From: a virus | Reading direction: 5' to 3' (one strand) | Length of the DNA: 64,000 nt | IMG/VR virus record: IMGVR_UViG_3300011335_000775 | Location: 1-64,000 of that record | In this document: piece after piece, positions 1-64,000 of the stretch | Layout: every line of letters starts with the position of its first letter | Position numbering within the stretch: position 1 is the stretch's first letter | Program-made: the position numbers and the translations under genes | Notes under the pieces: generated by a model | What the model saw: only the letters and a program-made list of their open reading frames with translations | Databases searched by the model: none | What the model was told of the DNA's origin: nothing

Positions 1-764
1 GATTCCGTCGTGAGATGAATTGTGAATTTATTATCAACGATGAAACACTAATTGCACCTGCTAAACTACTGGATCTTGAACCACGAGAACCTATGTATAG
101 AACTGGGCAGGTGCGTTGGTATGAACCCATACGCAAAGATCAAGTATACGTTGTGGCATTAGATCCTAGCTTGGGCACGGGAGGAGATCCTGCTGCCATT
201 CAGATCTTTGAAGCCAACACCACACGTCAAGTGGGCGAATGGCGACATAACAAAACACCTATTCCGGAACAGATCCGTATCATGGCCGACATTATCAAAC
301 ACATACATGAAACAGTAGGCGATGACAAGAGCATCTACTATTCTGTAGAAAACAATCCCATTGGTGAAGCAGCGTTGATCTCTATTGTGGAGTACGGGGA
401 GGAAAACATCAAGGGATATTTCCTTAGCGATGCATCTAGTGCTACCACAAGACGCTTTCGTAAGGGATTCAACACCACAAATAAGACCAAGATTGCTGCT
501 TGTTCCAAACTAAAAAACTTGATTGAATCAGGACGTATGCGTGTGAACAGTGCAAGTCTAATCAGCGAACTTAAAAACTTTGTGGCACATGGCACTAGTT
601 ATGCTGCCAAACCTAGCGAAACTGACGACTTGATCATGGCCACAATCCTAGCAGTACGTATGTTGGTTACCTTGCAGAACTACTACACAGAACTAGATAC
701 ACAGATGCGAGACCACGATTCGGAAGTGATAGAACCTTACCCGTTTATTTCTGTGATGATGTAG
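1..764 (+). CDS. terL: Terminase large subunit, C-terminal nuclease domain (5' truncated by window edge)
   Basis: Frame is open upstream of the ATG at 15 (F-R-R-E-M-N-C-E-F, typical T4 gp17 'FRRExxCEF'); RNase H-like motifs VVALDPSLGTGGD, VENN, DDLIMA. Confidence 0.93.
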   Translation, partial: FRREMNCEFIINDETLIAPAKLLDLEPREPMYRTGQVRWYEPIRKDQVYVVALDPSLGTGGDPAAIQIFEANTTRQVGEWRHNKTPIPEQIRIMADIIKHIHETVGDDKSIYYSVENNPIGEAALISIVEYGEENIKGYFLSDASSATTRRFRKGFNTTNKTKIAACSKLKNLIESGRMRVNSASLISELKNFVAHGTSYAAKPSETDDLIMATILAVRMLVTLQNYYTELDTQMRDHDSEVIEPYPFISVMM

Positions 765-780
765 AAGTCATGTGATGCAC

Positions 781-786
781 TAAATA
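781..786 (+). promoter_or_regulatory. T4-like late promoter core TAAATA, 4 nt before ATG 791
   Basis: CTAAATAcgttATG; the same core precedes many probable late genes in this window. Confidence 0.6.
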
Positions 787-790
787 CGTT

Positions 791-2350
791 ATGGCCCAAA
801 ATTCAATTGCAAGCGAACTCAACAATCTCTTAATCACCCGTGATTTTGACGTTGACGCACTCAGTACCAAGACCGGAAAACCCGCTGTAAACGAGCGTGG
901 AGTTCCTGATGTTTCCGAAGCAGACATGTTTAGTTTTGACTGGATTGGACCCACTGGTAAAAACTACGGAACAATGGTTATCCTACTGGATCAAAACGGC
1001 GGCATGACTGTGTACTTTGGTGACAACTTGGGTCGCACCATGGATCCAGAAGATAAAAAAGCCTGGTATGGAGATCCTGACGCAGGCGAAACAGGGTTCT
1101 TGGAACAACTTAAAAACTTTGCCATCCGTACCAGCAAGATACGTGGCGGCTTTAGCTTGGACAACATCAGCAGACTCAAGTATGCCATTGCAGGTCAAGC
1201 AGCACTCACAGAAAGTTTCTACGGCACCCGTAAAGTTAGTTATTCGGGTGAACCCACGGATGCTAGACTCATGATCAAACATTCTAAACCCATAACCGAA
1301 GGTGACAAACGTTATCGTTATGTGGAAAGTTTGTTTATTGAAACTGCTGAAGGTGAACGTTTCCGTTTACCATTCCGTAAACTGGCCGGTGGCCGAGCCA
1401 TGGTAGAACATGTGCGTCAAGGTGGTAACCCTTACGACATGCGTGGACAACACATATCAGAAACTGTAAGCCAGCTGAACACTCTAAGCCAGTTCCGTAG
1501 AGCACAGCAAGGTCGTGTGTACGAAGGATCTGCTGCTAGTCTAGTAACAGAAACTGATCAATACTATCAGCGACTGAATCACAATTTAAAACACATGGCC
1601 AACAGCCGTGGATATCAGAAGTATTTTGAATCATGGCAACCGGCAGAGATTTCAGATTCAGATATGGTTGTAGAAGATCTACGCAGTATGTTTATCGAAA
1701 CACGTATTGATCCACGAATAGAGCAAGCATTGCCCATGTTGGCAAGAATACAAAAGGAAGTGCAGGCCATGAAAGAAGCTGAAATATTTGAATCTTGGGC
1801 AAACACTCTAGTAGAAGGAACATGGACTGTGCCCGAAACTCCAGAACAGATTGACGAACTCAAAATGTGGATGAGTCAGCCGCAACCACTAGGGCCTAAT
1901 GCAGAAGATGTAACAGATGTGTTATACAACTTGATCGGTGATGATGCATTATTTGATCAACTGAGTGCCATGGCCGAAGAGGATCCAGAAGCAGATTCAG
2001 TACCACTAGTGCAAGCCTGGATTGATCGTAACATAGATCACATACCAGAACTTGCTGAATTGTCCAGTGAACTAAAACAACCAGCTGAGCCAGTGGCTGA
2101 TCCAGTACCGGTTGAGGAACCAATGGCCGAACCAGTTCCAGTAGAAGCACCTCCTCCAGATCAAATGGCACCACAGGCACCTGTAGCAGAAGGTGACAAC
2201 ACAGCCACATTTGAAACACAAGAACCGTTAGCTGAATGCAACTACACCATGGAGAATCATTACTGCCCAGTACATGGTCTGGCAGAATGCTCCGACGGTA
2301 TCTACGAAACACAATTGGCAAGATTAAAATCTCTGAGTTCGCTCAAATGA
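791..2350 (+). CDS. Hypothetical, probable virion head/internal protein
   Basis: 519-aa ORF after terL with late promoter; acidic Pro-rich linker, C-terminal C-x8-CPVHG-x3-C motif, several L/I-x-E sites. Confidence 0.55.
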   Translation: MAQNSIASELNNLLITRDFDVDALSTKTGKPAVNERGVPDVSEADMFSFDWIGPTGKNYGTMVILLDQNGGMTVYFGDNLGRTMDPEDKKAWYGDPDAGETGFLEQLKNFAIRTSKIRGGFSLDNISRLKYAIAGQAALTESFYGTRKVSYSGEPTDARLMIKHSKPITEGDKRYRYVESLFIETAEGERFRLPFRKLAGGRAMVEHVRQGGNPYDMRGQHISETVSQLNTLSQFRRAQQGRVYEGSAASLVTETDQYYQRLNHNLKHMANSRGYQKYFESWQPAEISDSDMVVEDLRSMFIETRIDPRIEQALPMLARIQKEVQAMKEAEIFESWANTLVEGTWTVPETPEQIDELKMWMSQPQPLGPNAEDVTDVLYNLIGDDALFDQLSAMAEEDPEADSVPLVQAWIDRNIDHIPELAELSSELKQPAEPVADPVPVEEPMAEPVPVEAPPPDQMAPQAPVAEGDNTATFETQEPLAECNYTMENHYCPVHGLAECSDGIYETQLARLKSLSSLK

Positions 2351-2352
2351 CA

Positions 2353-2397
2353 TAAATAACACAAATAAAAGAAGAGTGTGTAGTGGCACACACTTCT
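2353..2397 (+). promoter_or_regulatory. Late promoter TAAATA followed by a hairpin, upstream of homing endonuclease
   Basis: CATAAATA at 2351-2358; AGAAG-A-GTGTG...CACAC-A-CTTCT inverted repeat at 2370-2397. Confidence 0.45.
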
Positions 2398-2432
2398 GTA
2401 AGCAACAAGTTAGGCAGAAAGATAGGCAATAA

Positions 2433-3119
2433 ATGAAACCATATACATATCTCGTTGGCTGGCCCGACCAAAATAAATGGTACTACGGAGTCAGATACGC
2501 AAAAGGGTGTGATCCTGTAGATCTCTGGAATCCTTACACTACTTCAAGCAATCATGTAAAACAATTTGTGCAAGAACACGGTGTTCCACCTGTGAGAACA
2601 ATTCGCCGTACGTTTAACAACATCACCGAAGCACGAGTTTGGGAAGAGCGTGTACTCAAGCGTATGCAAGTAGTTAGCAATGATAGGTGGTTAAACAAAC
2701 ATGATAGCATGTCTCCACCAATCAACCCACTGGGTAACATTGCCATGCGTAAGTCCGAGAACCGAGCAAAAGCCAAATTAAATAATAGTGGCCCGGGTAA
2801 TCCTATGTTTGGCAAAAAACAAAAACAAATAACTTGCCTGCATTGTAAAATCACAGTAGGCACTAATACCTATGCTCGGTGGCATGGTGATAATTGTCCA
2901 ACAATAAATCCAACTGCCTTTAGACCAGTTGGTAAGAACAATCCGTTTTTTGGAAAACAACACACCAATGTTGAACAAAAAATCTGTCCGCATTGTAATC
3001 TAAAACTTGATTTTAGAAACTATGCTAGGTATCACGGCAACAAATGTAAAAGCAATTTAACCAATCTCGTAGGAAACACAGACAAGGCTGTGTATAATAA
3101 CCTTGTAGGCAGCATTTAA
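2433..3119 (+). CDS. Free-standing GIY-YIG-like (Seg-type) homing endonuclease with NUMOD3-like and Cys/His modules
   Basis: N-terminal PYTYLVGW...WYYGVRY...Y.TSS, EARVWEERVL, WLN; two NP(M/F)FGK motifs, each followed by CxHC...RxHGxxC. Confidence 0.8.
   Translation: MKPYTYLVGWPDQNKWYYGVRYAKGCDPVDLWNPYTTSSNHVKQFVQEHGVPPVRTIRRTFNNITEARVWEERVLKRMQVVSNDRWLNKHDSMSPPINPLGNIAMRKSENRAKAKLNNSGPGNPMFGKKQKQITCLHCKITVGTNTYARWHGDNCPTINPTAFRPVGKNNPFFGKQHTNVEQKICPHCNLKLDFRNYARYHGNKCKSNLTNLVGNTDKAVYNNLVGSI
3076..3106 (+). promoter_or_regulatory. H-type RNA pseudoknot in gene 32 leader (putative translational autoregulation site)
   Basis: S1 ACACAG(3076-81)/CTGTGT(3088-93), L1 single A, S2 CAAGG(3083-87)/CCTTG(3101-05), 7-nt L3; about 68 nt upstream of the gp32 ATG. 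Confidence 0.7.
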
Positions 3120-3173
3120 GATCACACTTAAATTTTTAAATCATATTAACGCAACATAGAAAGGCAACACAAT

Positions 3174-4160
3174 ATGGCAACACTTAGCGAAATTCGAGCA
3201 CGACTACAGGCAGCAGAAAACAAACAAGGAGGGCAAGCCTCTGGCGGAGACAACTCCATTTATCCTCATTGGAACCTTGAAGAAGGACAATCTTGTAATC
3301 TCCGATTCTTACCGGATGGCAACCCCAAAAACACATTCTTCTGGACCGAACGGGCCATGATTCGACTGCCATTCAACGGCATCAAAGGAGAGATGGAATC
3401 CAAACAAGTTATGGTACAAGTACCATGTATGGAGATGTATGGCGAAACTTGCCCAATCCTTACTGAGGTACGCCCTTGGTTCAAGGACAAGAGTCTTGAA
3501 GACATGGGTCGCAAGTATTGGAAAAAGCGCAGCTACATCTATCAAGGTTTTGTGCGTGACAATCCTCTCACAGACGACAAAAATCCAGAAAATCCCATCC
3601 GCAAGTTTGTGATTGGACCTCAGATCTTTGCAATCATCAAAGGTGCATTGATGGATCCAGAATTGGAAAACTTGCCAACTGATTATGCAGCTGGCCTGGA
3701 CTTCCGTATTGCCAAGACTCAGAAGGGTGGCTTTGCGGATTACAACACCTCAAAGTGGGCACGTAAAGAGTCGGCACTCACCGAAGCTGAACAAGCAGCA
3801 ATTGAAAAATATGGCCTGTTTGATCTCAGCACATTCTTGCCCAAGAAGCCCACAGCAGTAGAGCTCAACGTGATCAAAGAAATGTTTGAAGCCAGTGTAG
3901 ATGGCCAACCATTTGATTCTGAACGTTGGGGACAATACTACCGTCCGGCTGGAATGAGTGCGCCGGTTGGAACAGCAGCGGATGCGGATGTGGATGAAGA
4001 CACCCCAGTTGCAAAGCCTGCGGCAAAAGCAGCACCTGTTGATGCATTTGACGACGAGGATACTCCTGTGGCAACTGCGCCAGTGGCCAAGCCAGCAGAA
4101 GGCAACAAGAAAGCCGAAGACATTTTGGCTATGATCCGCGCTCGCCAAAACAAGCAGTGA
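3174..4160 (+). CDS. gp32: Single-stranded DNA-binding protein (T4 gp32-like)
   Basis: LRFLPDGN, VPC..MYGETCP, KYWKKRSY, DFRIAKT..GGFADY.TSKW; acidic Ala/Pro tail ending EDILAMIRARQ. Confidence 0.9.
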   Translation: MATLSEIRARLQAAENKQGGQASGGDNSIYPHWNLEEGQSCNLRFLPDGNPKNTFFWTERAMIRLPFNGIKGEMESKQVMVQVPCMEMYGETCPILTEVRPWFKDKSLEDMGRKYWKKRSYIYQGFVRDNPLTDDKNPENPIRKFVIGPQIFAIIKGALMDPELENLPTDYAAGLDFRIAKTQKGGFADYNTSKWARKESALTEAEQAAIEKYGLFDLSTFLPKKPTAVELNVIKEMFEASVDGQPFDSERWGQYYRPAGMSAPVGTAADADVDEDTPVAKPAAKAAPVDAFDDEDTPVATAPVAKPAEGNKKAEDILAMIRARQNKQ

Positions 4161-4168
4161 TGTAAACT

Positions 4169-4197
4169 AAGTAAGGAAGGAAACTTCCTTACTTTTT
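4169..4197 (+). terminator. Rho-independent terminator after gp32
   Basis: AAGTAAGGAAG-GAAA-CTTCCTTACTT followed by T run. Confidence 0.8.
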
Positions 4198-4200
4198 ATT

Positions 4201-4683
4201 ATGACTTCAATTCGAGACATAGCAAAACTAAACGGTGATCTTACATATTTTACTGGCAAACCTTGTAAGCGCGGCCATCTCGCTGATCGCAGAGTATCAA
4301 ATTACATTTGTATCCAATGCAGCAAAGAAGTATACGCAGTTACCGATAGAGAAAACTATCGCACTGATAATACATTACAAAGACAGTTCAATACTAGAAA
4401 ACAATCAGCGTTAAGAAATGATATTCTATTTTCAATTAAATTTGAAGATGTAGAGCAACCAGAGTATTGTCCTGTATTAGGCATCAAGTTAAACTATAGG
4501 TGGAGCGGCGAAGGTCTTAGAGATGATGCAAAAGCAACCATTGATAAACTTGTTCCAGAACTAGGATATGTTCCGGGCAATGTATTTGTTATTAGTTGGA
4601 GAGCCAATAAATTAAAGAGCAACATGACAGTAGACGAATTGGAAAAAATTATGAATTATATAAAGGAAAAAACAAATGTCTAA
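4201..4683 (+). CDS. HNH-type homing endonuclease
   Basis: YFTGKPCKRGH...C..C zinc module, CPVLG, TIDKLVPELGYVPGNVFVISWRANKLK HNH-variant core. Confidence 0.78.
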   Translation: MTSIRDIAKLNGDLTYFTGKPCKRGHLADRRVSNYICIQCSKEVYAVTDRENYRTDNTLQRQFNTRKQSALRNDILFSIKFEDVEQPEYCPVLGIKLNYRWSGEGLRDDAKATIDKLVPELGYVPGNVFVISWRANKLKSNMTVDELEKIMNYIKEKTNV

Positions 4684-5731
4684 GCCCTTCGATGTCAGTA
4701 AATTTAGACGCGAAATTACCAAATCAATCGAAGGATTGAGCATTGGATTTAACGACCCTACAGATTGGGTATCAACAGGCAATTTTGCCCTGAACTATCT
4801 AATCTCCGGAGACTTTAATAGAGGTATCCCGCTGGGCAAGGTCACAGTGTTTGCCGGTGAATCGGGTGCAGGTAAAAGTTATATCTGTAGTGGTAACATC
4901 ATCAAGAACGCACAAGCACAAGGTATCTACGTAGTACTAGTAGACAGTGAAAACGCACTTGACGAAGATTGGCTCAAAGCACTGGGTGTGGATACCAGCG
5001 ATAGCAAATTGCTCAAACTAAGCATGGCCATGATTGATGATGTGGCCAAGACTATCTCCACATTCATGAGCGACTACAAGGCCCTGCCAGAAAATGATCG
5101 TCCTAAAGTAATGTTTGTGATTGATTCATTAGGCATGTTGCTAACTCCTACTGATGTAAATCAGTTTGAAGCTGGTGATATGAAAGGTGATATGGGTCGT
5201 AAACCCAAGGCACTCACTAGCCTGGTGCGTAACTGTGTGAACATGTTTGGTTCATACAATGTGGGGCTGGTGTGTACCAATCACACATACGCAAGTCAAG
5301 ATATGTTTGATCCGGATGATAAAATATCCGGCGGTCAAGGGTTCATCTATGCCAGTTCAATTGTGGTGGCCATGAAGAAACTCAAACTGAAAGAGGATGA
5401 AGATGGCAACAAGATCACAGACGTTATGGGTATCCGTGCTTCTTGTAAAGTAATGAAAACCCGCTATGCAAAGCCGTTTGAAGGTGTGCAAGTGAAGATT
5501 CCTTATGAGACAGGTATGAGTCCGTATTCGGGTATGGTAGATCTCATGGAGAAACGCAGCTTGCTCAAGAAGGAAGGCAACAGCCTAGTATTTGTCACCA
5601 GCGATGGCGAAATCATCAAGAAGTTCCGCAAAAAGTGGGAAGCCAATGACGAAGGCTGTCTGGACCGTGCCATGGCAGACTTTGGAAATCAACGAGAAGA
5701 GGTAAGTACCGCTGAGGAGACAGCAGAATGA
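4676..5731 (+). CDS. uvsX: RecA/UvsX recombinase
   Basis: Walker A GESGAGKS, VDSENAL, VIDSLGML, GG.G..YASSIV. Confidence 0.95.
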   Translation: MSKPFDVSKFRREITKSIEGLSIGFNDPTDWVSTGNFALNYLISGDFNRGIPLGKVTVFAGESGAGKSYICSGNIIKNAQAQGIYVVLVDSENALDEDWLKALGVDTSDSKLLKLSMAMIDDVAKTISTFMSDYKALPENDRPKVMFVIDSLGMLLTPTDVNQFEAGDMKGDMGRKPKALTSLVRNCVNMFGSYNVGLVCTNHTYASQDMFDPDDKISGGQGFIYASSIVVAMKKLKLKEDEDGNKITDVMGIRASCKVMKTRYAKPFEGVQVKIPYETGMSPYSGMVDLMEKRSLLKKEGNSLVFVTSDGEIIKKFRKKWEANDEGCLDRAMADFGNQREEVSTAEETAE

Positions 5732-6000
5732 ATGAAGCAGTAGCAGTGGCCAGCGAGATCTGGTCTGAACTTAAACGATATGTAAACACTGTGGATCGTG
5801 ACGAAGCAGCAGAAACAATTGTATCAATCCTGATCGACAACGACTGTGATGTTGACGACATCAAAGATACCTTCAAGGGAGAACCAGATATCAAACGTGC
5901 TCTTACTGCATATCTTGATAATGGTAAAACTTACGAAGATGAAGAGGACGATGCCGAGGAAGAAGAAGAAGATTACCACGCCGACGACTGGGAAAACTAA
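5728..6000 (+). CDS. Hypothetical acidic protein
   Basis: 90 aa, overlap-coupled to uvsX and uvsY, D/E-rich tail. Confidence 0.7.
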   Translation: MNEAVAVASEIWSELKRYVNTVDRDEAAETIVSILIDNDCDVDDIKDTFKGEPDIKRALTAYLDNGKTYEDEEDDAEEEEEDYHADDWEN

Positions 6001-6452
6001 TGTGGTACAGCCGCGTAGTAGCTGACCTTTCAGCTATCCCAGATTTCATCACTCATTACGAAACTGAGCTTGACGCAGCAAAGAATGATTGCAGAATCCG
6101 TGGTGTATTAGAAAAGAACATCACGGCTCTTCCGGGCATTACAGAACAACGGTTTAATCAACTGCAAGAAGTCGAAGCAGTGTTAAACTATCTCAACATA
6201 CAACTGCGCAAGATACGTAGAAAACACTACAAAAAATATCTTGAAGCATATGCCCGTGCTCTTACTTCAAGAGATGCTGAAAAGTATGCTGAGGGCGAAG
6301 ATGAAGTGATCGATTTTGAAACCATCATCAACGAAGTGGCATTGCTACGCAATCGCTGGTTGGGTATTCTCAAGGGCCTGGATAGCAAGCAGTGGCAAAT
6401 GGGTCATGTGGTGAGGTTGCGTACAGCGGGGATGGAAGATATTACAGTGTGA
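6000..6452 (+). CDS. uvsY: Recombination mediator UvsY-like
   Basis: Helical 150-aa protein with YLEAY.RALTSRDAEKY, GILKGLD.K.W; position next to uvsX. Confidence 0.75.
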   Translation: MWYSRVVADLSAIPDFITHYETELDAAKNDCRIRGVLEKNITALPGITEQRFNQLQEVEAVLNYLNIQLRKIRRKHYKKYLEAYARALTSRDAEKYAEGEDEVIDFETIINEVALLRNRWLGILKGLDSKQWQMGHVVRLRTAGMEDITV

Positions 6453-6476
6453 ATGCTGTGCGTGATACATAATGTT

Positions 6477-7478
6477 ATGAAACGCACAGCATTTATAACA
6501 GGCATGACCGGCCAAGACGGTCCATATCTCGCCAAACTATTGGTTGAAAAAGGCTATCATGTTTATGGTCTTATTAAACGTTACTCAAATCCCAATCTAG
6601 ATAACATCAAGTGGCTGGGCATAGAAAACGACATTGAGTTAGTAACCGGTGATATCACCGATGAAAACAATATGAATCATCTCATGCAAGCACTCAAACC
6701 TGCAGAAGTATATAACTTAGCGGCACAGAGTTTTGTGGGGGCAAGTTGGGATCTTAACAAACTCACAACCGAAGTAAACTCAATTGGTGTGTTGAATTTA
6801 CTTAATGCTATTCGTACCCACAATCCTAATGCACGATTTTATCAAGCCAGCACATCAGAGATGTTTGGAAATGCCACTGAACTATGGCAACAAAATGAAA
6901 CCACCCCATTCCGCCCTCGCAGTCCATATGGGATTAGTAAGCTATACAGCCATTGGATGACTATAAACTTCCGTGAAAGTTATAGCTTGTATGCTTGTTC
7001 AGGAATTTTATTCAATCACGAAAGTCCATTGCGTGGACGTGAGTTTGTAACACGCAAAATCACCGACGGTGTTGCTAGAATCAAATTGGGATTGGCTGAG
7101 TCTATTACCCTGGGCAATCTTGATTCCAAAAGAGATTGGGGATTTGCAGGAGACTTTGTTGAAGCCATGTGGTTGATGCTACAACAGCCTGAAGCCAAAG
7201 ATTATATTATTGCCACTGGTGAGCAACACAGCATTGGTGAACTATGTGATATTGCATTTTGCCATGCGGGTATCACCGAGTGGCAATCACTGATCAAATC
7301 TGATCCTAGATTTAAACGACCTGCTGAACTATACAGCTTGTGTGGTGATTCAATGTCGGCTCGGAATTTGTTAGGATGGCAACCACGTACTGGATTTGCC
7401 ACAATGATTTGCGACATGGTAGATGCTGATCTAAAGAGACTGCAACCTACCCAACAATCTTCCAATCGGTCCGCCTAA
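6477..7478 (+). CDS. gmd: GDP-mannose 4,6-dehydratase
   Basis: AFITGMTGQDGPYLA, YNLAAQSFV, FYQASTSE, SPYGISK, GILFNHESPLRG, RDWGFAGDFV; start taken at MKRT. Confidence 0.95.
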   Translation: MKRTAFITGMTGQDGPYLAKLLVEKGYHVYGLIKRYSNPNLDNIKWLGIENDIELVTGDITDENNMNHLMQALKPAEVYNLAAQSFVGASWDLNKLTTEVNSIGVLNLLNAIRTHNPNARFYQASTSEMFGNATELWQQNETTPFRPRSPYGISKLYSHWMTINFRESYSLYACSGILFNHESPLRGREFVTRKITDGVARIKLGLAESITLGNLDSKRDWGFAGDFVEAMWLMLQQPEAKDYIIATGEQHSIGELCDIAFCHAGITEWQSLIKSDPRFKRPAELYSLCGDSMSARNLLGWQPRTGFATMICDMVDADLKRLQPTQQSSNRSA

Positions 7479-8273
7479 CGCAATCTCGCCCAGGGTCCAT
7501 TCTGTGTGACACAGATCTTCCAACCACGCAGCTCGATCAGGCATGCGTGGTTTTTCTATTAAGGAATAGTCCATGTTGGCTACAGGTGCTGCCATTGAAT
7601 ATGCACCCACAAATGCCGGCACGCCATCCAATATGGCTTGACTGCCGGGCCCAGAGTTTTCATTAACCACTGCCCAGGCCTTGGGCAAATTTGATCTAAA
7701 ATCAAATTCATCGTAGGTTCCGCGCAATGCCAATGGTGCTTGAAATTTTATACCCATCTTTGGTTGAAGTTTTTGTCTTGGATGTGGACGTACCACAATA
7801 GGGCGATCAGTATATTCACGTAATTTAGCAACAGTGTTGTCCAACCATTTTTCTGAAGGTAACAACCCTGCCCACTGTTCACTATCACTACGTTGCATGG
7901 CGATTAGAATATGGTCACCTTGATGCCAAGGTTGTAATCGCACTGCTAGTTTTTTTGATCGACCAGGTTCTGTGCCCTCACCAAACCACCCTCGAGCATT
8001 TACACCATTGATGCCCATCTTCCAGGTCACACCGCGATTCAATTGACCAACTTCTAGTATGATTACCGGGCGACCTGATGTGTAGAATGCGTCCCATACT
8101 TCGCGATTGCCCGACATTCTTCCGGTCCACAATTGACTCCAAATCACTGCTACATCTGCTGACATATTGTGTTCGGTCACACGTATACGATGCTTCTTGC
8201 AACCGTTACGAAATGCTTCAAAAACTGGCCCTGAATTAAGGGCGCCAAACTTATTAAAGATACTGATGTTCAT
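7431..8273 (-). CDS. KpsS/KpsC-like (capsule synthesis family) glycosyltransferase
   Basis: HILIAMQ, RPIVVRPHP, AWAVVNENSGPGSQAILDGVP. Confidence 0.6.
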   Translation of the reverse strand: MNISIFNKFGALNSGPVFEAFRNGCKKHRIRVTEHNMSADVAVIWSQLWTGRMSGNREVWDAFYTSGRPVIILEVGQLNRGVTWKMGINGVNARGWFGEGTEPGRSKKLAVRLQPWHQGDHILIAMQRSDSEQWAGLLPSEKWLDNTVAKLREYTDRPIVVRPHPRQKLQPKMGIKFQAPLALRGTYDEFDFRSNLPKAWAVVNENSGPGSQAILDGVPAFVGAYSMAAPVANMDYSLIEKPRMPDRAAWLEDLCHTEWTLGEIALGGPIGRLLGRLQSL

Positions 8274-8290
8274 AGTGATAACTAGTATAT

Positions 8291-9070
8291 ATGCACTTTA
8301 CTCTTCCATACGAAAAACAAGGTCACAGCCAATTTGGTGAAACTGGGATTATAGAACTTTTACTTGCAGGATTACAAGATCCACATCGAACCTTTGTAGA
8401 AATAGGGTTTGGCACAGGCAATCAGAACATGACCATGGATCTATTGGATCAAGGATATCATGGTGTGGGAGTCGATGGCAGAGAATGGGAACCCGACACT
8501 CCCAATCGTTGGGGTGATGCTGTGACTAAATTAAAACAGATGATTACCCCCGACGATATAGTAGATGTTCTACAGCCTGTTGCTGACTGGCAAACAGATT
8601 TCTTCAGTCTTGACATAGACAGTTTTGATTATGAAGTGGCCAAAATACTACTTGAAAAAGGGTTTCGCCCGGCAGTTGTTTGTGTAGAAATCAACCCGCA
8701 CTTTGGATCTACTACACAGGCCAGCTTTCCTTATATCCCTAATGTAAAGAAAAAAACCTATGATCGTAGATATTTTCGTGGGGCCAGTCTAAGCAAATAT
8801 ACTAAATTATGGCAACAGTACGGCTTAGAATTTTTTACACTAAACAGCGTGAGTTACCATAATGCTTTTTATTATGATCCTGCAAGAGTTAGCAAACCTG
8901 ATGTTCCGGTGATTACACAAGTAAATCAAAATCATTTTGATTGGTTGACCAACCCAGAACAACCTAGTCCTGACTCAGTGTTATACGATGATATAGAATT
9001 ACGTAAAATGATTTCTGAACATTGGTTTTGGAAAGATTATCAACCGACTATCTACAAGGATTTTGAATGA
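8291..9070 (+). CDS. FkbM-like SAM methyltransferase
   Basis: SQFGETGII, FVEIGFG, FFSLDIDSFDY, RPAVVCVEIN, GASL. Confidence 0.65.
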   Translation: MHFTLPYEKQGHSQFGETGIIELLLAGLQDPHRTFVEIGFGTGNQNMTMDLLDQGYHGVGVDGREWEPDTPNRWGDAVTKLKQMITPDDIVDVLQPVADWQTDFFSLDIDSFDYEVAKILLEKGFRPAVVCVEINPHFGSTTQASFPYIPNVKKKTYDRRYFRGASLSKYTKLWQQYGLEFFTLNSVSYHNAFYYDPARVSKPDVPVITQVNQNHFDWLTNPEQPSPDSVLYDDIELRKMISEHWFWKDYQPTIYKDFE

Positions 9071-9891
9071 CCAAATATGCAGTAGTGACCACATTTAATC
9101 AATCGGGTTACGATAGATATGCCAGTAAGATGATTGATACATTCTTAAAGACCTGGCCAAGCGAAGTTAATCTTTATGTGTACACAGAAGATTGTTCAAT
9201 CACACAAACAGCCAAGAATCTACATGTGAGAAATTTACATAAAGTCAGCCCAGAAATAGTTGCTTTCAAACAAAAGTGGGGGTCAGATCCTCGAGCTCGC
9301 GGAGAAGTAGCAACAGGTCCTGCAGATAAAAAAGGCAAAGCAACAGGAATAGGATTCCGTTGGGATGCTATACGATTTAGCCACAAAGCCTACAGTGTGT
9401 TCCATGCTGCGGCTCACTGTAAAACTGATGTACTGTTCTGGATGGATGCTGACATGATATGTCACTCCCCTCTCAACGCAGCATTCTTGTTGTTACAGAT
9501 GCCATCAGACGTGGGCTTGGCATACTTGGGTAGGGAGAAAAAGTTTTCAGAATGCGGACTGTACGGAATGAATCTCCGTAATCCAATCACACTCAAGTGG
9601 CTTAAAGAATTTCAACTGGCATATGATTCAGGACGCCTTATGACCATGGCTGAGTGGAATGATTGCTGGGTGTTTGACGAAACACGTAAAGAAGTAAAAG
9701 CAGCCCATCCAGACTGGAATGTGTTAAACTGGAGTGAAGGATTGATTAAAGGTGAAGGACATCCTTTAATTAACACTGCTTGGGGAGCATACTTAGATCA
9801 CCTCAAAGGCAATAGAAAAGACACAGGACGTAGTCTTTCTCAGGATCTTATACGACCCAGACGTGAATCTTATTGGTCGTCATCTTCGTGA
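9067..9891 (+). CDS. GT-A fold glycosyltransferase-like protein
   Basis: VVTTFN...Y, RFSHKAY, FWMDADM (DxD), DCWVFD, YLDHLKG. Confidence 0.65.
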   Translation: MTKYAVVTTFNQSGYDRYASKMIDTFLKTWPSEVNLYVYTEDCSITQTAKNLHVRNLHKVSPEIVAFKQKWGSDPRARGEVATGPADKKGKATGIGFRWDAIRFSHKAYSVFHAAAHCKTDVLFWMDADMICHSPLNAAFLLLQMPSDVGLAYLGREKKFSECGLYGMNLRNPITLKWLKEFQLAYDSGRLMTMAEWNDCWVFDETRKEVKAAHPDWNVLNWSEGLIKGEGHPLINTAWGAYLDHLKGNRKDTGRSLSQDLIRPRRESYWSSSS

Positions 9892-10592
9892 ATATATTCA
9901 GCCTTTGAGTGCTTGGCTTTGTAATGCATGAGATGAGCACCTAGCACAGTGTGACGCAGTGGTGTTTTGTATTTTTTAGTAAATTCACAACACAGATCAA
10001 GCACACTAGCATTGGGTACACTGCCTATTGCAATGCCAAACACATCATTGTCGTAGAATCTACGAAGATTTTCATAATCACGTTCATGATATCTTCTGCA
10101 ATATTCTGCTCTAAATGTTGCAAAATCTGGGTGGCGAGTATTCACAGCAAACACTCCAGTTTCGGGTACTAACCAATGTCCCGGACGTTGTTGTTTGTCC
10201 AAGGTATAGACCACTCCCATATACATGGCCAAATCTTGATCTCTCAGTATACGTTGTAATAATTCTATGTGTACAGTCTGTTCAGTGAGCACATCAGCAT
10301 CCAACCATAGTATCCAATCTGCTGTGCTGTGGTGCATGGCATGCATGAAACTGTATGCTTTTTTGGCAAATTTTTTCATGCTTTGATTTAATTTGGGTTC
10401 TAGCTGAAACGCCTGGTAATCTGGATCCAACTGAGAAAAATCTATTTGCCGAATACGAGCATGTGCAGGCAAAGAAAATTCTTCCACATAGCAAGTTATG
10501 TCCAAGGGCCAATATTCTAAAAAACTGTTTAAACTGTCTTGACCAATGAGATTATAATAGTATTGATTAAAACTAGTAATGACTTCAATCAT
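9870..10592 (-). CDS. GT-A fold glycosyltransferase-like protein (paralog of 9067)
   Basis: VITSFN..YY, KFAKKAY, LWLDADV, YDNDVF, HYKAK; start at MIEV. Confidence 0.6.
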   Translation of the reverse strand: MIEVITSFNQYYYNLIGQDSLNSFLEYWPLDITCYVEEFSLPAHARIRQIDFSQLDPDYQAFQLEPKLNQSMKKFAKKAYSFMHAMHHSTADWILWLDADVLTEQTVHIELLQRILRDQDLAMYMGVVYTLDKQQRPGHWLVPETGVFAVNTRHPDFATFRAEYCRRYHERDYENLRRFYDNDVFGIAIGSVPNASVLDLCCEFTKKYKTPLRHTVLGAHLMHYKAKHSKAEYIHEDDDQ

Positions 10593-11554
10593 ATTTTTGC
10601 CCACTTCTTCATGTGATCCCAACATTCGCCTGACTGTAATTCAGCATGGCTCCAGTGGAATTGGCTAATGCGATGCACCCAGGGATCTCTGTTGGGCATG
10701 AGAGGATTTTCTATACGGTGTAACCCTTGAGTAGCCACATCACGTGCTTGGCTGCGATCTGGATCAGTTAATATCACAGGGATGCCTTCTATCACTGCTG
10801 CTACTCCCGGGCTGGAGTTATGATTCACAACTGCCCAACAGTTGATAAAGTCATCCATCATGGATGATTGTGGTTGACTAAGTTCAATTTGAGTCAATCG
10901 TCGGCCTAGACACAGTTTTAACAGTCGATCACAATACTTTACTGCACGTTTATCTCCAGGATGTGATCGCACTCGTATAGGGCGATCAGTATACTTTCGA
11001 ATTTCAATTATGGTCTTTAAGGCCCAATCTATCACATCCCACCCAGCCATACTCCACCCACCATCACGTTGTAGACATAGCAAGATATGATTACCTGATT
11101 GTCTCCAGGGTTGTAATTGAACATCACACTCTGCTTGTATTTTTTTCCAACGATCTGGATCGGGTGCCTGATCACAGTATTCGCCGGTGTTGGCAAAGAT
11201 ACCATCATAACTGTATCGCAACCAATAACTAGGATTTGATTTGTTCTTGTATAGAAACAAATTGCTGTCGGCTATGATAGTACGCCCACCTGACGCACGT
11301 TGCTTATCTAGTATTTCTTGTCTAAACTGCAAATGAGCAGCAGTCTTGCCGTGTTCATGAACCCACCCCAGAATAACAGCCACATCGCTGGGCTGATATT
11401 GCATATCGTTTTCAATCATACCCTGGTCACCCCGAGCATTTACTCCTCGAGCAAAGTATTTTAAGGTGTTGAGTTTGTCTGTGGTATTCTTCAAACTCTC
11501 AGGAGTGTATTGCTCTTTTTTGGGCAATGTGGCTGTGTAACTTATTACTTTCAT
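10589..11554 (-). CDS. KpsS/KpsC-like glycosyltransferase
   Basis: HILLCLQR, RPIRVRSHP, CWAVVNHNSSPGVAAVIEGIP; start at MKVIS. Confidence 0.6.
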   Translation of the reverse strand: MKVISYTATLPKKEQYTPESLKNTTDKLNTLKYFARGVNARGDQGMIENDMQYQPSDVAVILGWVHEHGKTAAHLQFRQEILDKQRASGGRTIIADSNLFLYKNKSNPSYWLRYSYDGIFANTGEYCDQAPDPDRWKKIQAECDVQLQPWRQSGNHILLCLQRDGGWSMAGWDVIDWALKTIIEIRKYTDRPIRVRSHPGDKRAVKYCDRLLKLCLGRRLTQIELSQPQSSMMDDFINCWAVVNHNSSPGVAAVIEGIPVILTDPDRSQARDVATQGLHRIENPLMPNRDPWVHRISQFHWSHAELQSGECWDHMKKWAKI

Positions 11555-12363
11555 AATTCTTGCATCATTTGAAATGCTGTTCCATTTTTTAATTCTTTCA
11601 CATGATATTGTCCATATGCCATGCTGTGGCACCATGCCATCAGCAGATCGTTGTCCGGATAAAAAGGATTGTCTATCTTGGACAAATCTCGATTGGCCAC
11701 CGGTTCTGCCACATGGCTAGGTGCTAGCACAAACGCTGGCACCCCTGCTAGTATACTTTCTACTGCTGCAACACTGTTAAATGTAACTAGAGCATGCACA
11801 TCTTGTTCCAGCACTTGGCGTAGTGGCTGATTTAATACTCGATCAGCTCGTTTTGCTGCACGTTCGCGAACTTCCACAGGGCGATCGGTATTCTTTTTAA
11901 TCTCGGCCACAGTATCTGCAATCCATTGTTGCTGATCAATGCCATAACATTTGCAGGGTTTTTCATCAGGTGCTGCTACAATTATTTTATATCCTGATCT
12001 TTTGGGATATATTTTAACACCTAACATATCCCACCGATCACTGGGTTTTGGACGTATAACACGATGTTGTAGATCATTCAACACTATCCTGTGATAGTGC
12101 TTGATACCTTGGCTGTTAAAGGTTCCAACGTTGTTGCCCACATATCCTGAATCCATATAGTAAAAGTTGTTACCGTCGGCAAGACATTGTTTCATGATCT
12201 TGTGTTTGAGAATACCACGCAACACCAACTGATTACAATCTATTTTTACATCATAATGGTAATCAAAATTGTCTGAATTTGTAGATTGCATGTGGGCACT
12301 TTTGGCTAGCATGTTGATATACTCATCTTCACCGCCCTTGCTGAGGAATACCCAGCCGCTCAT
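11551..12363 (-). CDS. KpsS/KpsC-like glycosyltransferase
   Basis: YMDSGY, TDRPVEVRER, HALVTFNSVAAVESILAGVP. Confidence 0.6.
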   Translation of the reverse strand: MSGWVFLSKGGEDEYINMLAKSAHMQSTNSDNFDYHYDVKIDCNQLVLRGILKHKIMKQCLADGNNFYYMDSGYVGNNVGTFNSQGIKHYHRIVLNDLQHRVIRPKPSDRWDMLGVKIYPKRSGYKIIVAAPDEKPCKCYGIDQQQWIADTVAEIKKNTDRPVEVRERAAKRADRVLNQPLRQVLEQDVHALVTFNSVAAVESILAGVPAFVLAPSHVAEPVANRDLSKIDNPFYPDNDLLMAWCHSMAYGQYHVKELKNGTAFQMMQEL

Positions 12364-13037
12364 ACTATCACCTCAATGCTGCATTGTTGATGTTCGCTGC
12401 GATACAATGTTTGAAAAGTACGTTGATGATTACCAATCCATTCACCTAATGCTCGAAATTCGCCTTGTGACCAGAGATCGTATTGTTCAACATTATTCCA
12501 GGGATACATCTCATCAAACACTATCACCGTGCCGGGCACAATACGATCATTTAACAAATTCAATATATCTAATGTGCTGCTGTACAGATCACAATCTATA
12601 TGTAAAAATGACACCATTCCAGGGTTATCGGCCATCCAAGGAACTATGGTCTGATTGAACCATCCGGGTACAAATTTTACACGTTTTTTTTCAAACTGAT
12701 TCATAACCTCTTGTAGTTCCTCCGGGCTTAGAGCAAATTTTCCTGGTGGATGCTGTGAGCGGCGAGAGTCAACTTGTGATTTCTTAAACCAAGTTTCGGG
12801 TAATCCTTCAAAACTATCAAACCCCCACACAGTCTGGCTGGAAAAACGATCAGACATTATTTTCAGGGTGCTGCCTCGATACACTCCAAATTCCATCACG
12901 TGCCCGGTCAAGTTGACTTTTCGTAGTGCATGGGTCAAATGACTACGTCTTTGTGCATGTTTACGTTTGTTGCTACAGTTGATAATTTCAGCTGAATGTA
13001 AGCAATCTATGTTGAAGTTTTTACTATCAACCATCAT
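12360..13037 (-). CDS. TylF/MycF-like sugar O-methyltransferase
   Basis: MEFGVYRG, WGFDSFEGLP, GWF, LHIDCDLYSST, GTVIVFDE. Confidence 0.8.
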   Translation of the reverse strand: MMVDSKNFNIDCLHSAEIINCSNKRKHAQRRSHLTHALRKVNLTGHVMEFGVYRGSTLKIMSDRFSSQTVWGFDSFEGLPETWFKKSQVDSRRSQHPPGKFALSPEELQEVMNQFEKKRVKFVPGWFNQTIVPWMADNPGMVSFLHIDCDLYSSTLDILNLLNDRIVPGTVIVFDEMYPWNNVEQYDLWSQGEFRALGEWIGNHQRTFQTLYRSEHQQCSIEVIV

Positions 13038-13723
13038 ACAATTGATCTTTGTTGGCAATGTTCTGTAAAGATGCGTTCTCTATGCCACTCATTGCTCTGT
13101 GGTGAATCGGCAAAGTCATGGAAACACGGAGTACCTAGAGTGTAATGCAATAATTTAGCATTGAGATTTGGTCCGTACTCGTCGGGCAACCAGTTCCATT
13201 CTGGGGGCAGTTCCCCTATGCGAGCATCGTCTATCCAGGAGAATCTGTGTAGTTCAGCCCCAGTGGCCTTTTCAATGAATTTAGGAGTAAGCCCGCGGTT
13301 TGGAAAACTATTGCAGTTCCAGATCATAACACTGCTCCAGTTCTTTCGAGGATAATTTTCGTTTTTGCTGCCAAGATACTTTTCGCTCATTCGTGTTTGG
13401 TAGTCATGTTTGACTACTTGTACGTCAGTATTTACATTTCGGAGATCCCACAACTCAGCAATGTCTCCACGCACAATCATGTCACCGTCTATAAAGATAG
13501 CATGTCCAGTATACTGCATCAAGTGCGGCACCAGGAATCGCGAATAGATGAATTGATTGCTGCCATCAGTGTGTGTTTCTGTATAGTCTTTGAACAAGTT
13601 TAATGCCAGCGGAACAATGGTCACTGGTCGGCTTGCATTTCTAATAATACTGTTAGCACATACATGAAATGCAATTGCTTCTCTGGGGTCGTACCCTATG
13701 AACACTGGTATAATATTTTTCAT
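13034..13723 (-). CDS. Glycosyltransferase (GT8-like)
   Basis: VFIGYDPRE, F.YSRFLVP, IFIDGDM, YPRKNWSSVM, WNWL, LLHYTLGTP. Confidence 0.8.
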   Translation of the reverse strand: MKNIIPVFIGYDPREAIAFHVCANSIIRNASRPVTIVPLALNLFKDYTETHTDGSNQFIYSRFLVPHLMQYTGHAIFIDGDMIVRGDIAELWDLRNVNTDVQVVKHDYQTRMSEKYLGSKNENYPRKNWSSVMIWNCNSFPNRGLTPKFIEKATGAELHRFSWIDDARIGELPPEWNWLPDEYGPNLNAKLLHYTLGTPCFHDFADSPQSNEWHRERIFTEHCQQRSIV

Positions 13724-14478
13724 TTTCGTTCTATGTCTTCTTCAATACAATCTTCACCGTATTGGATTTCAATCAGTTTAAGCAACTGATCAGTTTCGTT
13801 GCATAGCTGGTGCCATTGACCTAACTGAATCCAGGTATGTTGATGACGAGCAGGACTGGCCAGTAAATCATAGTCTGTACTATGCGGATCTACAGTGTAC
13901 ACTGTGGCTTCTCCGTCGGCCACAAACCAAAATTCTGCACGTTGATCATGACGTTGCATGCTGAGCCGTTGCCCGGGCATCACAGTCAACTCTTTAAGTT
14001 TAACATGTGACCCAACTTCGTGCAGCACACGATAGTATCCCCAGGCACGATCTGTTTTGGGTTTCTTCCATTCTTCCAAGATCCAGCTGCTGCTGTTGGC
14101 TTTGTTTTCACCACCCACTCCAAACACAAACTCCACGTCATCAAATACCATTTCGGGTATGTTTTCTTTTGTTCGATCTCCGCCATTGGCAAACACTATT
14201 TCTGCCTCAGGATATTGAAGTTTCACAAGCCGAATTGCATCGCAACTGGAATTGTCATCATCGTTATAAACAACAACTTCGTCTACCACTTCAATAGAGC
14301 TGACTAACGCAAATCTTTCTGACATTGGCATGAATGGCCGACCTTTTTTGCGTGTGAGCCATTGGTCAGAGTTTAACCCTACTACAAGTTTGTTGCCAAG
14401 CTGTTTGGCTGATTTAAAATAAGCCAAGTGTCCTGAGTGTAGCGGATCAAATCCGCCGGTTACAATTACAATTTTCAT
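13720..14478 (-). CDS. HxGH cytidylyltransferase fused to a mannose-6-phosphate isomerase-type cupin
   Basis: TGGFDPLHSGH, VGLNSD.WL.RKKG, FANGGDR; C-terminal WGYY..L...KELTV.PGQRLSMQRH..RAEFW. Confidence 0.85.
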   Translation of the reverse strand: MKIVIVTGGFDPLHSGHLAYFKSAKQLGNKLVVGLNSDQWLTRKKGRPFMPMSERFALVSSIEVVDEVVVYNDDDNSSCDAIRLVKLQYPEAEIVFANGGDRTKENIPEMVFDDVEFVFGVGGENKANSSSWILEEWKKPKTDRAWGYYRVLHEVGSHVKLKELTVMPGQRLSMQRHDQRAEFWFVADGEATVYTVDPHSTDYDLLASPARHQHTWIQLGQWHQLCNETDQLLKLIEIQYGEDCIEEDIERK

Positions 14479-14483
14479 AGAAA

Positions 14484-14511
14484 TATTTATCGGCGTATAC
14501 AATGGTAAATA
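14484..14511. promoter_or_regulatory. Back-to-back divergent late promoters
   Basis: TATTTA at 14484-89 (minus-strand TAAATA, 5 nt before ATG 14478) and TAAATA at 14506-11 (4 nt before ATG 14516). Confidence 0.6.
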
Positions 14512-14515
14512 CATT

Positions 14516-15229
14516 ATGACCACCTTGGCTGAATCTTTTTTACCCTACGAATACAAATTTGGGTCGCAACACAAAGAAGATGGTATAATAGATTTGTTGT
14601 GTTCAAATATAAAAGACTCTGACCACTGGGCCATTGAAATTGGGTCTGGAACAGGTGAGCAGAACATGATCCGCAATCTGGTTGAAAATTGTGGATATCG
14701 TGGTATAGGACACGATCTACAACCAGCAACTTGGACACATTCCAACTATGAACACAGGATCTGTGCTGTGGCACTAGATCAGCTGGGCACATTGATTGAG
14801 TCTTGGCCCACAATCACGCCAGATTTTTTTAGTTTAGACATAGACAGTTTTGACTTTTGGGTACTAAAAGATTTATTGTACAATCACAACTTTCGCCCGG
14901 CTGTGATGTGTTTAGAATATCTCAGCTATTATCAAGATCAAATTGTGAGTGTGCGGGCTGACTTATCTAAATACAAAAAGACCTATTGTGGATGCAGCCT
15001 TGGAGCATATCAGATTTTAACTGAGCGTTTTGGATATCAATTCTTCACTGTAGACACATATGGGGTCAACAGTTTCTTTTATCATCCTGACCGGGTCAAA
15101 GACGTTGATGTGTTGCAGGATCTTCCTAAACATAACTGGAGAACGTATCCCAACCATGTCGGGCTCACAATTGATGCATTACGTCATGTGATGGAGTTTG
15201 ATCCTGTGATTTTATTTGAAAATAAATGA
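14516..15229 (+). CDS. FkbM-like methyltransferase (paralog of 8291)
   Basis: SQHKEDGII, IEIGSG, FFSLDIDSFDF, RPAVMCLEY, GCSL. Confidence 0.65.
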   Translation: MTTLAESFLPYEYKFGSQHKEDGIIDLLCSNIKDSDHWAIEIGSGTGEQNMIRNLVENCGYRGIGHDLQPATWTHSNYEHRICAVALDQLGTLIESWPTITPDFFSLDIDSFDFWVLKDLLYNHNFRPAVMCLEYLSYYQDQIVSVRADLSKYKKTYCGCSLGAYQILTERFGYQFFTVDTYGVNSFFYHPDRVKDVDVLQDLPKHNWRTYPNHVGLTIDALRHVMEFDPVILFENK

Positions 15230-15810
15230 TGGAACATTTTTATCACAACATTGACGGATTCATGAGCCATAAGAACACTGTTATGCTTGATATTGTGTTA
15301 GAGCAATTCCCAGCTGGTGGCACCTGGGTTGAATTAGGATCCTGGACTGGCCGTAGTGCTGCTTACTGTGCAGTTGAATTGATCAACCGTGACAAGTTGG
15401 GTGCATTCTACTGTGTAGATACGTGGAAAGGAGAAGAAGCAATTGCGTATGATACTGATATTGTACAAGATCTTGAAAACATCTTTCGACGGAATTTAAC
15501 TCCAGTGATTGACCATATAACAATGTTAAGCATGATGAGTTGGCTTGCAGCCGACAACTTTGATGATGAATCTGTTGATTTTTGTTATGTAGATGCTGGG
15601 CATAGTTATGAAGCAGTATCAAATGATCTCACAGCATGGTGGCCAAAAATGCGCCCCGGATCCATGTTCGCCGGAGATGATTACACCAAAGGTTACCCAG
15701 GTGTGCAAAAAGCAGTATGGGATTTCTTTGGCCCAAGAGATATAAAGATACGTAGAGCAGGCCGTTGTTGGTTGGTCACAAAACCATTTGATGACAGCAG
15801 TTTGATTTAA
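15226..15810 (+). CDS. Class I SAM methyltransferase (Methyltransf_24-like)
   Basis: VELGSWTGRS, CVDTW.G, YVDAGHSYE, GDDY. Confidence 0.85.
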   Translation: MMEHFYHNIDGFMSHKNTVMLDIVLEQFPAGGTWVELGSWTGRSAAYCAVELINRDKLGAFYCVDTWKGEEAIAYDTDIVQDLENIFRRNLTPVIDHITMLSMMSWLAADNFDDESVDFCYVDAGHSYEAVSNDLTAWWPKMRPGSMFAGDDYTKGYPGVQKAVWDFFGPRDIKIRRAGRCWLVTKPFDDSSLI

Positions 15811-15817
15811 ATAACAT

Positions 15818-16462
15818 ATGACCTGGCTTAAACATTATCGAGACAATTATTACAACTTATTAAATTCCCAACTTGGCAGTGCTAAGAGAAGCACTAAAAG
15901 AGGACTTATACCAGGCCTTTATCAACGTGCTGAAGGATTCAATTTGATGTTTGCTTATCTAGAAAGTCTCAATCAAGATCAATATCACATCGTTGAGACT
16001 GGCACACTGAGAAATCCTGGCAATTGGAAAGACGGCCAAAGTGCCAGATTGTTTACAGAATTTGTAGAATATCACAATGGCTCGGTGCGCAGTGTAGATA
16101 TAGATCCAACAGCGGTGGATGCAGCTCAAAATTCAATTCAGTCCAGCAGATTCAAATCCGTATGCATGGACAGTGTGCTTTATCTAGCCACACAGTCAGA
16201 TTTAAATCAAGTTGATCTTTTTTATCTTGACAGTTATGATGTAAAATGGGACAACGATCACGATAGTGCCAATCATCATTTAAAAGAATTTCAAGTGATT
16301 GAACCACAGCTCAAACCGGGTGCAATGGTAGTGATAGATGACAACAGCAGATTTTTAAATTCTAATCAACGCACAGGAAAAGGCCATTACATAGCTGACT
16401 ATCTAGATGCAAAAGGAATTGTTCCTTTGTACGATGCTTATCAGATCATTTATAGATTTTAA
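15818..16462 (+). CDS. Class I SAM methyltransferase
   Basis: IVETGT, SVDID, DSV.YL, YLDSYD, VVIDD. Confidence 0.75.
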   Translation: MTWLKHYRDNYYNLLNSQLGSAKRSTKRGLIPGLYQRAEGFNLMFAYLESLNQDQYHIVETGTLRNPGNWKDGQSARLFTEFVEYHNGSVRSVDIDPTAVDAAQNSIQSSRFKSVCMDSVLYLATQSDLNQVDLFYLDSYDVKWDNDHDSANHHLKEFQVIEPQLKPGAMVVIDDNSRFLNSNQRTGKGHYIADYLDAKGIVPLYDAYQIIYRF

Positions 16463-16464
16463 CC

Positions 16465-17250
16465 ATGATAATTGATACTTTACTTTTCAACGACGAGTTT
16501 GATATGCTGGACATACATCTAGCCATCACCAATCACTATGTAGATCGATGGGTGGTTCTAGAAGCCAGCAGAACCTTTAGTGGGATAGCCAAACCCTACA
16601 ATCTTTTAAACAATCTTGATCGATATCAACAACAGTACGGCAATAAGATTCAAGTTGTCACATTAGAATTACAAGAACACGAAACCAATCTTGTGTGCGA
16701 AACCATGATGCGACAAGCTATTGCACCTGCACTAGCAGCATATGACTCCAACGACATTGTGATACACGGAGATCTTGATGAGATAATCAATCCTGAATGC
16801 TGGGTAGATATTGTTGCATTGATGGATCTGCATGACCGACCAGTGACCTGTGGATTTGAAATGTTCATGTATAAGTTTGATCAACGTGCTGATCGCGGCT
16901 GGAAAGGATCAGTGGTAGCACGCCGCCGGATGTTTGATACTCCTCACGAACTATACAAAGGAAATAGCGTAAAAAGAAAAGATCGCAATCATTGTGTGGG
17001 ATTAAAAACACCAGTGGGATGGCATTGGACCTGGATAGGAACTGATGATCTCATACGCAATAAGGTAGTAAGTTGTATAGAAAGTCAGCATAGAGATCCT
17101 GAACAAATATTATCAGCATTTAAACAACTGGACACTATAGCTGCAATCAATCACAAATGCACCACACACAGTATAAACATCACTTATCCTGCCGCAGTTC
17201 AAACTGTATTACGACAATATCCAGCATATTGGAACAACCCACCGGTGTAA
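16465..17250 (+). CDS. GT17-like N-acetylglucosaminyltransferase
   Basis: DT.LFNDE.DML, VD.WVVLEA..TFSG..KP, GDLDEI, GWHWTW. Confidence 0.75.
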   Translation: MIIDTLLFNDEFDMLDIHLAITNHYVDRWVVLEASRTFSGIAKPYNLLNNLDRYQQQYGNKIQVVTLELQEHETNLVCETMMRQAIAPALAAYDSNDIVIHGDLDEIINPECWVDIVALMDLHDRPVTCGFEMFMYKFDQRADRGWKGSVVARRRMFDTPHELYKGNSVKRKDRNHCVGLKTPVGWHWTWIGTDDLIRNKVVSCIESQHRDPEQILSAFKQLDTIAAINHKCTTHSINITYPAAVQTVLRQYPAYWNNPPV

Positions 17251-17252
17251 TT

Positions 17253-18071
17253 GTGGCCACTCAACAGGAAAAAGACCTGCATCGTGCCGATCGACAAGCA
17301 CATCGAGCAAAAAAACAAATGAATTACATTGCACCCACGCAGAGCAATGCTACTGGACCAGTGGATTGTGCCTGTGTTATCCATGGCAAAGGGTATGAGT
17401 GGATCTATGTAGAACGTCTATACAATATGTTGAATCGACATCTCACACGCGGAGCAAGATTACATGTTTATACAGAACCCACAAGATCAGTTCCTGATCA
17501 TATGGTACGTCACGATCTTGTTGAATGGCCGGGCATAAGTGGACGTAAACGCAGTTGGTGGTACAAAATGCAATTGTTCAATACTGCACATCATTCTGGG
17601 CAATTGTTATACTTCGACCTAGACACAGTAATTGTGGACAATATAGATTGGATGGTAGATCTCAGCCCATTTTATTTTTGGACCATAAAAGATTTTAGAT
17701 ATTTGTGGAGACCAGATATACAAAATCTAAACTCATCTGTAATGTATTGGGATACCACTAAATGGGCACATATCTGGAAAAATTTTGAACAACACGGGGC
17801 AAACAAGATAGCCAATAGATACCAACATGGTGGTGATCAGGAATATCTCACAACAGTGATTGCTCCAGAAAAACGCCAATTTATTAATCCGGAAAGAATT
17901 GTAAGTTGGCGCTGGTCAGCACTAGATGGCGGAATGAATTTCAAAAATAGAACTTACCATCAACCAGGAAGTGGCACAACATTATCACCTGGCAATAGTG
18001 TATTGGTATTTCATGGCGATCCTAAACCTCATGAAATTAACGATTCAGTCATAAACAAACATTGGTGCTAG
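17253..18071 (+). CDS. Glycosyltransferase (GT-A, GT8-like)
   Basis: YVERLYNM, WWYKMQLF, YFDLDTVI, NSSVM, GDQEY, VFHGDPKP; GTG start inferred. Confidence 0.75.
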   Translation: MATQQEKDLHRADRQAHRAKKQMNYIAPTQSNATGPVDCACVIHGKGYEWIYVERLYNMLNRHLTRGARLHVYTEPTRSVPDHMVRHDLVEWPGISGRKRSWWYKMQLFNTAHHSGQLLYFDLDTVIVDNIDWMVDLSPFYFWTIKDFRYLWRPDIQNLNSSVMYWDTTKWAHIWKNFEQHGANKIANRYQHGGDQEYLTTVIAPEKRQFINPERIVSWRWSALDGGMNFKNRTYHQPGSGTTLSPGNSVLVFHGDPKPHEINDSVINKHWC

Positions 18072-18098
18072 CATAAATAACAAAGATGGAGATATATC

Positions 18099-18674
18099 AT
18101 GGTTCAAAGAATTGTTAGATTAATGGGCGCAGCATACTCAACCGGCGGGGATGTACATATTCAAGGTACGTATAATGGTGTGGAATTCATTAACGGTCCA
18201 GTGGTTACTACGGTACTTGACACACTTCCTCAGCCGTATAATCAAATGCCGTACGGAGATATAATAGCTCAGTTTGAAACTACGACAGATACTACAGGAC
18301 AAATACCAGTTGTGTTAAAAGTAACTGGAGGGATATTTTACTTTGGCCATTTTTGGATGAATTATACTGGATCTACCTGGACACGAGAACCAACTAATCC
18401 TAATGTTCCGGTTGATCCAAATAATCCTAGCACTTACATTTGGGTCGAAACAGTACCACCTATAGATTACTATGCAGATCCAAATACCAATACATTGGAA
18501 TCTGATGGTATTTCTAATTTAACCAAAAATGGGTCTCCGTGGAACTGGAGAATTAATGTAGGACCATCACCAATCAACATGTGGGGTGATTGGGAATATC
18601 CAATATCGGATGGTGATACAGTTACTTTTGATTTCTTTGTGGATCCTGCAGATATAGTATTACTAGGAGCATAG
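18099..18674 (+). CDS. Hypothetical late protein (possibly structural)
   Basis: TAAATA at 18074, GGAG RBS, beta/Pro/Asn-rich composition, terminator downstream. Confidence 0.55.
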   Translation: MVQRIVRLMGAAYSTGGDVHIQGTYNGVEFINGPVVTTVLDTLPQPYNQMPYGDIIAQFETTTDTTGQIPVVLKVTGGIFYFGHFWMNYTGSTWTREPTNPNVPVDPNNPSTYIWVETVPPIDYYADPNTNTLESDGISNLTKNGSPWNWRINVGPSPINMWGDWEYPISDGDTVTFDFFVDPADIVLLGA

Positions 18675-18702
18675 CCCTCATAGATAGCATGTGGCTGTCA
18701 AC

Positions 18703-18729
18703 AAACCCTACACAGTGTAGGGTTTTTTT
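18703..18729 (+). terminator. Rho-independent terminator
   Basis: AAACCCTACA-CAG-TGTAGGGTTT followed by T run. Confidence 0.8.
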
Positions 18730-18736
18730 ATGACTG

Positions 18737-18765
18737 TTGACCACTAATGCAAAATGCACTATAAT
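18737..18765 (+). promoter_or_regulatory. Sigma70-type early promoter
   Basis: TTGACC-17 nt-TATAAT. Confidence 0.75.
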
Positions 18766-18867
18766 AGCTACATGTCAACAAAGATACCAACAGAAACACT
18801 GCTGAACAATGTGGTTAAAAAGCCACAGTTTTTGCAAAAAAAGTTGGAAAACCCCTGTAAAAAGGAG

Positions 18868-18896
18868 TTGACTGGTAATTCAACAACTGCTACAAT
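18868..18896 (+). promoter_or_regulatory. Sigma70-type early promoter for the AAA ATPase
   Basis: TTGACT-17 nt-TACAAT with TG extended -10. Confidence 0.7.
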
Positions 18897-18928
18897 AGTG
18901 GCATATTAACAAAACGGGGCTAGAAACC

Positions 18929-19948
18929 ATGAGCGCAATTCGTATTATCCGCGGCGAGTATCGCGGCAAGTCTGTTAAAAACCAAAGCTTCACGCTGATT
19001 AACGGGTTCCAAACAGGTGCCAAGGGCGGCTTTGTCACAGTGCAAAATGACGGACACTTTCCCAACTGCCCTGCTGCTGTTCGCATCCGTGTTGATGCTA
19101 TCTCTGATTACGAGATGGTGAATGGTGACAGCGTACATACGCCCGCAGTGCCTGTGGCATCTTTTGTGGCAGAAACTGAAGAAGCTGCAATGGATCGTAT
19201 CCGTGAGCGTTTTGAGATTCTAACCGAAATGACCAAGGCTGCTATAGGTGGTGATATCCGTGCAATGATTGTAAGCGGCCCCCCGGGCGTGGGCAAGAGC
19301 TTTGGGGTTGAGCAAGAAATTGACAAGGCCACACTGTTTGACAAGATTGCAGGCAAGCGTCTTCGTGCAGAAGTTGTCAAAGGTTCTGCAACTCCTATTG
19401 GCCTGTATCAAACTCTGTACAAGTACAGCGACGAAAACTGTGTACTGGTGTTTGATGACTGCGACAGCATTCTCGTTGACGACGTTGCATTGAACTTGCT
19501 GAAAGGTGCCCTGGACTCGGGCAAGAAGCGTAAGATTTCTTGGTTAGCTGAGAGCTCCACACTGCGTCGTGAAGGCATCCCAGATCAATTTGACTTCAAA
19601 GGCTCGGTAATCTTTATCACCAATTTGAAGTTTGAAACAATGAAATCGCAGAAGCTACGCGATCACCTGGATGCACTGCAAAGTCGTTGCCACTACTTGG
19701 ATTTGACGCTGGATACCATGCGTGACAAGATCTTGCGTATTCGTCAAATTGCAAAAGATGGCGTGTTGTTCAAGGACTACGAGTTTGAGACTGAAACTCA
19801 AGACGCAATCATTGAGTTCATGGACAAGAATCAAAATCGTCTGCGCGAGATGAGCCTGCGTATGGCATTGAAGATTGCTGATCTGCGCAAACTCAGCGAA
19901 GGCAACTGGAAACGTCTAGCAGAAACAACTTGCATGAAAGCAGCCTAA
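18929..19948 (+). CDS. AAA+ family ATPase
   Basis: Walker A GPPGVGKS, Walker B VLVFDDCD, IFITN, ALQSRC. Confidence 0.8.
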   Translation: MSAIRIIRGEYRGKSVKNQSFTLINGFQTGAKGGFVTVQNDGHFPNCPAAVRIRVDAISDYEMVNGDSVHTPAVPVASFVAETEEAAMDRIRERFEILTEMTKAAIGGDIRAMIVSGPPGVGKSFGVEQEIDKATLFDKIAGKRLRAEVVKGSATPIGLYQTLYKYSDENCVLVFDDCDSILVDDVALNLLKGALDSGKKRKISWLAESSTLRREGIPDQFDFKGSVIFITNLKFETMKSQKLRDHLDALQSRCHYLDLTLDTMRDKILRIRQIAKDGVLFKDYEFETETQDAIIEFMDKNQNRLREMSLRMALKIADLRKLSEGNWKRLAETTCMKAA

Positions 19949-19953
19949 AGGGT

Positions 19954-20103
19954 ATGAGTGCCATGGATTGGTCAGTGGTGTTTATGTTGTTGCAAGGCTG
20001 GCTGGCCAAAGGCAGTTTTGAACGACAGCAAAATACATTTGGCTGGTTTTGGATATGCCTGAGCGCATGGGAGTTGGCCAAGATATTGAATTTGATATTT
20101 TAA
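19954..20103 (+). CDS. Small hydrophobic protein (49 aa)
   Basis: Hand-translated MSAMDWSVVFMLLQGWLAKGSFERQQNTFGWFWICLSAWELAKILNLIF; fills the gap after the ATPase. Confidence 0.45.
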   Translation: MSAMDWSVVFMLLQGWLAKGSFERQQNTFGWFWICLSAWELAKILNLIF

Positions 20104-20112
20104 GGAAACTGT

Positions 20113-20220
20113 ATGTACGAGATTTGGGATGGTGAATTATTTTTGTATGCTGTGGATACTAAGTACGAAGCTGATGAAGCTGTGGAAGCTGGGTTTCAAA
20201 TTCAGATCCGTACCAATTGA
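20113..20220 (+). CDS. Small hypothetical protein (35 aa)
   Basis: AAGGA RBS; MYEIWDGELFLYAVDTKYEADEAVEAGFQIQIRTN. Confidence 0.55.
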   Translation: MYEIWDGELFLYAVDTKYEADEAVEAGFQIQIRTN

Positions 20221-20280
20221 AATTTTGGGCTAGTCCCAAATAGAGTCGCCGAAGTTTTTCTAGCCCAGCGACTCTTTTAT

Positions 20281-20306
20281 ACAGGCACTTTGGTGCCTGT
20301 TTTTTT
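20281..20306 (+). terminator. Rho-independent terminator
   Basis: ACAGGCAC-TTTG-GTGCCTGT followed by T run; overlaps the -35 TTGACT at 20305. Confidence 0.8.
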
Positions 20307-20340
20307 GACTTTTTCTTTTGTATATGTTACTATATACGTT

Positions 20341-21465
20341 ATGCCTTTTTGTTATGCTCCTTGGACTAATTTAGACATCAGTCCGCAAGGTGACATCATG
20401 CCGTGCTGCAAGTATGTTCCTGATGTCAATGATAAACCATTTAATCTGCAAACTCATTCACTTAGTGAATATAGCGGCAGCGCCTTTCTGCAACAAATTA
20501 AACAAGAGTTTGTGAAAGATCAATGGCCGACGGGATGTGTGCGTTGTCAAATTGACGAACAAAACAATATAAAAAGCAAAAGACAATTGGATCATGATCG
20601 ATGGCAGGAACATTTTGCACAGTATCAACTTCACAGTGACCAATGGATTACTGCTAGCATTGCATTTGGGAATACTTGTAATTTAAAATGTATCACCTGC
20701 AATAGCTATAGCAGTAGTCGCTGGCATGACGAATATCTAACGGTATACAATCAGGATATTCAACATGTAAAATTCTATCGACATGATTTTATAGAAACAT
20801 TCTTATCACAAGCCCCGGGTATTATACATTTAGATATACCCGGAGGCGAACCATTTTTAAGTGGAATTAAGGAACAGAAAAAACTGCTAGGGCACTATGT
20901 ACAAACTAAGCAAGCAGCCAATATTTCTTTACACTACACAACCAATACAACAATATTCCCCGACGAAGAATGGTGGAAATTGTGGAGTTATTTTCGTGAA
21001 GTTGATATACAACTCAGCATAGATGGCATAGGAGCAAGATACGAATACATACGCTATCCGGCTGTGTGGAATGTTACTGAAAGTAATGTTCGTAGATATA
21101 TACAACAAGAAAAAGAAATACACAATCTTCGACTCAGTGTAAGCCATACAGTTAGTGCTTACAATATCTTTTATCTTGACGAGTTTTTTAATTGGTGTCA
21201 AAATACAGGGTTACCCAATCCTTGGTTAGGCAGAGTATATTATCCAGATCATATGAAACCCGAAGTATGGGCAGACTCTGCTAGAAATCTAATACAGCAG
21301 CAGCTATTGATCAGCAAACATGATGATGTTAGAACTTGGGCAGGGTTAATGGTGAATGGTGGCAATCAATTCGACGAATTCTGTAAAAGATTGCATCAAC
21401 ATGATCAATATCGTAATTTAAATTTTGTTAACACATTTCCGGAACTAGCACAATACATCAAATGA
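20341..21465 (+). CDS. Radical SAM protein with N-terminal SPASM/twitch-like domain
   Basis: FCYAPW...PCC...C..C; CNLKCITC (CxxxCxxC); GGEPF; TTN; SIDG; start behind TTGACT-17-TACTAT. Confidence 0.85.
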   Translation: MPFCYAPWTNLDISPQGDIMPCCKYVPDVNDKPFNLQTHSLSEYSGSAFLQQIKQEFVKDQWPTGCVRCQIDEQNNIKSKRQLDHDRWQEHFAQYQLHSDQWITASIAFGNTCNLKCITCNSYSSSRWHDEYLTVYNQDIQHVKFYRHDFIETFLSQAPGIIHLDIPGGEPFLSGIKEQKKLLGHYVQTKQAANISLHYTTNTTIFPDEEWWKLWSYFREVDIQLSIDGIGARYEYIRYPAVWNVTESNVRRYIQQEKEIHNLRLSVSHTVSAYNIFYLDEFFNWCQNTGLPNPWLGRVYYPDHMKPEVWADSARNLIQQQLLISKHDDVRTWAGLMVNGGNQFDEFCKRLHQHDQYRNLNFVNTFPELAQYIK

Positions 21466-22919
21466 AAAAAGCAACAATAACCATACGAGATGAAGTCAAT
21501 ATCAAGATTGAAGGCCTGGATCTTGATACTCGCAGAGATCTAGTAAAGAAATTCAAGTATGATGTGCCTTATGCACGTTATCTACCAGCAGTGAGACTGG
21601 GACGATGGGATGGCAAAGTAGCATACTTCCAACTGGGCGGCAGCACCTATGTAAATTTACTACCCGAAATCTTGCCCATACTAGACAAACACAATTATGA
21701 CATCGAGCTAGATGATCAACGTACCTACACCACAACATTTGAATTTGATCAAGTACACGAACACAGCTATGCACACAAGATGTGGCCGGCAAATCATCAG
21801 ATGGCAGGACAACCTATCACCATGCGAGACTATCAAGTGGAGATTGTGAACAACTTTTTAGCCAACCCGCAATGCTTACAAGAAGTAGCAACAGGCGCAG
21901 GCAAAACCATCATGACAGCGGTACTGAGTGATGCAGTCAGCAAGTATGGTCGCAGCATTGTTATTGTACCTAACAAAAGTCTTGTGACACAAACAGAAAA
22001 AGACTACATCAACATGGGACTAGATGTAGGTGTTTACTTTGGTGACAGAAAAGAATACGGTCGCAGTCATACCATCTGCACTTGGCAAAGCCTAAACAAT
22101 CTCATGAAGAATACCAAGAATGGTGTGGGTGAATGTACCATCCAGGAATTCCTGACAGATGTTGTGTGCGTCATTGTTGATGAAGTACACATGGCCAAGG
22201 CAGATGCATTAAAAACCCTGCTGACCACAGTGATGGCGCAAGTGCCAATTCGCTGGGGATTGACCGGAACTATTCCCAAAGAAGCATTTGAAAGCCAAGC
22301 ATTGTTGGTAAGTTTGGGACCAGTGATTTCAAAATTAGCTGCAAGTGAATTGCAAGATCGTGGTGTGCTGGCACAGTGTCATGTGAACATAGTGCAACTG
22401 GTGGATATTCGAGAGCACAAAACTTATCAAGAAGAATTAAAATATCTATTGGAAGAGTCCGGCAGGCTAGATGCCATTGCTCAATTGGTATTACAAGTAA
22501 ACGAAACTGGTAATACCCTAGTACTGGTAGATCGCGTGGCACCCGGGCATGAATTAGTTTCCAGGCTGGGTGATCAAGCAGTATTTGTGTCGGGCGCAAC
22601 CAAAGGAACCAAGCGACAAGAAGAATATGACGAAGTGGCCACAGCTACAGGAAAGATCATTGTGGCCACATATGGTGTGGCTGCTGTGGGTATCAACATA
22701 CCACGCATCTTTAACTTGGTAATGATTGAATCAGGTAAAAGTTTTACCAGAGTGATTCAATCAATTGGGCGTGGTATCAGAAAAGCAGAAGACAAGGATC
22801 ATGTGCAAATTTGGGATATCACTAGCACTTGCAAATTCAGCAAACGGCATTTGGTCAAACGCAAGGCCTATTATAACGATGCTAACTATCCGTACACTCA
22901 AGAAAAATTACAATGGTAA
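21462..22919 (+). CDS. uvsW: SF2 DNA helicase UvsW-like
   Basis: MRDYQ, ATGAGKT, IVDEVH, GLTGT, GINIP, IQSIGRGIR. Confidence 0.9.
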   Translation: MKKATITIRDEVNIKIEGLDLDTRRDLVKKFKYDVPYARYLPAVRLGRWDGKVAYFQLGGSTYVNLLPEILPILDKHNYDIELDDQRTYTTTFEFDQVHEHSYAHKMWPANHQMAGQPITMRDYQVEIVNNFLANPQCLQEVATGAGKTIMTAVLSDAVSKYGRSIVIVPNKSLVTQTEKDYINMGLDVGVYFGDRKEYGRSHTICTWQSLNNLMKNTKNGVGECTIQEFLTDVVCVIVDEVHMAKADALKTLLTTVMAQVPIRWGLTGTIPKEAFESQALLVSLGPVISKLAASELQDRGVLAQCHVNIVQLVDIREHKTYQEELKYLLEESGRLDAIAQLVLQVNETGNTLVLVDRVAPGHELVSRLGDQAVFVSGATKGTKRQEEYDEVATATGKIIVATYGVAAVGINIPRIFNLVMIESGKSFTRVIQSIGRGIRKAEDKDHVQIWDITSTCKFSKRHLVKRKAYYNDANYPYTQEKLQW

Positions 22920-22959
22920 TAAGGTTGCATTTTTATAAAAAATACAGTACAATAAACTC

Positions 22960-23460
22960 ATGCGTATATTAACCCTCGACAACCGGCCTTATGATCTCAC
23001 ACATTTACCTGAAGAGGTTGATGATATGAGATTTGCCATATTAGATAATTCAGATCCAGCCAATCCAGACTATCATTACATACCATTGATCTTTTTGGAA
23101 AGTTTTAATGCTCCGGCATTGGTATTACAAATAGGTGAAGTCAGAATCAAAATGCCAATGGACTGGCAAGTACTGATTGGAGAACCTGATGTAGGCGATT
23201 TAGAAATGCTGCCATTGACCAGCATAAATGATCGTGGATTTAAACTGTTTCAATTCAACCCTCTAAGCAGTTTCCGCCCGAGTTTTCCACCCATTGAAAT
23301 TGTGGATGTGTATCAAGAAGTAGCATGGTATGCACCCAAGCTCAAGAATGGGCAGATGCTGTGTGTACCAATCAATGATGCACCTCACCCCGACTGTGTG
23401 TACTTTGTCAAAGACATCAGCCGTAACTGTGAGATCGTTGATTACAATAAAGCGTGGTAA
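22960..23460 (+). CDS. Hypothetical protein
   Basis: 166-aa ORF behind TTGCAT-17-TACAAT. Confidence 0.7.
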   Translation: MRILTLDNRPYDLTHLPEEVDDMRFAILDNSDPANPDYHYIPLIFLESFNAPALVLQIGEVRIKMPMDWQVLIGEPDVGDLEMLPLTSINDRGFKLFQFNPLSSFRPSFPPIEIVDVYQEVAWYAPKLKNGQMLCVPINDAPHPDCVYFVKDISRNCEIVDYNKAW

Positions 23461-23463
23461 AAT

Positions 23464-24276
23464 ATGTCAGCATTGTCTTTTAAAGAAAAACTTAAAAATT
23501 TTCCGTCAGTTAATTATACCAGCCTGCGCGAAAGCACGGATCGTCGATTGTATATGCAATATCAATTTGATTACTATGGCATAACCAATCACAATGTGTA
23601 TCTAACTGAAAGATTTAATAAAATTTCAGACTACGTACAAGTATCCGGCACCGGACTTGGCATGCCCGAAGTACATAATCAAATGGGAACTATAATTTCT
23701 CATCTTAATCTAATGAGAAATTGGTATGTATCAACCGACGAAGAATATGCTATTTTTTGTGAAGATGATACCAGTTTTGAAAGCATAAAGCATTGGAATT
23801 TCACATGGGACGAGTTTGTACAACATCTTCCTGAAGGATGGAATGGAGTACAACTAACCAAGGTTCAGATGCCTTATTGTAACCCAGCCGGCGAATCAAA
23901 CTTGGCACTCAAACTCACACGTGGACGCTGGTGGGGAGCATATTCGTTGTTTCGCCGCTCTTATGTTAAACTTCTATTGGACAACGTGTGTCGTGGTTAT
24001 AACAGCTACCAGTTGGATTCTATCAATATTGAAGGAGTTCAGTACGGCCCTATTGTGGAAAATTTACTGTATTTGCAATCAGGCAGGATATTTAATTTTC
24101 CAATGTTGGTCGAAAATGACAATCTCAGCACTACTTTTGAAAACAAAGTTGTAATTACAGAAGGTGCCAAAGTTGCAAATGACGCACAGTATTGGTCGCA
24201 TCGGGTGGTTGCTGAACAATGGCGGCTGAATGGAGCAACTTTAGATCTTAAAGATGCTATGACATTACCCAACTGA
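23464..24276 (+). CDS. GT25-like glycosyltransferase
   Basis: SL..S.DRR, G...SHL, AIFCEDD, LP.GW..VQL. Confidence 0.65.
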   Translation: MSALSFKEKLKNFPSVNYTSLRESTDRRLYMQYQFDYYGITNHNVYLTERFNKISDYVQVSGTGLGMPEVHNQMGTIISHLNLMRNWYVSTDEEYAIFCEDDTSFESIKHWNFTWDEFVQHLPEGWNGVQLTKVQMPYCNPAGESNLALKLTRGRWWGAYSLFRRSYVKLLLDNVCRGYNSYQLDSINIEGVQYGPIVENLLYLQSGRIFNFPMLVENDNLSTTFENKVVITEGAKVANDAQYWSHRVVAEQWRLNGATLDLKDAMTLPN

Positions 24277-24279
24277 TTT

Positions 24280-24519
24280 ATGCCAGTTTTTGAAAGTCCA
24301 GATAGAGGCAATACAATATACTCAAGAGAGCCTGGATCTGATCAACGTGAGTTAATCAACATGCCTGATGCTAGAACACATGATGGAAGACCCATGCATG
24401 AACACATCATGGAATCAAAACTGTGGGGTAACATTCGCAGAGCAGCCGAGACCAATCCTGCTTTACAAGATGCGCTGGAACGTGCTATAATGATCTATCA
24501 CTTGACTAAGACAAAATGA
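24280..24519 (+). CDS. Hypothetical protein
   Basis: 79 aa, FESPD.G.TIY.R motif, tightly packed in operon. Confidence 0.65.
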   Translation: MPVFESPDRGNTIYSREPGSDQRELINMPDARTHDGRPMHEHIMESKLWGNIRRAAETNPALQDALERAIMIYHLTKTK

Positions 24520-25133
24520 GCAATAATTACAATTTGTATATGACACAGGTACCCGGGCAAGATACTTGGCAACATATTGACGATAATTTTTTACATCTAT
24601 GTAAAAATAAATCCGTGGTGGAGGTAGGTCCATTCTCCGGCTGGATTAGTGAACGTATTATAAAACATCGTCCAACTAATTTTATATTGATTGAGGCAAA
24701 TAAGCAGTCAGTTGACCAGTTAAAATTAAATCCCAATTTAGCATCATGCAAAATAATACTGGGTGATATGCATTATGATTTAAATCAAGTTGGGCAAGTT
24801 GATGTAGCTATTGTGTTAGGAGTAATTTATCATAGCCATGCTCCATTGTTGTTGTTAGAAGAACTAGTAAACTATTGTAATCCGCAAACTATACTAATTG
24901 ACTCTCCAGGTATGAAACTAATTTGGTATCAAGAAATCACAAACTCTCCAGGCATGAGATATGTTGTGTCCGACAGAAAAACTTGTGGTATTGTAATAGA
25001 GATTGATGAAGAATTGCTAACAACAGCTATGACAAATCTTGGTTATCAATTGCATACAAAACAAATTTTACCTGAAAATTTAAGTTTGAAAGCAAATTGG
25101 CCAGTATATCAATTTGAAAAAGTCAATGGATAA
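24516..25133 (+). CDS. Class I SAM methyltransferase
   Basis: SVVEVGPFSG, LIEAN, LGVIYH..PL; AT-rich. Confidence 0.7.
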   Translation: MSNNYNLYMTQVPGQDTWQHIDDNFLHLCKNKSVVEVGPFSGWISERIIKHRPTNFILIEANKQSVDQLKLNPNLASCKIILGDMHYDLNQVGQVDVAIVLGVIYHSHAPLLLLEELVNYCNPQTILIDSPGMKLIWYQEITNSPGMRYVVSDRKTCGIVIEIDEELLTTAMTNLGYQLHTKQILPENLSLKANWPVYQFEKVNG

Positions 25134-25566
25134 ACTAAATATCATCAATGAGATGCGGCAAATGGATGCGAAGAACCGAGCATTCTATGATGAACTCACA
25201 CCCGAAGAACTCAAGAAGTTTTCAACGTTTCTTATGGTACGTTGGGGTAGCACAGTTGATGGCAGTAGGGAAATACAAGAATACTACGTGCAGAGTGTGA
25301 ATCACTATCTAAACAAACACTTCTTTACCATGCACAAGCATCCCAAACTGCAATGGCTAATGGCCACAGCAGCAAGTCCAGGCATGGGTACTCCGCGGCA
25401 TAATTGGATTTCACTAAAAAAGAAAGAAGGCGGTGATGCAGCCATGAAGAAGCAATTGAGAGAACTGTATCCGCATTTTAAAGAAGATGAAATTGATTTG
25501 ATGGTCGCAATGACTACTAAAAAAGAAGTCACACAACTTGTACGTGACCATGGCGACTTCAAGTAA
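25126..25566 (+). CDS. Putative clamp loader small subunit (gp62-like)
   Basis: FSTFLMVRW, N.YLNKHFF, HPKLQW, H.WI..KK, L.ELYP..K..E resemble gp62-type proteins. Confidence 0.5.
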   Translation: MDKLNIINEMRQMDAKNRAFYDELTPEELKKFSTFLMVRWGSTVDGSREIQEYYVQSVNHYLNKHFFTMHKHPKLQWLMATAASPGMGTPRHNWISLKKKEGGDAAMKKQLRELYPHFKEDEIDLMVAMTTKKEVTQLVRDHGDFK

Positions 25567-26236
25567 TTTTACATGTCGATATTGTGAACGATCATTCAGC
25601 AAAGAATCTTCGCTGAGCGTACATGTGTGTGAACAGAAAAAAAGATATCAAGAATCCAGCGAACGTGGTGTGCAATTGGGTCTGCAAGGATACTTAAAGT
25701 TCTACGAATACACTCAAGGATCAGCCAAACTAAAAGCCTGGGATGACTTTGCTAAGTCTCCATACTATCGTGCATTTGCTAAATGGGGTCGATATTGTGT
25801 AAACGTTAAGGTAATCAACCCAGTGAGATTCCTGGAATGGTTGTTGAAGAACAACAAAAAGATTGACAACTGGTGCAGTGATAAACTATACACAGAGTAT
25901 CTAGTAGAGTATGTATGTCGCGAAGCAGTAGATGATGCATTGGCTCGTGCTATTGAACACGGTATTGACTGGAGTGAAAAACAAAATGCGCCAGCACATG
26001 ATTGTTTGAGATATGGTAGTATCAATGCCACATGCTATGCAGTTACCACTGGCAGGATAAGTGCTTGGGTGATCTACAACAGTGAATCAGGGCAAAAGTT
26101 CTTGAGTGAACTAAATGCAGAGCAAGTCACAATGATATGGCCTTATATTGATTCAGACATATGGCAAAAGAAGTTTGCGGATTATCCAGCAGATCAAGAG
26201 TATGCAAAAGAAATTTTAACACAAGCAGGATGGTAA
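25550..26236 (+). CDS. Hypothetical protein with N-terminal C2H-C zinc finger
   Basis: FTCRYCERSFSKESSLSVHVCE. Confidence 0.65.
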   Translation: MATSSNFTCRYCERSFSKESSLSVHVCEQKKRYQESSERGVQLGLQGYLKFYEYTQGSAKLKAWDDFAKSPYYRAFAKWGRYCVNVKVINPVRFLEWLLKNNKKIDNWCSDKLYTEYLVEYVCREAVDDALARAIEHGIDWSEKQNAPAHDCLRYGSINATCYAVTTGRISAWVIYNSESGQKFLSELNAEQVTMIWPYIDSDIWQKKFADYPADQEYAKEILTQAGW

Positions 26237-27330
26237 TGAAAACATTTGAAATTAATTTAGTGCCCGGCATCCAAGGCAACATCTATAAACTGCGTGATTT
26301 CTTTTCTCGATATCAAGTTTGGAAAGATTATAATGCGTTTTTTAATCACTCTTCAGAAAAAATTTTAGACATAAAGTATAGTGAAACTGGAATACCTTGT
26401 TTTCATTTTTCTGAGATTGATAAAATAAATCAGTGCAAAGAACCAATTGTGGTAATTGATTGCATATCTGAAGGCAAACATGCAGCATGCTGGTTTAATC
26501 AATACAACACAAACAAACACTATATTATATTTGCCTCTGAAGGATACTGTAGTCGATCACAGGCACCAGCGTTTAATTTACTGATAAATTATACCTGGAT
26601 AACATACTACTCTCCTCTTTTCAAAATAGCTATGACAAACAATGACCCGATGTATATCTGTTTTTATCAAGGAAATGAATATCAATTTGATACTCCAAAA
26701 TCTGTGAGATTTGTGTCTACCACTGGCACAGTTCGTTACCCACGAACCTATCTCAAAGATCAGTTATTGAAAAAAATCAAATACACAAATTTTATTTTTA
26801 GATATAGTGGTGTTGATTTTGGAATGCCGGCAGATTCAATTGATCTAGTCAAGATCGACCCTGGTAATTTTAATCCTTACATATCAATTATGAACAAATA
26901 CGAATACACTCTCGGTGATTCACTGCCTATAAACATGTACAATCAAGCCAATTTTAATCTTTTGGTAGAAACAGATATTGATTATGAGTACGGGTTTTTC
27001 TTGACTGAAAAAATACTCAAATGCCTGATATCCGGAATGCCATTTGTACTAGTTGCCACTCCGTATTTTTTAAAATATCTTAAAGACTTAGGGTTTCATA
27101 CCTACAATGAGTTATGGGATGAAAGTTATGATGATGAGCTAGACTACACCAAACGCATTGACAAAGTGATTGATCTATGCAATAATCTTGACTCATTTGA
27201 CTGGAAAGCAAATCAGTCGGCATTGGAGTTAATTGCATTGAAAAATAGATCTAATTTTCTAAATCTAAATCAAATCATTGATGCTGAATTTCAACAATTT
27301 GAACAGGCAATATTGGAGTTAGTGGAATGA
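26236..27330 (+). CDS. Glycosyltransferase-like protein (TEK...LGF.T...DESYD family)
   Basis: C-terminal NLLVET...LTEKILKCL..GMPF...LKDLGFHTY..LWDESYD; AT-rich. Confidence 0.5.
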   Translation: MKTFEINLVPGIQGNIYKLRDFFSRYQVWKDYNAFFNHSSEKILDIKYSETGIPCFHFSEIDKINQCKEPIVVIDCISEGKHAACWFNQYNTNKHYIIFASEGYCSRSQAPAFNLLINYTWITYYSPLFKIAMTNNDPMYICFYQGNEYQFDTPKSVRFVSTTGTVRYPRTYLKDQLLKKIKYTNFIFRYSGVDFGMPADSIDLVKIDPGNFNPYISIMNKYEYTLGDSLPINMYNQANFNLLVETDIDYEYGFFLTEKILKCLISGMPFVLVATPYFLKYLKDLGFHTYNELWDESYDDELDYTKRIDKVIDLCNNLDSFDWKANQSALELIALKNRSNFLNLNQIIDAEFQQFEQAILELVE

Positions 27331-27677
27331 TCAAAGGATTGCAAGGTGATTCGTATATAGCTGTAAGTGGTGGTGACACTGCTGTGCCGTATGTGACACA
27401 AAATACAAATAATCCCGTGCAAGGTATGATACGAATCAACGGCAATGTCATGGAAGCATTTGACGGGACAAGATGGATAACCATGAATACCAGCTATGCA
27501 ACAGTGATGCTCAAACCCGAATATGCCGTTGTGCTAGACTGGGCAGCAAAGAAGATGCAAGAAGAAAAAGAAATACAAGCATTAGCCGAACGACATCCAG
27601 CAATTGCTGATCTAGTGGATGCAGTGGAAAAAGCACAAGAACAACTGCGAATGACAGCGGCATTGGTAAAAATATGA
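27327..27677 (+). CDS. Hypothetical protein
   Basis: 116 aa, GMIR.NG..MEAFDG.RW, C-terminal coiled coil. Confidence 0.6.
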   Translation: MIKGLQGDSYIAVSGGDTAVPYVTQNTNNPVQGMIRINGNVMEAFDGTRWITMNTSYATVMLKPEYAVVLDWAAKKMQEEKEIQALAERHPAIADLVDAVEKAQEQLRMTAALVKI

Positions 27678-28228
27678 GTGCCGACATTGACATTGACATG
27701 CCAAACCGAGATGCTGTGCTGGCACTGATTCAGCACACTGCCGCACGGCAACACAACGGACGGAAGCACAACTCCGGTATCTATGTGACCGACATCCCCC
27801 GTGATCCTGTGCTAGGATGCGCAGCCATAGATTATGAAACAGCAGAAGCAAGAGGCTATTTCAAGATCGACTTGTTAAACATGAGTGTTTACAGTTTAGT
27901 AAAAGATCCTGCACATTATGAACAACTGCTTGCAGCCACACCACCTTGGGATCAACTGTGGAAGGATCCCGAATGGGCTAAAAAATTAGTACACATCGGC
28001 AACTATACTGATTTGTTGAAAACCATGCAGCCGGATAGTATTCCCAGAATGGCAGCATTTATCAGTGTTATACGTCCAGGAAAAGCACACTTGCAGAATC
28101 AATCTTGGCCAGATGTGTTTAAGTCAGTGTGGGATGGTGATCTCAGCAGAGGATACACATTTAAGAAAGCTCATGCTGTGGGATATGCAGCCCTGGTGGC
28201 ATTGCACATGAATCTAATAGATCTATGA
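27674..28228 (+). CDS. Miniature DNA polymerase III alpha (DnaE)-like protein
   Basis: ADIDID, KHNSGIY, GYFKIDLLN, PDSI..MA..ISVIRPG, GYTFKKAHAVGYA, colinear with DnaE palm/finger motifs. Confidence 0.75.
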   Translation: MSADIDIDMPNRDAVLALIQHTAARQHNGRKHNSGIYVTDIPRDPVLGCAAIDYETAEARGYFKIDLLNMSVYSLVKDPAHYEQLLAATPPWDQLWKDPEWAKKLVHIGNYTDLLKTMQPDSIPRMAAFISVIRPGKAHLQNQSWPDVFKSVWDGDLSRGYTFKKAHAVGYAALVALHMNLIDL

Positions 28229-28923
28229 TAAAGCATTTATATGTAAATGGGTGTTCATTTGTTCGTGATAACAGTATTTCGTTAAACGAGCATTTTGTTG
28301 ATCACATAGCACAACGATACGACTGGACATACACCAATGCCGCATGGCCGGGCAGTTGCAACCGTCGTATCATACGCAATACATTAAAACATTCTTTGGA
28401 GTTTGACGGCAGTACACAGGTTGTAGTGGGGCTATCTGTGATTGAAAGAACTGAGATCAATGTGTATAATAACTGGGATCCAACTGATCCTAGAATGCCT
28501 GGTGAGGATTGGTTTCAAGGCATCAAAATTGACAACACAGGAAATCAGTTTAGAGACTATCGTGAGTCCTGGATAAGAAATTTTAACTCATACGGAGAAG
28601 TTATTAATTTGGCAACAGATGTGTTAGCACTGACTTCGCATTTTAAGATTAGAAATATACCATATCTGATATATGCTCATCTTGACTTATTTCCAAAGAC
28701 GGAAAAGGGCCTGGTATCAGTGCTAGAGTCACATCCAGTATTTCAAGCATTGAGTTGTGACACACAGGTTGTTAATTTGTTGCACGATAGTTTATACCAA
28801 AGATTAAGTCCAGGTAATTGGAGTTATGATCCGTGGCCGCAAGGACATTTAAATCAAGCCGGTCATGCTCATGCAGCTGATGTGATATCGGACCTAATCA
28901 ATACGCCTTACCAGAGTAATTGA
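28225..28923 (+). CDS. SGNH/GDSL-like protein
   Basis: LYVNGCSF, N.A.PGSCN.RI.R, GHLN..GH. Confidence 0.6.
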   Translation: MIKHLYVNGCSFVRDNSISLNEHFVDHIAQRYDWTYTNAAWPGSCNRRIIRNTLKHSLEFDGSTQVVVGLSVIERTEINVYNNWDPTDPRMPGEDWFQGIKIDNTGNQFRDYRESWIRNFNSYGEVINLATDVLALTSHFKIRNIPYLIYAHLDLFPKTEKGLVSVLESHPVFQALSCDTQVVNLLHDSLYQRLSPGNWSYDPWPQGHLNQAGHAHAADVISDLINTPYQSN

Positions 28924-29271
28924 TTTTCTTTTGCCTTTTCGACGGGCAATATCGTTTAAACTGCACACAGGACCGTGCAGTATTTCTAAATCTTTGTTCA
29001 CAAAGGTTCTCAGGCAACTGCGGAATTCATCCCATTCACCGCGCAGAAATATGTTGATGGGTATGCTGCGATTTGATTCCCACCACCAAGTGTTGGCCAG
29101 ATCAAGATATCTACGTTTTTGTTCTAGATCTTTTACATTTCCAAAGTCATAGATTGTGGTGATTATGTCATCACGGTTTTGTACAATGCCTACATATTCG
29201 TTGGTGGCATACATGCACAGCGTAATAAACGGATATTTGTCAGCAAGTTTTTGAAATAAGTCTATGCCCAT
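28894..29271 (-). CDS. Hypothetical protein
   Basis: YPFIT, WWWESNRSIPINIFL; TATAAATA upstream on minus strand (29288-95). Confidence 0.7.
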   Translation of the reverse strand: MGIDLFQKLADKYPFITLCMYATNEYVGIVQNRDDIITTIYDFGNVKDLEQKRRYLDLANTWWWESNRSIPINIFLRGEWDEFRSCLRTFVNKDLEILHGPVCSLNDIARRKGKRKSITLVRRID

Positions 29272-29331
29272 ATTGTATTGGTTTGGATATTTATACCTCA
29301 AGACTTAAGGTAAATATCATTGGAGCACCAT

Positions 29332-30423
29332 ATGTATTCAACCCAGATTTATATCTATCAACAGATTCAGCGAGTTTTAGTATTGGATACCACAGATGGT
29401 GATGTTTTTGACCGGAGGTGGAACCCAGTGTACGCTAAAAAATTAACCATCAACAAAGGTGTTGACAATGTGATTTTGTTTGAATTCATCAATCAAGATC
29501 AAAAACCCGTGAACATCACAGGATCAGAATTGCGATTTAAATTGATCAACTTGGCTGGTACTGCACAGCTGATTGAAAAAGACATGGTCATAATCAATGC
29601 ACAGTACGGACGTGCCAAAGTTACATTAACATCTGCAGAAACTTCAGAATTTCCACCAGACCCATCTAGCTATGCTATAGAAAGATTGTCGGGCAACTTA
29701 ATTGAAGCAGTATTTGTAGATGCACAAGCACAAGCTCGTGGTGATGTAGATATTGTAGATAGCGTGAAGCCGGCGTTTGTGCCCAGCCACCTGGTGACTA
29801 TTCCTACTATCTATGGCCCGGACGCATTTCTAGATCCAGTATACAGTGCCAACTATCCAGATTGGGCATTGAATCCTCCAGGGCCATATGGAAATGTTTA
29901 TCAAGATCCACAACGATTCAGCAGTCATGTTCCTACCAATGGAACCAGTTTGACCACATTCCAAATGGAAATGGATCACTATACTGGTAATGTCAAAGCA
30001 CAAGGCGCTCAAACGTATGAATCACCCTGGGTAGATGTTACTGCACAGCAAAGCTATTACAATAAAACAGGTGCAGACTATATCAATGTATTGGGATATC
30101 ATCCTTTGCTCAGACTAGTATCTGACCAATGGCCCGGCACAGAACAAGTACAGTTGGCCACTGCCACTGCCACTGGTGCTAATGGAGTAATTACTGCAAT
30201 CACAGTGACTGAATCAGGATACGGATATTTGGCCCCACCACGGGTGAACATCATTGGATTGGGGGCCGGTGCAGTAGCCGAAGCGGAAATTGAAGGCAAC
30301 AGTGTAAGTGTCATAAATGTTATTAATGGTGGGCAAGGCTATGTATTAGATCCACAGCGCGGCACTCAGATTGCTGCGATCAGCCTTAATCGTGGAGCCA
30401 TTGTAAGCATACTGGTTAGATGA
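29332..30423 (+). CDS. Probable virion structural (baseplate/tail) protein
   Basis: Late promoter 29311 and GGAG; KGVDN.I.F.F.NQDQKPVNIT; C-terminal G.GY..PP.V...G.GA.A.A repeat typical of phage structural proteins. Confidence 0.6.
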   Translation: MYSTQIYIYQQIQRVLVLDTTDGDVFDRRWNPVYAKKLTINKGVDNVILFEFINQDQKPVNITGSELRFKLINLAGTAQLIEKDMVIINAQYGRAKVTLTSAETSEFPPDPSSYAIERLSGNLIEAVFVDAQAQARGDVDIVDSVKPAFVPSHLVTIPTIYGPDAFLDPVYSANYPDWALNPPGPYGNVYQDPQRFSSHVPTNGTSLTTFQMEMDHYTGNVKAQGAQTYESPWVDVTAQQSYYNKTGADYINVLGYHPLLRLVSDQWPGTEQVQLATATATGANGVITAITVTESGYGYLAPPRVNIIGLGAGAVAEAEIEGNSVSVINVINGGQGYVLDPQRGTQIAAISLNRGAIVSILVR

Positions 30424-31154
30424 AATATAAAAAAATTGTAGGGTTTGGTGATTCGTGGATGTATGGTGATGAGTTGCTGGATCCGGACCTGGTTCTCAAA
30501 AACGCCGATGCACATTCATGTTGGACACAGAATGAAACATATCGAAACAATCATAACTTTCTAGGACTGATCGGTAAGCATTACAATGTACCCGTTGAAA
30601 ACTTTGGTATTCCGGGCGGGTCAATGCAAAGCTCAATTTGGACATTCCAGTGGTGGTTGGATCATGAACCCGATCCAGAAAACTGTTTGGTACTGGTAGG
30701 GCACACTGATTCTGACAGACTCAGTTTCTACAATCCAGGCCATCGCAGTTATGGCAATGATGCTCCGTGGAACAAGTTTATTCATTCAACCTGGGTTGAA
30801 TACGGTAGCAGTGTGATACCTGAAGAATTCAGAACAATGGTCAAACAACAACTGGTATTGACCAATTGCACTGAATTAGCAAGATTAAACTATCAACAAA
30901 CCGTGATGTTTTTTGATGGGGTTGCAGCCAGACACAACATACCCATGATGCAATTTCATGTCATGCCCGGTGATTGCGAAATGAAAAACACACCCACAAT
31001 AATCTGGCCCGAATTTGCAACTACACTTTGGTTTCGCGATCACCCAGGTAACCAACGTCGCGAACTGATCAAACCCGGTGGTCATCCCAACGAAACTGGG
31101 CACAAAATGATTGCTGAAAAGTTGATTTCTACCATAGACTCTGCTACAATGTAA
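30420..31154 (+). CDS. SGNH/GDSL-like protein
   Basis: GFGDSW.YG, N.GIPGGS, GGHPN..GH. Confidence 0.6.
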   Translation: MKYKKIVGFGDSWMYGDELLDPDLVLKNADAHSCWTQNETYRNNHNFLGLIGKHYNVPVENFGIPGGSMQSSIWTFQWWLDHEPDPENCLVLVGHTDSDRLSFYNPGHRSYGNDAPWNKFIHSTWVEYGSSVIPEEFRTMVKQQLVLTNCTELARLNYQQTVMFFDGVAARHNIPMMQFHVMPGDCEMKNTPTIIWPEFATTLWFRDHPGNQRRELIKPGGHPNETGHKMIAEKLISTIDSATM

Positions 31155-31156
31155 GG

Positions 31157-32131
31157 ATGCTAGACATCCTTGGGTACTTGCCTGCAAAACGAAAGATCAC
31201 GCCGTCGGGCTGGACTAGTTTCAATGCAGTATGTTGCCAACACAACGGCAGTACAAAAGACCATCGTAATCGTGGTGGGATCAAAACATCTGAACAAGGG
31301 TGGAGTTATCACTGCTTCAACTGCAACTACACCGCTAGCTTTATCCTTGGCCGTACATTAAGTTATAAGGCCCGCAGGCTCTTGAGTTGGATGGGTGTGC
31401 CTGACGCTGAAATTGATATGCTGAACTTAGAAAGTCTAAGGCATCGAGGCATATACGGTATCATTGATGATCGGCAACGTACATTTGATATTTTAGCAGA
31501 TATCACGTTTGAAGAACAAGAGTTACCGCCATTGAGTGAGTTGTTGACTGAACAAAATCAATTTAGAGATTATCTACGACATCGACAAGTACCTGAAGAT
31601 TATCCTGCGTTGATTTTTATGAATCATCAGAATCATCGTCCCGCGGTGATCATACCATTTACACATCATAACCGTGTGGTAGGACACACTGAGAGGTACT
31701 TAGATAACAGGAAACCCAAATACATCAGCAGCAGCCAACCAGGCTATGTGTTTGGAACCGACCTGCAACATGCAGACTGGACTAACACAATTGTGGTAGA
31801 GGGTGTGTTTGATGCGTTATGCATCGGGGGCCTGGCAGTAATGCATAGCACCATATCTGATCAGCAAGCACGATTGATTCGCAGCCTTGGTAAGGAGATT
31901 ACAGTAGTGCCCGACCAAGATTCAGCAGGTATGGAACTGGTAGATCGTGCTGTGGAACTAGGATGGGCAGTAAGTATGCCACCCTGGCCCAATGATGTCA
32001 AAGATGTGAACGACAGTGTAGTTCGTTACGGACGCCTGGCAACTCTGCTAACTATATTTGAAAATCGTGAAACCAGTAGAATTAAAATAGAACTAAGGAA
32101 GAAAAATCTTGTTAAAAGACTACGGAATTGA
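31157..32131 (+). CDS. gp61: DNA primase (gp61-like)
   Basis: Zn finger CC..H...YHCFNC, TOPRIM VVEGVFDA, PDQD, KDVND. Confidence 0.88.
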   Translation: MLDILGYLPAKRKITPSGWTSFNAVCCQHNGSTKDHRNRGGIKTSEQGWSYHCFNCNYTASFILGRTLSYKARRLLSWMGVPDAEIDMLNLESLRHRGIYGIIDDRQRTFDILADITFEEQELPPLSELLTEQNQFRDYLRHRQVPEDYPALIFMNHQNHRPAVIIPFTHHNRVVGHTERYLDNRKPKYISSSQPGYVFGTDLQHADWTNTIVVEGVFDALCIGGLAVMHSTISDQQARLIRSLGKEITVVPDQDSAGMELVDRAVELGWAVSMPPWPNDVKDVNDSVVRYGRLATLLTIFENRETSRIKIELRKKNLVKRLRN

Positions 32132-33536
32132 AGTACAAAAGTTATTTCTAGAAATGATGTTGGAGGATGCACAGGGCTATGTGCGTGTACAGAACATTTA
32201 TAATCCAGAGAACTTTGATAGAAGTTTGAGACCAGCTGCTGAGTTTCTTAAAGAGCATGGAGACAAATACAAAACACTTCCTGATCGAGCACAGATATCG
32301 GCTACCACAGGAGTAAAACTACAATCAGTGCCCGAACTTAACGAAGGGCACTTCGAATGGTTTATGACAGAGTTTGAAGCATTTACTCGACGTCAAGAAT
32401 TAGAACGTGCAATTCTCAAAGCAGCAGACTTGTTGGAAAAGGGTGACTACGACCCAGTGGAAAAGCTGATCAAAGATGCTGTACAGATCAGTCTAACCAA
32501 GGACATGGGCACAGATTACTTTGCTGATCCCAAAGGACGAATTGAAAAGTATTTCAACAGTGGTGGACAAGTCAGCACAGGCTGGCCACAGATGGATCGA
32601 TTGTTGTACGGTGGATTCAGTCGCGGTGAACTAAACATCTTTGCAGGTGGTTCGGGCTCGGGCAAGAGTCTTGTGATGATGAATATAGCATTGAATTGGG
32701 TTCAAGCCGGACTAAGCGGAGTATACATTACGCTGGAGTTGAGTGAAGAACTCACAAGTTTAAGAACTGATGCCATGCTTACCAACATGAGCACCAAGGA
32801 CATTCGCAAAGACATTGACACAGCAGAACTCAAAGTCAAACTGGTAGCCAAAAAGAGCGGCAACTATCAAGTGAAAGGATTGCCGGCACAAAGCAATATC
32901 AATGACATTCGTGCGTATTTGAAAGAATATCAAATACAAACCGGCAAGCGAGTGGACTTTGTGATGATTGACTATTTGGATTTGTTGATGCCTGTGAGTG
33001 CAAAAGTAAGCCCAAATGATTTGTTTGTGAAAGACAAGTATGTGAGTGAAGAACTACGTAACTTGGCCAAAGAGCTAGGTGTGCTTATGGTAACTGCAAG
33101 TCAATTGAACCGATCAGCGGTAGAAGAAGTAGAGTTTGATCACAGTCACATTTCAGGTGGTATCTCAAAGATCAATACAGCAGACAATGTGTTTGGTATT
33201 TTTACCAGTAGACAAATGAAAGAGCGTGGCAAGTATCAAATTCAGTGCATGAAGTCACGTAGTTCGACAGGTGTAGGCCAGAAGATTGATCTTGAATACA
33301 ACATTGACACCATGCGTATCACCGATGCTGGTGGAGACGATAATGAAAACTCATTCCGCAAACCCAGCTTGATGGATTCTATCAAAGCAAAAGCATCAGT
33401 TACTCCGTCTGAATCTACCGGCGGGTGGGAACGACCACAACCCAAAGATGGGCACGACCCATTGGATCCAAAGATTTCTGTAGATGTGCAAAGTACCAAG
33501 CTCAAGCAGTTGTTAGGAAAGATCAAAACAACTTAA
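32109..33536 (+). CDS. gp41: Replicative DNA helicase (gp41/DnaB-like)
   Basis: GGSGSGKS, TLELSE, IDYLDL, TASQLNR, KSRSS; TTG start. Confidence 0.92.
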   Translation: MLKDYGIEVQKLFLEMMLEDAQGYVRVQNIYNPENFDRSLRPAAEFLKEHGDKYKTLPDRAQISATTGVKLQSVPELNEGHFEWFMTEFEAFTRRQELERAILKAADLLEKGDYDPVEKLIKDAVQISLTKDMGTDYFADPKGRIEKYFNSGGQVSTGWPQMDRLLYGGFSRGELNIFAGGSGSGKSLVMMNIALNWVQAGLSGVYITLELSEELTSLRTDAMLTNMSTKDIRKDIDTAELKVKLVAKKSGNYQVKGLPAQSNINDIRAYLKEYQIQTGKRVDFVMIDYLDLLMPVSAKVSPNDLFVKDKYVSEELRNLAKELGVLMVTASQLNRSAVEEVEFDHSHISGGISKINTADNVFGIFTSRQMKERGKYQIQCMKSRSSTGVGQKIDLEYNIDTMRITDAGGDDNENSFRKPSLMDSIKAKASVTPSESTGGWERPQPKDGHDPLDPKISVDVQSTKLKQLLGKIKTT

Positions 33537-33567
33537 AACCAATAAATAAGTCAAAGGCCTTCTCCAC

Positions 33568-33813
33568 ATGCAAAAGCGTACTCGTAGTATTTTAGACGAA
33601 CTGGACTCAATGTATATCGAGCGTGAACGTGATCTAGTGATAGAAAGCCGCGCCGTAAACATCATTGCCGGCGCGATTAACTTGCTGGAACAGATTGACG
33701 CTTCTTACACTCCAGCCCAAGCAGACAATTTAACACGCAAATTACTCAATGCTATCCGTACTCGTGATACAGGAAAATTTGCCAGAACAGTGAGGCGCAG
33801 CAATGCAAATTAA
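33568..33813 (+). CDS. Hypothetical late protein
   Basis: TAAATA at 33543; 81-aa helical protein. Confidence 0.65.
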   Translation: MQKRTRSILDELDSMYIERERDLVIESRAVNIIAGAINLLEQIDASYTPAQADNLTRKLLNAIRTRDTGKFARTVRRSNAN

Positions 33814-35779
33814 AAAGCTACTTGAAGGTGGCAACGTATTTAAAAACAAATCTGGGGAATCTCTTACCCAACGCATTGATCAACGTGATATACCTGCCAC
33901 AGTTGACTGGTTAGAACAAGTAACAGGCTTGGATTTTACTTCTGATGTAGGTGATGATGGCATCCCTTTGCGTTGGTTGGGATCAACTGGTAAGAAACCC
34001 ACGTCGGGTGATCTAGACCTTGCTGTGGATCTTAGCGAAATAAGCAAAGAACAATTGGCCGGGATCCTTACACAATTTGTGCAAAGTCAAGCACTAGACC
34101 CTAGAGAATGGGTCAAAAAGTCCGGTGAGGTCCATTTCAGAACTCCTATTGCCGGTGATGCTAATCGTGGATTTGTACAAACTGACTTTATGTTCTTTCC
34201 TAATTTAGATTGGGGGCAGTTTTATTATGGTGGCGGCACAGAATCAGCTTTCAAGGGCATGAATCGCAATGTGCTCATGTCAAGCATAGCCAAACAACAA
34301 GGACTCAAAGTAGGGGCCAATGGCATGTTTTCACGAGCCACAAATCAGCTGGTCAACGGCGGCATGGATCCTGACTATGTAGCCACAGTGTTGCTTGGTC
34401 AAGGCGCCACACGTGAGAATTTAAAAAATGTAGAATCTATATATTCTGCATTGGCGCAAGATCCTGATCGCGACACCAAACTCAAAGATTTTCGTGAATA
34501 TCTAGCTGGTGAAGGTCTGCAAGAACCTGATATGACCATGAAGGAAAGTGACACTAACTTTTTAGCTCGCCTGCGTGATAGAATTGTAAATCAAGGTATG
34601 ATGCCGTTGATTGAAACTAAAAAAACATATGAGCTGTATGAACAAGAACCTGCGGCTGTGGGTGGCAAAGCCAAGGGCATCGAGCACCTGGAAGATTATA
34701 TTTTCCGTAGTGGCAGTGCCGGAGTAGACAAAGCATTGGCCATAGCCGATGCTTTTTATGCCAATTCCAAAACAGGCTCAGTAAAATGGGATGGAGTTCC
34801 TGCATTGGTATTTGGGCGTAAACCCGACACTGGTGAGTTTGTGCTCACAGATGACGCAGGATTCACTGCCGCAGGATATGATGGGTTGTTTACCAGCCCT
34901 GATGCTATCGCCGACGATATGGCTCGTCGAGATGCCAATGCCACTGCTAAAGGCAACAAAGCTACTAGAGTCCAGACTTTATTGCCTACTTACGAAACTG
35001 TATGGCCGTATCTTGAAGCAGCCACACCTACCAACTTCCGTGGGTATGTCAAAGGTGATCTGTTGTATACCGCAACACCCACAGTGGAAGCAGGCAATCT
35101 GGTATTCCAACCCAACACTGTGCAGTATCGTATTCCTGCCAATAGCAAACTTGGACAACAAATTGCTAACAGTGATGTGGGGGTGGCAGTACATACCATG
35201 TATGCAGACGTAGATGCTCCCAAACAACCACTCAGCAGAGTTAAATTTAATCCTGTGGAAGGATTGCTGCTGATAGAACCCATCTATGCCAAACCTGTGC
35301 CCAAGAATGATGCAATAGTCAAGCAGATTAAATTGTTGTTGCGTCAAAATCGAGCAGCACTGGATACTTTGTTTAATCCTGCAGAATTGCGGGCCATGAA
35401 GATAACCGATTTGGCCAAGTTAGCAATTGATTACATCAACAAGCGTGTGGATCCTAATCATGCTGCATATACTGGAAATTTTAGTGATCTAGTTCCAGGA
35501 TTCATGTCTTGGCTACAACAAACACAAACATCACAAAAAGTCAACAATATAGCACAATATCTGCGCAGTCCTACTAGCAACGAGCAAGCACTGGCTGCTG
35601 CGTTCTTGTTGTTTGAATTGTTGCACGATTTGAAGTTAGATTTGCTAGGGCAGTTGGATACACAAGGGCCCGGCAATGAAGGATGGGTGTTTGCCACCCC
35701 TGCAGGCTATGGCAAAGCAGTGAATAGATTTGATTTCACTGCCAGAAACAAAGCACGAAACAACCCGCCAACTCGATGA
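33803..35779 (+). CDS. Two-domain protein: Pol-beta-type nucleotidyltransferase plus ATP-dependent ligase-like domain
   Basis: LGSTGKKPTSGDLDLAV and FVQTDFM (GS-DxD-D); HLED, VKWDG (KxDG), KGDLLY, EGWV, KAVNR. Confidence 0.55.
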   Translation: MQIKKLLEGGNVFKNKSGESLTQRIDQRDIPATVDWLEQVTGLDFTSDVGDDGIPLRWLGSTGKKPTSGDLDLAVDLSEISKEQLAGILTQFVQSQALDPREWVKKSGEVHFRTPIAGDANRGFVQTDFMFFPNLDWGQFYYGGGTESAFKGMNRNVLMSSIAKQQGLKVGANGMFSRATNQLVNGGMDPDYVATVLLGQGATRENLKNVESIYSALAQDPDRDTKLKDFREYLAGEGLQEPDMTMKESDTNFLARLRDRIVNQGMMPLIETKKTYELYEQEPAAVGGKAKGIEHLEDYIFRSGSAGVDKALAIADAFYANSKTGSVKWDGVPALVFGRKPDTGEFVLTDDAGFTAAGYDGLFTSPDAIADDMARRDANATAKGNKATRVQTLLPTYETVWPYLEAATPTNFRGYVKGDLLYTATPTVEAGNLVFQPNTVQYRIPANSKLGQQIANSDVGVAVHTMYADVDAPKQPLSRVKFNPVEGLLLIEPIYAKPVPKNDAIVKQIKLLLRQNRAALDTLFNPAELRAMKITDLAKLAIDYINKRVDPNHAAYTGNFSDLVPGFMSWLQQTQTSQKVNNIAQYLRSPTSNEQALAAAFLLFELLHDLKLDLLGQLDTQGPGNEGWVFATPAGYGKAVNRFDFTARNKARNNPPTR

Positions 35780-35839
35780 TTTTTTGCCAGATTCATAAAT
35801 AAGTGTAGGGCAGAAACCCACTTTTTAGGAGATATTAAA

Positions 35840-36265
35840 ATGGCAGGATTTACAAAAACAAACGGAACTACCCAACCGGTATTCCACATGGACACTGCGA
35901 ACGGTAACGTTCAAGGTACATCAAACATCGCCGCAGGCGGTTCAGTTAACTTCCAAGGTCCCAAGCTAGACTTTTTCAGCTTGGTAGCTAATGGTTCTTT
36001 GACCACATCTGGTAACGTGAATGGTTACATCAACAACTTGATGCAAGCTATTCAGACCAAAGCCACCGTGGCCATGTATCAAGTTAGCCCAGCAGCACCA
36101 ACGATATTGAACTTGGCACTGTATCCAACAGGTGCTTACGATGCTGCGTCATTGCTGGCCACTGCTAATACCAGTGCTACAGTGGCTTCGGGTGGTCAGA
36201 ACATACAGTTAAGCAGCTCGGCTGGTAACGCTGTGTTTACAACTAGCCCTAACGTCAACGTCTAA
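35840..36265 (+). CDS. Abundant small virion protein (putative decoration/structural)
   Basis: Late promoter 35796, strong AGGAG RBS, A/T/N/G-rich, own terminator. Confidence 0.6.
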   Translation: MAGFTKTNGTTQPVFHMDTANGNVQGTSNIAAGGSVNFQGPKLDFFSLVANGSLTTSGNVNGYINNLMQAIQTKATVAMYQVSPAAPTILNLALYPTGAYDAASLLATANTSATVASGGQNIQLSSSAGNAVFTTSPNVNV

Positions 36266-36283
36266 TCTACCAGGTAGAAAATC

Positions 36284-36316
36284 AAAGCCTTGGATTAATT
36301 TCCAAGGCTTTTTTTT
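36284..36316 (+). terminator. Rho-independent terminator
   Basis: AAAGCCTTGGA-TTAATT-TCCAAGGCTTT followed by T run. Confidence 0.8.
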
Positions 36317-36331
36317 GGCCGTAAATACCGT

Positions 36332-36742
36332 ATGACAATGAGTATACAAATAACCACAGACTTTGATTGCAGACCTACTGGAGTCACTGGACACTATCGA
36401 GAAAATCTACTGCCGTTTACTGACCAGCTGGGGCAATCAGTTACTGATATGTCTACCTGGGTCCGCAGTCGCAATCAACAACGCAATTGGGAAACTATCA
36501 TGCAATTGATAAGTCTTTACACACAACCAGTTCGTGTTTCTCAAGTGCGTGCCAAGGATCAACGTTGGCAATTTGAGTTTGACACAGATTTTGATGATGT
36601 GTTTGCTATCAACGATGACCCTGTGGGGAGACTACTGCAAGCATGTGATGGTGTGCCGGTAATCAATTATGTTGAACAACAATTAACTACATTATTACAT
36701 CCCGGAGTGAACATATGGTTCAACGCATTGAACCATAAATAA
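36332..36742 (+). CDS. Hypothetical protein
   Basis: TAAATA-4 nt-ATG; RNQQRNWET..Q.ISL. Confidence 0.65.
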   Translation: MTMSIQITTDFDCRPTGVTGHYRENLLPFTDQLGQSVTDMSTWVRSRNQQRNWETIMQLISLYTQPVRVSQVRAKDQRWQFEFDTDFDDVFAINDDPVGRLLQACDGVPVINYVEQQLTTLLHPGVNIWFNALNHK

Positions 36743-36745
36743 CTC

Positions 36746-37015
36746 ATGATAGACACTTATACCACCGATGTTGAAAAAAAGAGCCTTGAGGCACATGTAG
36801 AGCTTTGTGCCGAACGCTATCGACATTTAGAATTCCAACTGGAAGCAGCCAACTCCAGCATAGGTAGTTTAAAATCCATGGTAGTAGAAGTGCATGAAAT
36901 GGTGCATGCAATGGCAGCTAAACGCAATGACCAATTGATAAACTGGGGCATAGGACTAATTGGATTCCTTGTGGCCACAGTGGGCTGGATGGTAACTCGC
37001 TACGTATTAATATGA
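36746..37015 (+). CDS. Small coiled-coil protein with C-terminal transmembrane helix (holin-like)
   Basis: LEAHVELCAERY coiled coil; WGIGLIGFLVATVGWMV hydrophobic segment. Confidence 0.55.
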   Translation: MIDTYTTDVEKKSLEAHVELCAERYRHLEFQLEAANSSIGSLKSMVVEVHEMVHAMAAKRNDQLINWGIGLIGFLVATVGWMVTRYVLI

Positions 37016-37503
37016 AAGCCAGTCAGAAACTGGCTGAATTGGCCGCACAAGAATTACCAAAACTCTTGGATAAAGTAATCATAGAGGATGGAAAAAAGTA
37101 CCGTGTGTTTGGCAAATATACCATACATCCTGCAACCGACGGATTTGAAGTTTTTCAAAGAGATGACAATATTGGTACATTTTCCAATACCAAATCTGCA
37201 TTGGCTTGGTGCATAGCCGACAATCAAAATCGTCTTAATCTAGCTAGACAAATACATGAACTTGATCAATCCGTAGTAAGAATGCGTAATGACATATACA
37301 TACGCCGCGGTATTGCTGATCGTGCGTCGGGTCAAAACTGGGAAAATTTAATTAACAAAACAAATGCTAGGCAAGAGCAGAACTTGATCCTAGAAAAAGA
37401 ACTAGCGAAATGTATAAATTTGGCTAAATACTGGCAACTACGAGGAAACTCAGATGAAACTAAACGAACTGGCCGTAACACGCCCCACCCGACAAATCGC
37501 TAA
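37012..37503 (+). CDS. Hypothetical protein
   Basis: 163 aa, overlap-coupled. Confidence 0.6.
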   Translation: MKASQKLAELAAQELPKLLDKVIIEDGKKYRVFGKYTIHPATDGFEVFQRDDNIGTFSNTKSALAWCIADNQNRLNLARQIHELDQSVVRMRNDIYIRRGIADRASGQNWENLINKTNARQEQNLILEKELAKCINLAKYWQLRGNSDETKRTGRNTPHPTNR

Positions 37504-38341
37504 AGTATTCGAAAGTCATTTTGACCAACGTGTACAATTTGATTCGCTGAATCGCAAACAACTGCACAACATGTATCGCCAAGTGCGCGGCATGCTGGGC
37601 GAAGTACGCAGCGGCCCTGCTCGCCACACTAGCCAAAAGAATCCTGCATATCTCAAGCTGATGATGATGGAACAAGCACTTGCTGAAAAGATCTATGAAG
37701 ATGAAACGGCTCAACAGAATCCTCAAACTGGAACATCGGGCAGTCCGGGAATAAATCCTCAACAAACCGCTGCCATGATGGCTCAACAAAAACAAGCCAA
37801 GATTAAACAAATGGAAACTGAACTTCAGACCAAGAAAGATGAAGTTACAGATCTACAGAACCAACTCAACAAAGAAAAGACTACGGTCACCGCTATGGAA
37901 TGGCGTCAACGTGCTCAAGCCGGTGGTTATTATCTTAGCGAAGGTGAAGTACAACAAGCTCAAGTGGTGTTGGCTGCACAAGACATGGTTGACAAAATGC
38001 AAGACATGATTGAAGACAGCACCGAAATGCAATTCAAAGAATTGCCAGCCCTGGTTGATTCAATCAAGAATCAAATTGGTCCAGACCAAGCAGCACAATT
38101 CAACAATGATGCACAAGCAGCACTCAGTGGCCTGGTACAGAACTTGCAAGCCAGCAAACAACAGCTAGAGCAAGCTCTTGGTGTAGTTACTGGACAAGCA
38201 CCTACACCTGGTGCTGACATGGGTATGACTCCCCCGGGCGGAGATCAGGGACTAGCAGGGCCTCCTCCGGGTGCTGAACTTCCTCCGGAAGAACCAGCAA
38301 TTGGTGGACCGGCAGCAGCTCTAGGCCGTGAGCGTAGATAA
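37454..38341 (+). CDS. Probable prohead core/scaffold-like protein
   Basis: MKLNEL start, coiled coils, LSEGEVQQAQVVLAA, Pro/Gly tail ending LGRERR. Confidence 0.5.
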   Translation: MKLNELAVTRPTRQIAKVFESHFDQRVQFDSLNRKQLHNMYRQVRGMLGEVRSGPARHTSQKNPAYLKLMMMEQALAEKIYEDETAQQNPQTGTSGSPGINPQQTAAMMAQQKQAKIKQMETELQTKKDEVTDLQNQLNKEKTTVTAMEWRQRAQAGGYYLSEGEVQQAQVVLAAQDMVDKMQDMIEDSTEMQFKELPALVDSIKNQIGPDQAAQFNNDAQAALSGLVQNLQASKQQLEQALGVVTGQAPTPGADMGMTPPGGDQGLAGPPPGAELPPEEPAIGGPAAALGRERR

Positions 38342-38688
38342 TGAGAATCAATGAAGTAGAAGCAGACGCTACCGCAGACAAACTCATGGCCTTGGCCAAG
38401 TTTGCTGTGGGTAGAGCACAGGATACTTCTGCCAAAATGCAAATGCCAGTACAGGCATTTATCAATCGAGCACAAAGTATGGGTATAGACATTACTCCAG
38501 ACACTTTGCAAACTCTAGTTGGGCAACCACCACTTAGTGGCTTGATTGAACCTATGAATCCCAACGCCACAAAATTAACATTCAAAGGTGGCGACAAGCC
38601 CGGACCAGTCACAATGCCAGTTAATCAAGCCCAGGACATTGTGGCAGCAGCAGCACAATCCGCTTTGAACAAAGATCGCGGAGTTTAA
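38341..38688 (+). CDS. Hypothetical protein (probably head-associated)
   Basis: MRINEV start, coupled to previous gene. Confidence 0.55.
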   Translation: MRINEVEADATADKLMALAKFAVGRAQDTSAKMQMPVQAFINRAQSMGIDITPDTLQTLVGQPPLSGLIEPMNPNATKLTFKGGDKPGPVTMPVNQAQDIVAAAAQSALNKDRGV

Positions 38689-39750
38689 TTGAAAAAAAAA
38701 TTAATAATTTTTTGTGAGCGTGAGTATTGTGAAATGTTTTTTGATCTCAACAATGACGATTATGAGTTTGTTAACAATCGAGATCATCCTGCAATAGATA
38801 TATATATATTAATAGATAGCATGGCAACAAATCCAGATATATCTGCTAAGATATATTTGAATCTTGATTTATTTCACAGTTATGAAAATCAAATTAACAA
38901 GCCGTTTTTGCCTAAAAATTGGTATCAGATTATTACTGGAATAAACAACAAATCTTATCTCAGTAAACAAGTTATAGGTGTAGATTTTATATTCAATAGA
39001 ACAAAAGCATATTATCAACATTATCCATTTAAACCCGGAACCAAAAAATGGTATTACTTAACACCAGATGCATATCCTGTGTTAGATTTGCCTAAATCTA
39101 GTGCAAAGATTTTTATTTTTTTAGCACCTAATAAAACATATGGCGGCAGACGATATTATCGTACTCGTTTAGTGAATTTTTTAAAACAAAATTTTGGTGA
39201 GTGGGCACGTGGATATGGATTTATAGGAAATTGTGACGATGACCATGACAGGAAATTGTATGGGCACTTGCATTTTAAAGAAGTTCCTAATGATTCACAT
39301 GATTTATTTTTATTAAAAGATGGCCCTGCCCCTAGCGGTTATCTGCCAATGCATAATTCTTATTACTATCATACTTTTATCAGCATCTATGCAGAAACAA
39401 TTGAATACGGTGATACTATTGTGGTGACAGAAAAAACTTATGATCCGTTGATTCGCGGGCATTTTATTTTGCCGTTTAGCACCGAAGGTTTCATACAACA
39501 TGTCAAGTCTCTTGGATTTCTTTTTCCAGAATTTATTGATTATTCGTACGACACTATATCAGATCCAGATTTAAGATATCAAGCATATGAAAATGAAATT
39601 CAACGGTTGATGAATTTTGACATACAGACTTGGCGCAACCATTGGGATCAAAATTTAGATTTGTTGTATCACAATAAAAAAGTGTTTGTAGAGCGCCCAT
39701 ATGATCGAATTGATTTTGATCAGTTAATTCATCAGGCCCAGAGTGGTTGA
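38689..39750 (+). CDS. Glycosyltransferase-like protein (TEK...LGF family)
   Basis: FISIYAET...VTEKTYDPL..GHF...LGF...IDYSYD; AT-rich. Confidence 0.5.
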   Translation: MKKKLIIFCEREYCEMFFDLNNDDYEFVNNRDHPAIDIYILIDSMATNPDISAKIYLNLDLFHSYENQINKPFLPKNWYQIITGINNKSYLSKQVIGVDFIFNRTKAYYQHYPFKPGTKKWYYLTPDAYPVLDLPKSSAKIFIFLAPNKTYGGRRYYRTRLVNFLKQNFGEWARGYGFIGNCDDDHDRKLYGHLHFKEVPNDSHDLFLLKDGPAPSGYLPMHNSYYYHTFISIYAETIEYGDTIVVTEKTYDPLIRGHFILPFSTEGFIQHVKSLGFLFPEFIDYSYDTISDPDLRYQAYENEIQRLMNFDIQTWRNHWDQNLDLLYHNKKVFVERPYDRIDFDQLIHQAQSG

Positions 39751-39775
39751 CAAGTTGGAGTAAATACCTTACAAT
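39747..39775 (+). promoter_or_regulatory. Nested early (TTGACA-17-TACAAT) and late (TAAATA 39761) promoters for iscU
   Basis: Direct motif match. Confidence 0.6.
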
Positions 39776-39792
39776 ATAGTAAGGAACATATT

Positions 39793-40179
39793 ATGGCATA
39801 TTCAACTCAAGTAATCGATCATTATGAAAATCCCCGCAATGTGGGGTCGTTTGCCAAGGACGACACAGACATTGGAACAGGTATGGTGGGAGCACCTGCC
39901 TGCGGAGATGTGATGAAATTACAAATCAAAGTACAAGATGGAATCATCACCGACGCAAGATTTAAAACTTATGGATGCGGCAGTGCTATTGCTTCAAGTA
40001 GTTTGGTAACTGAATGGGTAAAGGGTAAAACCCTAGATCAAGCAGCAGCTCTTAAGAATTCTGAAATTGCCGAACATCTGGCATTGCCTCCTGTGAAGAT
40101 ACATTGTAGCATATTAGCCGAGGATGCCATAAAGGCAGCGGTAATTGATTACAAAAACAAACATGATCTTGTTAACTGA
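39793..40179 (+). CDS. iscU: Fe-S cluster scaffold IscU
   Basis: DHYENPRNVG, GAPACGDVM, FKTYGCGSAIASSS, LPPVKIHCS. Confidence 0.97.
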   Translation: MAYSTQVIDHYENPRNVGSFAKDDTDIGTGMVGAPACGDVMKLQIKVQDGIITDARFKTYGCGSAIASSSLVTEWVKGKTLDQAAALKNSEIAEHLALPPVKIHCSILAEDAIKAAVIDYKNKHDLVN

Positions 40180-40483
40180 AACTGCTGCTCGAAAAATAAC
40201 ACAGACCATTCAACGTCGCGGGCATGGCATTGGTATTCGTGTAGGAGTCAAAACAACCGGTTGCTCTGGGCTTGCTTATGTGTTAGAATACGTAGATGCT
40301 GAACAACCGGAAGATATCTGTATCGATTGCAACAACTGTAAATTGTTTGTTGATCCCAAAAGCCGTGCATATCTACAAGGACTCGAAGTAGACTACACCA
40401 GACAAGGGCTTAACGAAGGATTCCAGTTCAACAATCCTAATGAACGTGACCGATGTGGGTGCGGAGAAAGTTTTAGAGTTTAA
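40163..40483 (+). CDS. iscA: Fe-S cluster assembly protein IscA
   Basis: GVKTTGCSGLAY, F.NPN...CGCGESF. Confidence 0.95.
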   Translation: MILLTETAARKITQTIQRRGHGIGIRVGVKTTGCSGLAYVLEYVDAEQPEDICIDCNNCKLFVDPKSRAYLQGLEVDYTRQGLNEGFQFNNPNERDRCGCGESFRV

Positions 40484-40484
40484 G

Positions 40485-41567
40485 ATGATTTCAATCTTTT
40501 CACCTTACTATGCAGGAATTGTTCATATATTTAATCAATTTCCACATAAACAATTTTATGATGATTTTGATGAGTTTAAAAAAAGCACAGCATCAATCAA
40601 AATCGCATTCATAAACAAAACAGATCCAACACCTGACTACAGTTATGTTGCACAATTTGTAAATCACTGTGACATAGTGTTAGTCCGTGATGGAGAATTT
40701 CATGAATGGCATCTTTTAAACTCTAATTTATATGCTTGGAAAAATGTTTATTGGATTGGTCCAGGTTATACAAAAAAAAATAATGAGTTCATCATATCTC
40801 GCCAACACTGGCTTGATCACATACAAAAACTCTATTGTATACCCAGTTTAAGAATTCAGCTTAATCGATTAACCCCATATCAATCAAAACCAATGATTTT
40901 TGATGCGTTATTAGGAAGTCGCAGGCCGCCAAGACTTTTCATAATGGATCAAATAAAAACCCACAATCTTGAATCAAAAATAATAAGCAACATTTTTTCT
41001 CAGGACACATATTCTCACTACCCAATGGATCAACTGCCGGGATTTGTATGGGAAGATGATTATCATTATGCCAACAGTCTGAATAAGAATATAAATCATG
41101 TTGGGTGCCTGATAAATTATCATGGGGAAATCACTAGTCTTGGAAATATAATCCCCATCTCTACTTACAATCGAGCTGCATTTAGCATTCTGTCAGAAAC
41201 CGAACATAACAATTCTGTGTACATGTTTACAGAAAAAACAGCCAAGGTCGCATTAGGACGTAGAGTATTTGTGGCATTTGCTGGCCGGGGGTTTTTGCAA
41301 CTGATGCGAGATGCCGGGTTCCAGACATTTGATGGTATAATTGATGAAAGCTATGATCTAATAGAAAACGATCAAGATCGATGGCAAGCAGCATTTGATC
41401 AAGTGATAAGATTGTGCGAAGCAGATCAGGAAACTGTGCTATCTCAAGCAAAACCGATATTAGAACATAATTTCAATTTGATAATGTACCATCCCTGGCA
41501 ACTCGATGCAGATCTTGCGATTATGTCAAAACTATCTGAACTGATTGAAAAACTCAATCAACCGTGA
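40485..41567 (+). CDS. Glycosyltransferase-like protein (TEK...GF.TF..IIDESYD family)
   Basis: FDALLG, FSILSET...FTEKTAK...RRVFV...GFQTFDGIIDESYD. Confidence 0.5.
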   Translation: MISIFSPYYAGIVHIFNQFPHKQFYDDFDEFKKSTASIKIAFINKTDPTPDYSYVAQFVNHCDIVLVRDGEFHEWHLLNSNLYAWKNVYWIGPGYTKKNNEFIISRQHWLDHIQKLYCIPSLRIQLNRLTPYQSKPMIFDALLGSRRPPRLFIMDQIKTHNLESKIISNIFSQDTYSHYPMDQLPGFVWEDDYHYANSLNKNINHVGCLINYHGEITSLGNIIPISTYNRAAFSILSETEHNNSVYMFTEKTAKVALGRRVFVAFAGRGFLQLMRDAGFQTFDGIIDESYDLIENDQDRWQAAFDQVIRLCEADQETVLSQAKPILEHNFNLIMYHPWQLDADLAIMSKLSELIEKLNQP

Positions 41568-41610
41568 TAACATATTGCTTTTTACCGCACAATATGTTAT
41601 AGTTGTGGTT

Positions 41611-42327
41611 ATGTATAACCCAAAATTTGATTACCAACCCATTCCTCGAGTCACTGTAGAAGGCAAACGATTCTATTCCACACCGGACGGCAACAACTTA
41701 CCATCTGTAACCACCATACTTGATAAGACCAAAAGTGAAGAAAGCAAAGCGGCACTGCATAATTGGCGACGTGCAGTGGGAGCAGAAAAAGCACAGCAAA
41801 TAACCACCGAAGCTGCCAATCGCGGCACACGTATGCACACATATCTTGAAGACTATGTGAAAAAAGGCTCCATCAAAGAACGTGGTACAAATCCGTTTAG
41901 TTGGAGCAGTCACGAAATGGCCAAAACTGTTATACGTGATGGATTGAAGCATGTGAATGAGTTCTGGGGCATAGAGGTTCCGCTGTACTTTCCTAAGATC
42001 TATGCAGGCACAACTGATGGTGCTGGATTACATCTAAATCAAGAAGCCATACTAGATTACAAACAATCCAACAAGCCTAAAAAGCGTGAGTGGATTGATG
42101 ATTATTTTGTACAGCTATGCGCCTATGCAGAAGCACATAACGAATTGCACGGTACAAAAATACGCAAAGGTGTAATTCTAATGTGTGTCAAACCTGATCT
42201 TGATGCTGATCATAATATTATTACCCCACCACAATATCAAGAATTTATACTTGAAGGTACTGAATATGATCATTATTGTGATCTGTGGTGGCGCAAAGTA
42301 GAAGAATACTACACCAAGTACATTTAG
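41611..42327 (+). CDS. PD-(D/E)XK exonuclease (Cas4/exonuclease V-like)
   Basis: LPSVTTIL, RGT.MH..LE, E.PL...YAGTTD, ILDYKQS, QL.AY. Confidence 0.85.
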   Translation: MYNPKFDYQPIPRVTVEGKRFYSTPDGNNLPSVTTILDKTKSEESKAALHNWRRAVGAEKAQQITTEAANRGTRMHTYLEDYVKKGSIKERGTNPFSWSSHEMAKTVIRDGLKHVNEFWGIEVPLYFPKIYAGTTDGAGLHLNQEAILDYKQSNKPKKREWIDDYFVQLCAYAEAHNELHGTKIRKGVILMCVKPDLDADHNIITPPQYQEFILEGTEYDHYCDLWWRKVEEYYTKYI

Positions 42328-42373
42328 TTGCCTGATGGATTCTGGATAAATACAGCACAGAATTAGGATTCAT

Positions 42374-42907
42374 ATGGCAATTGTACAAGTTAGTCGCATC
42401 ACAAATCGCAAAGGTCTAGCAGAAAACCTACCGCAATTGGCCGGCGCCGAATTAGGCTGGGCAATTGATGAACGTCGATTGTACATCGGTAATGGTACCT
42501 TGCAAGATGGCGCACCGGTAATAGGCAATACAGAAATTCTCACTGAGTTTTCTACCATCACCCTGCAACAAGGTACTTTTGTACGTGAAAACGGTGTACA
42601 ACGCACATTATTGGATAACACAGCTAGCCAGGTTATTTCAACTTTTGATGCTGCTGTGATCAGAGCAGTGCAGATCAATTATACCATAACCAGAGGAGTC
42701 AACACCAGAACTGGTTTATATACCATTGTTGCTGGTACAGATTCTTCAGGCACTGGGTTGACCGGAAATGATACTGGTTATCAAAACGCATCAACTGGTG
42801 TGACGTTCAGTCAGTCTGAAACATCAAACATTGTGAGTTGGCTAGCGTCGACCACTAGCACCGGCACAAATGCCACTATAAGTTATTCAATAACAAGACT
42901 TGATTGA
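42374..42907 (+). CDS. Tail/baseplate-associated protein with Mtd-N/hyaluronidase-like N-terminus
   Basis: R.G...LPQLA.AELGW..D.RRLYIGNG; late promoter 42347. Confidence 0.6.
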   Translation: MAIVQVSRITNRKGLAENLPQLAGAELGWAIDERRLYIGNGTLQDGAPVIGNTEILTEFSTITLQQGTFVRENGVQRTLLDNTASQVISTFDAAVIRAVQINYTITRGVNTRTGLYTIVAGTDSSGTGLTGNDTGYQNASTGVTFSQSETSNIVSWLASTTSTGTNATISYSITRLD

Positions 42908-43326
42908 TGTGGTGTTCAACCTTTGAACAACGCCTTGCGGCGTGGAACTCATTGCGTGATCGTGTTCGCAACCAGCCCAAATACGATGCCTTGGCAGAGA
43001 TCAACGCCTGGTGGCAACAAACTCCTTGGCGTGCTTATCATTTACACTGGGATGATCGATCAGATTGGCCAGACCCATGGCAACTTCTGAGCGACAACAT
43101 CTATTGTGATCTTGCTCGCGGGCTGGGAATCCTGTATACTGTCACTGTGTTAGATCGCGATGATCTTCAGGATGCTGTGTTGGTAGACTCAGATCAGGGC
43201 AATTTAGTCCTGGTAGAGGATGGAAAATATATATTGAATTGGGATCAGTCTATAAGGTTAAATATCAACCTACAGCAGAACAAACATCAAATCGCACAAC
43301 GCGATGTAAAACAACAACTATATTAA
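42907..43326 (+). CDS. Hypothetical protein
   Basis: Trp-rich WP.PWQLL.DN.YC..A.GLG..YT. Confidence 0.6.
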   Translation: MWCSTFEQRLAAWNSLRDRVRNQPKYDALAEINAWWQQTPWRAYHLHWDDRSDWPDPWQLLSDNIYCDLARGLGILYTVTVLDRDDLQDAVLVDSDQGNLVLVEDGKYILNWDQSIRLNINLQQNKHQIAQRDVKQQLY

Positions 43327-43330
43327 GTAT

Positions 43331-45652
43331 ATGACACAAATCACAGTTATTAAACGTAACGGAAGAAAAGAACAATTAAGCCTAGAAAAGTGGCAAACCC
43401 AAATTGCCAAAGTATGTTCAGGCATAGCAGATGTAAGTCAAAGCATGGTGGAGATCAAAGCCCAGATGCACTTTTATGATGGCATCACTACCAAAGAGAT
43501 CGACGGCGTTACACTCCGAGCCATAGTAGATCTAATTGACATTGAACACAATCCAGATGTTGGACATACCAACTATCAATATGTGGCAGGCAAGCAACGT
43601 CTTAGCATGTTGCGCAAAGACGTATATGGATCTTATGAAGTTCCCCACCTGTATGAGATTGTGAAGAAAAACGTATCCACAGGCTTGTACACCCCGGAAC
43701 TGTTGGAATGGTACGACGAAGCTGACTGGAATCGCATGCAGGACATGATAGATCATTCCAAGGACGAGCAATACGGTTATGCTGCAATTGAACAATTGAT
43801 TGAAAAATATCTAGTAAAGAATCGTGCCACAAAGGAAACTTATGAAACTCCCCAAGTTCGTTACATGGTTGCAGCAGCCACAGTTTTTCATTCGGAAGAA
43901 CCCAACACGGCTCGTATGCGATACATCAAAGAATACTACAATGCTGCTAGTGATGGTCTTTTTACTCTTGCTACTCCTGTGTTGGCTGGTCTGGGCACTC
44001 CTACTAAACAATTTAGCAGTTGCGTTCTTATTCGGAGTGATGACGACCTTGATAGTATCTTTGCAAGTGGTGAAATGATGGCCAAGTATGCCAGCAAACG
44101 TGCTGGCATTGGACTGGAGATTGGACGACTGCGACCATTGGGTAGTCCCATTCGAGGTGGAGAAATCATGCACACTGGCATGATACCATTTTTGAAGAAA
44201 TGGTTTGGCGACTTGCGTAGTTGTTCACAAGGGGGAATCCGTAATGCTAGTGCTACTGTATTTTATCCTATTTGGCATCATCAGTTTGATGACCTTATTG
44301 TTCTTAAGAACAACCAAGGAACAGAAGAAACCCGTGTTAGACACATGGACTATGGTGTGGTTCTATCCGCATTTTTCTGGCGCAGATTCAAGAACAAAGA
44401 GAACATAACATTCTTTGACCCCAACGAAGTCCCAGACTTGTATGAAGCTTTCTACAAGAATACAGAACTATTTGAAGAACTGTATGTGAAGTATGAAAAA
44501 CAAAAAGGTCTACGCAAAAAGACCATGAGTGCAGAAGAAGTATTCAAGTCGGGCATACTAAAAGAACGCACAGATACAGGACGTATCTATCTAGTGTTCA
44601 TTGACAACGTGATGAAACAAGGACCATTTGATCCCGAATATCATACCATTTACCAGAGTAACTTATGCTGTGAAATTTTATTACCTACTCGCTCTTTTAA
44701 ACGCCTGGATGATAGTAATGGGCGTATCGCTTTATGCACGTTGGGATCGCTCAACTGGGGAGCCTTCCGTAATCCAGAAGATATCAGGCGTGCTGCCCGT
44801 ATTTTGCATCGCAGTCTTAACAATATTCTTGATTATCAGGACTTTTTATCTATACAGTCTAAACTAAGCAATGATGAAATTAGACCACTGGGTATCGGCA
44901 TCACTAACCTGGCATACTGGCATGCAAAAAGAGGTCTCAAATACGGTGAAAAAGATTCCCTAGCTGAAGTCAAAACTTGGATGGAACACATGGCATTCTA
45001 TCTCACCGAAGCCAGTGTTGAGCTAGCACAAGAGCGTGGCGCTTGTTTGGGCAGTGAACACACACGGTATGGCAACGGTGTATTTCCGTGGGAACTCCGT
45101 GCAACAGGTGTGAACGAACTTACAGACTTTGTGCCTGAGTTGGATTGGGAAACCCTGCGTACTAATATGAAAGCACATGGAGTTCGAAATGCCACACAAA
45201 TGGCAGTTGCTCCTGTTGAATCAAGCAGTGTTGTTATTAACAGCACCAACGGTATTGAAATGCCCATGAGTTTGATCAGTGTGAAAGAAAGCAAAGCAGG
45301 ATCATTTGTACAGGTTGTTCCTGAATATCATAAACTTAAAAATAAATATCAACTGATGTGGGAACAGAAAGATTGTGAGAGTTATCTCAAAACCGCTGCG
45401 GTCATTGCAGCGTATGTTGATCAATCCATCAGCACCAATACTTTTTACAATCCTGCACACTGGGAAGATCGTAAAGTTCCTACCACATTGATAGCAAAGA
45501 ACTTAATGCAATCACATGCGTGGGGGTTGAAGACCTTTTACTACAGTCTTATTAACAAACAAGGTAGTAAAGCAACAGCAGAAGATGCTCCCACAATGTT
45601 GGAACCAATCAACTTTGATAATGAAGAAGATTGTGAATCGTGTAAACTTTAA
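43331..45652 (+). CDS. nrdA: Ribonucleotide reductase class Ia alpha subunit
   Basis: ATP cone VIKRNG, QFSSCVL, SQGGIR, QSNLCCEI, APVESSS, DQSISTN, KTFYY, C-terminal CESC. Confidence 0.97.
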   Translation: MTQITVIKRNGRKEQLSLEKWQTQIAKVCSGIADVSQSMVEIKAQMHFYDGITTKEIDGVTLRAIVDLIDIEHNPDVGHTNYQYVAGKQRLSMLRKDVYGSYEVPHLYEIVKKNVSTGLYTPELLEWYDEADWNRMQDMIDHSKDEQYGYAAIEQLIEKYLVKNRATKETYETPQVRYMVAAATVFHSEEPNTARMRYIKEYYNAASDGLFTLATPVLAGLGTPTKQFSSCVLIRSDDDLDSIFASGEMMAKYASKRAGIGLEIGRLRPLGSPIRGGEIMHTGMIPFLKKWFGDLRSCSQGGIRNASATVFYPIWHHQFDDLIVLKNNQGTEETRVRHMDYGVVLSAFFWRRFKNKENITFFDPNEVPDLYEAFYKNTELFEELYVKYEKQKGLRKKTMSAEEVFKSGILKERTDTGRIYLVFIDNVMKQGPFDPEYHTIYQSNLCCEILLPTRSFKRLDDSNGRIALCTLGSLNWGAFRNPEDIRRAARILHRSLNNILDYQDFLSIQSKLSNDEIRPLGIGITNLAYWHAKRGLKYGEKDSLAEVKTWMEHMAFYLTEASVELAQERGACLGSEHTRYGNGVFPWELRATGVNELTDFVPELDWETLRTNMKAHGVRNATQMAVAPVESSSVVINSTNGIEMPMSLISVKESKAGSFVQVVPEYHKLKNKYQLMWEQKDCESYLKTAAVIAAYVDQSISTNTFYNPAHWEDRKVPTTLIAKNLMQSHAWGLKTFYYSLINKQGSKATAEDAPTMLEPINFDNEEDCESCKL

Positions 45653-45665
45653 AGGAAAAAAACAC

Positions 45666-46577
45666 ATGAAAAAATTATTAGTTATATTAAGCGTATTGGT
45701 ATTGGCGGCGTGTAATAAAGCACCTGCTCCTACTGCAACATCAAACACATTTACTCCTACTTTTGTAGTAGACTACAACAAGTGTGGAACTGATCCGGTC
45801 ATCTCTGGAAACTCGGTAACATTTGGTGAAGGAACAAACTGTGCAGCAGGTAGACTTGTATCCGAACAAGGATATGTAAACATCACACAGATCAAAGCAA
45901 CAGTTGATTTGTCAAAACTTGCACAGAACTATGTTAATGCCAGTTTGTATATGATATCAAATCCAGTTCAGCCTGGTGTTCAACCCAAGGGCACCAACTA
46001 CTGTGATGCAGGTGGAAATAATAATCAATGGAATTGCCAAGAGATTGATATCATAGAAACAAATGGTAACAAGATTACACAATCTACTGTGCATCTAGGT
46101 ACAGGTGGGTCCAGTGCTCCACAACGGTTTGAGTATTCATTTGCAGAAACTGCCAACAACAGTTGCTTTAACTATTCGTCAATGACCAGCTCAACCACTG
46201 CGACCAATGGGTTACATAACATGGTTGGTGTCATCGATATGACCAAGCCATTTGATATGGTAACTGATTTTACATACGGAACAACTCCTACCATGACAGT
46301 GACATATTCACAGGATGGCAAGAGCGTGGTAGTATATAATAGTTTGATTGGTTCAGGTGCAGAAGGTAGTGGTACTGTGGATATGACTTTGTTGACAACT
46401 AGCATGAAGAATGGTTACTGGTTGAATCTAGCATTTTGGCAAGGTTACAGCCCAACAGGTCCTGGTTCAGCACCATGGTGGAACAACAGTTGTTCATGGG
46501 GTGCATTATGCAACAGCACAGGATCATACTGGAGCATAAGCAACATTCAAGTAACTGCGGATAGTGTAATAAAATGA
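45666..46577 (+). CDS. Lipoprotein with GH7-like (clan GH-B) glycoside hydrolase domain
   Basis: Lipobox MKKLLVILSVLVLAA-C; VDLSKL, NASLY, GTNYCDA, CQEIDIIETN (ExDxxE), STVH, IDMTKPF.MVTDF, GYWLNLAFW, SISNIQV. Confidence 0.7.
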   Translation: MKKLLVILSVLVLAACNKAPAPTATSNTFTPTFVVDYNKCGTDPVISGNSVTFGEGTNCAAGRLVSEQGYVNITQIKATVDLSKLAQNYVNASLYMISNPVQPGVQPKGTNYCDAGGNNNQWNCQEIDIIETNGNKITQSTVHLGTGGSSAPQRFEYSFAETANNSCFNYSSMTSSTTATNGLHNMVGVIDMTKPFDMVTDFTYGTTPTMTVTYSQDGKSVVVYNSLIGSGAEGSGTVDMTLLTTSMKNGYWLNLAFWQGYSPTGPGSAPWWNNSCSWGALCNSTGSYWSISNIQVTADSVIK

Positions 46578-47677
46578 GCCACGCTCAATACGATCTAACT
46601 ACCAAGACAGATTATTTAACTCGCAAGATGTTTCTGGATCCAGCGGGTCCAGTCACTATTCAACGCTTTGAAGAAGTCAAATATCCCAAAATTGCCAAAC
46701 TTGAAGAAACAGCCCGCGGATTCTTTTGGCAACCAGAAGAAATTAGTCTCAGCAAAGATGCCAACGATTTCAAAGATGCATCAGACGCAGTGAAGCATAT
46801 CTTTACCAGCAATCTGTTACGTCAGACTGCCCTGGACAGTTTACAAGGACGTGGACCCACACAAGTATTCACTCCGGTATGCAGTTTACCAGAAGTAGAG
46901 GCATTGATGTATAACTGGGGATTCTTTGAAACAAATATTCACTCAAAGAGTTACAGTCATATCATTCGTAACATCTATAACGTGCCTAAAGATGTTTTCA
47001 ATACAATTCATGACATAACTGAAATTGTAGGCATGGCGTCAAGTGTAGGCCTATATTATGACAAACTCCACGAACTCAATTGCTTCAGAGAGATCAATCC
47101 AAAAACAGTCAATGAGAAACAACATATCAAGGCAATCTGGATGGCATTGCATGCCAGCTATGCACTAGAAGCATTCCGGTTCATGGTTTCATTTGCCACC
47201 AGTTTGGCCATGGTTGAAAATAAAATCTTCATTGGCAATGGCAACATCATTGGGTTGATTCTTCAAGACGAGTTGTTGCACAAAGGGTGGACTGCATATC
47301 TTATCAATCAAGTTATCAAAGAAGACAGCCGTTTTGCTGACATTAAAGTAGAGTGTGAACAGGAAGTATATGCCTTGTATATAGATGTGATTCGTGAAGA
47401 AAAAGCCTGGGCTGATTATTTGTTCAAGATGGGGCCAGTGATTGGACTCAATGCCAACATTCTCAAAGACTTTGTGGATTACACCGCAGTTGGTGCGCTC
47501 AAAGATATTGGCATCAAGTATCAAGCAGCGGCACCGCGTAGCACACCTATTCCTTGGTTTAACAAGCATTCAGACACGTCGAAGAAACAGTCGGCCTTAC
47601 AGGAAACAGAAAGCACAAACTATGTGATTGGAGTTATGTCAGAGTCGTTAGACTATGATCAGTTACCTGACCTTTGA
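46574..47677 (+). CDS. nrdB: Ribonucleotide reductase class Ia beta subunit
   Basis: [46 protein letters not shown]. Confidence 0.97.
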
Positions 47678-48228
47678 GGGCAATTATTAAAATGATATCG
47701 ATGCATTGCATTTGATCCTCCAGATTTATTACAATGCGGACAAGTTATTTGTTCTTGTGGGCTAATGGTTTTACCTTTCATTGGACTCGGTAATCCTTTG
47801 TTCCAGGCAGGAAGTTTATTTTTAATACCAAGGCGCCCTTTTCCTGCTGCTGCTGCATGCTCGAGAGATTTTGATTTGCCTTTATACAGTAAACTGAGAT
47901 TGCGTTTAAATTCTATACTTCTGACAGATCCTACTGCTCCATAACCTCCGTTAGCTCGATTATGAAGAATTCCATTATCAAGATCTTTCCGACCATACCA
48001 TTTAATCATGCGACGTTCGATAGCAAACGCCCCGATCTCGTTGAGATTAGATTCAAGAATAATAATTCTATCAGCGTCTTTTGGAGTATGAACTCCGCTG
48101 GTTTTTCCTCTGTGTTGCACCCAGGCACGAGGGCCATGCCCTTTGCCGATATAATAAGGTGTGCCATCTTTTCTTAGATAGGCATACACATAAAACCCTT
48201 TGGGATGAGAATTTTTGTTTAAATACAT
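47659..48228 (-). CDS. Free-standing GIY-YIG homing endonuclease, antisense to nrdB/grx
   Basis: [18 protein letters not shown]...R, E..A...E...I..YGR, L.N...GG.G, AWNKG, CPHC...RYH..NC. Confidence 0.85.
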
Positions 48229-48296
48229 TTGCTGATGCTCCTTCAAAGCGTTAGAGTAGTTGGGAATTCCACTTCCGCGAACTACACCTATATTTA
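48229..48296 (-). promoter_or_regulatory. Late promoter plus structured 5' leader with RBS-sequestering hairpin for the GIY-YIG gene
   Basis: Minus strand: TAAATA...GTAGTT-CGC-GGAA-GTGGAA-TTCC-C-AACTAC...GCTTT-GAA-GGAGC...ATG. Confidence 0.6.
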
Positions 48297-48313
48297 TGAA
48301 AGGACATTAAATT

Positions 48314-48562
48314 ATGACAAAAGCCATCGTCTGGTCAAAAGACAATTGCACATTCTGCGATCAAGCCAAAGCATTGTTGCAGCAGAGAAACATTGCATAT
48401 GAAGAACGGAAAATTGGATACGGATACAGTCGAGAAGACTTGTTGGAGTCTGTGCCCACAGCAAGAACATTACCACAAATTTTTGTGAACAACAACCACA
48501 TCGGCGGGTTCACAGAACTAAGAAAATACATCGAAGAAACCGCCGGCGGCTACGGGGATTGA
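48314..48562 (+). CDS. Glutaredoxin
   Basis: CTFC, RTLPQIF, IGGFTEL. Confidence 0.92.
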   Translation: MTKAIVWSKDNCTFCDQAKALLQQRNIAYEERKIGYGYSREDLLESVPTARTLPQIFVNNNHIGGFTELRKYIEETAGGYGD

Positions 48563-49180
48563 ATGGCTGAATACACTTCAGATTGGTTCAGCTATGCTAT
48601 TGAGAACTTTAAACTTATCAAAAATTCTGCAATGGGCAATCATCATCCGCAGCCGGGCTTTGTTAATACAATATTAGAAATTGGCAGTCACGAAGGGCGT
48701 AGTGCATGTTGGATGTTGGAAAACTTGTTGTCGGACACAGGAACACTCACATGTGTTGATCCGTTTGCTAACAGTCCCATCACTCCGTTTAAAGATGAAA
48801 CTTACATGGTTGATAGAGAAGTATTTGCTCGATTCCAGACCAATGTGACCGAAGCAAAAAAACCTCAACAAACTGTAGACATCATGAGAGGTCTAAGTTA
48901 CTATGCATTGGCTGATCTCATTGCTCAGCGAAAGACCTTTGATTTTATATATGTAGATGGCAGTCATCAAGCAGACGCTACATTGACAGATGCATGCATG
49001 TGCTTTGGATTGCTTAACCCCACTGGGTTTATGTTGTTTGACGACTACTTGTGGAATCATGTACCCAATGTGTTGGATAGGGGAAAAATGTCAATTGATG
49101 CATTTGTGAACATGTTTTTACCCAACATCGACATAGTCAATATAAATTATCAATTCCTGATACAAAAAAAGAAAGTGTAA
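48563..49180 (+). CDS. Class I SAM methyltransferase (Methyltransf_24-like)
   Basis: LEIGSHEGRS, CVDPF, FIYVDGSH, FDDY.W. Confidence 0.85.
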   Translation: MAEYTSDWFSYAIENFKLIKNSAMGNHHPQPGFVNTILEIGSHEGRSACWMLENLLSDTGTLTCVDPFANSPITPFKDETYMVDREVFARFQTNVTEAKKPQQTVDIMRGLSYYALADLIAQRKTFDFIYVDGSHQADATLTDACMCFGLLNPTGFMLFDDYLWNHVPNVLDRGKMSIDAFVNMFLPNIDIVNINYQFLIQKKKV

Positions 49181-49184
49181 AATT

Positions 49185-49475
49185 ATGTTAATAGACAAAG
49201 GCGTTAGCGCAGGTGAAGTGGTCACACTCAAACTCACATCTGGTGAGGAATTGGTAGCAAGACTCAATGAGGAAACTGCCACACATTACAAACTATCAAA
49301 ACCCATGGTGATTGCTATGGGGGCTAAAGGTCCTGGACTCATGCCATACTTGTTTACAGTGGCACCAGACAAGGATATTTCATTGAACAAAAGCACAGTG
49401 ACCGTGGCAGTGGCCAGCGACAAAACGTTTGCTGACCAATACATGCAAAGCACAACCAACATACAATTGATCTGA
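49185..49475 (+). CDS. Hypothetical protein (Sm-like fold possible)
   Basis: VVTLKLTSGEELVA, L.PY. Confidence 0.6.
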   Translation: MLIDKGVSAGEVVTLKLTSGEELVARLNEETATHYKLSKPMVIAMGAKGPGLMPYLFTVAPDKDISLNKSTVTVAVASDKTFADQYMQSTTNIQLI

Positions 49476-49497
49476 TTTTTGCTCCCATAAATACATT

Positions 49498-49713
49498 ATG
49501 GGACATAGATTTGTAATCATGCGGCATGATGAGATTGAAGTATATGATTGCTATGACGATATCCCCGATGACCTAGACCATGTGATAGAATTTGTTCCAG
49601 AAATACCTCCGGAGCCGCATACTAAACAGCAGCACCAAGAAATAGATGCTTGGCTAGGTCTCTTTAATAGACTCATGGAGAAAGCATATGCGACCAGTGG
49701 CAAGATTGGGTGA
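49498..49713 (+). CDS. Hypothetical protein
   Basis: DIP...DHVIEF.PEIPP.PHT..QH; TAAATA-4 nt-ATG. Confidence 0.65.
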   Translation: MGHRFVIMRHDEIEVYDCYDDIPDDLDHVIEFVPEIPPEPHTKQQHQEIDAWLGLFNRLMEKAYATSGKIG

Positions 49714-49975
49714 TCAAGGAGTTCCTCATTGCAGTGGATTTACCATTGCACAGGGCAGTGCTACGGTATTTGTCAATTCAAAACCGGCAGCCAGAGTTGG
49801 GGATCAGAGCACTCCTCATCTTAGACCTGGCAACCCGTGCCCTGCACATGTCGCTCCTATTTCTAGTGGAAGTTCTAGTGTGTTTGTTGATGGCATTGCG
49901 TTGGCAAGAGTGGGTGATGGACTGGCTGGTTGTACCGCAGTGGCCACCGGCAGTTCAGATGTATTTGCAGGATAA
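49688..49975 (+). CDS. PAAR-domain baseplate spike tip protein (gp5.4-like)
   Basis: VARLGD...HC, GS.TVFVN.KPAARVGD, LARVGD, GS.DVFAG. Confidence 0.92.
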   Translation: MRPVARLGDQGVPHCSGFTIAQGSATVFVNSKPAARVGDQSTPHLRPGNPCPAHVAPISSGSSSVFVDGIALARVGDGLAGCTAVATGSSDVFAG

Positions 49976-49978
49976 CAC

Positions 49979-51901
49979 ATGGCCACTGGTATATTAACTC
50001 CTTTACAAATGATTGCCGGTGCTGCACTGAGCAGCAATAGCGGTGTTGAGATTGCCAACACATGGACTGCCGCGGTCAATTCATATACTGGTACAACATT
50101 ACTCACACCATTCTTTGCTGCTGTGGCCAACTCATCAGCAGCCAATATCAGTGCTAATACATTGACCAGTATGTTTACATTTTGTGCCAGTACTGTGCCG
50201 GCATTGGCTGACAATACTCCTGCGGCATACAGCGGACTTGGAACCAATATCTCTGCTGGATTTACTGGAATAGTAACTACTCAAGGCAACAGTTATCTTG
50301 GCAATGGCAACAACACTGTATTTGCACAAGTATTCCCAGCAGCACAGGGATATGTGGTTGCCACAAATAGTTATATCAACAGCAGCATTAACAGTCAAAC
50401 TTATTTGGGATCAACATTCACCAGCATGAATAGTTTGATCACTGGCAATCTCAGTGATGCCACGTTGGCCATGCGATCATTTGGTACTGATCTAACTGCA
50501 TTGGGACAAATGATTGATCTTGACAATCTTGGTAACTTTGGATCACCTGCTGCACTGCTACGTCGATTGGCCACACTGACCAATATCACTCCGGGAGTAA
50601 GCAATGCATTAACGCAAGCTGGAATCAACCAGGCCAATATCAACAACATAGTAGATCCAAATGTCAACGTTGATGACAATGTACAACGACTGGCATACCT
50701 GGGCATGGTAAATGTCACAGGTACAGACCTGGAGCAAGTGTTGGCAGTATTTGGTGTAAAAACGCCTAACATAAACACCATGGCTGATTTGTTAAATCCT
50801 GTCAAGATTTTCCCCAACAGTTATCCCAGTCTCACAGTGAGAACTTACAGTCAAGATACATCAAGTGTATTGCGGGCAATCTACGATAACAATCAAGGTA
50901 CTGTAAATTCAAAACTGTTGATTTATTTGCCACAATATATTTTGGTTACCGGCAGCAGCGATATGATCACATATCACCGACTGAGTTTGATTGTACCACC
51001 AGACCAAGCATTAGCGTCCAAGGCTATTCAAGTCAGCTTGCAACAGATCAAGAACATTAATAATATGAGTTTGACACAGTTGGCCGCAGCGTTCACCAAC
51101 ATGCAGACCACTCGAGATCTTGATCTCATCAGTTCGTTGCCGGAGGCAGTACCTCCATCTGTGGCAGCATTTTATTCCAGTACATACGCAACTGGATCAG
51201 GTCCAAATGGAACATTGGTCATAACAGATCTGTTGGGAGCAGCAGTAGGAGTACCATTTACCAGTGACCTTACCAATGTTACCACCACAATCAACAGCAT
51301 GACTTTGGATGGAATATTGACCACATTAACCGGCACTTATGTGAGAATGGAAAACACAGTGAACGGTGTTTACAATGTAGGTAATGTTGTGATTATTCCA
51401 CCCGGACCGGGTGCAGGCACTTATGGCAATGCAGATGCTGCATTGAATGCATTGATCAGCAACGCAGCAGTGGAAGTGGCCAGTATTGAAAGTTCTTATC
51501 CCACACAGTCCGGCGTGCTAAACAGCAATTTCATTGCCATGGCTGCTAATCTCAGTTCAGAACTTACCAATCTATCATTGGCCAGCATAGACATAGCCAA
51601 TTTGTCAACAACCGGTCGTGGCCCTATCATGAGCTTTGTACAGAGCCTGCCTGATTATGGAATCAACACTGAACAAAACGGTCCAACTCAATTTCTTGAA
51701 TCAGTAGCCGATCTCAACACACAAGGTGGGCAAGCCATAGTGGCCTGTTTGAGAGAAGGTAAAAATGTATCGGCGTTAGATGCTGCCGGTGCCGGACAAG
51801 ACACAGTGATTCCCAGCACACCCAGTTCGGTTCCTCCACGTGCAAACTTGATTCCGAGCACATACACCGACGCAGAAGCAGCCAATTTAGTTGTAAAATA
51901 G
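49979..51901 (+). CDS. Probable virion structural protein
   Basis: 640 aa, A/T/S/N-rich, low charge, downstream of PAAR in a late operon. Confidence 0.55.
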   Translation: MATGILTPLQMIAGAALSSNSGVEIANTWTAAVNSYTGTTLLTPFFAAVANSSAANISANTLTSMFTFCASTVPALADNTPAAYSGLGTNISAGFTGIVTTQGNSYLGNGNNTVFAQVFPAAQGYVVATNSYINSSINSQTYLGSTFTSMNSLITGNLSDATLAMRSFGTDLTALGQMIDLDNLGNFGSPAALLRRLATLTNITPGVSNALTQAGINQANINNIVDPNVNVDDNVQRLAYLGMVNVTGTDLEQVLAVFGVKTPNINTMADLLNPVKIFPNSYPSLTVRTYSQDTSSVLRAIYDNNQGTVNSKLLIYLPQYILVTGSSDMITYHRLSLIVPPDQALASKAIQVSLQQIKNINNMSLTQLAAAFTNMQTTRDLDLISSLPEAVPPSVAAFYSSTYATGSGPNGTLVITDLLGAAVGVPFTSDLTNVTTTINSMTLDGILTTLTGTYVRMENTVNGVYNVGNVVIIPPGPGAGTYGNADAALNALISNAAVEVASIESSYPTQSGVLNSNFIAMAANLSSELTNLSLASIDIANLSTTGRGPIMSFVQSLPDYGINTEQNGPTQFLESVADLNTQGGQAIVACLREGKNVSALDAAGAGQDTVIPSTPSSVPPRANLIPSTYTDAEAANLVVK

Positions 51902-51977
51902 CAATTATAGTGCTATACTAGCTAAGTAAGAATGTGCCTTTTGGTACATAACAACAATTTTTTAAAAGGAAAACTTC

Positions 51978-52877
51978 ATGAAGAAATATGCTTTACTACT
52001 GGCCCTGGCATTGGCCGCAGGTTTTGCTCAGGCACAACCCATCCCTCAAGTCAGCGTCTATGGCAAAGTGCGTGAGTATCAAGAATCGTACACCTTGGGC
52101 ACCGCTAGTGCATTGACACGTTTGACCAACGATTCCAGTCGCCTGGGCGTCAAAGCCACAGCCAATGTTGGCAACGGTATCACTGCTAGTGCTGTGATTG
52201 AAACTGGTGTTGCTGTGGACGCACCCAGTGCCACCACACTTGGTGATCGCATTTCTGTGTTCAGCTTGAGCAACAGCATGGGATCCGTGGGCGTGGGACG
52301 CGACAAGCACTCAGTAACTCGTGTGTTGGATAACTTTGATGTGATGGAAAATGCGTATGGTACTACCGTATCTGCTATCCACAGCGCACAAGGTAGCCGT
52401 TTGCAAAACGCAGTGTTCTTGAGCACCGCAACTGTGGCCGGATTCAAAGGCAACTATGTAATGGCCAACAGCGAAACCGCTGGTGTGACCAATGTACAAA
52501 CTGCCAGTATTGATTATGCAGCAGGTCCTTTTGCTGCTACCGTGGCACGTTACGACAGCAGCACAAACAGCACAAGCACCATCCTTGGTGCCAAGTACAC
52601 CGTGGCTGCTACAGGTACCACAGTGTTTGGTATCTACAGCGATGACACAGTGTCTGGTGCAAGCACCACAGGTAAGAGCGTGGGTGTTCGTCAACCCGTT
52701 AACTCACAACTTGCAGTATTGGGCGGCTACGGTGAAACCAATACTGGTGTAACTGCCAAGGCTGTTGGTGTGGCTTATGCCATGAGCAAGGCACTGACTG
52801 TGCATGGTCGTTGGAGTTTCACTGACGCTGCAACAGATGTCACACAATATGGCGTTGGCGTAGAATACAACTTCTAA
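51978..52877 (+). CDS. Gram-negative trimeric porin
   Basis: Signal peptide ending AQA; VSVYG, SRLG.K....LGNG-like, alternating beta strands, C-terminal YGVGVEYNF; AAGGA RBS. Confidence 0.88.
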   Translation: MKKYALLLALALAAGFAQAQPIPQVSVYGKVREYQESYTLGTASALTRLTNDSSRLGVKATANVGNGITASAVIETGVAVDAPSATTLGDRISVFSLSNSMGSVGVGRDKHSVTRVLDNFDVMENAYGTTVSAIHSAQGSRLQNAVFLSTATVAGFKGNYVMANSETAGVTNVQTASIDYAAGPFAATVARYDSSTNSTSTILGAKYTVAATGTTVFGIYSDDTVSGASTTGKSVGVRQPVNSQLAVLGGYGETNTGVTAKAVGVAYAMSKALTVHGRWSFTDAATDVTQYGVGVEYNF

Positions 52878-52920
52878 ATTGCCAATTGTAATTTGCGACA
52901 AAATGTCGCAAAATAATCAC

Positions 52921-52948
52921 AAAAACCCTGCCCTGTGCAGGGTTTTTT
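52921..52948 (+). terminator. Rho-independent (probably bidirectional) terminator
   Basis: AAAAACCCTGC-CCTGT-GCAGGGTTTTT. Confidence 0.8.
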
Positions 52949-53030
52949 GTTGTAAAAAACCCACAATTATTGTGGTTGACCAGAATTGGCAGATCGGGTA
53001 TAATACATACATTGCAACAAGGAGTAGACT

Positions 53031-53198
53031 ATGAAAGTCAAGACAGCAGTTAAACGAGTTGAAGAAGCGATCAACGTCGGGGAGTTCAAGATGGCCAACC
53101 ACCTGCTGAACAAGTATCGCCGTCGCTTTGGCAACCGGCACTTCACCTACTGGTTGCGTCTGCACATTGCCAACGGACTGTATTTTACTGCTGAATAA
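53031..53198 (+). CDS. Small basic early protein (55 aa)
   Basis: AAGGAG RBS; MKVKTAVKRVEEAINVGEFKMANHLLNKYRRRFGNRHFTYWLRLHIANGLYFTAE. Confidence 0.7.
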   Translation: MKVKTAVKRVEEAINVGEFKMANHLLNKYRRRFGNRHFTYWLRLHIANGLYFTAE

Positions 53199-53255
53199 AG
53201 GTTGACCGGAATTGCAAAATCGGTTATAATACATACATCGCAACAAGGAGTTTTT

Positions 53256-53891
53256 ATGTTCGCTACCCAAACTCGTAAAACTGTGCAACTGAATTCAGTA
53301 CAACAAACTCAGATAGAAGCACTGAGTTCTGTGTTAGGTAAACTGAGCAACAGCGATGGCAACTTTGCTTCCAGTTTGATCCAGAACTTTTATCGTTATG
53401 GTAGCTTGTCTCCCAAACAGCTGACCTGGGTTGATACTTTGACCCAACGTGCCACACAGCCCGCACCGGTTGCGCAGATTCAAGTGAACTTTCAAAAGAT
53501 CCAAGATCTGTTTGATTTGGCTGCTAAGAAACTGCGCCGTGTCAAAGTCAAATTACAAACCGCACAAGGACAGCCAGTGGCGTTTGTCCGTGCAGGTGCT
53601 AACAGCAAATATGCGGGTCAGATCCTGATCACTGACGGTGGCCCATTTGGCAACAACAAGTTCTTTGGACGTGTGGATGTTACTGGTGAGTTCTTTGCTA
53701 CTCGCAGTGCCACACAAGAAGTGTGCGACCTGGTTAAAGAGTTTGCAGATGACCCATCTGCCACCGCAGGACGTTATGGACGCCTCACTGGTGGTTGCAG
53801 TTTTTGCAATCACGGGCTGAAAGATAACCGTTCTGTGCAAGTTGGATACGGTCCGGTATGCGCTCGCAACTTTGGTCTAGTATGGGGTTGA
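53256..53891 (+). CDS. Early protein with C-terminal zinc-ribbon (DUF6011-like)
   Basis: FASSL...G.LSPKQ..W; CSFC...L.D..S...GYGPVCA. Confidence 0.7.
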   Translation: MFATQTRKTVQLNSVQQTQIEALSSVLGKLSNSDGNFASSLIQNFYRYGSLSPKQLTWVDTLTQRATQPAPVAQIQVNFQKIQDLFDLAAKKLRRVKVKLQTAQGQPVAFVRAGANSKYAGQILITDGGPFGNNKFFGRVDVTGEFFATRSATQEVCDLVKEFADDPSATAGRYGRLTGGCSFCNHGLKDNRSVQVGYGPVCARNFGLVWG

Positions 53892-53945
53892 CCAGAATTG
53901 GCAGATCGGTTATAATATACACATAAACAGCAAAAGAGGTTCAAA

Positions 53946-54170
53946 ATGAAAGTGTATTCGTTATTGGGATTTGTATCGTATGAAGGTTCGGATCTGATAG
54001 GTGTGTTTGGATCCGTAGAGGATGTGATGAAGTGTGTGCGTGAAGGTAGGTGGTTCTGTGATGAGTTGGGATACGTAGAGTCCGAACTGGGTGTGAAGAT
54101 AGAAGATGTGTTGGGTGATGTGGTGTACGTGTCCTTTGTACGCTACAACGGCAAGGTGGTAGAAGTTTAG
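53946..54170 (+). CDS. Small early hypothetical protein
   Basis: Own promoter and GAGG RBS; YEGSDLIGVFGS. Confidence 0.7.
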   Translation: MKVYSLLGFVSYEGSDLIGVFGSVEDVMKCVREGRWFCDELGYVESELGVKIEDVLGDVVYVSFVRYNGKVVEV

Positions 54171-54226
54171 GTTGACCAGAATTGGCAGATCGGTTATAAT
54201 ACATACATCGCAACAAGGAACACATT

Positions 54227-54556
54227 ATGCAAGCACTACTCAACATTGAAAACATTCATAACACCGCAACAGCCGCAGCCCGCAAGACCACTGAAGACTT
54301 TCTGGTCAAGCACGGCGATCGCGATGCTTGCGGCTTTGCTTGGGTTACAGTCTACGAAAAAGGCTCTACCAAGTTGGGTCGCGCATTGAAGTCAGTGGGA
54401 TTTAAACCAGCATACGGCGGTGGCCTCCAACTGTGGAACCCATCAGGCAGCTGGACCCAATGCATCACTGCCAAGGAAGAAGGCGCCCGCGCCTATGCTG
54501 AAGTGCTACGCAAATTTGGCATTGAGCAGGCATATGCAGGAAGCCGGGTAGACTAA
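54227..54556 (+). CDS. Early hypothetical protein
   Basis: Own promoter; CGFAWV, Q....KE.GA.AYA.VL...GI..Y..SR.D. Confidence 0.75.
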   Translation: MQALLNIENIHNTATAAARKTTEDFLVKHGDRDACGFAWVTVYEKGSTKLGRALKSVGFKPAYGGGLQLWNPSGSWTQCITAKEEGARAYAEVLRKFGIEQAYAGSRVD

Positions 54557-54620
54557 GCATTGGTTGACTGATATTGAGTTTTCGGTTATAATACATTTTT
54601 AATTTAACTTAGGAGTTTTT

Positions 54621-55040
54621 ATGTCTTACACTTTCGCTGGTACTTCTGTTCTCAAAGGTGTTCTCAAAGTTCGTTTTGCCAACTCTGAGGCTCGTGCCAA
54701 ACAACTGGCCAAACTGGGTGACACCGATGTGAATATTGTGCCGCTGCCGTCTACCATGGACAAGGCAGGCGCTGTGGCTTATCTGTTGGGGCTAGCAGGG
54801 TTTGCTGACACTGATGCTGTGCGTGAAGCACTGCAAGCAGAAGTGGCTGTGAAGACTCGTCCGGCTAAGGCTGCAAAGACTGTAAAAAAGAAAGTTTCCA
54901 AGACTGTAACAGTCAAGGCCCGTCCTACTATGGATTCCATACGTGCCAAAGCAGCCCGGGCTCGTGCCGCAGCAGCCGAAGTGACGGTAACCGAAGCCGA
55001 AGTTGACAGCCTGATGATGGCTGTGTTCGGTACCAAATAA
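54621..55040 (+). CDS. Early protein with Lys/Ala-rich C-terminus
   Basis: Own promoter and AGGAG; KVRFAN; KTRPAKAAKTVKKKVSK. Confidence 0.7.
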   Translation: MSYTFAGTSVLKGVLKVRFANSEARAKQLAKLGDTDVNIVPLPSTMDKAGAVAYLLGLAGFADTDAVREALQAEVAVKTRPAKAAKTVKKKVSKTVTVKARPTMDSIRAKAARARAAAAEVTVTEAEVDSLMMAVFGTK

Positions 55041-55093
55041 TCAACGTCCACAGGGCAGGTGCAATGCCTGCCCGCCCTCACTTAGGAATAGTC

Positions 55094-55447
55094 ATGGCAG
55101 GCTGGAATACAATCAAACAAATTCGTGACATAGAAGCACGAGCTGATCTTCTTGGAATGAAGTTTACTGCATATAAACATGATGATAGTTTTGGTGCAAA
55201 TATAGCATTGGTTCCCAAGGATAATCACACATTGCCCATCTACGCTCGTGATGCTGTGTTGTTTGCTGGCACATTGGAAATGGCTGACAAGTTTATGCAA
55301 GGTGTTGAGTGGGCACGTGATTATGATCGTATGGTTATTGACCGGAAGATAGATTCAAAGCGTGAACGCAAAGAACAAGATGAACGCAATCGTATTCTAC
55401 TGCGCACACTCAAGGATGGCAAAGTGCCTAACCTAGTACAGACATAA
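55094..55447 (+). CDS. Hypothetical protein
   Basis: AGGA RBS; LPIYARDA..F.G. Confidence 0.65.
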   Translation: MAGWNTIKQIRDIEARADLLGMKFTAYKHDDSFGANIALVPKDNHTLPIYARDAVLFAGTLEMADKFMQGVEWARDYDRMVIDRKIDSKRERKEQDERNRILLRTLKDGKVPNLVQT

Positions 55448-55511
55448 GTCAAGATAGAAGAAACTCATCCATTCATGTAGGTTGGGATAAATAATATATA
55501 GGAGATATAGT

Positions 55512-56252
55512 ATGATTCCGTATACTTACTTGATTGGGTGGACTGAACAAAACAAATTTTACTATGGAGTTAGGTATGCGTCAAATTGTACCCCATCAGA
55601 GTTAATGATCACTTATTTTACTAGTAGCTCAAGAGTAATAGAAATGATTGGATTATATGGATTGCCAAATATTATACAGGTAAGGAAGACCTTCACAACC
55701 ACAAAAAAAGCAAGACTTTGGGAACATAAAGTCTTACGCAGAATGGCAGTAATCAAGTTGGATAAATGGCTAAACAGAACTGACAATAAATCAATTGAGC
55801 CGCAAGTTGGTCAAAAAAATCACATGTTTGGTAAGTTTGGTAAATTATCGCATAGATATGGAACAACATTGTCTGATAAATCTAAGAATATTATAGGTGA
55901 AAAAAGTAGAATGAAAAAAGGTAATATGTCTGAAGATTTTAGTGAAAAGATGCGTAAACTTGTCACTGGTAGGAAGCAAAAAAACTCCACTAAAGAAAAA
56001 ATAAGTGAGCGATTAACTGGCAAGATATTAACTGACGAACATAAGAAAAATATTTCAGCCAATCATGCCGATACTTCGGGAGAAAATAATCCGTTCTTTG
56101 GTAAGAAACATACAGAAGAACAGAAGAAACTAATGTCAGAGCAAAGGACTGGGACAGTAATGATAAACAAAGATGGAGTCTTAAAACGTATTCACAAGGG
56201 ATCCTTGGAGAGTTATCTACAACATGGTTGGGTTAGAGGTAAGGGAAAATAA
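55512..56252 (+). CDS. Free-standing GIY-YIG-like homing endonuclease with NUMOD3 repeats (paralog of 2433)
   Basis: PYTYLIGW..QNKFYYGVRY, YFTSS, WEHKVL; TKEKIS, HKKNIS, NPFFGKKHTEEQKKLMS; late promoter 55488; AT-rich. Confidence 0.82.
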   Translation: MIPYTYLIGWTEQNKFYYGVRYASNCTPSELMITYFTSSSRVIEMIGLYGLPNIIQVRKTFTTTKKARLWEHKVLRRMAVIKLDKWLNRTDNKSIEPQVGQKNHMFGKFGKLSHRYGTTLSDKSKNIIGEKSRMKKGNMSEDFSEKMRKLVTGRKQKNSTKEKISERLTGKILTDEHKKNISANHADTSGENNPFFGKKHTEEQKKLMSEQRTGTVMINKDGVLKRIHKGSLESYLQHGWVRGKGK

Positions 56253-56253
56253 A

Positions 56254-56619
56254 ATGGGATTAGATCAATACATGTATGTTGCAAGTGGCACTAACTCTAA
56301 TGATTCTGACAGACGAGATTTAGGATATCGACGAAAACACCCCAACCTGCATGGATGGATGCATCGGTTGTGGGAAAGCAAAGGCTGTCCAAACGGTCAT
56401 CCAGAAGATCAGTTCAATGGTACTGAACTAGAACTCACCTGGGAGGATCTTGAGGAACTTGAACGTGCAGTCACACACAAACAATTGCCTGCCACAGGTG
56501 GATTCTTCTTTGGTAACGACAGTGATGATTATTATCGCGAACATGATTTGAAATTTGTGCGTGAAGCCAAGGCTGAAATATTCACTGGCCTAAAAGTGTT
56601 CTACAACAGCTCATGGTAA
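56254..56619 (+). CDS. Hypothetical phage protein
   Basis: MGLDQY, RKHPNLHGWM, LP.TGGFFFG, FYNSSW. Confidence 0.7.
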   Translation: MGLDQYMYVASGTNSNDSDRRDLGYRRKHPNLHGWMHRLWESKGCPNGHPEDQFNGTELELTWEDLEELERAVTHKQLPATGGFFFGNDSDDYYREHDLKFVREAKAEIFTGLKVFYNSSW

Positions 56620-57077
56620 AAGCAGTATTTTACGAAAAGGTAGGACGCAAGTATGTCCCTGTGCGTGAGTACGATAGCCTGTTGATGGAATCGTTTCCCG
56701 AAGGAGCTCATCTTGTGATAACATATCCTGGTGGTCGCAGCACACGTTACAATGTTGATCCTGACCATGCTGGATTGATTGCTGCTAGTCGGGTTGCGGA
56801 AGATGCCATGACCACTGCCATGCGTATGGCCAGTGAATTGAAACCAACAACAACTCCTCTCACAGAATCACAACGCAAGGCATGGAAAAAACTGGCCAAA
56901 GAATTTGGTACTGAACTTTGCACACTGCAAGCATCCAGCGCACACGATATCGCACAAGCAGGAATTAATGCTTTACTTTCACAAGCAAATGTGCTATACT
57001 CTAATCCAGCAGTACGTGATGCCTACGAAAAGTTTCTATTCGTGTGTGCATTAACCAAACAGAAGGATAATAAGTAA
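56613..57077 (+). CDS. Hypothetical protein
   Basis: FYEKVGRKYVPV.EYD; coupled ORF. Confidence 0.65.
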   Translation: MVKAVFYEKVGRKYVPVREYDSLLMESFPEGAHLVITYPGGRSTRYNVDPDHAGLIAASRVAEDAMTTAMRMASELKPTTTPLTESQRKAWKKLAKEFGTELCTLQASSAHDIAQAGINALLSQANVLYSNPAVRDAYEKFLFVCALTKQKDNK

Positions 57078-58466
57078 ATGTTATATGACCCACTTGCCCC
57101 TTACTCTGTGGATGATGTCCGTTTCACTGGAACTATGTCGTCAGGTTGGATAACTGACCTCAACAGTTCCGACAGTCGCATTCACAAAGAGAAAGTGATT
57201 GAAAAAGCCCTAATGGCTGCAAAATTGGGCAGTGCCGATGCACAGTCTTTTTTGTTCAATTGCTATCAAGCATACAATCCTTTCTATACCTTCCATGTAA
57301 AACAAGTTCCTGAAACGCAAGGTCTTACGGGGCGTGATAATCCTTGGCCATTGTTTTGGGGCTTGCTAGAAAGTCTACGTACTCGAACCAATACTGGACA
57401 TGCAGCTCGTGACTTCATGATTCGTGTGAGTGAAGAATTTGACTCGGAAGAATGGAACACAATCTGTGCTCCTGTGATCCGCAAAGACCTACGCTGTGGT
57501 ATCAGTGAAAAGACACTGAACAAGGTGCTGGGCAAAACACAATATCGCATTCCGGTGTTCTCATGCCAGTTGGCACAAGATTCAACAGATCGTCCAGCCA
57601 AGATGAAAGGTGTCAAACGTCTAGAAGTCAAGCTGGATGGTGTGCGTGTGATTGCTGTGGTCACTGCCAATGGTTGTACCCTGTACAGCCGCAACGGTAA
57701 GCAGTTTGCAAACTTTCCACAGATTGCTGATGCTGTGATGGATGTGCGTCCCATCTTGATAAAGAATAGTACACTCAACGCTAGCTTTATACTTGATGGT
57801 GAGATTGTGGGAGAAAGTTTTCAAAGGCTCATGCGTCAAGCACATCGTAAGAGCAATGTCGAAACGTCCGACACGGTGTATCACATCTTTGACGCCATGC
57901 CCTTGGCTGAATTTATGGAAGGACATTGTAATGCCATGCAAGCTCGGCGCCTTGAATGGTTGGAAGGCAGTCGAGATCGACTGATGAGAACTGACTGTTT
58001 GCGTATTATGTCAGGTGTTAATGTGGATCTAGACACAGCAGAAGGGCATGACGTGATGAATCGTTATGCACAGGATGCAGTAAAGGACGGATTCGAAGGA
58101 ATCATGATCAAAGATCTGTCTGCACCTTACGAGTGCAAGCGATCCAGCTTTTGGATGAAATGGAAACCCACAATCACTGTGGATCTCAATATCGTGGGAT
58201 TCGAACAAGGAACTGGTCGCAATGAGGGCCGGTTGGGTGCTATAGTATGTGAAGGAGTTGATAATGACAGAAACATCAGAGTTAATGTTGGTAGCGGTTT
58301 GTCTGACAGCGATCGTGATGAGTATTGGGCTTCCCGGGATCAGTTACTTGGTCATGTGGTTGAAGTCGAAGCGGACGCAGTCACCCAAAATCAAGACGGA
58401 ACATACAGTCTCCGATTCCCAAGATTCCTAAGATTTCGCAGTTTTGAACCAGGAGATAAACTATGA
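57078..58466 (+). CDS. lig: ATP-dependent DNA ligase
   Basis: EVKLDGVR, SRNGK, LDGEI, IFD, FEGIMIKD, W.K.K, SLRFPRF. Confidence 0.95.
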   Translation: MLYDPLAPYSVDDVRFTGTMSSGWITDLNSSDSRIHKEKVIEKALMAAKLGSADAQSFLFNCYQAYNPFYTFHVKQVPETQGLTGRDNPWPLFWGLLESLRTRTNTGHAARDFMIRVSEEFDSEEWNTICAPVIRKDLRCGISEKTLNKVLGKTQYRIPVFSCQLAQDSTDRPAKMKGVKRLEVKLDGVRVIAVVTANGCTLYSRNGKQFANFPQIADAVMDVRPILIKNSTLNASFILDGEIVGESFQRLMRQAHRKSNVETSDTVYHIFDAMPLAEFMEGHCNAMQARRLEWLEGSRDRLMRTDCLRIMSGVNVDLDTAEGHDVMNRYAQDAVKDGFEGIMIKDLSAPYECKRSSFWMKWKPTITVDLNIVGFEQGTGRNEGRLGAIVCEGVDNDRNIRVNVGSGLSDSDRDEYWASRDQLLGHVVEVEADAVTQNQDGTYSLRFPRFLRFRSFEPGDKL

Positions 58467-58699
58467 GCAGATATAGAACCGTGACCGCAGAAGTTGAAGT
58501 TGAACTATCGGACTTTGACACCGATGACCTTATCGAAGAGTTAGAGAGTCGTGGCGCAGACTATAACACCAATGGTGTGAATGCTGATGAGATGCGACTG
58601 TTGCTGGAGTCAATTTGGCACAAGCGTCGACTGGGCAATAACGACTACCAAGCAGAACTGGACCGGTTGATATACGGTGTGCTTGGGCATGTAGTGTGA
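58463..58699 (+). CDS. Hypothetical protein
   Basis: VEL.DFDTDDLIEELESRG. Confidence 0.65.
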   Translation: MSRYRTVTAEVEVELSDFDTDDLIEELESRGADYNTNGVNADEMRLLLESIWHKRRLGNNDYQAELDRLIYGVLGHVV

Positions 58700-58971
58700 T
58701 CAATCTAAACTTCAGCATTGCTAATCCTTGGCGCCGAGATCTTTGGAACATCCTGTGGAACATCAGCAGGTCGATTACCAAACACAAAGCCGTGGAGTTC
58801 AATGGATATCGCACTGGGCATATGATTGATATAGAATTTGAGTGGAGATTCAATGGCGATCATGCAGGCGCCAGAGTCATGCTGGTGATGCTGGGATATG
58901 GTGTGGAACTGCATTTCTACGATATGCGGCATTGGGATTATGATAGAAACACCTGGGACAAAGTTCTATGA
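58696..58971 (+). CDS. Hypothetical protein
   Basis: DHAG...YD.RHW; coupled. Confidence 0.65.
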   Translation: MINLNFSIANPWRRDLWNILWNISRSITKHKAVEFNGYRTGHMIDIEFEWRFNGDHAGARVMLVMLGYGVELHFYDMRHWDYDRNTWDKVL

Positions 58972-59177
58972 ACGCATTGATTGAACGCATGATCAGTGAA
59001 GCCGGACTCAAATACTCTCCTGAACAAGCAGAAGCAGTGGAACGACTGGTGCGGATAACAGCTACTTTCTGTATTGATCAATGCGGCGGCAAAGGTGTAT
59101 GTGTAGGATCCACCCTGGTCAAGAACAAGATTCTCACAGCATTTGAAATGAATCGACCCCCGGAAAGAACTTTATAG
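58968..59177 (+). CDS. Hypothetical protein
   Basis: 69 aa, coupled. Confidence 0.55.
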   Translation: MNALIERMISEAGLKYSPEQAEAVERLVRITATFCIDQCGGKGVCVGSTLVKNKILTAFEMNRPPERTL

Positions 59178-59416
59178 TGAGTCGAGATCTATGGACAGAA
59201 ATGGTACAGGAACTGTCACCAAGAATTGACAAAAATGCAGCAGAACTTCTATATCACCGTGCCGCAGCAGCCCGGGGGCATGGTCAAAAACTCGAAGTGC
59301 CCAACGGTATGGGCAAGTGGGTAGACTTGACAAAATTGTTTGAACAGTATACAATGATACAGATTTTAAAAGGAAAAAATGATGGCAACAGCAAAAACAG
59401 TAAACAAACTCAGTGA
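59177..59416 (+). CDS. Hypothetical protein
   Basis: 79 aa, GTG start, coupled. Confidence 0.5.
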   Translation: MSRDLWTEMVQELSPRIDKNAAELLYHRAAAARGHGQKLEVPNGMGKWVDLTKLFEQYTMIQILKGKNDGNSKNSKQTQ

Positions 59417-59594
59417 CAAACTGGTCAAAGTGAATGAGAACTTCACCATCAACATGTACGACAATGGCTTCATGGTTGAAGTAGGTGGACGCAACAAAAA
59501 GAGCGATTATGTCAGTGCCAAAATCATATGCAGTACCGTGGATGAGGTGTTAAGTCTTGTACGTGAAGCATGTGAAATGGATCGAGATAGCTAA
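59379..59594 (+). CDS. Hypothetical protein
   Basis: AAGGA RBS; KVNE.FTINMYDNGFMVEV.GR. Confidence 0.65.
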   Translation: MMATAKTVNKLSDKLVKVNENFTINMYDNGFMVEVGGRNKKSDYVSAKIICSTVDEVLSLVREACEMDRDS

Positions 59595-60862
59595 TGCAGG
59601 TAATGTGCAATTGCGGCAGAACACTAAACCCCGAAGGCTGGTGTGATGCCAGCCACTCACTGAGTGAAGATCAATATGTTGCGATGTTGGAACGCCAACG
59701 GCAAAAGCAGATAAGATCAAAAATTAGTATTGCTGACAAATCTAATCAGATGGTCGAGTTTGATAACCGGGCTAATTTTAGTACCACAAATTCAAATAGT
59801 GTTGGAATTTATATAAATTACAGTGTTAATCATTTAATAGAAAATCAACTTTCTACAGATTGTGTAATATATCAAGATAATTTTGATATTTTTTTAAAAT
59901 CTAAGCATAGTCAATACATTGCAATTTTGACTATGTTTGGGGGGCATGATGGATGGGCAGATCAAATTGAACCGTTGATTGCTCTCTGCGATCATGTGTT
60001 TATAATCTGTACAGAAGTTGTACCTCCTGTTGTTGATTTTATTCAACAACATGATCATCACAACGTTACTTATTATCTTTGTGGGCATTTGAATTTTGAA
60101 TTAAAGCATAGTGTTGTACATCAATATATGTATTGGTTTAATATCACTACAGATTTTTATCGTAACTGGCTTCCTGAACTGTTGCATAGGCTACATCCAT
60201 TTGACACAAAAGAATCAAATTTTGATATCTTGTTAGGGTCTCAAAAATCACATCGAGACTTTGTATTTGAGCAAGCAACAAAAACCCCTGGATCATACGT
60301 TCTAACATATTTTAAAAATTTATTAAATTGGGACGTGTTACAGCAACCTGAATGGGAACAGCAAGGTGTTAAGATGCATCACATTCCAGGATGGACTGTG
60401 GAGACCGTTGAATACTACGGATATATGCTTAGTTTAAGTCAAATTATTCCATTTAAAATTTATAATCAAACTGCGTACTCTGTGATTACAGAATCTGTTG
60501 CACAAAATCAATTTTCATTTTGTACTGAAAAAATAGTCAAACCGATAATTGCACGTAGATTGTTTGTGATATTTGCTGGAAAGGGATATCTAGCCAATTT
60601 AAAAAAACTAGGATTTCAAACATTTGATAGCATTATTGACGAAAGTTATGATAACATAGATAACGACATTGAGAGATGGCAACATGCATGGAATCAAATT
60701 GAATGGTTAAATTGCCAATCACAAGAACTTATATTAAAAAAAATACTCTCAATTGTGGAACATAATTTTTCAATTATGATGAATACAGATTGGCCTGGAT
60801 TATTTAGACAACAATTAACACAAGAATTTGTTAATGTAATAGACTTCCAAGAACAAAATTAA
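59594..60862 (+). CDS. CDGSH-like N-terminal motif fused to a glycosyltransferase-like (TEK...DESYD) domain
   Basis: CNCGRT.NP.GWCDASH; FDILLG, YSVITES...TEKIVKP...RRLF...LGFQTFDSIIDESYD. Confidence 0.55.
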   Translation: MQVMCNCGRTLNPEGWCDASHSLSEDQYVAMLERQRQKQIRSKISIADKSNQMVEFDNRANFSTTNSNSVGIYINYSVNHLIENQLSTDCVIYQDNFDIFLKSKHSQYIAILTMFGGHDGWADQIEPLIALCDHVFIICTEVVPPVVDFIQQHDHHNVTYYLCGHLNFELKHSVVHQYMYWFNITTDFYRNWLPELLHRLHPFDTKESNFDILLGSQKSHRDFVFEQATKTPGSYVLTYFKNLLNWDVLQQPEWEQQGVKMHHIPGWTVETVEYYGYMLSLSQIIPFKIYNQTAYSVITESVAQNQFSFCTEKIVKPIIARRLFVIFAGKGYLANLKKLGFQTFDSIIDESYDNIDNDIERWQHAWNQIEWLNCQSQELILKKILSIVEHNFSIMMNTDWPGLFRQQLTQEFVNVIDFQEQN

Positions 60863-60864
60863 AC

Positions 60865-60893
60865 TTGACAACATCCAGGATTATTGTTATAAT
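60865..60893 (+). promoter_or_regulatory. Perfect consensus sigma70 promoter with extended -10
   Basis: TTGACA-17 nt-TATAAT, TG at -15/-14. Confidence 0.85.
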
Positions 60894-60899
60894 TACTTG

Positions 60900-61163
60900 G
60901 CATGGGCAAGGAGGTGGAGCAGCTCAATGGTGTCAGCAGGGTGGATCAATTCCCCGGGCCTGCTAACGCCGTGGCATGTGAGCATAAGTCTTATAGGTTG
61001 CGACCAAGACCTCGATTGAAAAATCAAAACCAGGCTGGTACCCTGGGAGTATGCCAAGAGGAATAATCTGGAAAGGATATGAGAATGTCTGTTGAAATTG
61101 GGATCTCTGCGTCGAGCATGTCCGAGTCACTCAATTTGCTTAAAACAACGCCCTTGCCCATGC
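60900..61163 (+). ncRNA. Unassigned structured RNA (~264 nt)
   Basis: 12-bp perfect terminal helix GCATGGGCAAGG/CCTTGCCCATGC starting at the predicted TSS; nested helices and GNRA-capped hairpins. Confidence 0.7.
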
Positions 61164-61411
61164 ACCGTATTTGGGTAGAGCTCGATGGCACTGAAAAGTG
61201 GTACAAGATCATTGCCGAAGCCAATCGTGAATTTGGTATTCGTGGATGGCGCGGCCAATCAGGTGCCAAGCGCCGATTAGATCGCACACGTACTTGGCCA
61301 TCCTTGATCAAAACCACCCAACGTGTGTGGTTTGATGTGCCTGACGAAAAGTTTGCAACTTGGATAGCTATAAAGTATGCGGTAACGGTGCTTGCATCAC
61401 CCGGTAAATAA
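61160..61411 (+). CDS. Hypothetical protein (83 aa)
   Basis: MHRIWVEL...WYKII.EA...FG...WR.Q...VWFDVPD..FATWI..KY; the ATG lies in the 3' strand of the RNA closing helix. Confidence 0.65.
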   Translation: MHRIWVELDGTEKWYKIIAEANREFGIRGWRGQSGAKRRLDRTRTWPSLIKTTQRVWFDVPDEKFATWIAIKYAVTVLASPGK

Positions 61412-61415
61412 TCTT

Positions 61416-62945
61416 ATGTTTCTCAGTCTTATTACTTTAGCTGTGGCCCTGGGGCTCAGCATCATTGCTGCATATTACAGCATTGCTGGGCTCACAGCCA
61501 TTTTTGCCTCAGCTGTGGTACCCATTATAATCATGGGCTCTATACTAGAGTTAGCCAAAGTTGTAGTCACATTATGGTTACACGAATACTGGGCACGATG
61601 TCGCTGGCTAATGAAGCTGTATCTAGTGCCAGCAGTGATCATGCTGATGTTGATTACCAGTATGGGTATATTTGGATTCTTGTCAAAAGCTCACAGTGAT
61701 CAAAGTTTAGTATCAGGTGATGTCACAGCAAAGATTTCCATATATGATGAAAAAATCAAGACTGAGAAGGAGAACATAGATGTTAGTCGTAAATCCCTTA
61801 AACAAATGGATGAGGCCGTGGACCAAGTTATGGGTCGTAGTTCAGACGAAAAAGGTGCAGACAAGGCTGTGGCTGTACGCCGTGGCCAACAAAAGGAGCG
61901 TCAGCGCCTGCTTGCGGAAATCTCAGAAAGTCAAAAACGTATCACAGCACTTAATGAACAACGTGCTCCTATTGCTGCCGAAGTTCGCAAAGTTGAAGCA
62001 GAAGTAGGACCAATCAAATATATTGCTGCACTGATCTACGGCGATAATCCCGACGTTAATATCCTGGAACGTGCTGTACGTTGGGTGATCATCCTGCTGG
62101 TATGTGTGTTTGACCCCTTGGCCATAATGATGTTGTTGGCTTCCACTGAAAGTTTAAAGTGGGCTAGAACACCACCAAAGAAAGAAGTCCAGGAAGAAAT
62201 TCCTGAAGATGGATACAAAACACCTTGGTCAGAGTCAGTTACTGAATCAGAAGAAAAGGACTTTGACGTAAATGATCATCCATACTTGTTTACAGCACCG
62301 GGCGGTACTAGTCCACCGGGCATAGACCCTGCCCCAATACAGGTATACAACGAGCCCGGCGAAGAAACATTGGAGCCTTGCTATAAGTGTGGCACACCAT
62401 TAATTAATGCGCCTGGTATTGGACCGTTTTGCCCAAACAAAGAATGTGATGTTGTTGATAGTTGGGCTTTACAAGATAATGAACCAGTCAAGATAACATA
62501 TATCTCACCAACTGCACATCTTGATGACGAACGTTATGATGATGACAGTCCCGAGATGAAACAGGCCAAAGCACAATGGAAAGCTGACAACCCAGGCGAC
62601 ACTCTCAAACGACATCGTTACCTGCTTGAAACAGGATCAATCGATCAGTTGCCATGGATGCAATATCTAAACAAATTGCCCGAATCGGGATTTGGTCCTG
62701 TGCTGCCCGAGTACGGTTCCAAGGGTGATACATTTATATCCACTATAGGGATCCCACATCGGCTATATAAACATAATGGTACCGAGTGGATCAACATTGA
62801 CAATACTCAACAACACAGCTATACTTACGATACAGCCTACATTGATCATTTGATCAGTCAAATTGAAAAAGGTCTATACGACCCCGACATGCTGAATGAT
62901 AGCGAACGTGACCAGATTGAACAACGAATAACACAAAATAAATGA
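61416..62945 (+). CDS. Membrane protein with coiled coil and Zn-ribbon-like insert
   Basis: Three N-terminal TM helices ([23 protein letters not shown]), coiled coil, [19 protein letters not shown]...CPNKEC; TAAATA-5 nt-ATG. Confidence 0.7.
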
Positions 62946-64000
62946 CCAAAGAAACATATACCTCTTGCAGCTTTTGTGGCAAGAACAAAGACTCAGTTAA
63001 AAAACTCATAGTTGGTGAATACGCAGGTATTTGTAACGAATGTGTGGAATTTTGTCGAGATCTACTTACAGATGAACCAGTTGTAACTGTCCCTGACCAT
63101 CCATCAGACAAGATGGATCCTATTGCTTTAAAGAACTATTTGGATCAATACGTGATTGGGCAACATGCTGCCAAAATCATGTTGGCCGTGGCCATTGTAA
63201 ATCATTACAAACGCATCAGCAAAACCACAGCGGAGCCCGAACTAGACAAGGCCAATATCTTGATGTTAGGACCCACTGGGTCAGGTAAAACATTGTTGGC
63301 CAAATCAGTGGCACGTTATCTTGACGTTCCGTTTGCCATTGCAGATGCAACATCAATCACAGAAGCAGGCTATGTGGGTGATGATGTGGAAAGCCTTATC
63401 AGCAGACTATACGCAGCATCGGGTAATGATGTGGCCAAAACACAGCAAGGTATTGTGTTTGTGGATGAAATTGACAAGATCTCTCGCAAAGGAGAATCAA
63501 CTTCGATCACACGTGACGTATCCGGTGAAGGTGTACAGCAGGCCTTGTTAAAGATGGTCGAAGGTACAGTATGTCGTGTGAGTGCCGGCGGCGGACGTAA
63601 ACATCCAGGCGGTGAAATGATTGAAATTGATACCAAGAATATCTTGTTCATTGCCGGTGGCGCCTTTGTGGGACTAGACAGTATTGTAAAGAACCGTGTG
63701 CAAGGCACCAGCATTGGATTCAATGCCAGGGTAGAAGCCAACATGGACACAGATCTGGGCATGACCACTCCGGATGATCTAGTAAAGTTTGGAATGATTC
63801 CTGAGTTTGTGGGACGTTTTCCTAACTGGGTCAGCTTGAAAGAACTTTCAAAAGCAGACTTGATCCGTATCCTTACCGAAGTCAAGAACAACTACATTGA
63901 GCAGTATCATTGGCTGTTTAAAGAAGATGGAGTGGAGTTGACATTTACAGCGCCTGCACTGGATCTTATTGCTGAACACACACTGGCCAACAAAACTGGT
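62942..64000 (+). CDS. clpX: ATP-dependent Clp protease ATP-binding subunit ClpX (3' truncated)
   Basis: Hand-translated [14 protein letters not shown]...ICNECV zinc domain, [63 protein letters not shown]. Confidence 0.95.

Follow-up and report, generated by a model that had tools for sequence, protein, structure and literature searches.

The window (the whole 64,000-nt stretch analysed here, positions 1 to 64,000 of the 114-kb IMG/VR virus record IMGVR_UViG_3300011335_000775) comes from a freshwater giant phage and carries a single open reading frame for a 658-aa protein, P0001, in which a predicted polymerase-like module is fused to a predicted ligase-fold module. Its start overlaps the stop of a gene for an 81-aa protein by 11 nt, and a GAGG lies about 9 nt 5' of that start. 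The features of the locus, with residue numbers of the fusion protein, are as follows.

33542..33548, plus strand: ATAAATA, a T4-late-promoter-like heptamer 20 nt upstream of the 81-aa ORF
33568..33813, plus strand: 81-aa ORF, a conserved partner present at 52 of 82 loci
33803..35779, plus strand: fusion protein P0001
33803..33826, plus strand: N-terminal leader MQIKKLLE, ending in L-x-E right before an invariant GGN; candidate capsid-targeting/cleavage peptide
33827..34447, plus strand: predicted family-X-polymerase-like module, palm and thumb (residues 9–215; AF2 model, Foldseek, VIA)
33980–33997, plus strand: GS motif
34010–34018 and 34184–34186, plus strand: D70 and D72, and D128, the putative catalytic triad
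34250–34303, plus strand: thumb-like segment FKGMNR...IAKQQG
34448..34672, plus strand: helical tail of the N module and linker (residues 216–290; model and alignments)
34673..35776, plus strand: predicted ligase-fold covalent nucleotidyltransferase module, Pfam DUF6267 (residues 291–658; Pfam, AF2, VIA)
within the C module, plus strand: cap residues H295, E297 and D298
34784–34795, plus strand: motif I, KWDG, with K328
within the C module, plus strand: FVLTD with D350, candidate motif III
35054–35068, plus strand: GDLLY, candidate motif IIIa
within the C module, plus strand: PNTVQY, a key element
35309..35659, plus strand: all-helical insertion (residues 503–619; model secondary structure) that separates the central sheet from the motif IV/V hairpin
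35678–35689, plus strand: motif IV-like EGWV
35714–35728, plus strand: motif V-like K638 and R642
35840..38688, plus strand: six-gene downstream block (141, 136, 89, 163, 295 and 115 aa), conserved alongside the fusion gene

The heptamer at 33542 probably drives a two-gene unit made up of the 81-aa ORF and the fusion gene, and further copies of ATAAATA, at 35795 and 36735, closely precede the genes that follow; over the whole genome the heptamer shows no enrichment (15 observed versus about 22 expected per strand), so that its promoter role is a positional hint.

Every motif listed in the initial annotation of this DNA is found in the 658-aa ORF: LGSTGKKPTSGDLDL at residues 59–73 (GS-x7-GDLDL) and VQTDF (D128) in the N-terminal half, and KWDG (328–331), GDLLY (418–422), EGWV (626–629) and GKAVNR (with K638 and R642) in the C-terminal half. 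In alignments with relatives at 30–60% identity, G60, S68, G69, D70, D72 and D128 of the N-half and K328, D330, G331, D419, E626, G627, K638 and R642 of the C-half are invariant or nearly so, and since they are kept in such diverged relatives the motifs are more than chance occurrences. Among representatives clustered at 50% identity, G[STN]xG..GDxD is kept in 82 of 90 N domains, KxDG in 96 of 97 complete C domains and EG[YWFH][VIL]...Kx[VI]x[RK] in 92 of the same 97. The protein and its motifs are conserved in more than 1300 protein clusters, and the putative catalytic residues are near-invariant over more than 90 diverged clusters. The fusion gene had no blastn match among 50,697 phage records, the protein matched no NCBIfam family, and a PDB sequence search with the single protein was empty or at chance level, as were PDB profile searches with either half.

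The N-terminal half gave a confident AF2 model (pLDDT 92) whose fold neighbours are family-X DNA polymerases (PolX). The best 10 rows of a VIA comparison were all PolX (Z 6.9–9.8, 146–182 residues aligned), among them Pol beta (4rpx; Z 9.8, rmsd 3.5, 164 residues) and African swine fever virus (ASFV) Pol X (Z 8.8, 158 of 176 residues), the queries for both halves being predicted models and Z values of 8–10 lying in the tool's range for possibly common arrangements. TUTases, CD-NTases and other Pol-beta nucleotidyltransferases (NTases) reached Z values of at most 6.8, over about 85 residues of the palm only. All 50 of the 50 rows listed by Foldseek against the PDB were PolX-family enzymes (E down to 2e-4, probability 1.0). 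The palm motifs (the G[SG] helix-turn, the DxD pair and, on a strand further on, a third Asp) are all present, G60-S61, G69-D70-L-D72 and D128 vary little or not at all across 39 diverged sequences, and the thumb subdomain is retained and conserved. Only about 20 residues precede the palm, so the module is without the 8-kDa dRP-lyase and fingers domains. Sequence profiles see little of this relationship: Pfam gave no hit to the N-half, Pfam DNA_pol_B_palm was matched by one of 70 relatives (E 0.004), and the PF14792 profile found nothing in the phage genome at E ≤10. Judged from its model, the N module is of the family-X type (palm plus thumb), not of the CCA-adding or CD-NTase type. The initial annotation's Pol-beta-superfamily nucleotidyltransferase fused to a ligase-like domain therefore agrees with the confident models and fold searches; its Pol-beta fold stands, and its breadth, which took in CCA-adding enzymes and CD-NTases, gives way to a narrower family-X match.

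Pfam DUF6267 matches the C-terminal half (E 8e-28), for which the AF2 model has a pLDDT of 93.4. When this model was compared by VIA with 48,161 representative chains, the best 37 rows were all ligases, capping enzymes and other ligase-fold proteins (Z 4.7–8.2, 140–200 residues aligned), led by the RNA ligase NgrRnl (Z 8.2 over 180 residues), and ligases also made up nearly all rows of a Foldseek search. A structure search of PDB entries placed 13 NgrRnl entries at Z 8.0–8.4, and by class the Z values were 6.8–8.4 for RNA ligases, 5.2–6.9 for DNA ligases and 4.8–5.2 for capping enzymes. The ligase fold that the initial annotation had read from the motifs is thus present in the predicted structure. 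In the model, strands lie on either side of K328-W-D-G, and FVLTD350, GD419LLY, E626-G-W-V and K638-x-V-x-R642 lie on strands in the order of ligase motifs III–V, an equivalence by pattern and strand order rather than by residue-level superposition. GDLLY, earlier called motif III, is present but is more likely IIIa, as the strand FVLTD(D/K), with its invariant D350, occupies the place expected for motif III. The protein ends 20 residues past K638 and so has no OB domain with motif VI, which excludes a classical DNA-ligase architecture and is normal for RNA ligases. The helical insertion (residues 503–619), in whose region there is a weak DUF7893 match (E 0.011), may bind substrate. Scans of 70 relatives with Pfam gave no ligase family, and hhalign found no match between the C-domain family and either T4 Rnl2 or the phage's own DNA ligase (probability ≤0.15). 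On its predicted structure the C module appears to be a very divergent covalent nucleotidyltransferase of the ligase/capping-enzyme kind, nearest to the OB-less nick-sealing RNA ligases (Rnl5/Rnl2 type). Taking the two models together, the 658-aa protein is very probably a minimal family-X-type polymerase joined to a ligase-fold enzyme.

The two modules are joined as an N-C fusion in most of 80 uncultured-phage loci, are encoded by separate adjacent genes in about 14 and occur in the order C...N in two, with further reversed fusions among other relatives; this pattern of fusion, splitting and reversal indicates that they work together. In the split-gene relatives the boundary between the genes falls in the region of residues 216–290, where the helix FLARLRDRIVNQG is conserved; some stand-alone C proteins have the FLARLR helix within their N-terminal leader. 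DUF6267 itself has thousands of unannotated members in aquatic phages, T4-like cyanophages included.

The immediate upstream neighbours of the fusion gene encode a primase and a DnaB-type helicase, with exonuclease and RNR (ribonucleotide reductase) genes also nearby, and a scan of 30 larger ORFs of the 114-kb record against PHROGs gave only matches to generic "virion structural protein" families and weak ones to tail/baseplate families, and none to a family of capsid, portal or terminase proteins. The late head-gene cluster in which the initial annotation had placed the gene is not recognisable around it. The gp23 capsid gene was found neither in this record (33% complete) nor in a 262-kb relative (75% complete), and a gp21-type Peptidase_S77 (PF03420) was not found in that relative; with records this incomplete the missing head module says little, and it appears to lie outside the available contigs. 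A canonical ATP-dependent DNA ligase is encoded in the same window (57078–58466; phrog_114, E 2e-89), so the fusion enzyme is not the replicative ligase.

From the predicted folds, the conserved motifs and the arrangement of the modules and their neighbours we infer the catalytic activities and substrate, and we lean towards a fill-and-seal nucleic-acid repair enzyme that would combine gap filling with nick sealing. At a gap or a recessed end the N module would extend the 3'-OH by one or a few nucleotides, after which the C module, adenylylated on K328, would seal the remaining nick; the polymerase may insert ribonucleotides, which an Rnl-type ligase would seal well. The likeliest target would be the phage's own DNA, at breaks, UV-repair gaps or sites of nuclease damage. 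The likeness of the polymerase half to template-dependent DNA gap-fillers points first to repair of nicks in DNA or DNA-RNA. Among the genes of the phage is one for a UvdE UV-damage endonuclease (PF03851, E 2e-26), and the nicks made by UvdE require fill-in and sealing.

A role in RNA repair, of which the repair of tRNA cut by anticodon nucleases had been proposed in the initial annotation, would have the N module act without a template to tail or restore the 3' ends of RNA, and the Rnl-like C module rejoin RNA such as the cleaved tRNA, and a packaged enzyme would be on hand from the first moment of infection. The best matches of the C-half are with enzymes of this sort (NgrRnl at Z 8.2–8.4, Trl1 at 7.3, T4 Rnl2 at 7.1, REL1 at 7.1–7.3 and T4 Rnl1 at 6.8–7.1), although the gap between RNA and DNA ligases is just 1–2 Z units, and the OB domain is absent as in RNA ligases; a protein-atlas lead to the RNA_ligase cluster has a score (0.77) below the reliable range. 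Among the family-X matches of the N-half are TdT and Pol mu, whose nucleotide addition can proceed with little template instruction or none, and HAD-type phosphatase domains in some relatives could heal 3' ends. Yet the N-half fits the DNA gap-fillers over both palm and thumb, where CCA-adding enzymes and TUTases align at Z ≤6.8 over the palm only; no polynucleotide kinase/phosphatase for Pnkp-type end healing is found, either elsewhere in the window or in the genes conserved around this one, and the neighbourhood is one of DNA replication and repair genes. Both the missing Pnkp-type partner and the nature of the N-half speak against tRNA repair, and we regard RNA repair as unlikely.

It is less likely still that both nucleotidyltransferase folds have a small molecule or a protein as their substrate, in the synthesis or recycling of a nucleotide cofactor or signal or, once the enzyme is injected, in nucleotidylylation of a target in the host. 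Small-molecule nucleotide chemistry could be indicated by the company that DUF6267 keeps in relatives, where many C domains are fused to or adjoin an HxGH cytidylyltransferase-like domain (CTP_transf_like in 5 of 70 relatives, with many BFVD hits besides, and at least 15 representatives whose C domain is immediately followed by an HxGH motif) and some are fused to HAD or 5'-nucleotidase (NT5C) domains. Several further invariant residues of the C domain (H295, E297, D298, D419, H464, N546 and K611) are atypical of ligases, and in cultured phages each module also occurs alone. On the other hand, the thumb, which grips the primer-template in PolX, is kept and conserved, the C-half has polynucleotide ligases, not small-molecule adenylyltransferases, as its fold neighbours, and the sole cytidylyltransferase of this genome lies in a glycan island (14167–14463), with none near the fusion gene.

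Delivery of the fusion protein in the virion, which the initial annotation had also suggested, is a separate matter from its chemistry. The L-x-E sites noted earlier at the N-terminus and in the linker are all in the ORF, at residues 6–8 in the leader and at LQE 239–241, LIE 269–271 (nt 34607–34615) and LYE 278–280 in the linker. Such sites recur in the relatives: GGN is immediately preceded by [LI]xE in 74 of the 77 N domains, and 62 of the 79 C domains have such a site no more than 8 residues from RIxHxED. The 81-aa family, which matches phrog_11854 "virion structural protein" (E 2e-12) and by HMM a gene of 83 aa in the equivalent region of Atu_ph07 (E 8e-16), has an LLE site near residues 8–10 in 45 of 52 members. 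Families of the downstream block are each present at 26–60 of 82 loci; the 295-aa protein matches phrog_14154 "virion structural protein", and the 295- and 115-aa families start M[KR][LI]xE[LFV]. Three families of the block, unrelated to one another, have members with a leader of the form M[KR][LIFYMV]x[ED][LIFVM] (16/95, 27/44 and 20/26), against just 16 of 668 other ORFs.

The block headed by the fusion gene is syntenic with a block of Pseudomonas phage PA5oct whose products were identified in virions by ESI-MS/MS. The 141- and 136-aa families match the virion proteins EST35_0233 and EST35_0234 (E 2e-7 and 7e-21), the 163-aa family matches EST35_0236 (E 1e-3), annotated as hypothetical, and the 295-aa family matches the virion protein EST35_0237 (E 4e-4); the 81-aa protein has no BLAST similarity to EST35_0230. 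The PA5oct homologue of the N module, EST35_0231, is annotated "structural protein, ESI-MS/MS", and that of the ligase-like module, EST35_0228, is a "hypothetical protein" and not an MS-detected structural one. PA5oct also has a PF03420 protease (E 7e-25). In T4 the internal proteins, otherwise diverse, have in common a capsid-targeting sequence (CTS), which is conserved (PMC3012670). In this jumbo-phage lineage, with L/I-x-E before each module and a place at the head of a block that has virion counterparts in PA5oct, the fusion protein may well be loaded into the capsid, cut by a T4-type prohead protease and delivered with the DNA; we put capsid loading at a little under an even chance. The earlier suggestion of virion delivery is thus strengthened by synteny with the PA5oct virion block and by the conserved leader and L/I-x-E sites, though it lacks the recognisable head-gene cluster on which it had partly leaned.

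The protein could instead be a cytoplasmic, unpackaged accessory enzyme of repair or replication, a reading that concerns location only and overlaps the repair readings above; we think it possible but the weaker case. The L/I-x-E-GG and L-x-E-G-A-R-I stretches would then be structural parts of the domains and the PA5oct mass-spectrometric hits carry-over contaminants. "E-GG" does begin another, different NTase-like domain, so part of L-x-E-GG could be structural, and seven of the 93 products detected in the PA5oct study were "virion-unrelated enzymes" (PMC7318152). Primase and helicase genes directly upstream, and available contigs in which neither head genes nor a prohead protease is found, are also as expected of an unpackaged enzyme. 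Residues 1–10, however, are of low confidence in the N-half model, so that the leader appears not to be packed against the fold; cyanophage and Vibrio-phage C-only homologues without the leader show that the fold does not need it; the leader is shared by non-homologous neighbours and rare in other ORFs; and a series of syntenic neighbours in PA5oct was likewise found in virions.

The nearest published analogue of the phage protein is PgVPolX of Phaeocystis globosa virus, which joins a PolX to an NAD+-dependent DNA ligase and fills and seals base excision repair intermediates in vitro (PMC5537341). In PgVPolX the Pol-beta core is complete, with dRP lyase activity, and the NAD+ ligase is of the LigA type, whereas the phage protein would pair a minimal PolX with the OB-less, Rnl-like DUF6267, is encoded by a bacteriophage and is possibly loaded into the capsid. 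ASFV Pol X (174 aa; PDB 5hr9) likewise consists of palm and thumb only, and in ASFV a separate DNA ligase provides the sealing activity that finishes viral repair, the putative counterpart of which is fused covalently here; sequence identity is about 14% with no sequence-profile link, and the phage N module has in addition a helical tail (residues 216–263) and the leader. For the C module the best fold match is NgrRnl (Rnl5 type; PDB 5cot, 6vt*), in which the nucleotidyltransferase domain is also C-terminal and, by pattern, the order KxDG ... EGxx ... Kx is the same; its partner domain is OB-like where that of the phage protein is PolX. The phage module has no detectable sequence similarity to NgrRnl, Rnl2 or Trypanosoma brucei REL1, the latter two matching it at Z about 7.1, and differs from all three in its 117-residue helical insertion before motif IV and in a much shorter spacing from motif I to the putative motif III.

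Bacterial LigD (polymerase, phosphoesterase and ligase; NHEJ) also unites an end-extending polymerase and a ligase in one polypeptide, by analogy only, as its polymerase is of the archaeo-eukaryotic primase type and not PolX, and its ligase is a classical ATP-dependent enzyme with an OB domain. The LigD polymerase prefers rNTPs and the LigD ligase a 3'-ribonucleotide, preferences that could, within the limits of the analogy, serve as a model for cooperation between a PolX and an RNA-ligase-like sealer. The putative leader ending in L/I-x-E recalls the T4 internal proteins and Alt, which are capsid-targeted, processed by gp21 and injected, and which are unrelated proteins with a common short N-terminal leader, as in the phage block; for the phage protein, packaging and cleavage are putative. 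We know of no repair enzyme of this kind among the T4 internal proteins.

Placing DUF6267 in the ligase/capping-enzyme fold gives an unannotated family a testable function and, if confirmed, would make it a new branch of the covalent nucleotidyltransferases. To our knowledge no phage family-X polymerase has been described, and in the literature on family-X polymerase-ligase fusions in phages the sole characterised fusion that we found is the giant-virus PgVPolX. A bolder proposal, which we offer as speculative, is that DUF6267 is a new and widespread polynucleotide ligase family which in jumbo phages is fused to a minimal PolX as a capsid-loaded, cleavable polyprotein, an injected machine for gap filling and nick sealing. 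If true, the machine would mend damage to virion DNA or damage by host nucleases at entry, and would be the first pair of injected DNA-repair enzymes to be described in any phage; mending of the incoming genome would then be added to the injected functions already known, namely inhibitors, RNA polymerases and ADP-ribosyltransferases, with a bearing on how jumbo phages survive surface-water UV and nuclease-based defences. A compact fill-and-seal enzyme could also be of use as a reagent.

In S-PM2 and the cyanophage P-TIM40 a neighbour gene is annotated "cytitidyltransferase"; literature searches on this name and on DUF6267 returned no papers. The 82-aa and 259-aa genes upstream in P-TIM40 were considered as a diverged 81-aa protein and N module, and neither BLAST nor HMM comparison supported this. 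The sequencing runs identified as carriers were river and lake metagenomes.

The 658-amino-acid fusion protein is encoded by a single uninterrupted ORF, with the following features around its start.

33568-33813: ORF for an 81-amino-acid protein, its end overlapping the fusion ORF by 11 nt
about 9 nt upstream of the fusion ORF: GAGG
33803-35779, + strand: fusion ORF

The window covers the opening 64 kb of an IMG/VR virus record of 113,802 bp, whose completeness CheckV gives as 33%, so the genome should be roughly 340 kb long; contigs carrying close homologues reach 343 kb (homologues with 83% identity lie on contigs of roughly 340 kb), and near-identical DNA is present in metagenomes from rivers and lakes. 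The DNA comes from an uncultured jumbo phage of fresh water. Its T4-like replication set comprises a gp32-like SSB, UvsX, primase, a DnaB-type helicase, an exonuclease, a class I RNR and the first of the two enzymes below.

57078-58466, + strand: canonical ATP-dependent DNA ligase (phrog_114, E 2e-89)
genome 70981-72003 (L083:6981-8003), outside the window: UvdE-type UV-damage endonuclease, 340 amino acids (PF03851, E 2e-26; phrog_8420)

The motifs that led the initial annotation to describe a Pol-beta nucleotidyltransferase joined to a ligase-like domain were each found in the places stated. HMMER, run over all 1.84 billion cluster representatives, picked out 1321 related clusters, and in alignments of relatives with 30–60% identity the invariant or nearly invariant residues are G60, S68-G69-D70-x-D72 and D128 in the N-half, and K328-x-D330-G331, D350, D419, E626-G627, K638 and R642 in the C-half. 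Among the representatives GSxG..GDxD is retained in 82 of 90 N domains; of 97 complete C domains, 96 retain KxDG and 92 the EGxV...KxVxR hairpin. By this comparison of sequences, the motifs are not chance matches.

One alignment was built for each half (A1 and A2) and the structures of both were predicted, giving confident models of the N-half (residues 1–275, pLDDT 92.0) and the C-half (residues 280–658, pLDDT 93.4). All 50 matches listed by Foldseek for the N-half model are family X polymerases (best E 2e-4, probability 1.0), including Thermus PolX, Pol mu, lambda and beta, and TdT, and PolX chains fill the first ten places of an exhaustive VIA search. Pol beta aligns with it over 164 residues (Z 9.8) and ASFV Pol X over 158 of 176 (Z 8.8); TUTases, poly(A) polymerases, CD-NTases, MenT and CCA-adding enzymes align over about 85 residues (Z 4.4–6.8). 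Because the PolX enzymes align over palm and thumb and the other nucleotidyltransferases over the palm alone, the modelled N-half matches the family X DNA polymerases and not a generic Pol-beta-fold transferase. It has the palm-plus-thumb layout of the minimal ASFV Pol X, to which it adds a helical tail.

The C-half is less easily named. Pfam recognizes DUF6267 alone in the fusion protein, on this half (E 8e-28), the PHROGs match is to a family of unknown function, NCBIfam and PDB sequence searches gave no match, and our literature search found no paper mentioning DUF6267. The Foldseek matches of the C-half model are weak and almost all ligases. When VIA was run exhaustively on 48,161 representative chains, the first 37 places all went to ligases, capping enzymes or other ligase-fold proteins. 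The highest of the named scores is that of the Naegleria nick-sealing RNA ligase (Z 8.2, 180 residues aligned), with Trl1 (7.3), T4 Rnl2 and REL1 (both 7.1) and T4 Rnl1 (6.8) below it, DNA ligases at 5.2–6.6 and capping enzymes at about 5; a second structure search confirmed these scores. In the model a 117-residue helical bundle interrupts the C-half ahead of the motif IV/V hairpin, and the chain terminates 20 residues past K638, so the fusion protein has no OB domain. From its predicted structure the C-half appears to belong to a new sequence family of covalent nucleotidyltransferases with the ligase fold; we assign it to no named ligase family because the Z values are moderate and hhalign found nothing between the C-half family and either T4 Rnl2 or the phage's own DNA ligase. 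Since that canonical ligase is present besides the DUF6267 module, this one phage has two different ligase-fold proteins.

With the C-domain profile 80 loci of uncultured phages were fetched, and the arrangement of the two modules was counted in them. Most carry the N-C fusion; in about 14 the C gene comes straight after the N gene, and the stop of the one often overlaps the start of the other; and in two the order is C...N within a 990-amino-acid protein, with more reversed fusions among the representative proteins. This fusion, fission and permutation is strong evidence, from gene arrangement, that the two predicted activities act in one shared pathway. The PA5oct/RaK2-like phages have the modules as split genes. 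The C module occurs alone in T4-like cyanophages and one Vibrio jumbo phage, and the N module alone in Atu_ph07, within the region examined. In T4-like cyanophages a 'cytitidyltransferase' (HxGH nucleotidyltransferase) follows or is fused to the DUF6267 gene (P-TIM40, fetched locus L001:5174-6247; S-PM2, BFVD matches). Three representative relatives (P0134, P0192 and P0203) have a different domain after the ligase-like domain, which starts [LI]xE-GGWLxPxLTS and contains LGSA[AG]YY, suggesting another Pol-beta-type nucleotidyltransferase that replaces or precedes the PolX-like module.

The best-supported reading is that the fusion protein is a predicted fill-and-seal enzyme, whose PolX-like module would extend the 3'-OH at a gap and whose ligase-fold module, adenylylated at K328, would seal the remaining nick. 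The genomic context supports it through the separate replicative-type DNA ligase in the window and the UvdE gene elsewhere in the genome; UvdE may be the source of nicks on which the PolX-ligase protein works. A published precedent also supports it: the PolX of the giant virus PgV, the only other PolX-ligase fusion known, is joined to an NAD+ ligase, a type different from the C-half, and completes base excision repair in vitro (PMC5537341). By predicted fold the sealing module comes closest to ligases that seal RNA strands with a 3'-OH within a duplex. Ribonucleotides are inserted by some family X and NHEJ polymerases. Filling with a ribo-patch and then sealing in the Rnl manner would be attractive because the sealer is RNA-ligase-like and such polymerases exist, above all as infection begins and dNTPs are in short supply. 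The RNA or tRNA repair originally proposed is a less likely reading; the closest folds to the C-half are RNA ligases, but the N-half is more like DNA gap-filling polymerases that use a template, and no kinase/phosphatase partner was seen in the window or among the conserved neighbours. Nucleotide chemistry other than repair is suggested by the frequent fusion of the C domain to an HxGH cytidylyltransferase-like domain, and occasionally to a HAD or 5'-nucleotidase domain.

The gene had also been placed in a late head-gene cluster, which is wrong: the upstream genes encode primase and helicase, and the 114-kb record yielded no capsid, portal or terminase gene (33% complete; 30 larger ORFs scanned against PHROGs). 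It heads a conserved block, in the order 81-amino-acid gene, fusion gene, then genes of 141, 136, 89, 163, 295 and 115 amino acids, and HMMs of the block families match the corresponding region of Pseudomonas jumbo phage PA5oct.

EST35_0228: divergent ligase-like protein (hhalign 81% over the motif IV/V region; Foldseek 3e-6)
EST35_0231: counterpart of the N module
EST35_0233: 141-amino-acid family (HMM E 2e-7)
EST35_0234: 136-amino-acid family (HMM E 7e-21)
EST35_0236, annotated 'hypothetical protein': 163-amino-acid family (HMM E 1e-3)
EST35_0237: 295-amino-acid family (HMM E 4e-4)

The PA5oct record gives 'structural protein, ESI-MS/MS' as the annotation of 0230-0235 and 0237, and the ligase-like EST35_0228 has no MS-detected annotation; the PA5oct study reported 93 virion-linked products (PMC7318152). 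PA5oct encodes a T4-type S77 prohead protease. T4's protease cleaves after L/I-x-E. In 74 of 77 N domains (38 of them internal to longer proteins) [LI]-x-E stands immediately ahead of the invariant GGN, and in 62 of 79 C domains it lies within 8 residues of the RIxHxED start. A leader, M-[KR]-[LIFYMV]-x-[ED]-[LIFVM], is common to stand-alone N, stand-alone C and the unrelated 295- and 115-amino-acid neighbours (16/95, 27/44 and 20/26 members, against 16/668 other ORFs of the same loci); it recalls the diverse T4 internal proteins, which have only a capsid-targeting sequence in common (PMC3012670). The leader residues have low confidence in both models, the cyanophage and Vibrio-phage C-only homologues begin at 'THLEHLED' without it, and it is dispensable for the fold.

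The suggestion of virion delivery survives on the PA5oct synteny, the L/I-x-E sites, the shared leader and its dispensability for the fold, but not on the head-gene location, and no prohead protease was found in this lineage (searched in a 262-kb relative, 75% complete). The main alternative is a purely cytoplasmic role with structural L-x-E elements, and an 'E-GG' start on a different nucleotidyltransferase-like domain counts against reading these as cleavage sites, as the annotation of EST35_0228 without MS detection counts against packaging. We put the odds that the fusion protein is loaded into the capsid at roughly even. For the ligase-fold family, and likewise for capsid delivery, the chance of being new is considerable.

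Several other genes of the window deserve mention.

14167-14463, - strand: cytidylyltransferase-like match
20290-21465, + strand: radical-SAM protein (phrog_14086); a second is at L084:2125-3474, - strand
23464-24276: glucosyltransferase
27674-28228, + strand: 184-amino-acid protein whose match to phrog_11778 'DNA polymerase' runs end to end (E 6e-50), although polymerases are normally far longer
39793-40483, + strand: NifU-like Fe-S scaffold protein (PF01592, E 9e-52), then a 112-amino-acid ORF
45585-46577, + strand: 330-amino-acid ORF with no PHROG match, flanked by the genes for the large and small subunits of RNR

The NifU-like gene and its 112-amino-acid neighbour form an auxiliary pair unusual for a replication region, and the second half of the genome carries UDP-glucose dehydrogenase and PstS genes.

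Follow-up and report, generated by a model that had tools for sequence, protein, structure and literature searches.

A compact, divergent GH7-like lipoprotein predicted from the ribonucleotide reductase operon of an uncultured phage

Results

Genes at the locus

The sequence analysed (the window) comprises the first 64 kb of a 113.8 kb IMG/VR virus record. CheckV estimated the completeness of the record at ~33%, and at this length the source is therefore probably a very large, uncultured phage. The features described below are collected in Table 1. The GH7-like protein starts with MKKLLVILSVLVLAAC (translation of 45666..46577), and AGGA is found 8–11 nt 5′ of the ATG. The start was placed at 45666 because an alternative longer frame, opening at 45585, runs into nrdA, and because homologs begin at the position of MKK. 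At the 3′ end, the TGA of the GH7-like gene and the ATG of nrdB share 4 nt (ATGA), and this overlap suggests that the two genes may be translationally coupled. A consensus scan of the + strand gave no promoter-like or terminator-like site between nrdA, the GH7-like gene and nrdB.

A preliminary description of this DNA, made from the sequence without database searches, had placed a GH7 cellulase-like lipoprotein gene between nrdA and nrdB. Both flanking genes were confirmed with Pfam, and ~20 independent contigs of viral origin, drawn from different samples, have the order nrdA-gene-nrdB, with nrdB-gene-grx in ~30 more; the junction is not chimeric, since the nrd-linked arrangement recurs across independent contigs.

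The homing-endonuclease-like ORF and the 3′ end of nrdB share 19 nt. In related loci nrdB is followed directly by grx, and an ORF at this position was matched only in L001, the window's own genome; on these grounds the ORF looks like a recent insertion in the window's phage. A protein with a PAAR motif (1.5e-17) is encoded at 49688-49972, just 3′ of the nrd/grx/methyltransferase block, and a 177-aa protein with a weak match to Mtd_N (major tropism determinant N-terminal) at 42374-42904, upstream of nrdA. The nearest cultured-phage relatives of NrdA are from Xanthomonas, Ralstonia and Stenotrophomonas myophages (54–59%), which may give a faint hint at the host.

Table 1. Positions of genes and protein features in the window.
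Feature	Position	Strand	Basis or remark
nrdA, class I ribonucleotide reductase (RNR) large subunit, 773 aa	43331..45652	+	Pfam Ribonuc_red_lgC 2.4e-111, lgN, ATP-cone
Spacer between nrdA and GH7-like gene, 13 nt, with AGGA ribosome-binding site	45653..45665	+	Sequence
GH7-like gene, 303 aa	45666..46577, stop included	+	
Signal peptide and lipobox L-A-A-C; Cys16 putative lipidation site, Asn at +2	45666..45713	+	Translation; weak LPAM_1
Pro/Thr/Ala-rich tether, residues 17-25	45714..45740	+	Low model confidence
GH7-like beta-jelly-roll catalytic domain (predicted), residues 26-303	45741..46574	+	AlphaFold2 model, Foldseek, VIA-align, 8POF profile match
Y112-C113-D114-A-G116, counterpart of GH7 G-Y-C-D-[AS]-Q	45999..46013	+	Alignment; translation YCDAG
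C124-Q-E126-I-D128-I-I-E131-T-N133, predicted catalytic strand	46035..46064	+	Aligned to CNELDIWEAN of 8POF; translation CQEIDIIETN
Q139-S-T-V-H143; His143 counterpart of conserved GH7 active-site His	46080..46094	+	Aligned to QLAVH of 8POF
nrdB, RNR small subunit	46574..47677	+	Pfam Ribonuc_red_sm 1.2e-38
Homing-endonuclease-like ORF, 195 aa	47659..48246	-	PHROG 314 (2.6e-10) and PHROG 655 homing endonuclease
Glutaredoxin (grx), last member of nrd module	48314..48562	+	Pfam Glutaredoxin 1.2e-12

Sequence comparison with GH7 and GH16

Neither Pfam GH7 (PF00840) nor Pfam GH16 (PF00722) matched the window protein (P0001) or 34 relatives, PF00840 not even at E 10, and the family, which comprises at least 161 metagenome proteins, has no member with a Pfam domain. 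A family profile was built from a 34-sequence alignment and searched against 177,635 PDB sequences using HMMER. The sole match was 8POF (E 1.8e-8), which on sequence grounds is well past chance. The profile-8POF alignment spans VDxSxL, NAxxY, YCDA, C-x-E-x-D-x-x-E-x-N, Q-x-x-x-H, IDxSKPFxxV, Y/QxG and SLW, and thus runs through all the motifs that the preliminary description had listed as colinear with GH7. Although many GH16 chains were included, the PDB sequence searches returned none of them up to E 10. The PDB search is free of the selection bias of the GH7 set used with hhalign.

With hhalign, the family was matched to Pfam-GH7-positive protist and metagenome proteins at 99.6% probability (E 2.6e-24, 199 columns), a biased comparison in that this GH7 set was picked from the query's own hits, its Pfam labels being independent. 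Eight bacterial GH16 domains, taken from genomes that belong to the order of the Halieaceae genome G001, gave 1.7% probability (E 0.028). A phmmer search with P0001 against 1.8 billion representatives returned, below its own family, weak matches of which four pass the Pfam GH7 gathering score and none is GH16. Among the 30 best language-model look-alikes in the ESM Atlas, 20 were GH7 clusters, with scores up to 0.93; GH16 reached 0.86. Identity to solved GH7s is 17–25%.

The GH7-like protein is thus a remote but real GH7 relative and not a GH16 protein; the possibility raised at the outset, that a GH16 profile would score best, is answered by 8POF as the only PDB match and by the hhalign probabilities. 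Since the curated Pfam GH7 model does not detect it, the protein is best classed with a divergent subfamily of the GH7 lineage and not among routine members.

A single-sequence PDB match to azurin (E 0.07) is probably due to chance, and azurin identity was rejected; the match probably explains the 'azurin' label that one relative (P0007) carries at JGI. DUF3244 was matched weakly in eight family members (best E 0.0026). No GH16 was found by Pfam search in two Halieaceae genomes.

Predicted structure

The AlphaFold2 model, computed with the family alignment, had a pLDDT of 89.8 and a pTM of 0.87. In a Foldseek search with this model, ranks 1–49 were all GH7 (E 2.5e-10 to 4e-7) and the first GH16 appeared at rank 50. 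With VIA-align, 8POF gave Z 17.9 over 242 residues (24–25% identity), other GH7 structures Z 16.1–17.4 over 237–249 residues (GH7 identities 17–24%), and the best GH16, VvEG16, Z 15.2 over 184 residues (15% identity). A Foldseek-independent search of 48,161 representatives placed three GH7 representatives first, followed mostly by GH16. Overall, GH16 structures scored Z 11–15.2, below every GH7 representative, with ~60 fewer residues aligned. No close match was found among the BFVD viral predicted structures, in which only distant GH16/ConA-like hits were obtained (identity at most 12%).

As modelled, the fold is that of clan GH-B, and what it has in addition to the common jelly roll is of GH7 type. 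GH7 structures, and not GH16 or a lectin, thus head three fold searches, as the preliminary description had anticipated for a GH7 relative. Its proposal of a compact viral GH7-like protein is borne out in homology and fold by these searches together with the 8POF profile match and hhalign. The much shorter loops that it had noted agree with a length of 303 aa (domain ~278) as against 321 in 8POF, 371 in T. reesei EG I and ~434 in Cel7A, with ~240–249 residues structurally aligned. The catalytic domain (~278 residues) is smaller than any solved GH7 matched here, and so short a domain would fit an open cleft and endo action.

Catalytic residues and selection

Across the 34 aligned sequences no variation occurs at Y95, Y112, C113, D114, G116, C124, E126, D128, E131, N133, N135, Q139, H143 or Q153. 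C-x-E-x-D-x-x-E-x-N is kept in 107/108 near-full-length homologs, as is YCD[AS]G (likewise 107/108). From the alignment with ELDIWE of 8POF, Glu126 is predicted to be the nucleophile, Asp128 the helper and Glu131 the acid/base; the same E-D-E assignment had been made beforehand, and these three residues and H143 prove invariant. Two invariant cysteines, C113 and C124, occupy the YCD position and the position two residues before the nucleophile; the equivalent pair in TrCel7A, C172-C210, is disulfide-bonded. The mature GH7-like protein has six Cys.

Y145, W216, H228, W367 and W376 are conserved near the GH7 catalytic centre in TrCel7A (PMC8329511). The counterparts of Y145, H228 and W367 in the GH7-like protein are Y95, H143 and W258. 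The W216 position (Trp of DIWE) is Ile, Phe or Leu in the GH7-like family, and the Gln of YCDSQ (Q175) is replaced by Gly; with these two replacements, the predicted sugar-binding site differs from that of cellulases.

Comparison with relatives gave dN/dS values of 0.10–0.13 for the GH7-like gene, not far from the 0.02–0.09 of the flanking RNR genes, values which indicate that the GH7-like gene is under purifying selection.

Lipoprotein signal and tether

The signal peptide, MKK-LLVILSVLV-LAAC, consists of a basic n-region, a hydrophobic h-region and a lipobox, in keeping with the lipoprotein signal (LVLAA-C) reported earlier. The pattern [LVI][ASTVI][GAS]C was used for the lipobox, which was found in 74/108 homologs under a strict reading and in 94/108 under a loose one. 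Pfam LPAM_1 scored 13 bits, below its cut-off of 20. In E. coli, the residue at +2 governs lipoprotein sorting by the Lol rule, and absence of Asp leads to the outer membrane. Asp was found at +2 in 0/74 homologs with a strict lipobox. Across residues 1–30 the AlphaFold2 pLDDT was 44–76, and the tether was left disordered. Functions as a spanin or as Cor, suggested by PHROG matches, were rejected because the matches are confined to the signal peptide (residues 1–46).

Occurrence in phages and cassette exchange

At least 108 loci in IMG/VR carry the GH7-like gene, some of them on contigs of 230–303 kb, and it is linked to the nrd module (nrdA/nrdB/grx) in ~55 viral loci; in more distant phages it is placed away from this module. 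A tblastn search of 50,697 deposited phage genomes gave no match to the GH7-like protein. The slot occupied by the gene alternates between nrdA-gene-nrdB (L002-L021) and nrdB-gene-grx (L028-L040, L047, L049, L051-L061, L064) in phages that are closely related (NrdA 83–98% identical), and some loci (L041-L050) have an extra 0.85–1.6 kb between the GH7-like gene and nrdB.

For comparison of the gene with its flanks, the window copy (45666-46574) was used as reference against loci L004-L017, L029, L041 and L058. In phages with the order nrdA-gene-nrdB, DNA identity was 83–89% for the GH7-like gene and 75–88% for the flanks, the gene being higher in five of six loci, with lower dS. Where the gene order was different or an insert preceded nrdB, the GH7-like gene was the less similar (62–68% versus 72–77% for the flanks). 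Because its identity departs from that of nrdA/nrdB in either direction, depending on gene order, the sequence comparison suggests that the GH7-like cassette has been exchanged independently of its flanks.

No glycan pathway recurred consistently among the neighbours of the GH7-like gene, either in the distant viral loci or in Halieaceae. A 664-aa protein with GNAT acetyltransferase-like and GH19 chitinase/lysozyme-like parts (L065:3253-5247; relatives in L023, L063, L070, L071 and L077) recurs at most a few kb from the GH7-like gene in six distant viral loci. Longer relatives contained no CBM and only sub-threshold dockerin-like repeats: P0091 and P0129 (441–455 aa) are extended at the N-terminus, and the added part carries Ca-binding repeats of dockerin type that score just short of the Pfam cut-off, hinting at a possible extracellular, scaffold-bound form. 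The very distant GH7-like proteins P0167/P0200 (411 aa) carry YCDA and LELDLLET after a long Gly/Asn-rich N-terminal part; their contigs measure 268–370 kb and are possibly from a giant virus.

Bacterial copies, protist relatives and phylogeny

To our knowledge, GH7 is regarded as a eukaryotic family, its cellulases being known otherwise from fungi and protists. In the literature collection searched, no report of GH7 in phages, other viruses or prokaryotes turned up, an absence that is not proof. When 185,579 species genomes were searched, the GH7-like gene was found only on four Halieaceae MAG contigs, and 3/151 genomes in a Halieaceae sample carry it. The surroundings of the Halieaceae copies are ordinary chromosomal ones (UvrB, PurK, LysR regulator), and at one locus the gene adjoins a sulfatase and a sugar transporter. 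The chromosomal copies (Halioglobus/Haliea; L082-L085, L096-L098) are 55–58% identical to the phage protein, and in L096 and L098 the gene has an in-frame stop.

The outgroup was made up of protist and metagenome proteins (P0172, P0160, P0165, P0168 and P0181); a eukaryotic source is documented for P0172 and P0160 only. P0172, from the haptophyte Scyphosphaera apsteinii, passes the Pfam GH7 cut-off; P0160, from the labyrinthulid Mucochytrium quahogii, is closer to the phage protein than P0172 and is Pfam-negative. In a quick tree rooted on the protists, the bacterial copies came together in a single clade within the viral sequences, with SH-aLRT values of 100 for that grouping and 93 for its placement, and this nesting hints at a transfer of the GH7-like gene from phage to bacterium.

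Comparison with known systems

The best sequence and structure match is RsSymEG1 (8POF), described as a 'smaller GH7 endoglucanase', from a termite-gut protist symbiont and deposited as a putative GH7. It resembles the phage protein in its small size (321 aa) and shortened loops, and shares YCDA, C-x-E-x-D-x-x-E-x-N, Q-x-x-x-H, IDxSKPF and SLW. The phage protein differs in being a bacterial-type lipoprotein, in its shorter (~278-aa) domain and in having I/F/L for the Trp of DIWE. RsSymEG1 is moreover eukaryotic, whereas genes for the GH7-like protein, which is Pfam GH7-negative, occur in phages and a few bacteria.

Outside the phage/bacterial clade, the nearest proteins are small marine-protist GH7-like proteins (P0172, P0160; from metagenomes P0165, P0168, P0181). 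Several pass the Pfam GH7 cut-off, and hhalign joins them to the phage family at the 99.6% given above. They differ in having Pro-rich tails and membrane anchors, are 28–34% identical, and in the tree are the outgroup to one clade that unites the phage and Halieaceae sequences.

Fungal GH7 enzymes (T. reesei EG I, 1EG1; Cel7A, 1CEL; H. insolens Cel7B) have the fold and the catalytic strand in common with the phage protein (Z 16–17.4 over 237–249 residues, 17–22% identity). The phage protein is 70–130 residues shorter, is without tunnel loops and CBM1, does not conserve W216, and has six Cys in the mature form as compared with up to ten disulfides in fungal GH7.

Within clan GH-B the sister family is GH16 (laminarinases, lichenases, VvEG16, XETs), which is common in bacteria and present in viruses. 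GH16 shares the beta-jelly roll and ExDxxE, but only ~185 residues align, at 8–16% identity, and in the alignments made here YCD, Cys-x-Glu, QxxxH and IDxSKPF matched GH7 sequences only.

The early phage lipoproteins T5 Llp and Cor block protein receptors by binding. As phage-encoded exported lipoproteins unlinked to lysis genes, they would be functional analogues only: Cor gave a weak PHROG match confined to the signal peptide, with no homology past it, and the phage GH7-like protein has an enzyme fold and an intact predicted hydrolase site.

Discussion

The gene is best explained as encoding a minimal, divergent GH7-lineage enzyme, most likely a retaining endo-beta-glycanase, made as a lipoprotein precursor and coupled to nrd; a probability of about 0.78 is assigned to this reading. 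The precursor would be exported by Sec and lipidated at Cys16, and absence of Asp at +2 points to sorting to the outer membrane. In the active site, His143, Tyr95 and Trp258 would line the -1 site around E126/D128/E131. The gene would be transcribed with nrdA-nrdB and translationally coupled to them, and this coupling makes expression in the DNA-synthesis phase, rather than with the late lysis genes, the expected timing. The substrate may be a glucan-type polymer with beta-1,4 linkages that belongs to the envelope or matrix of the host, for example a cellulose-like exopolysaccharide, a capsule or a periplasmic glucan.

Within this reading, a role in destroying a glycan receptor or matrix is the one favoured, at somewhat less than even odds. 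Such an activity would block superinfection and stop progeny from sticking to debris. Early expression and receptor destruction are suggested by gene order and by the analogy with T5 Llp. Other roles for the same enzyme may be nutrient release, envelope loosening, turnover of periplasmic glucan, assistance in cell-wall attack or lysis, or action on environmental polysaccharide after lysis. As pointers to a substrate, no carbohydrate-binding module and no glycan-pathway neighbour was found in the loci and longer relatives examined.

The same fold and chemistry could serve another target, the protein being a glycanase of the periplasm or outer membrane that helps lysis by acting on peptidoglycan or a chitosan-like glycan, an auxiliary metabolic gene product for periplasmic glucan or algal polysaccharide, or a transglycosylase. 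The sugar-contacting positions unlike those of cellulases (W216 to I/F/L, Q175 to G) are consistent with this, as are the sulfatase and sugar transporter beside one Halieaceae copy and the GH19-plus-acetyltransferase protein that recurs close by in six of the distant viral loci; GH7 also includes chitosanase and mixed-linkage activities. However, coupling is to early/middle RNR genes and not to lysis genes, the closest solved relative, 8POF, is an endo-beta-1,4-glucanase by entry title, and a glycan-utilisation neighbourhood is not consistently present, so that this alternative is regarded as unlikely.

It is less likely still that the proteins constitute a family of their own in clan GH-B, new and equally distant from GH7 and from GH16, or an ordinary divergent GH16, with the likeness to GH7 reflecting convergent retention of the ancestral ExDxxE strand. 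That motif is common to both families, GH16 structures also align (Z up to 15.2) and Pfam GH7 gives no match. The likeness nevertheless reaches far beyond the catalytic strand (YCD, QxxxH, IDxSKPF, SLW, the C-terminal SNI strand, and a Cys two positions ahead of the nucleophile), hhalign favours the GH7 proteins (99.6% versus 1.7%), the PDB sequence search is free of GH16 at E up to 10, and ~60 more residues align to GH7, with higher identity.

That the lipoprotein lacks catalytic activity and, with a lectin-like jelly roll, binds carbohydrate or masks a receptor is considered very improbable. Lectin/ERGIC-53-type jelly rolls do occur lower in the fold list (Z ~11), and the N-terminus has PHROG matches to Cor and spanin lipoproteins, but these matches span residues 1–46 only, and binding alone would not need E126, D128, E131 and H143 to be invariant and the motif to be kept in 107/108 homologs. 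The lectin fold considered in the preliminary description is thus set aside on the invariance of the catalytic E-D-E and His across the family. An assembly chimera or bacterial contamination, suggested by the single metagenome-derived record, is negligible in view of the recurrence of the nrdA-gene-nrdB and nrdB-gene-grx orders in ~20 and ~30 contigs, the GC content of 0.41 (equal to that of the flanks) and the 4-nt start/stop overlap with nrdB, an integrated arrangement.

GH7 provides the main industrial and natural cellulases, and a conserved GH7-type enzyme under selection, with its catalytic residues intact, on over 100 phage contigs and in a few bacteria extends the family into the prokaryotic virosphere. 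The predicted exported lipoprotein glycanase wired into a ribonucleotide reductase operon is an unusual phage cargo, and its placement points to remodelling of envelope or exopolysaccharide in the replication phase. Current domain libraries miss the GH7-like family, and viral CAZyme surveys would therefore leave it uncounted.

The phage lineage could also serve, much like an outgroup, in studies of the divergence between GH7 and GH16. More speculatively, and in our view doubtfully, it may be an ancient, minimal GH7 lineage near the base of GH7 that is kept by phages of aquatic bacteria, with phage-derived bacterial copies and an early role as a membrane-tethered glycanase that destroys receptor or matrix. 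If true, this would amount to enzymatic superinfection exclusion and progeny protection, a form not described for phages, and both the GH7/GH16 split and the supposed eukaryote-only origin of GH7 would become testable.
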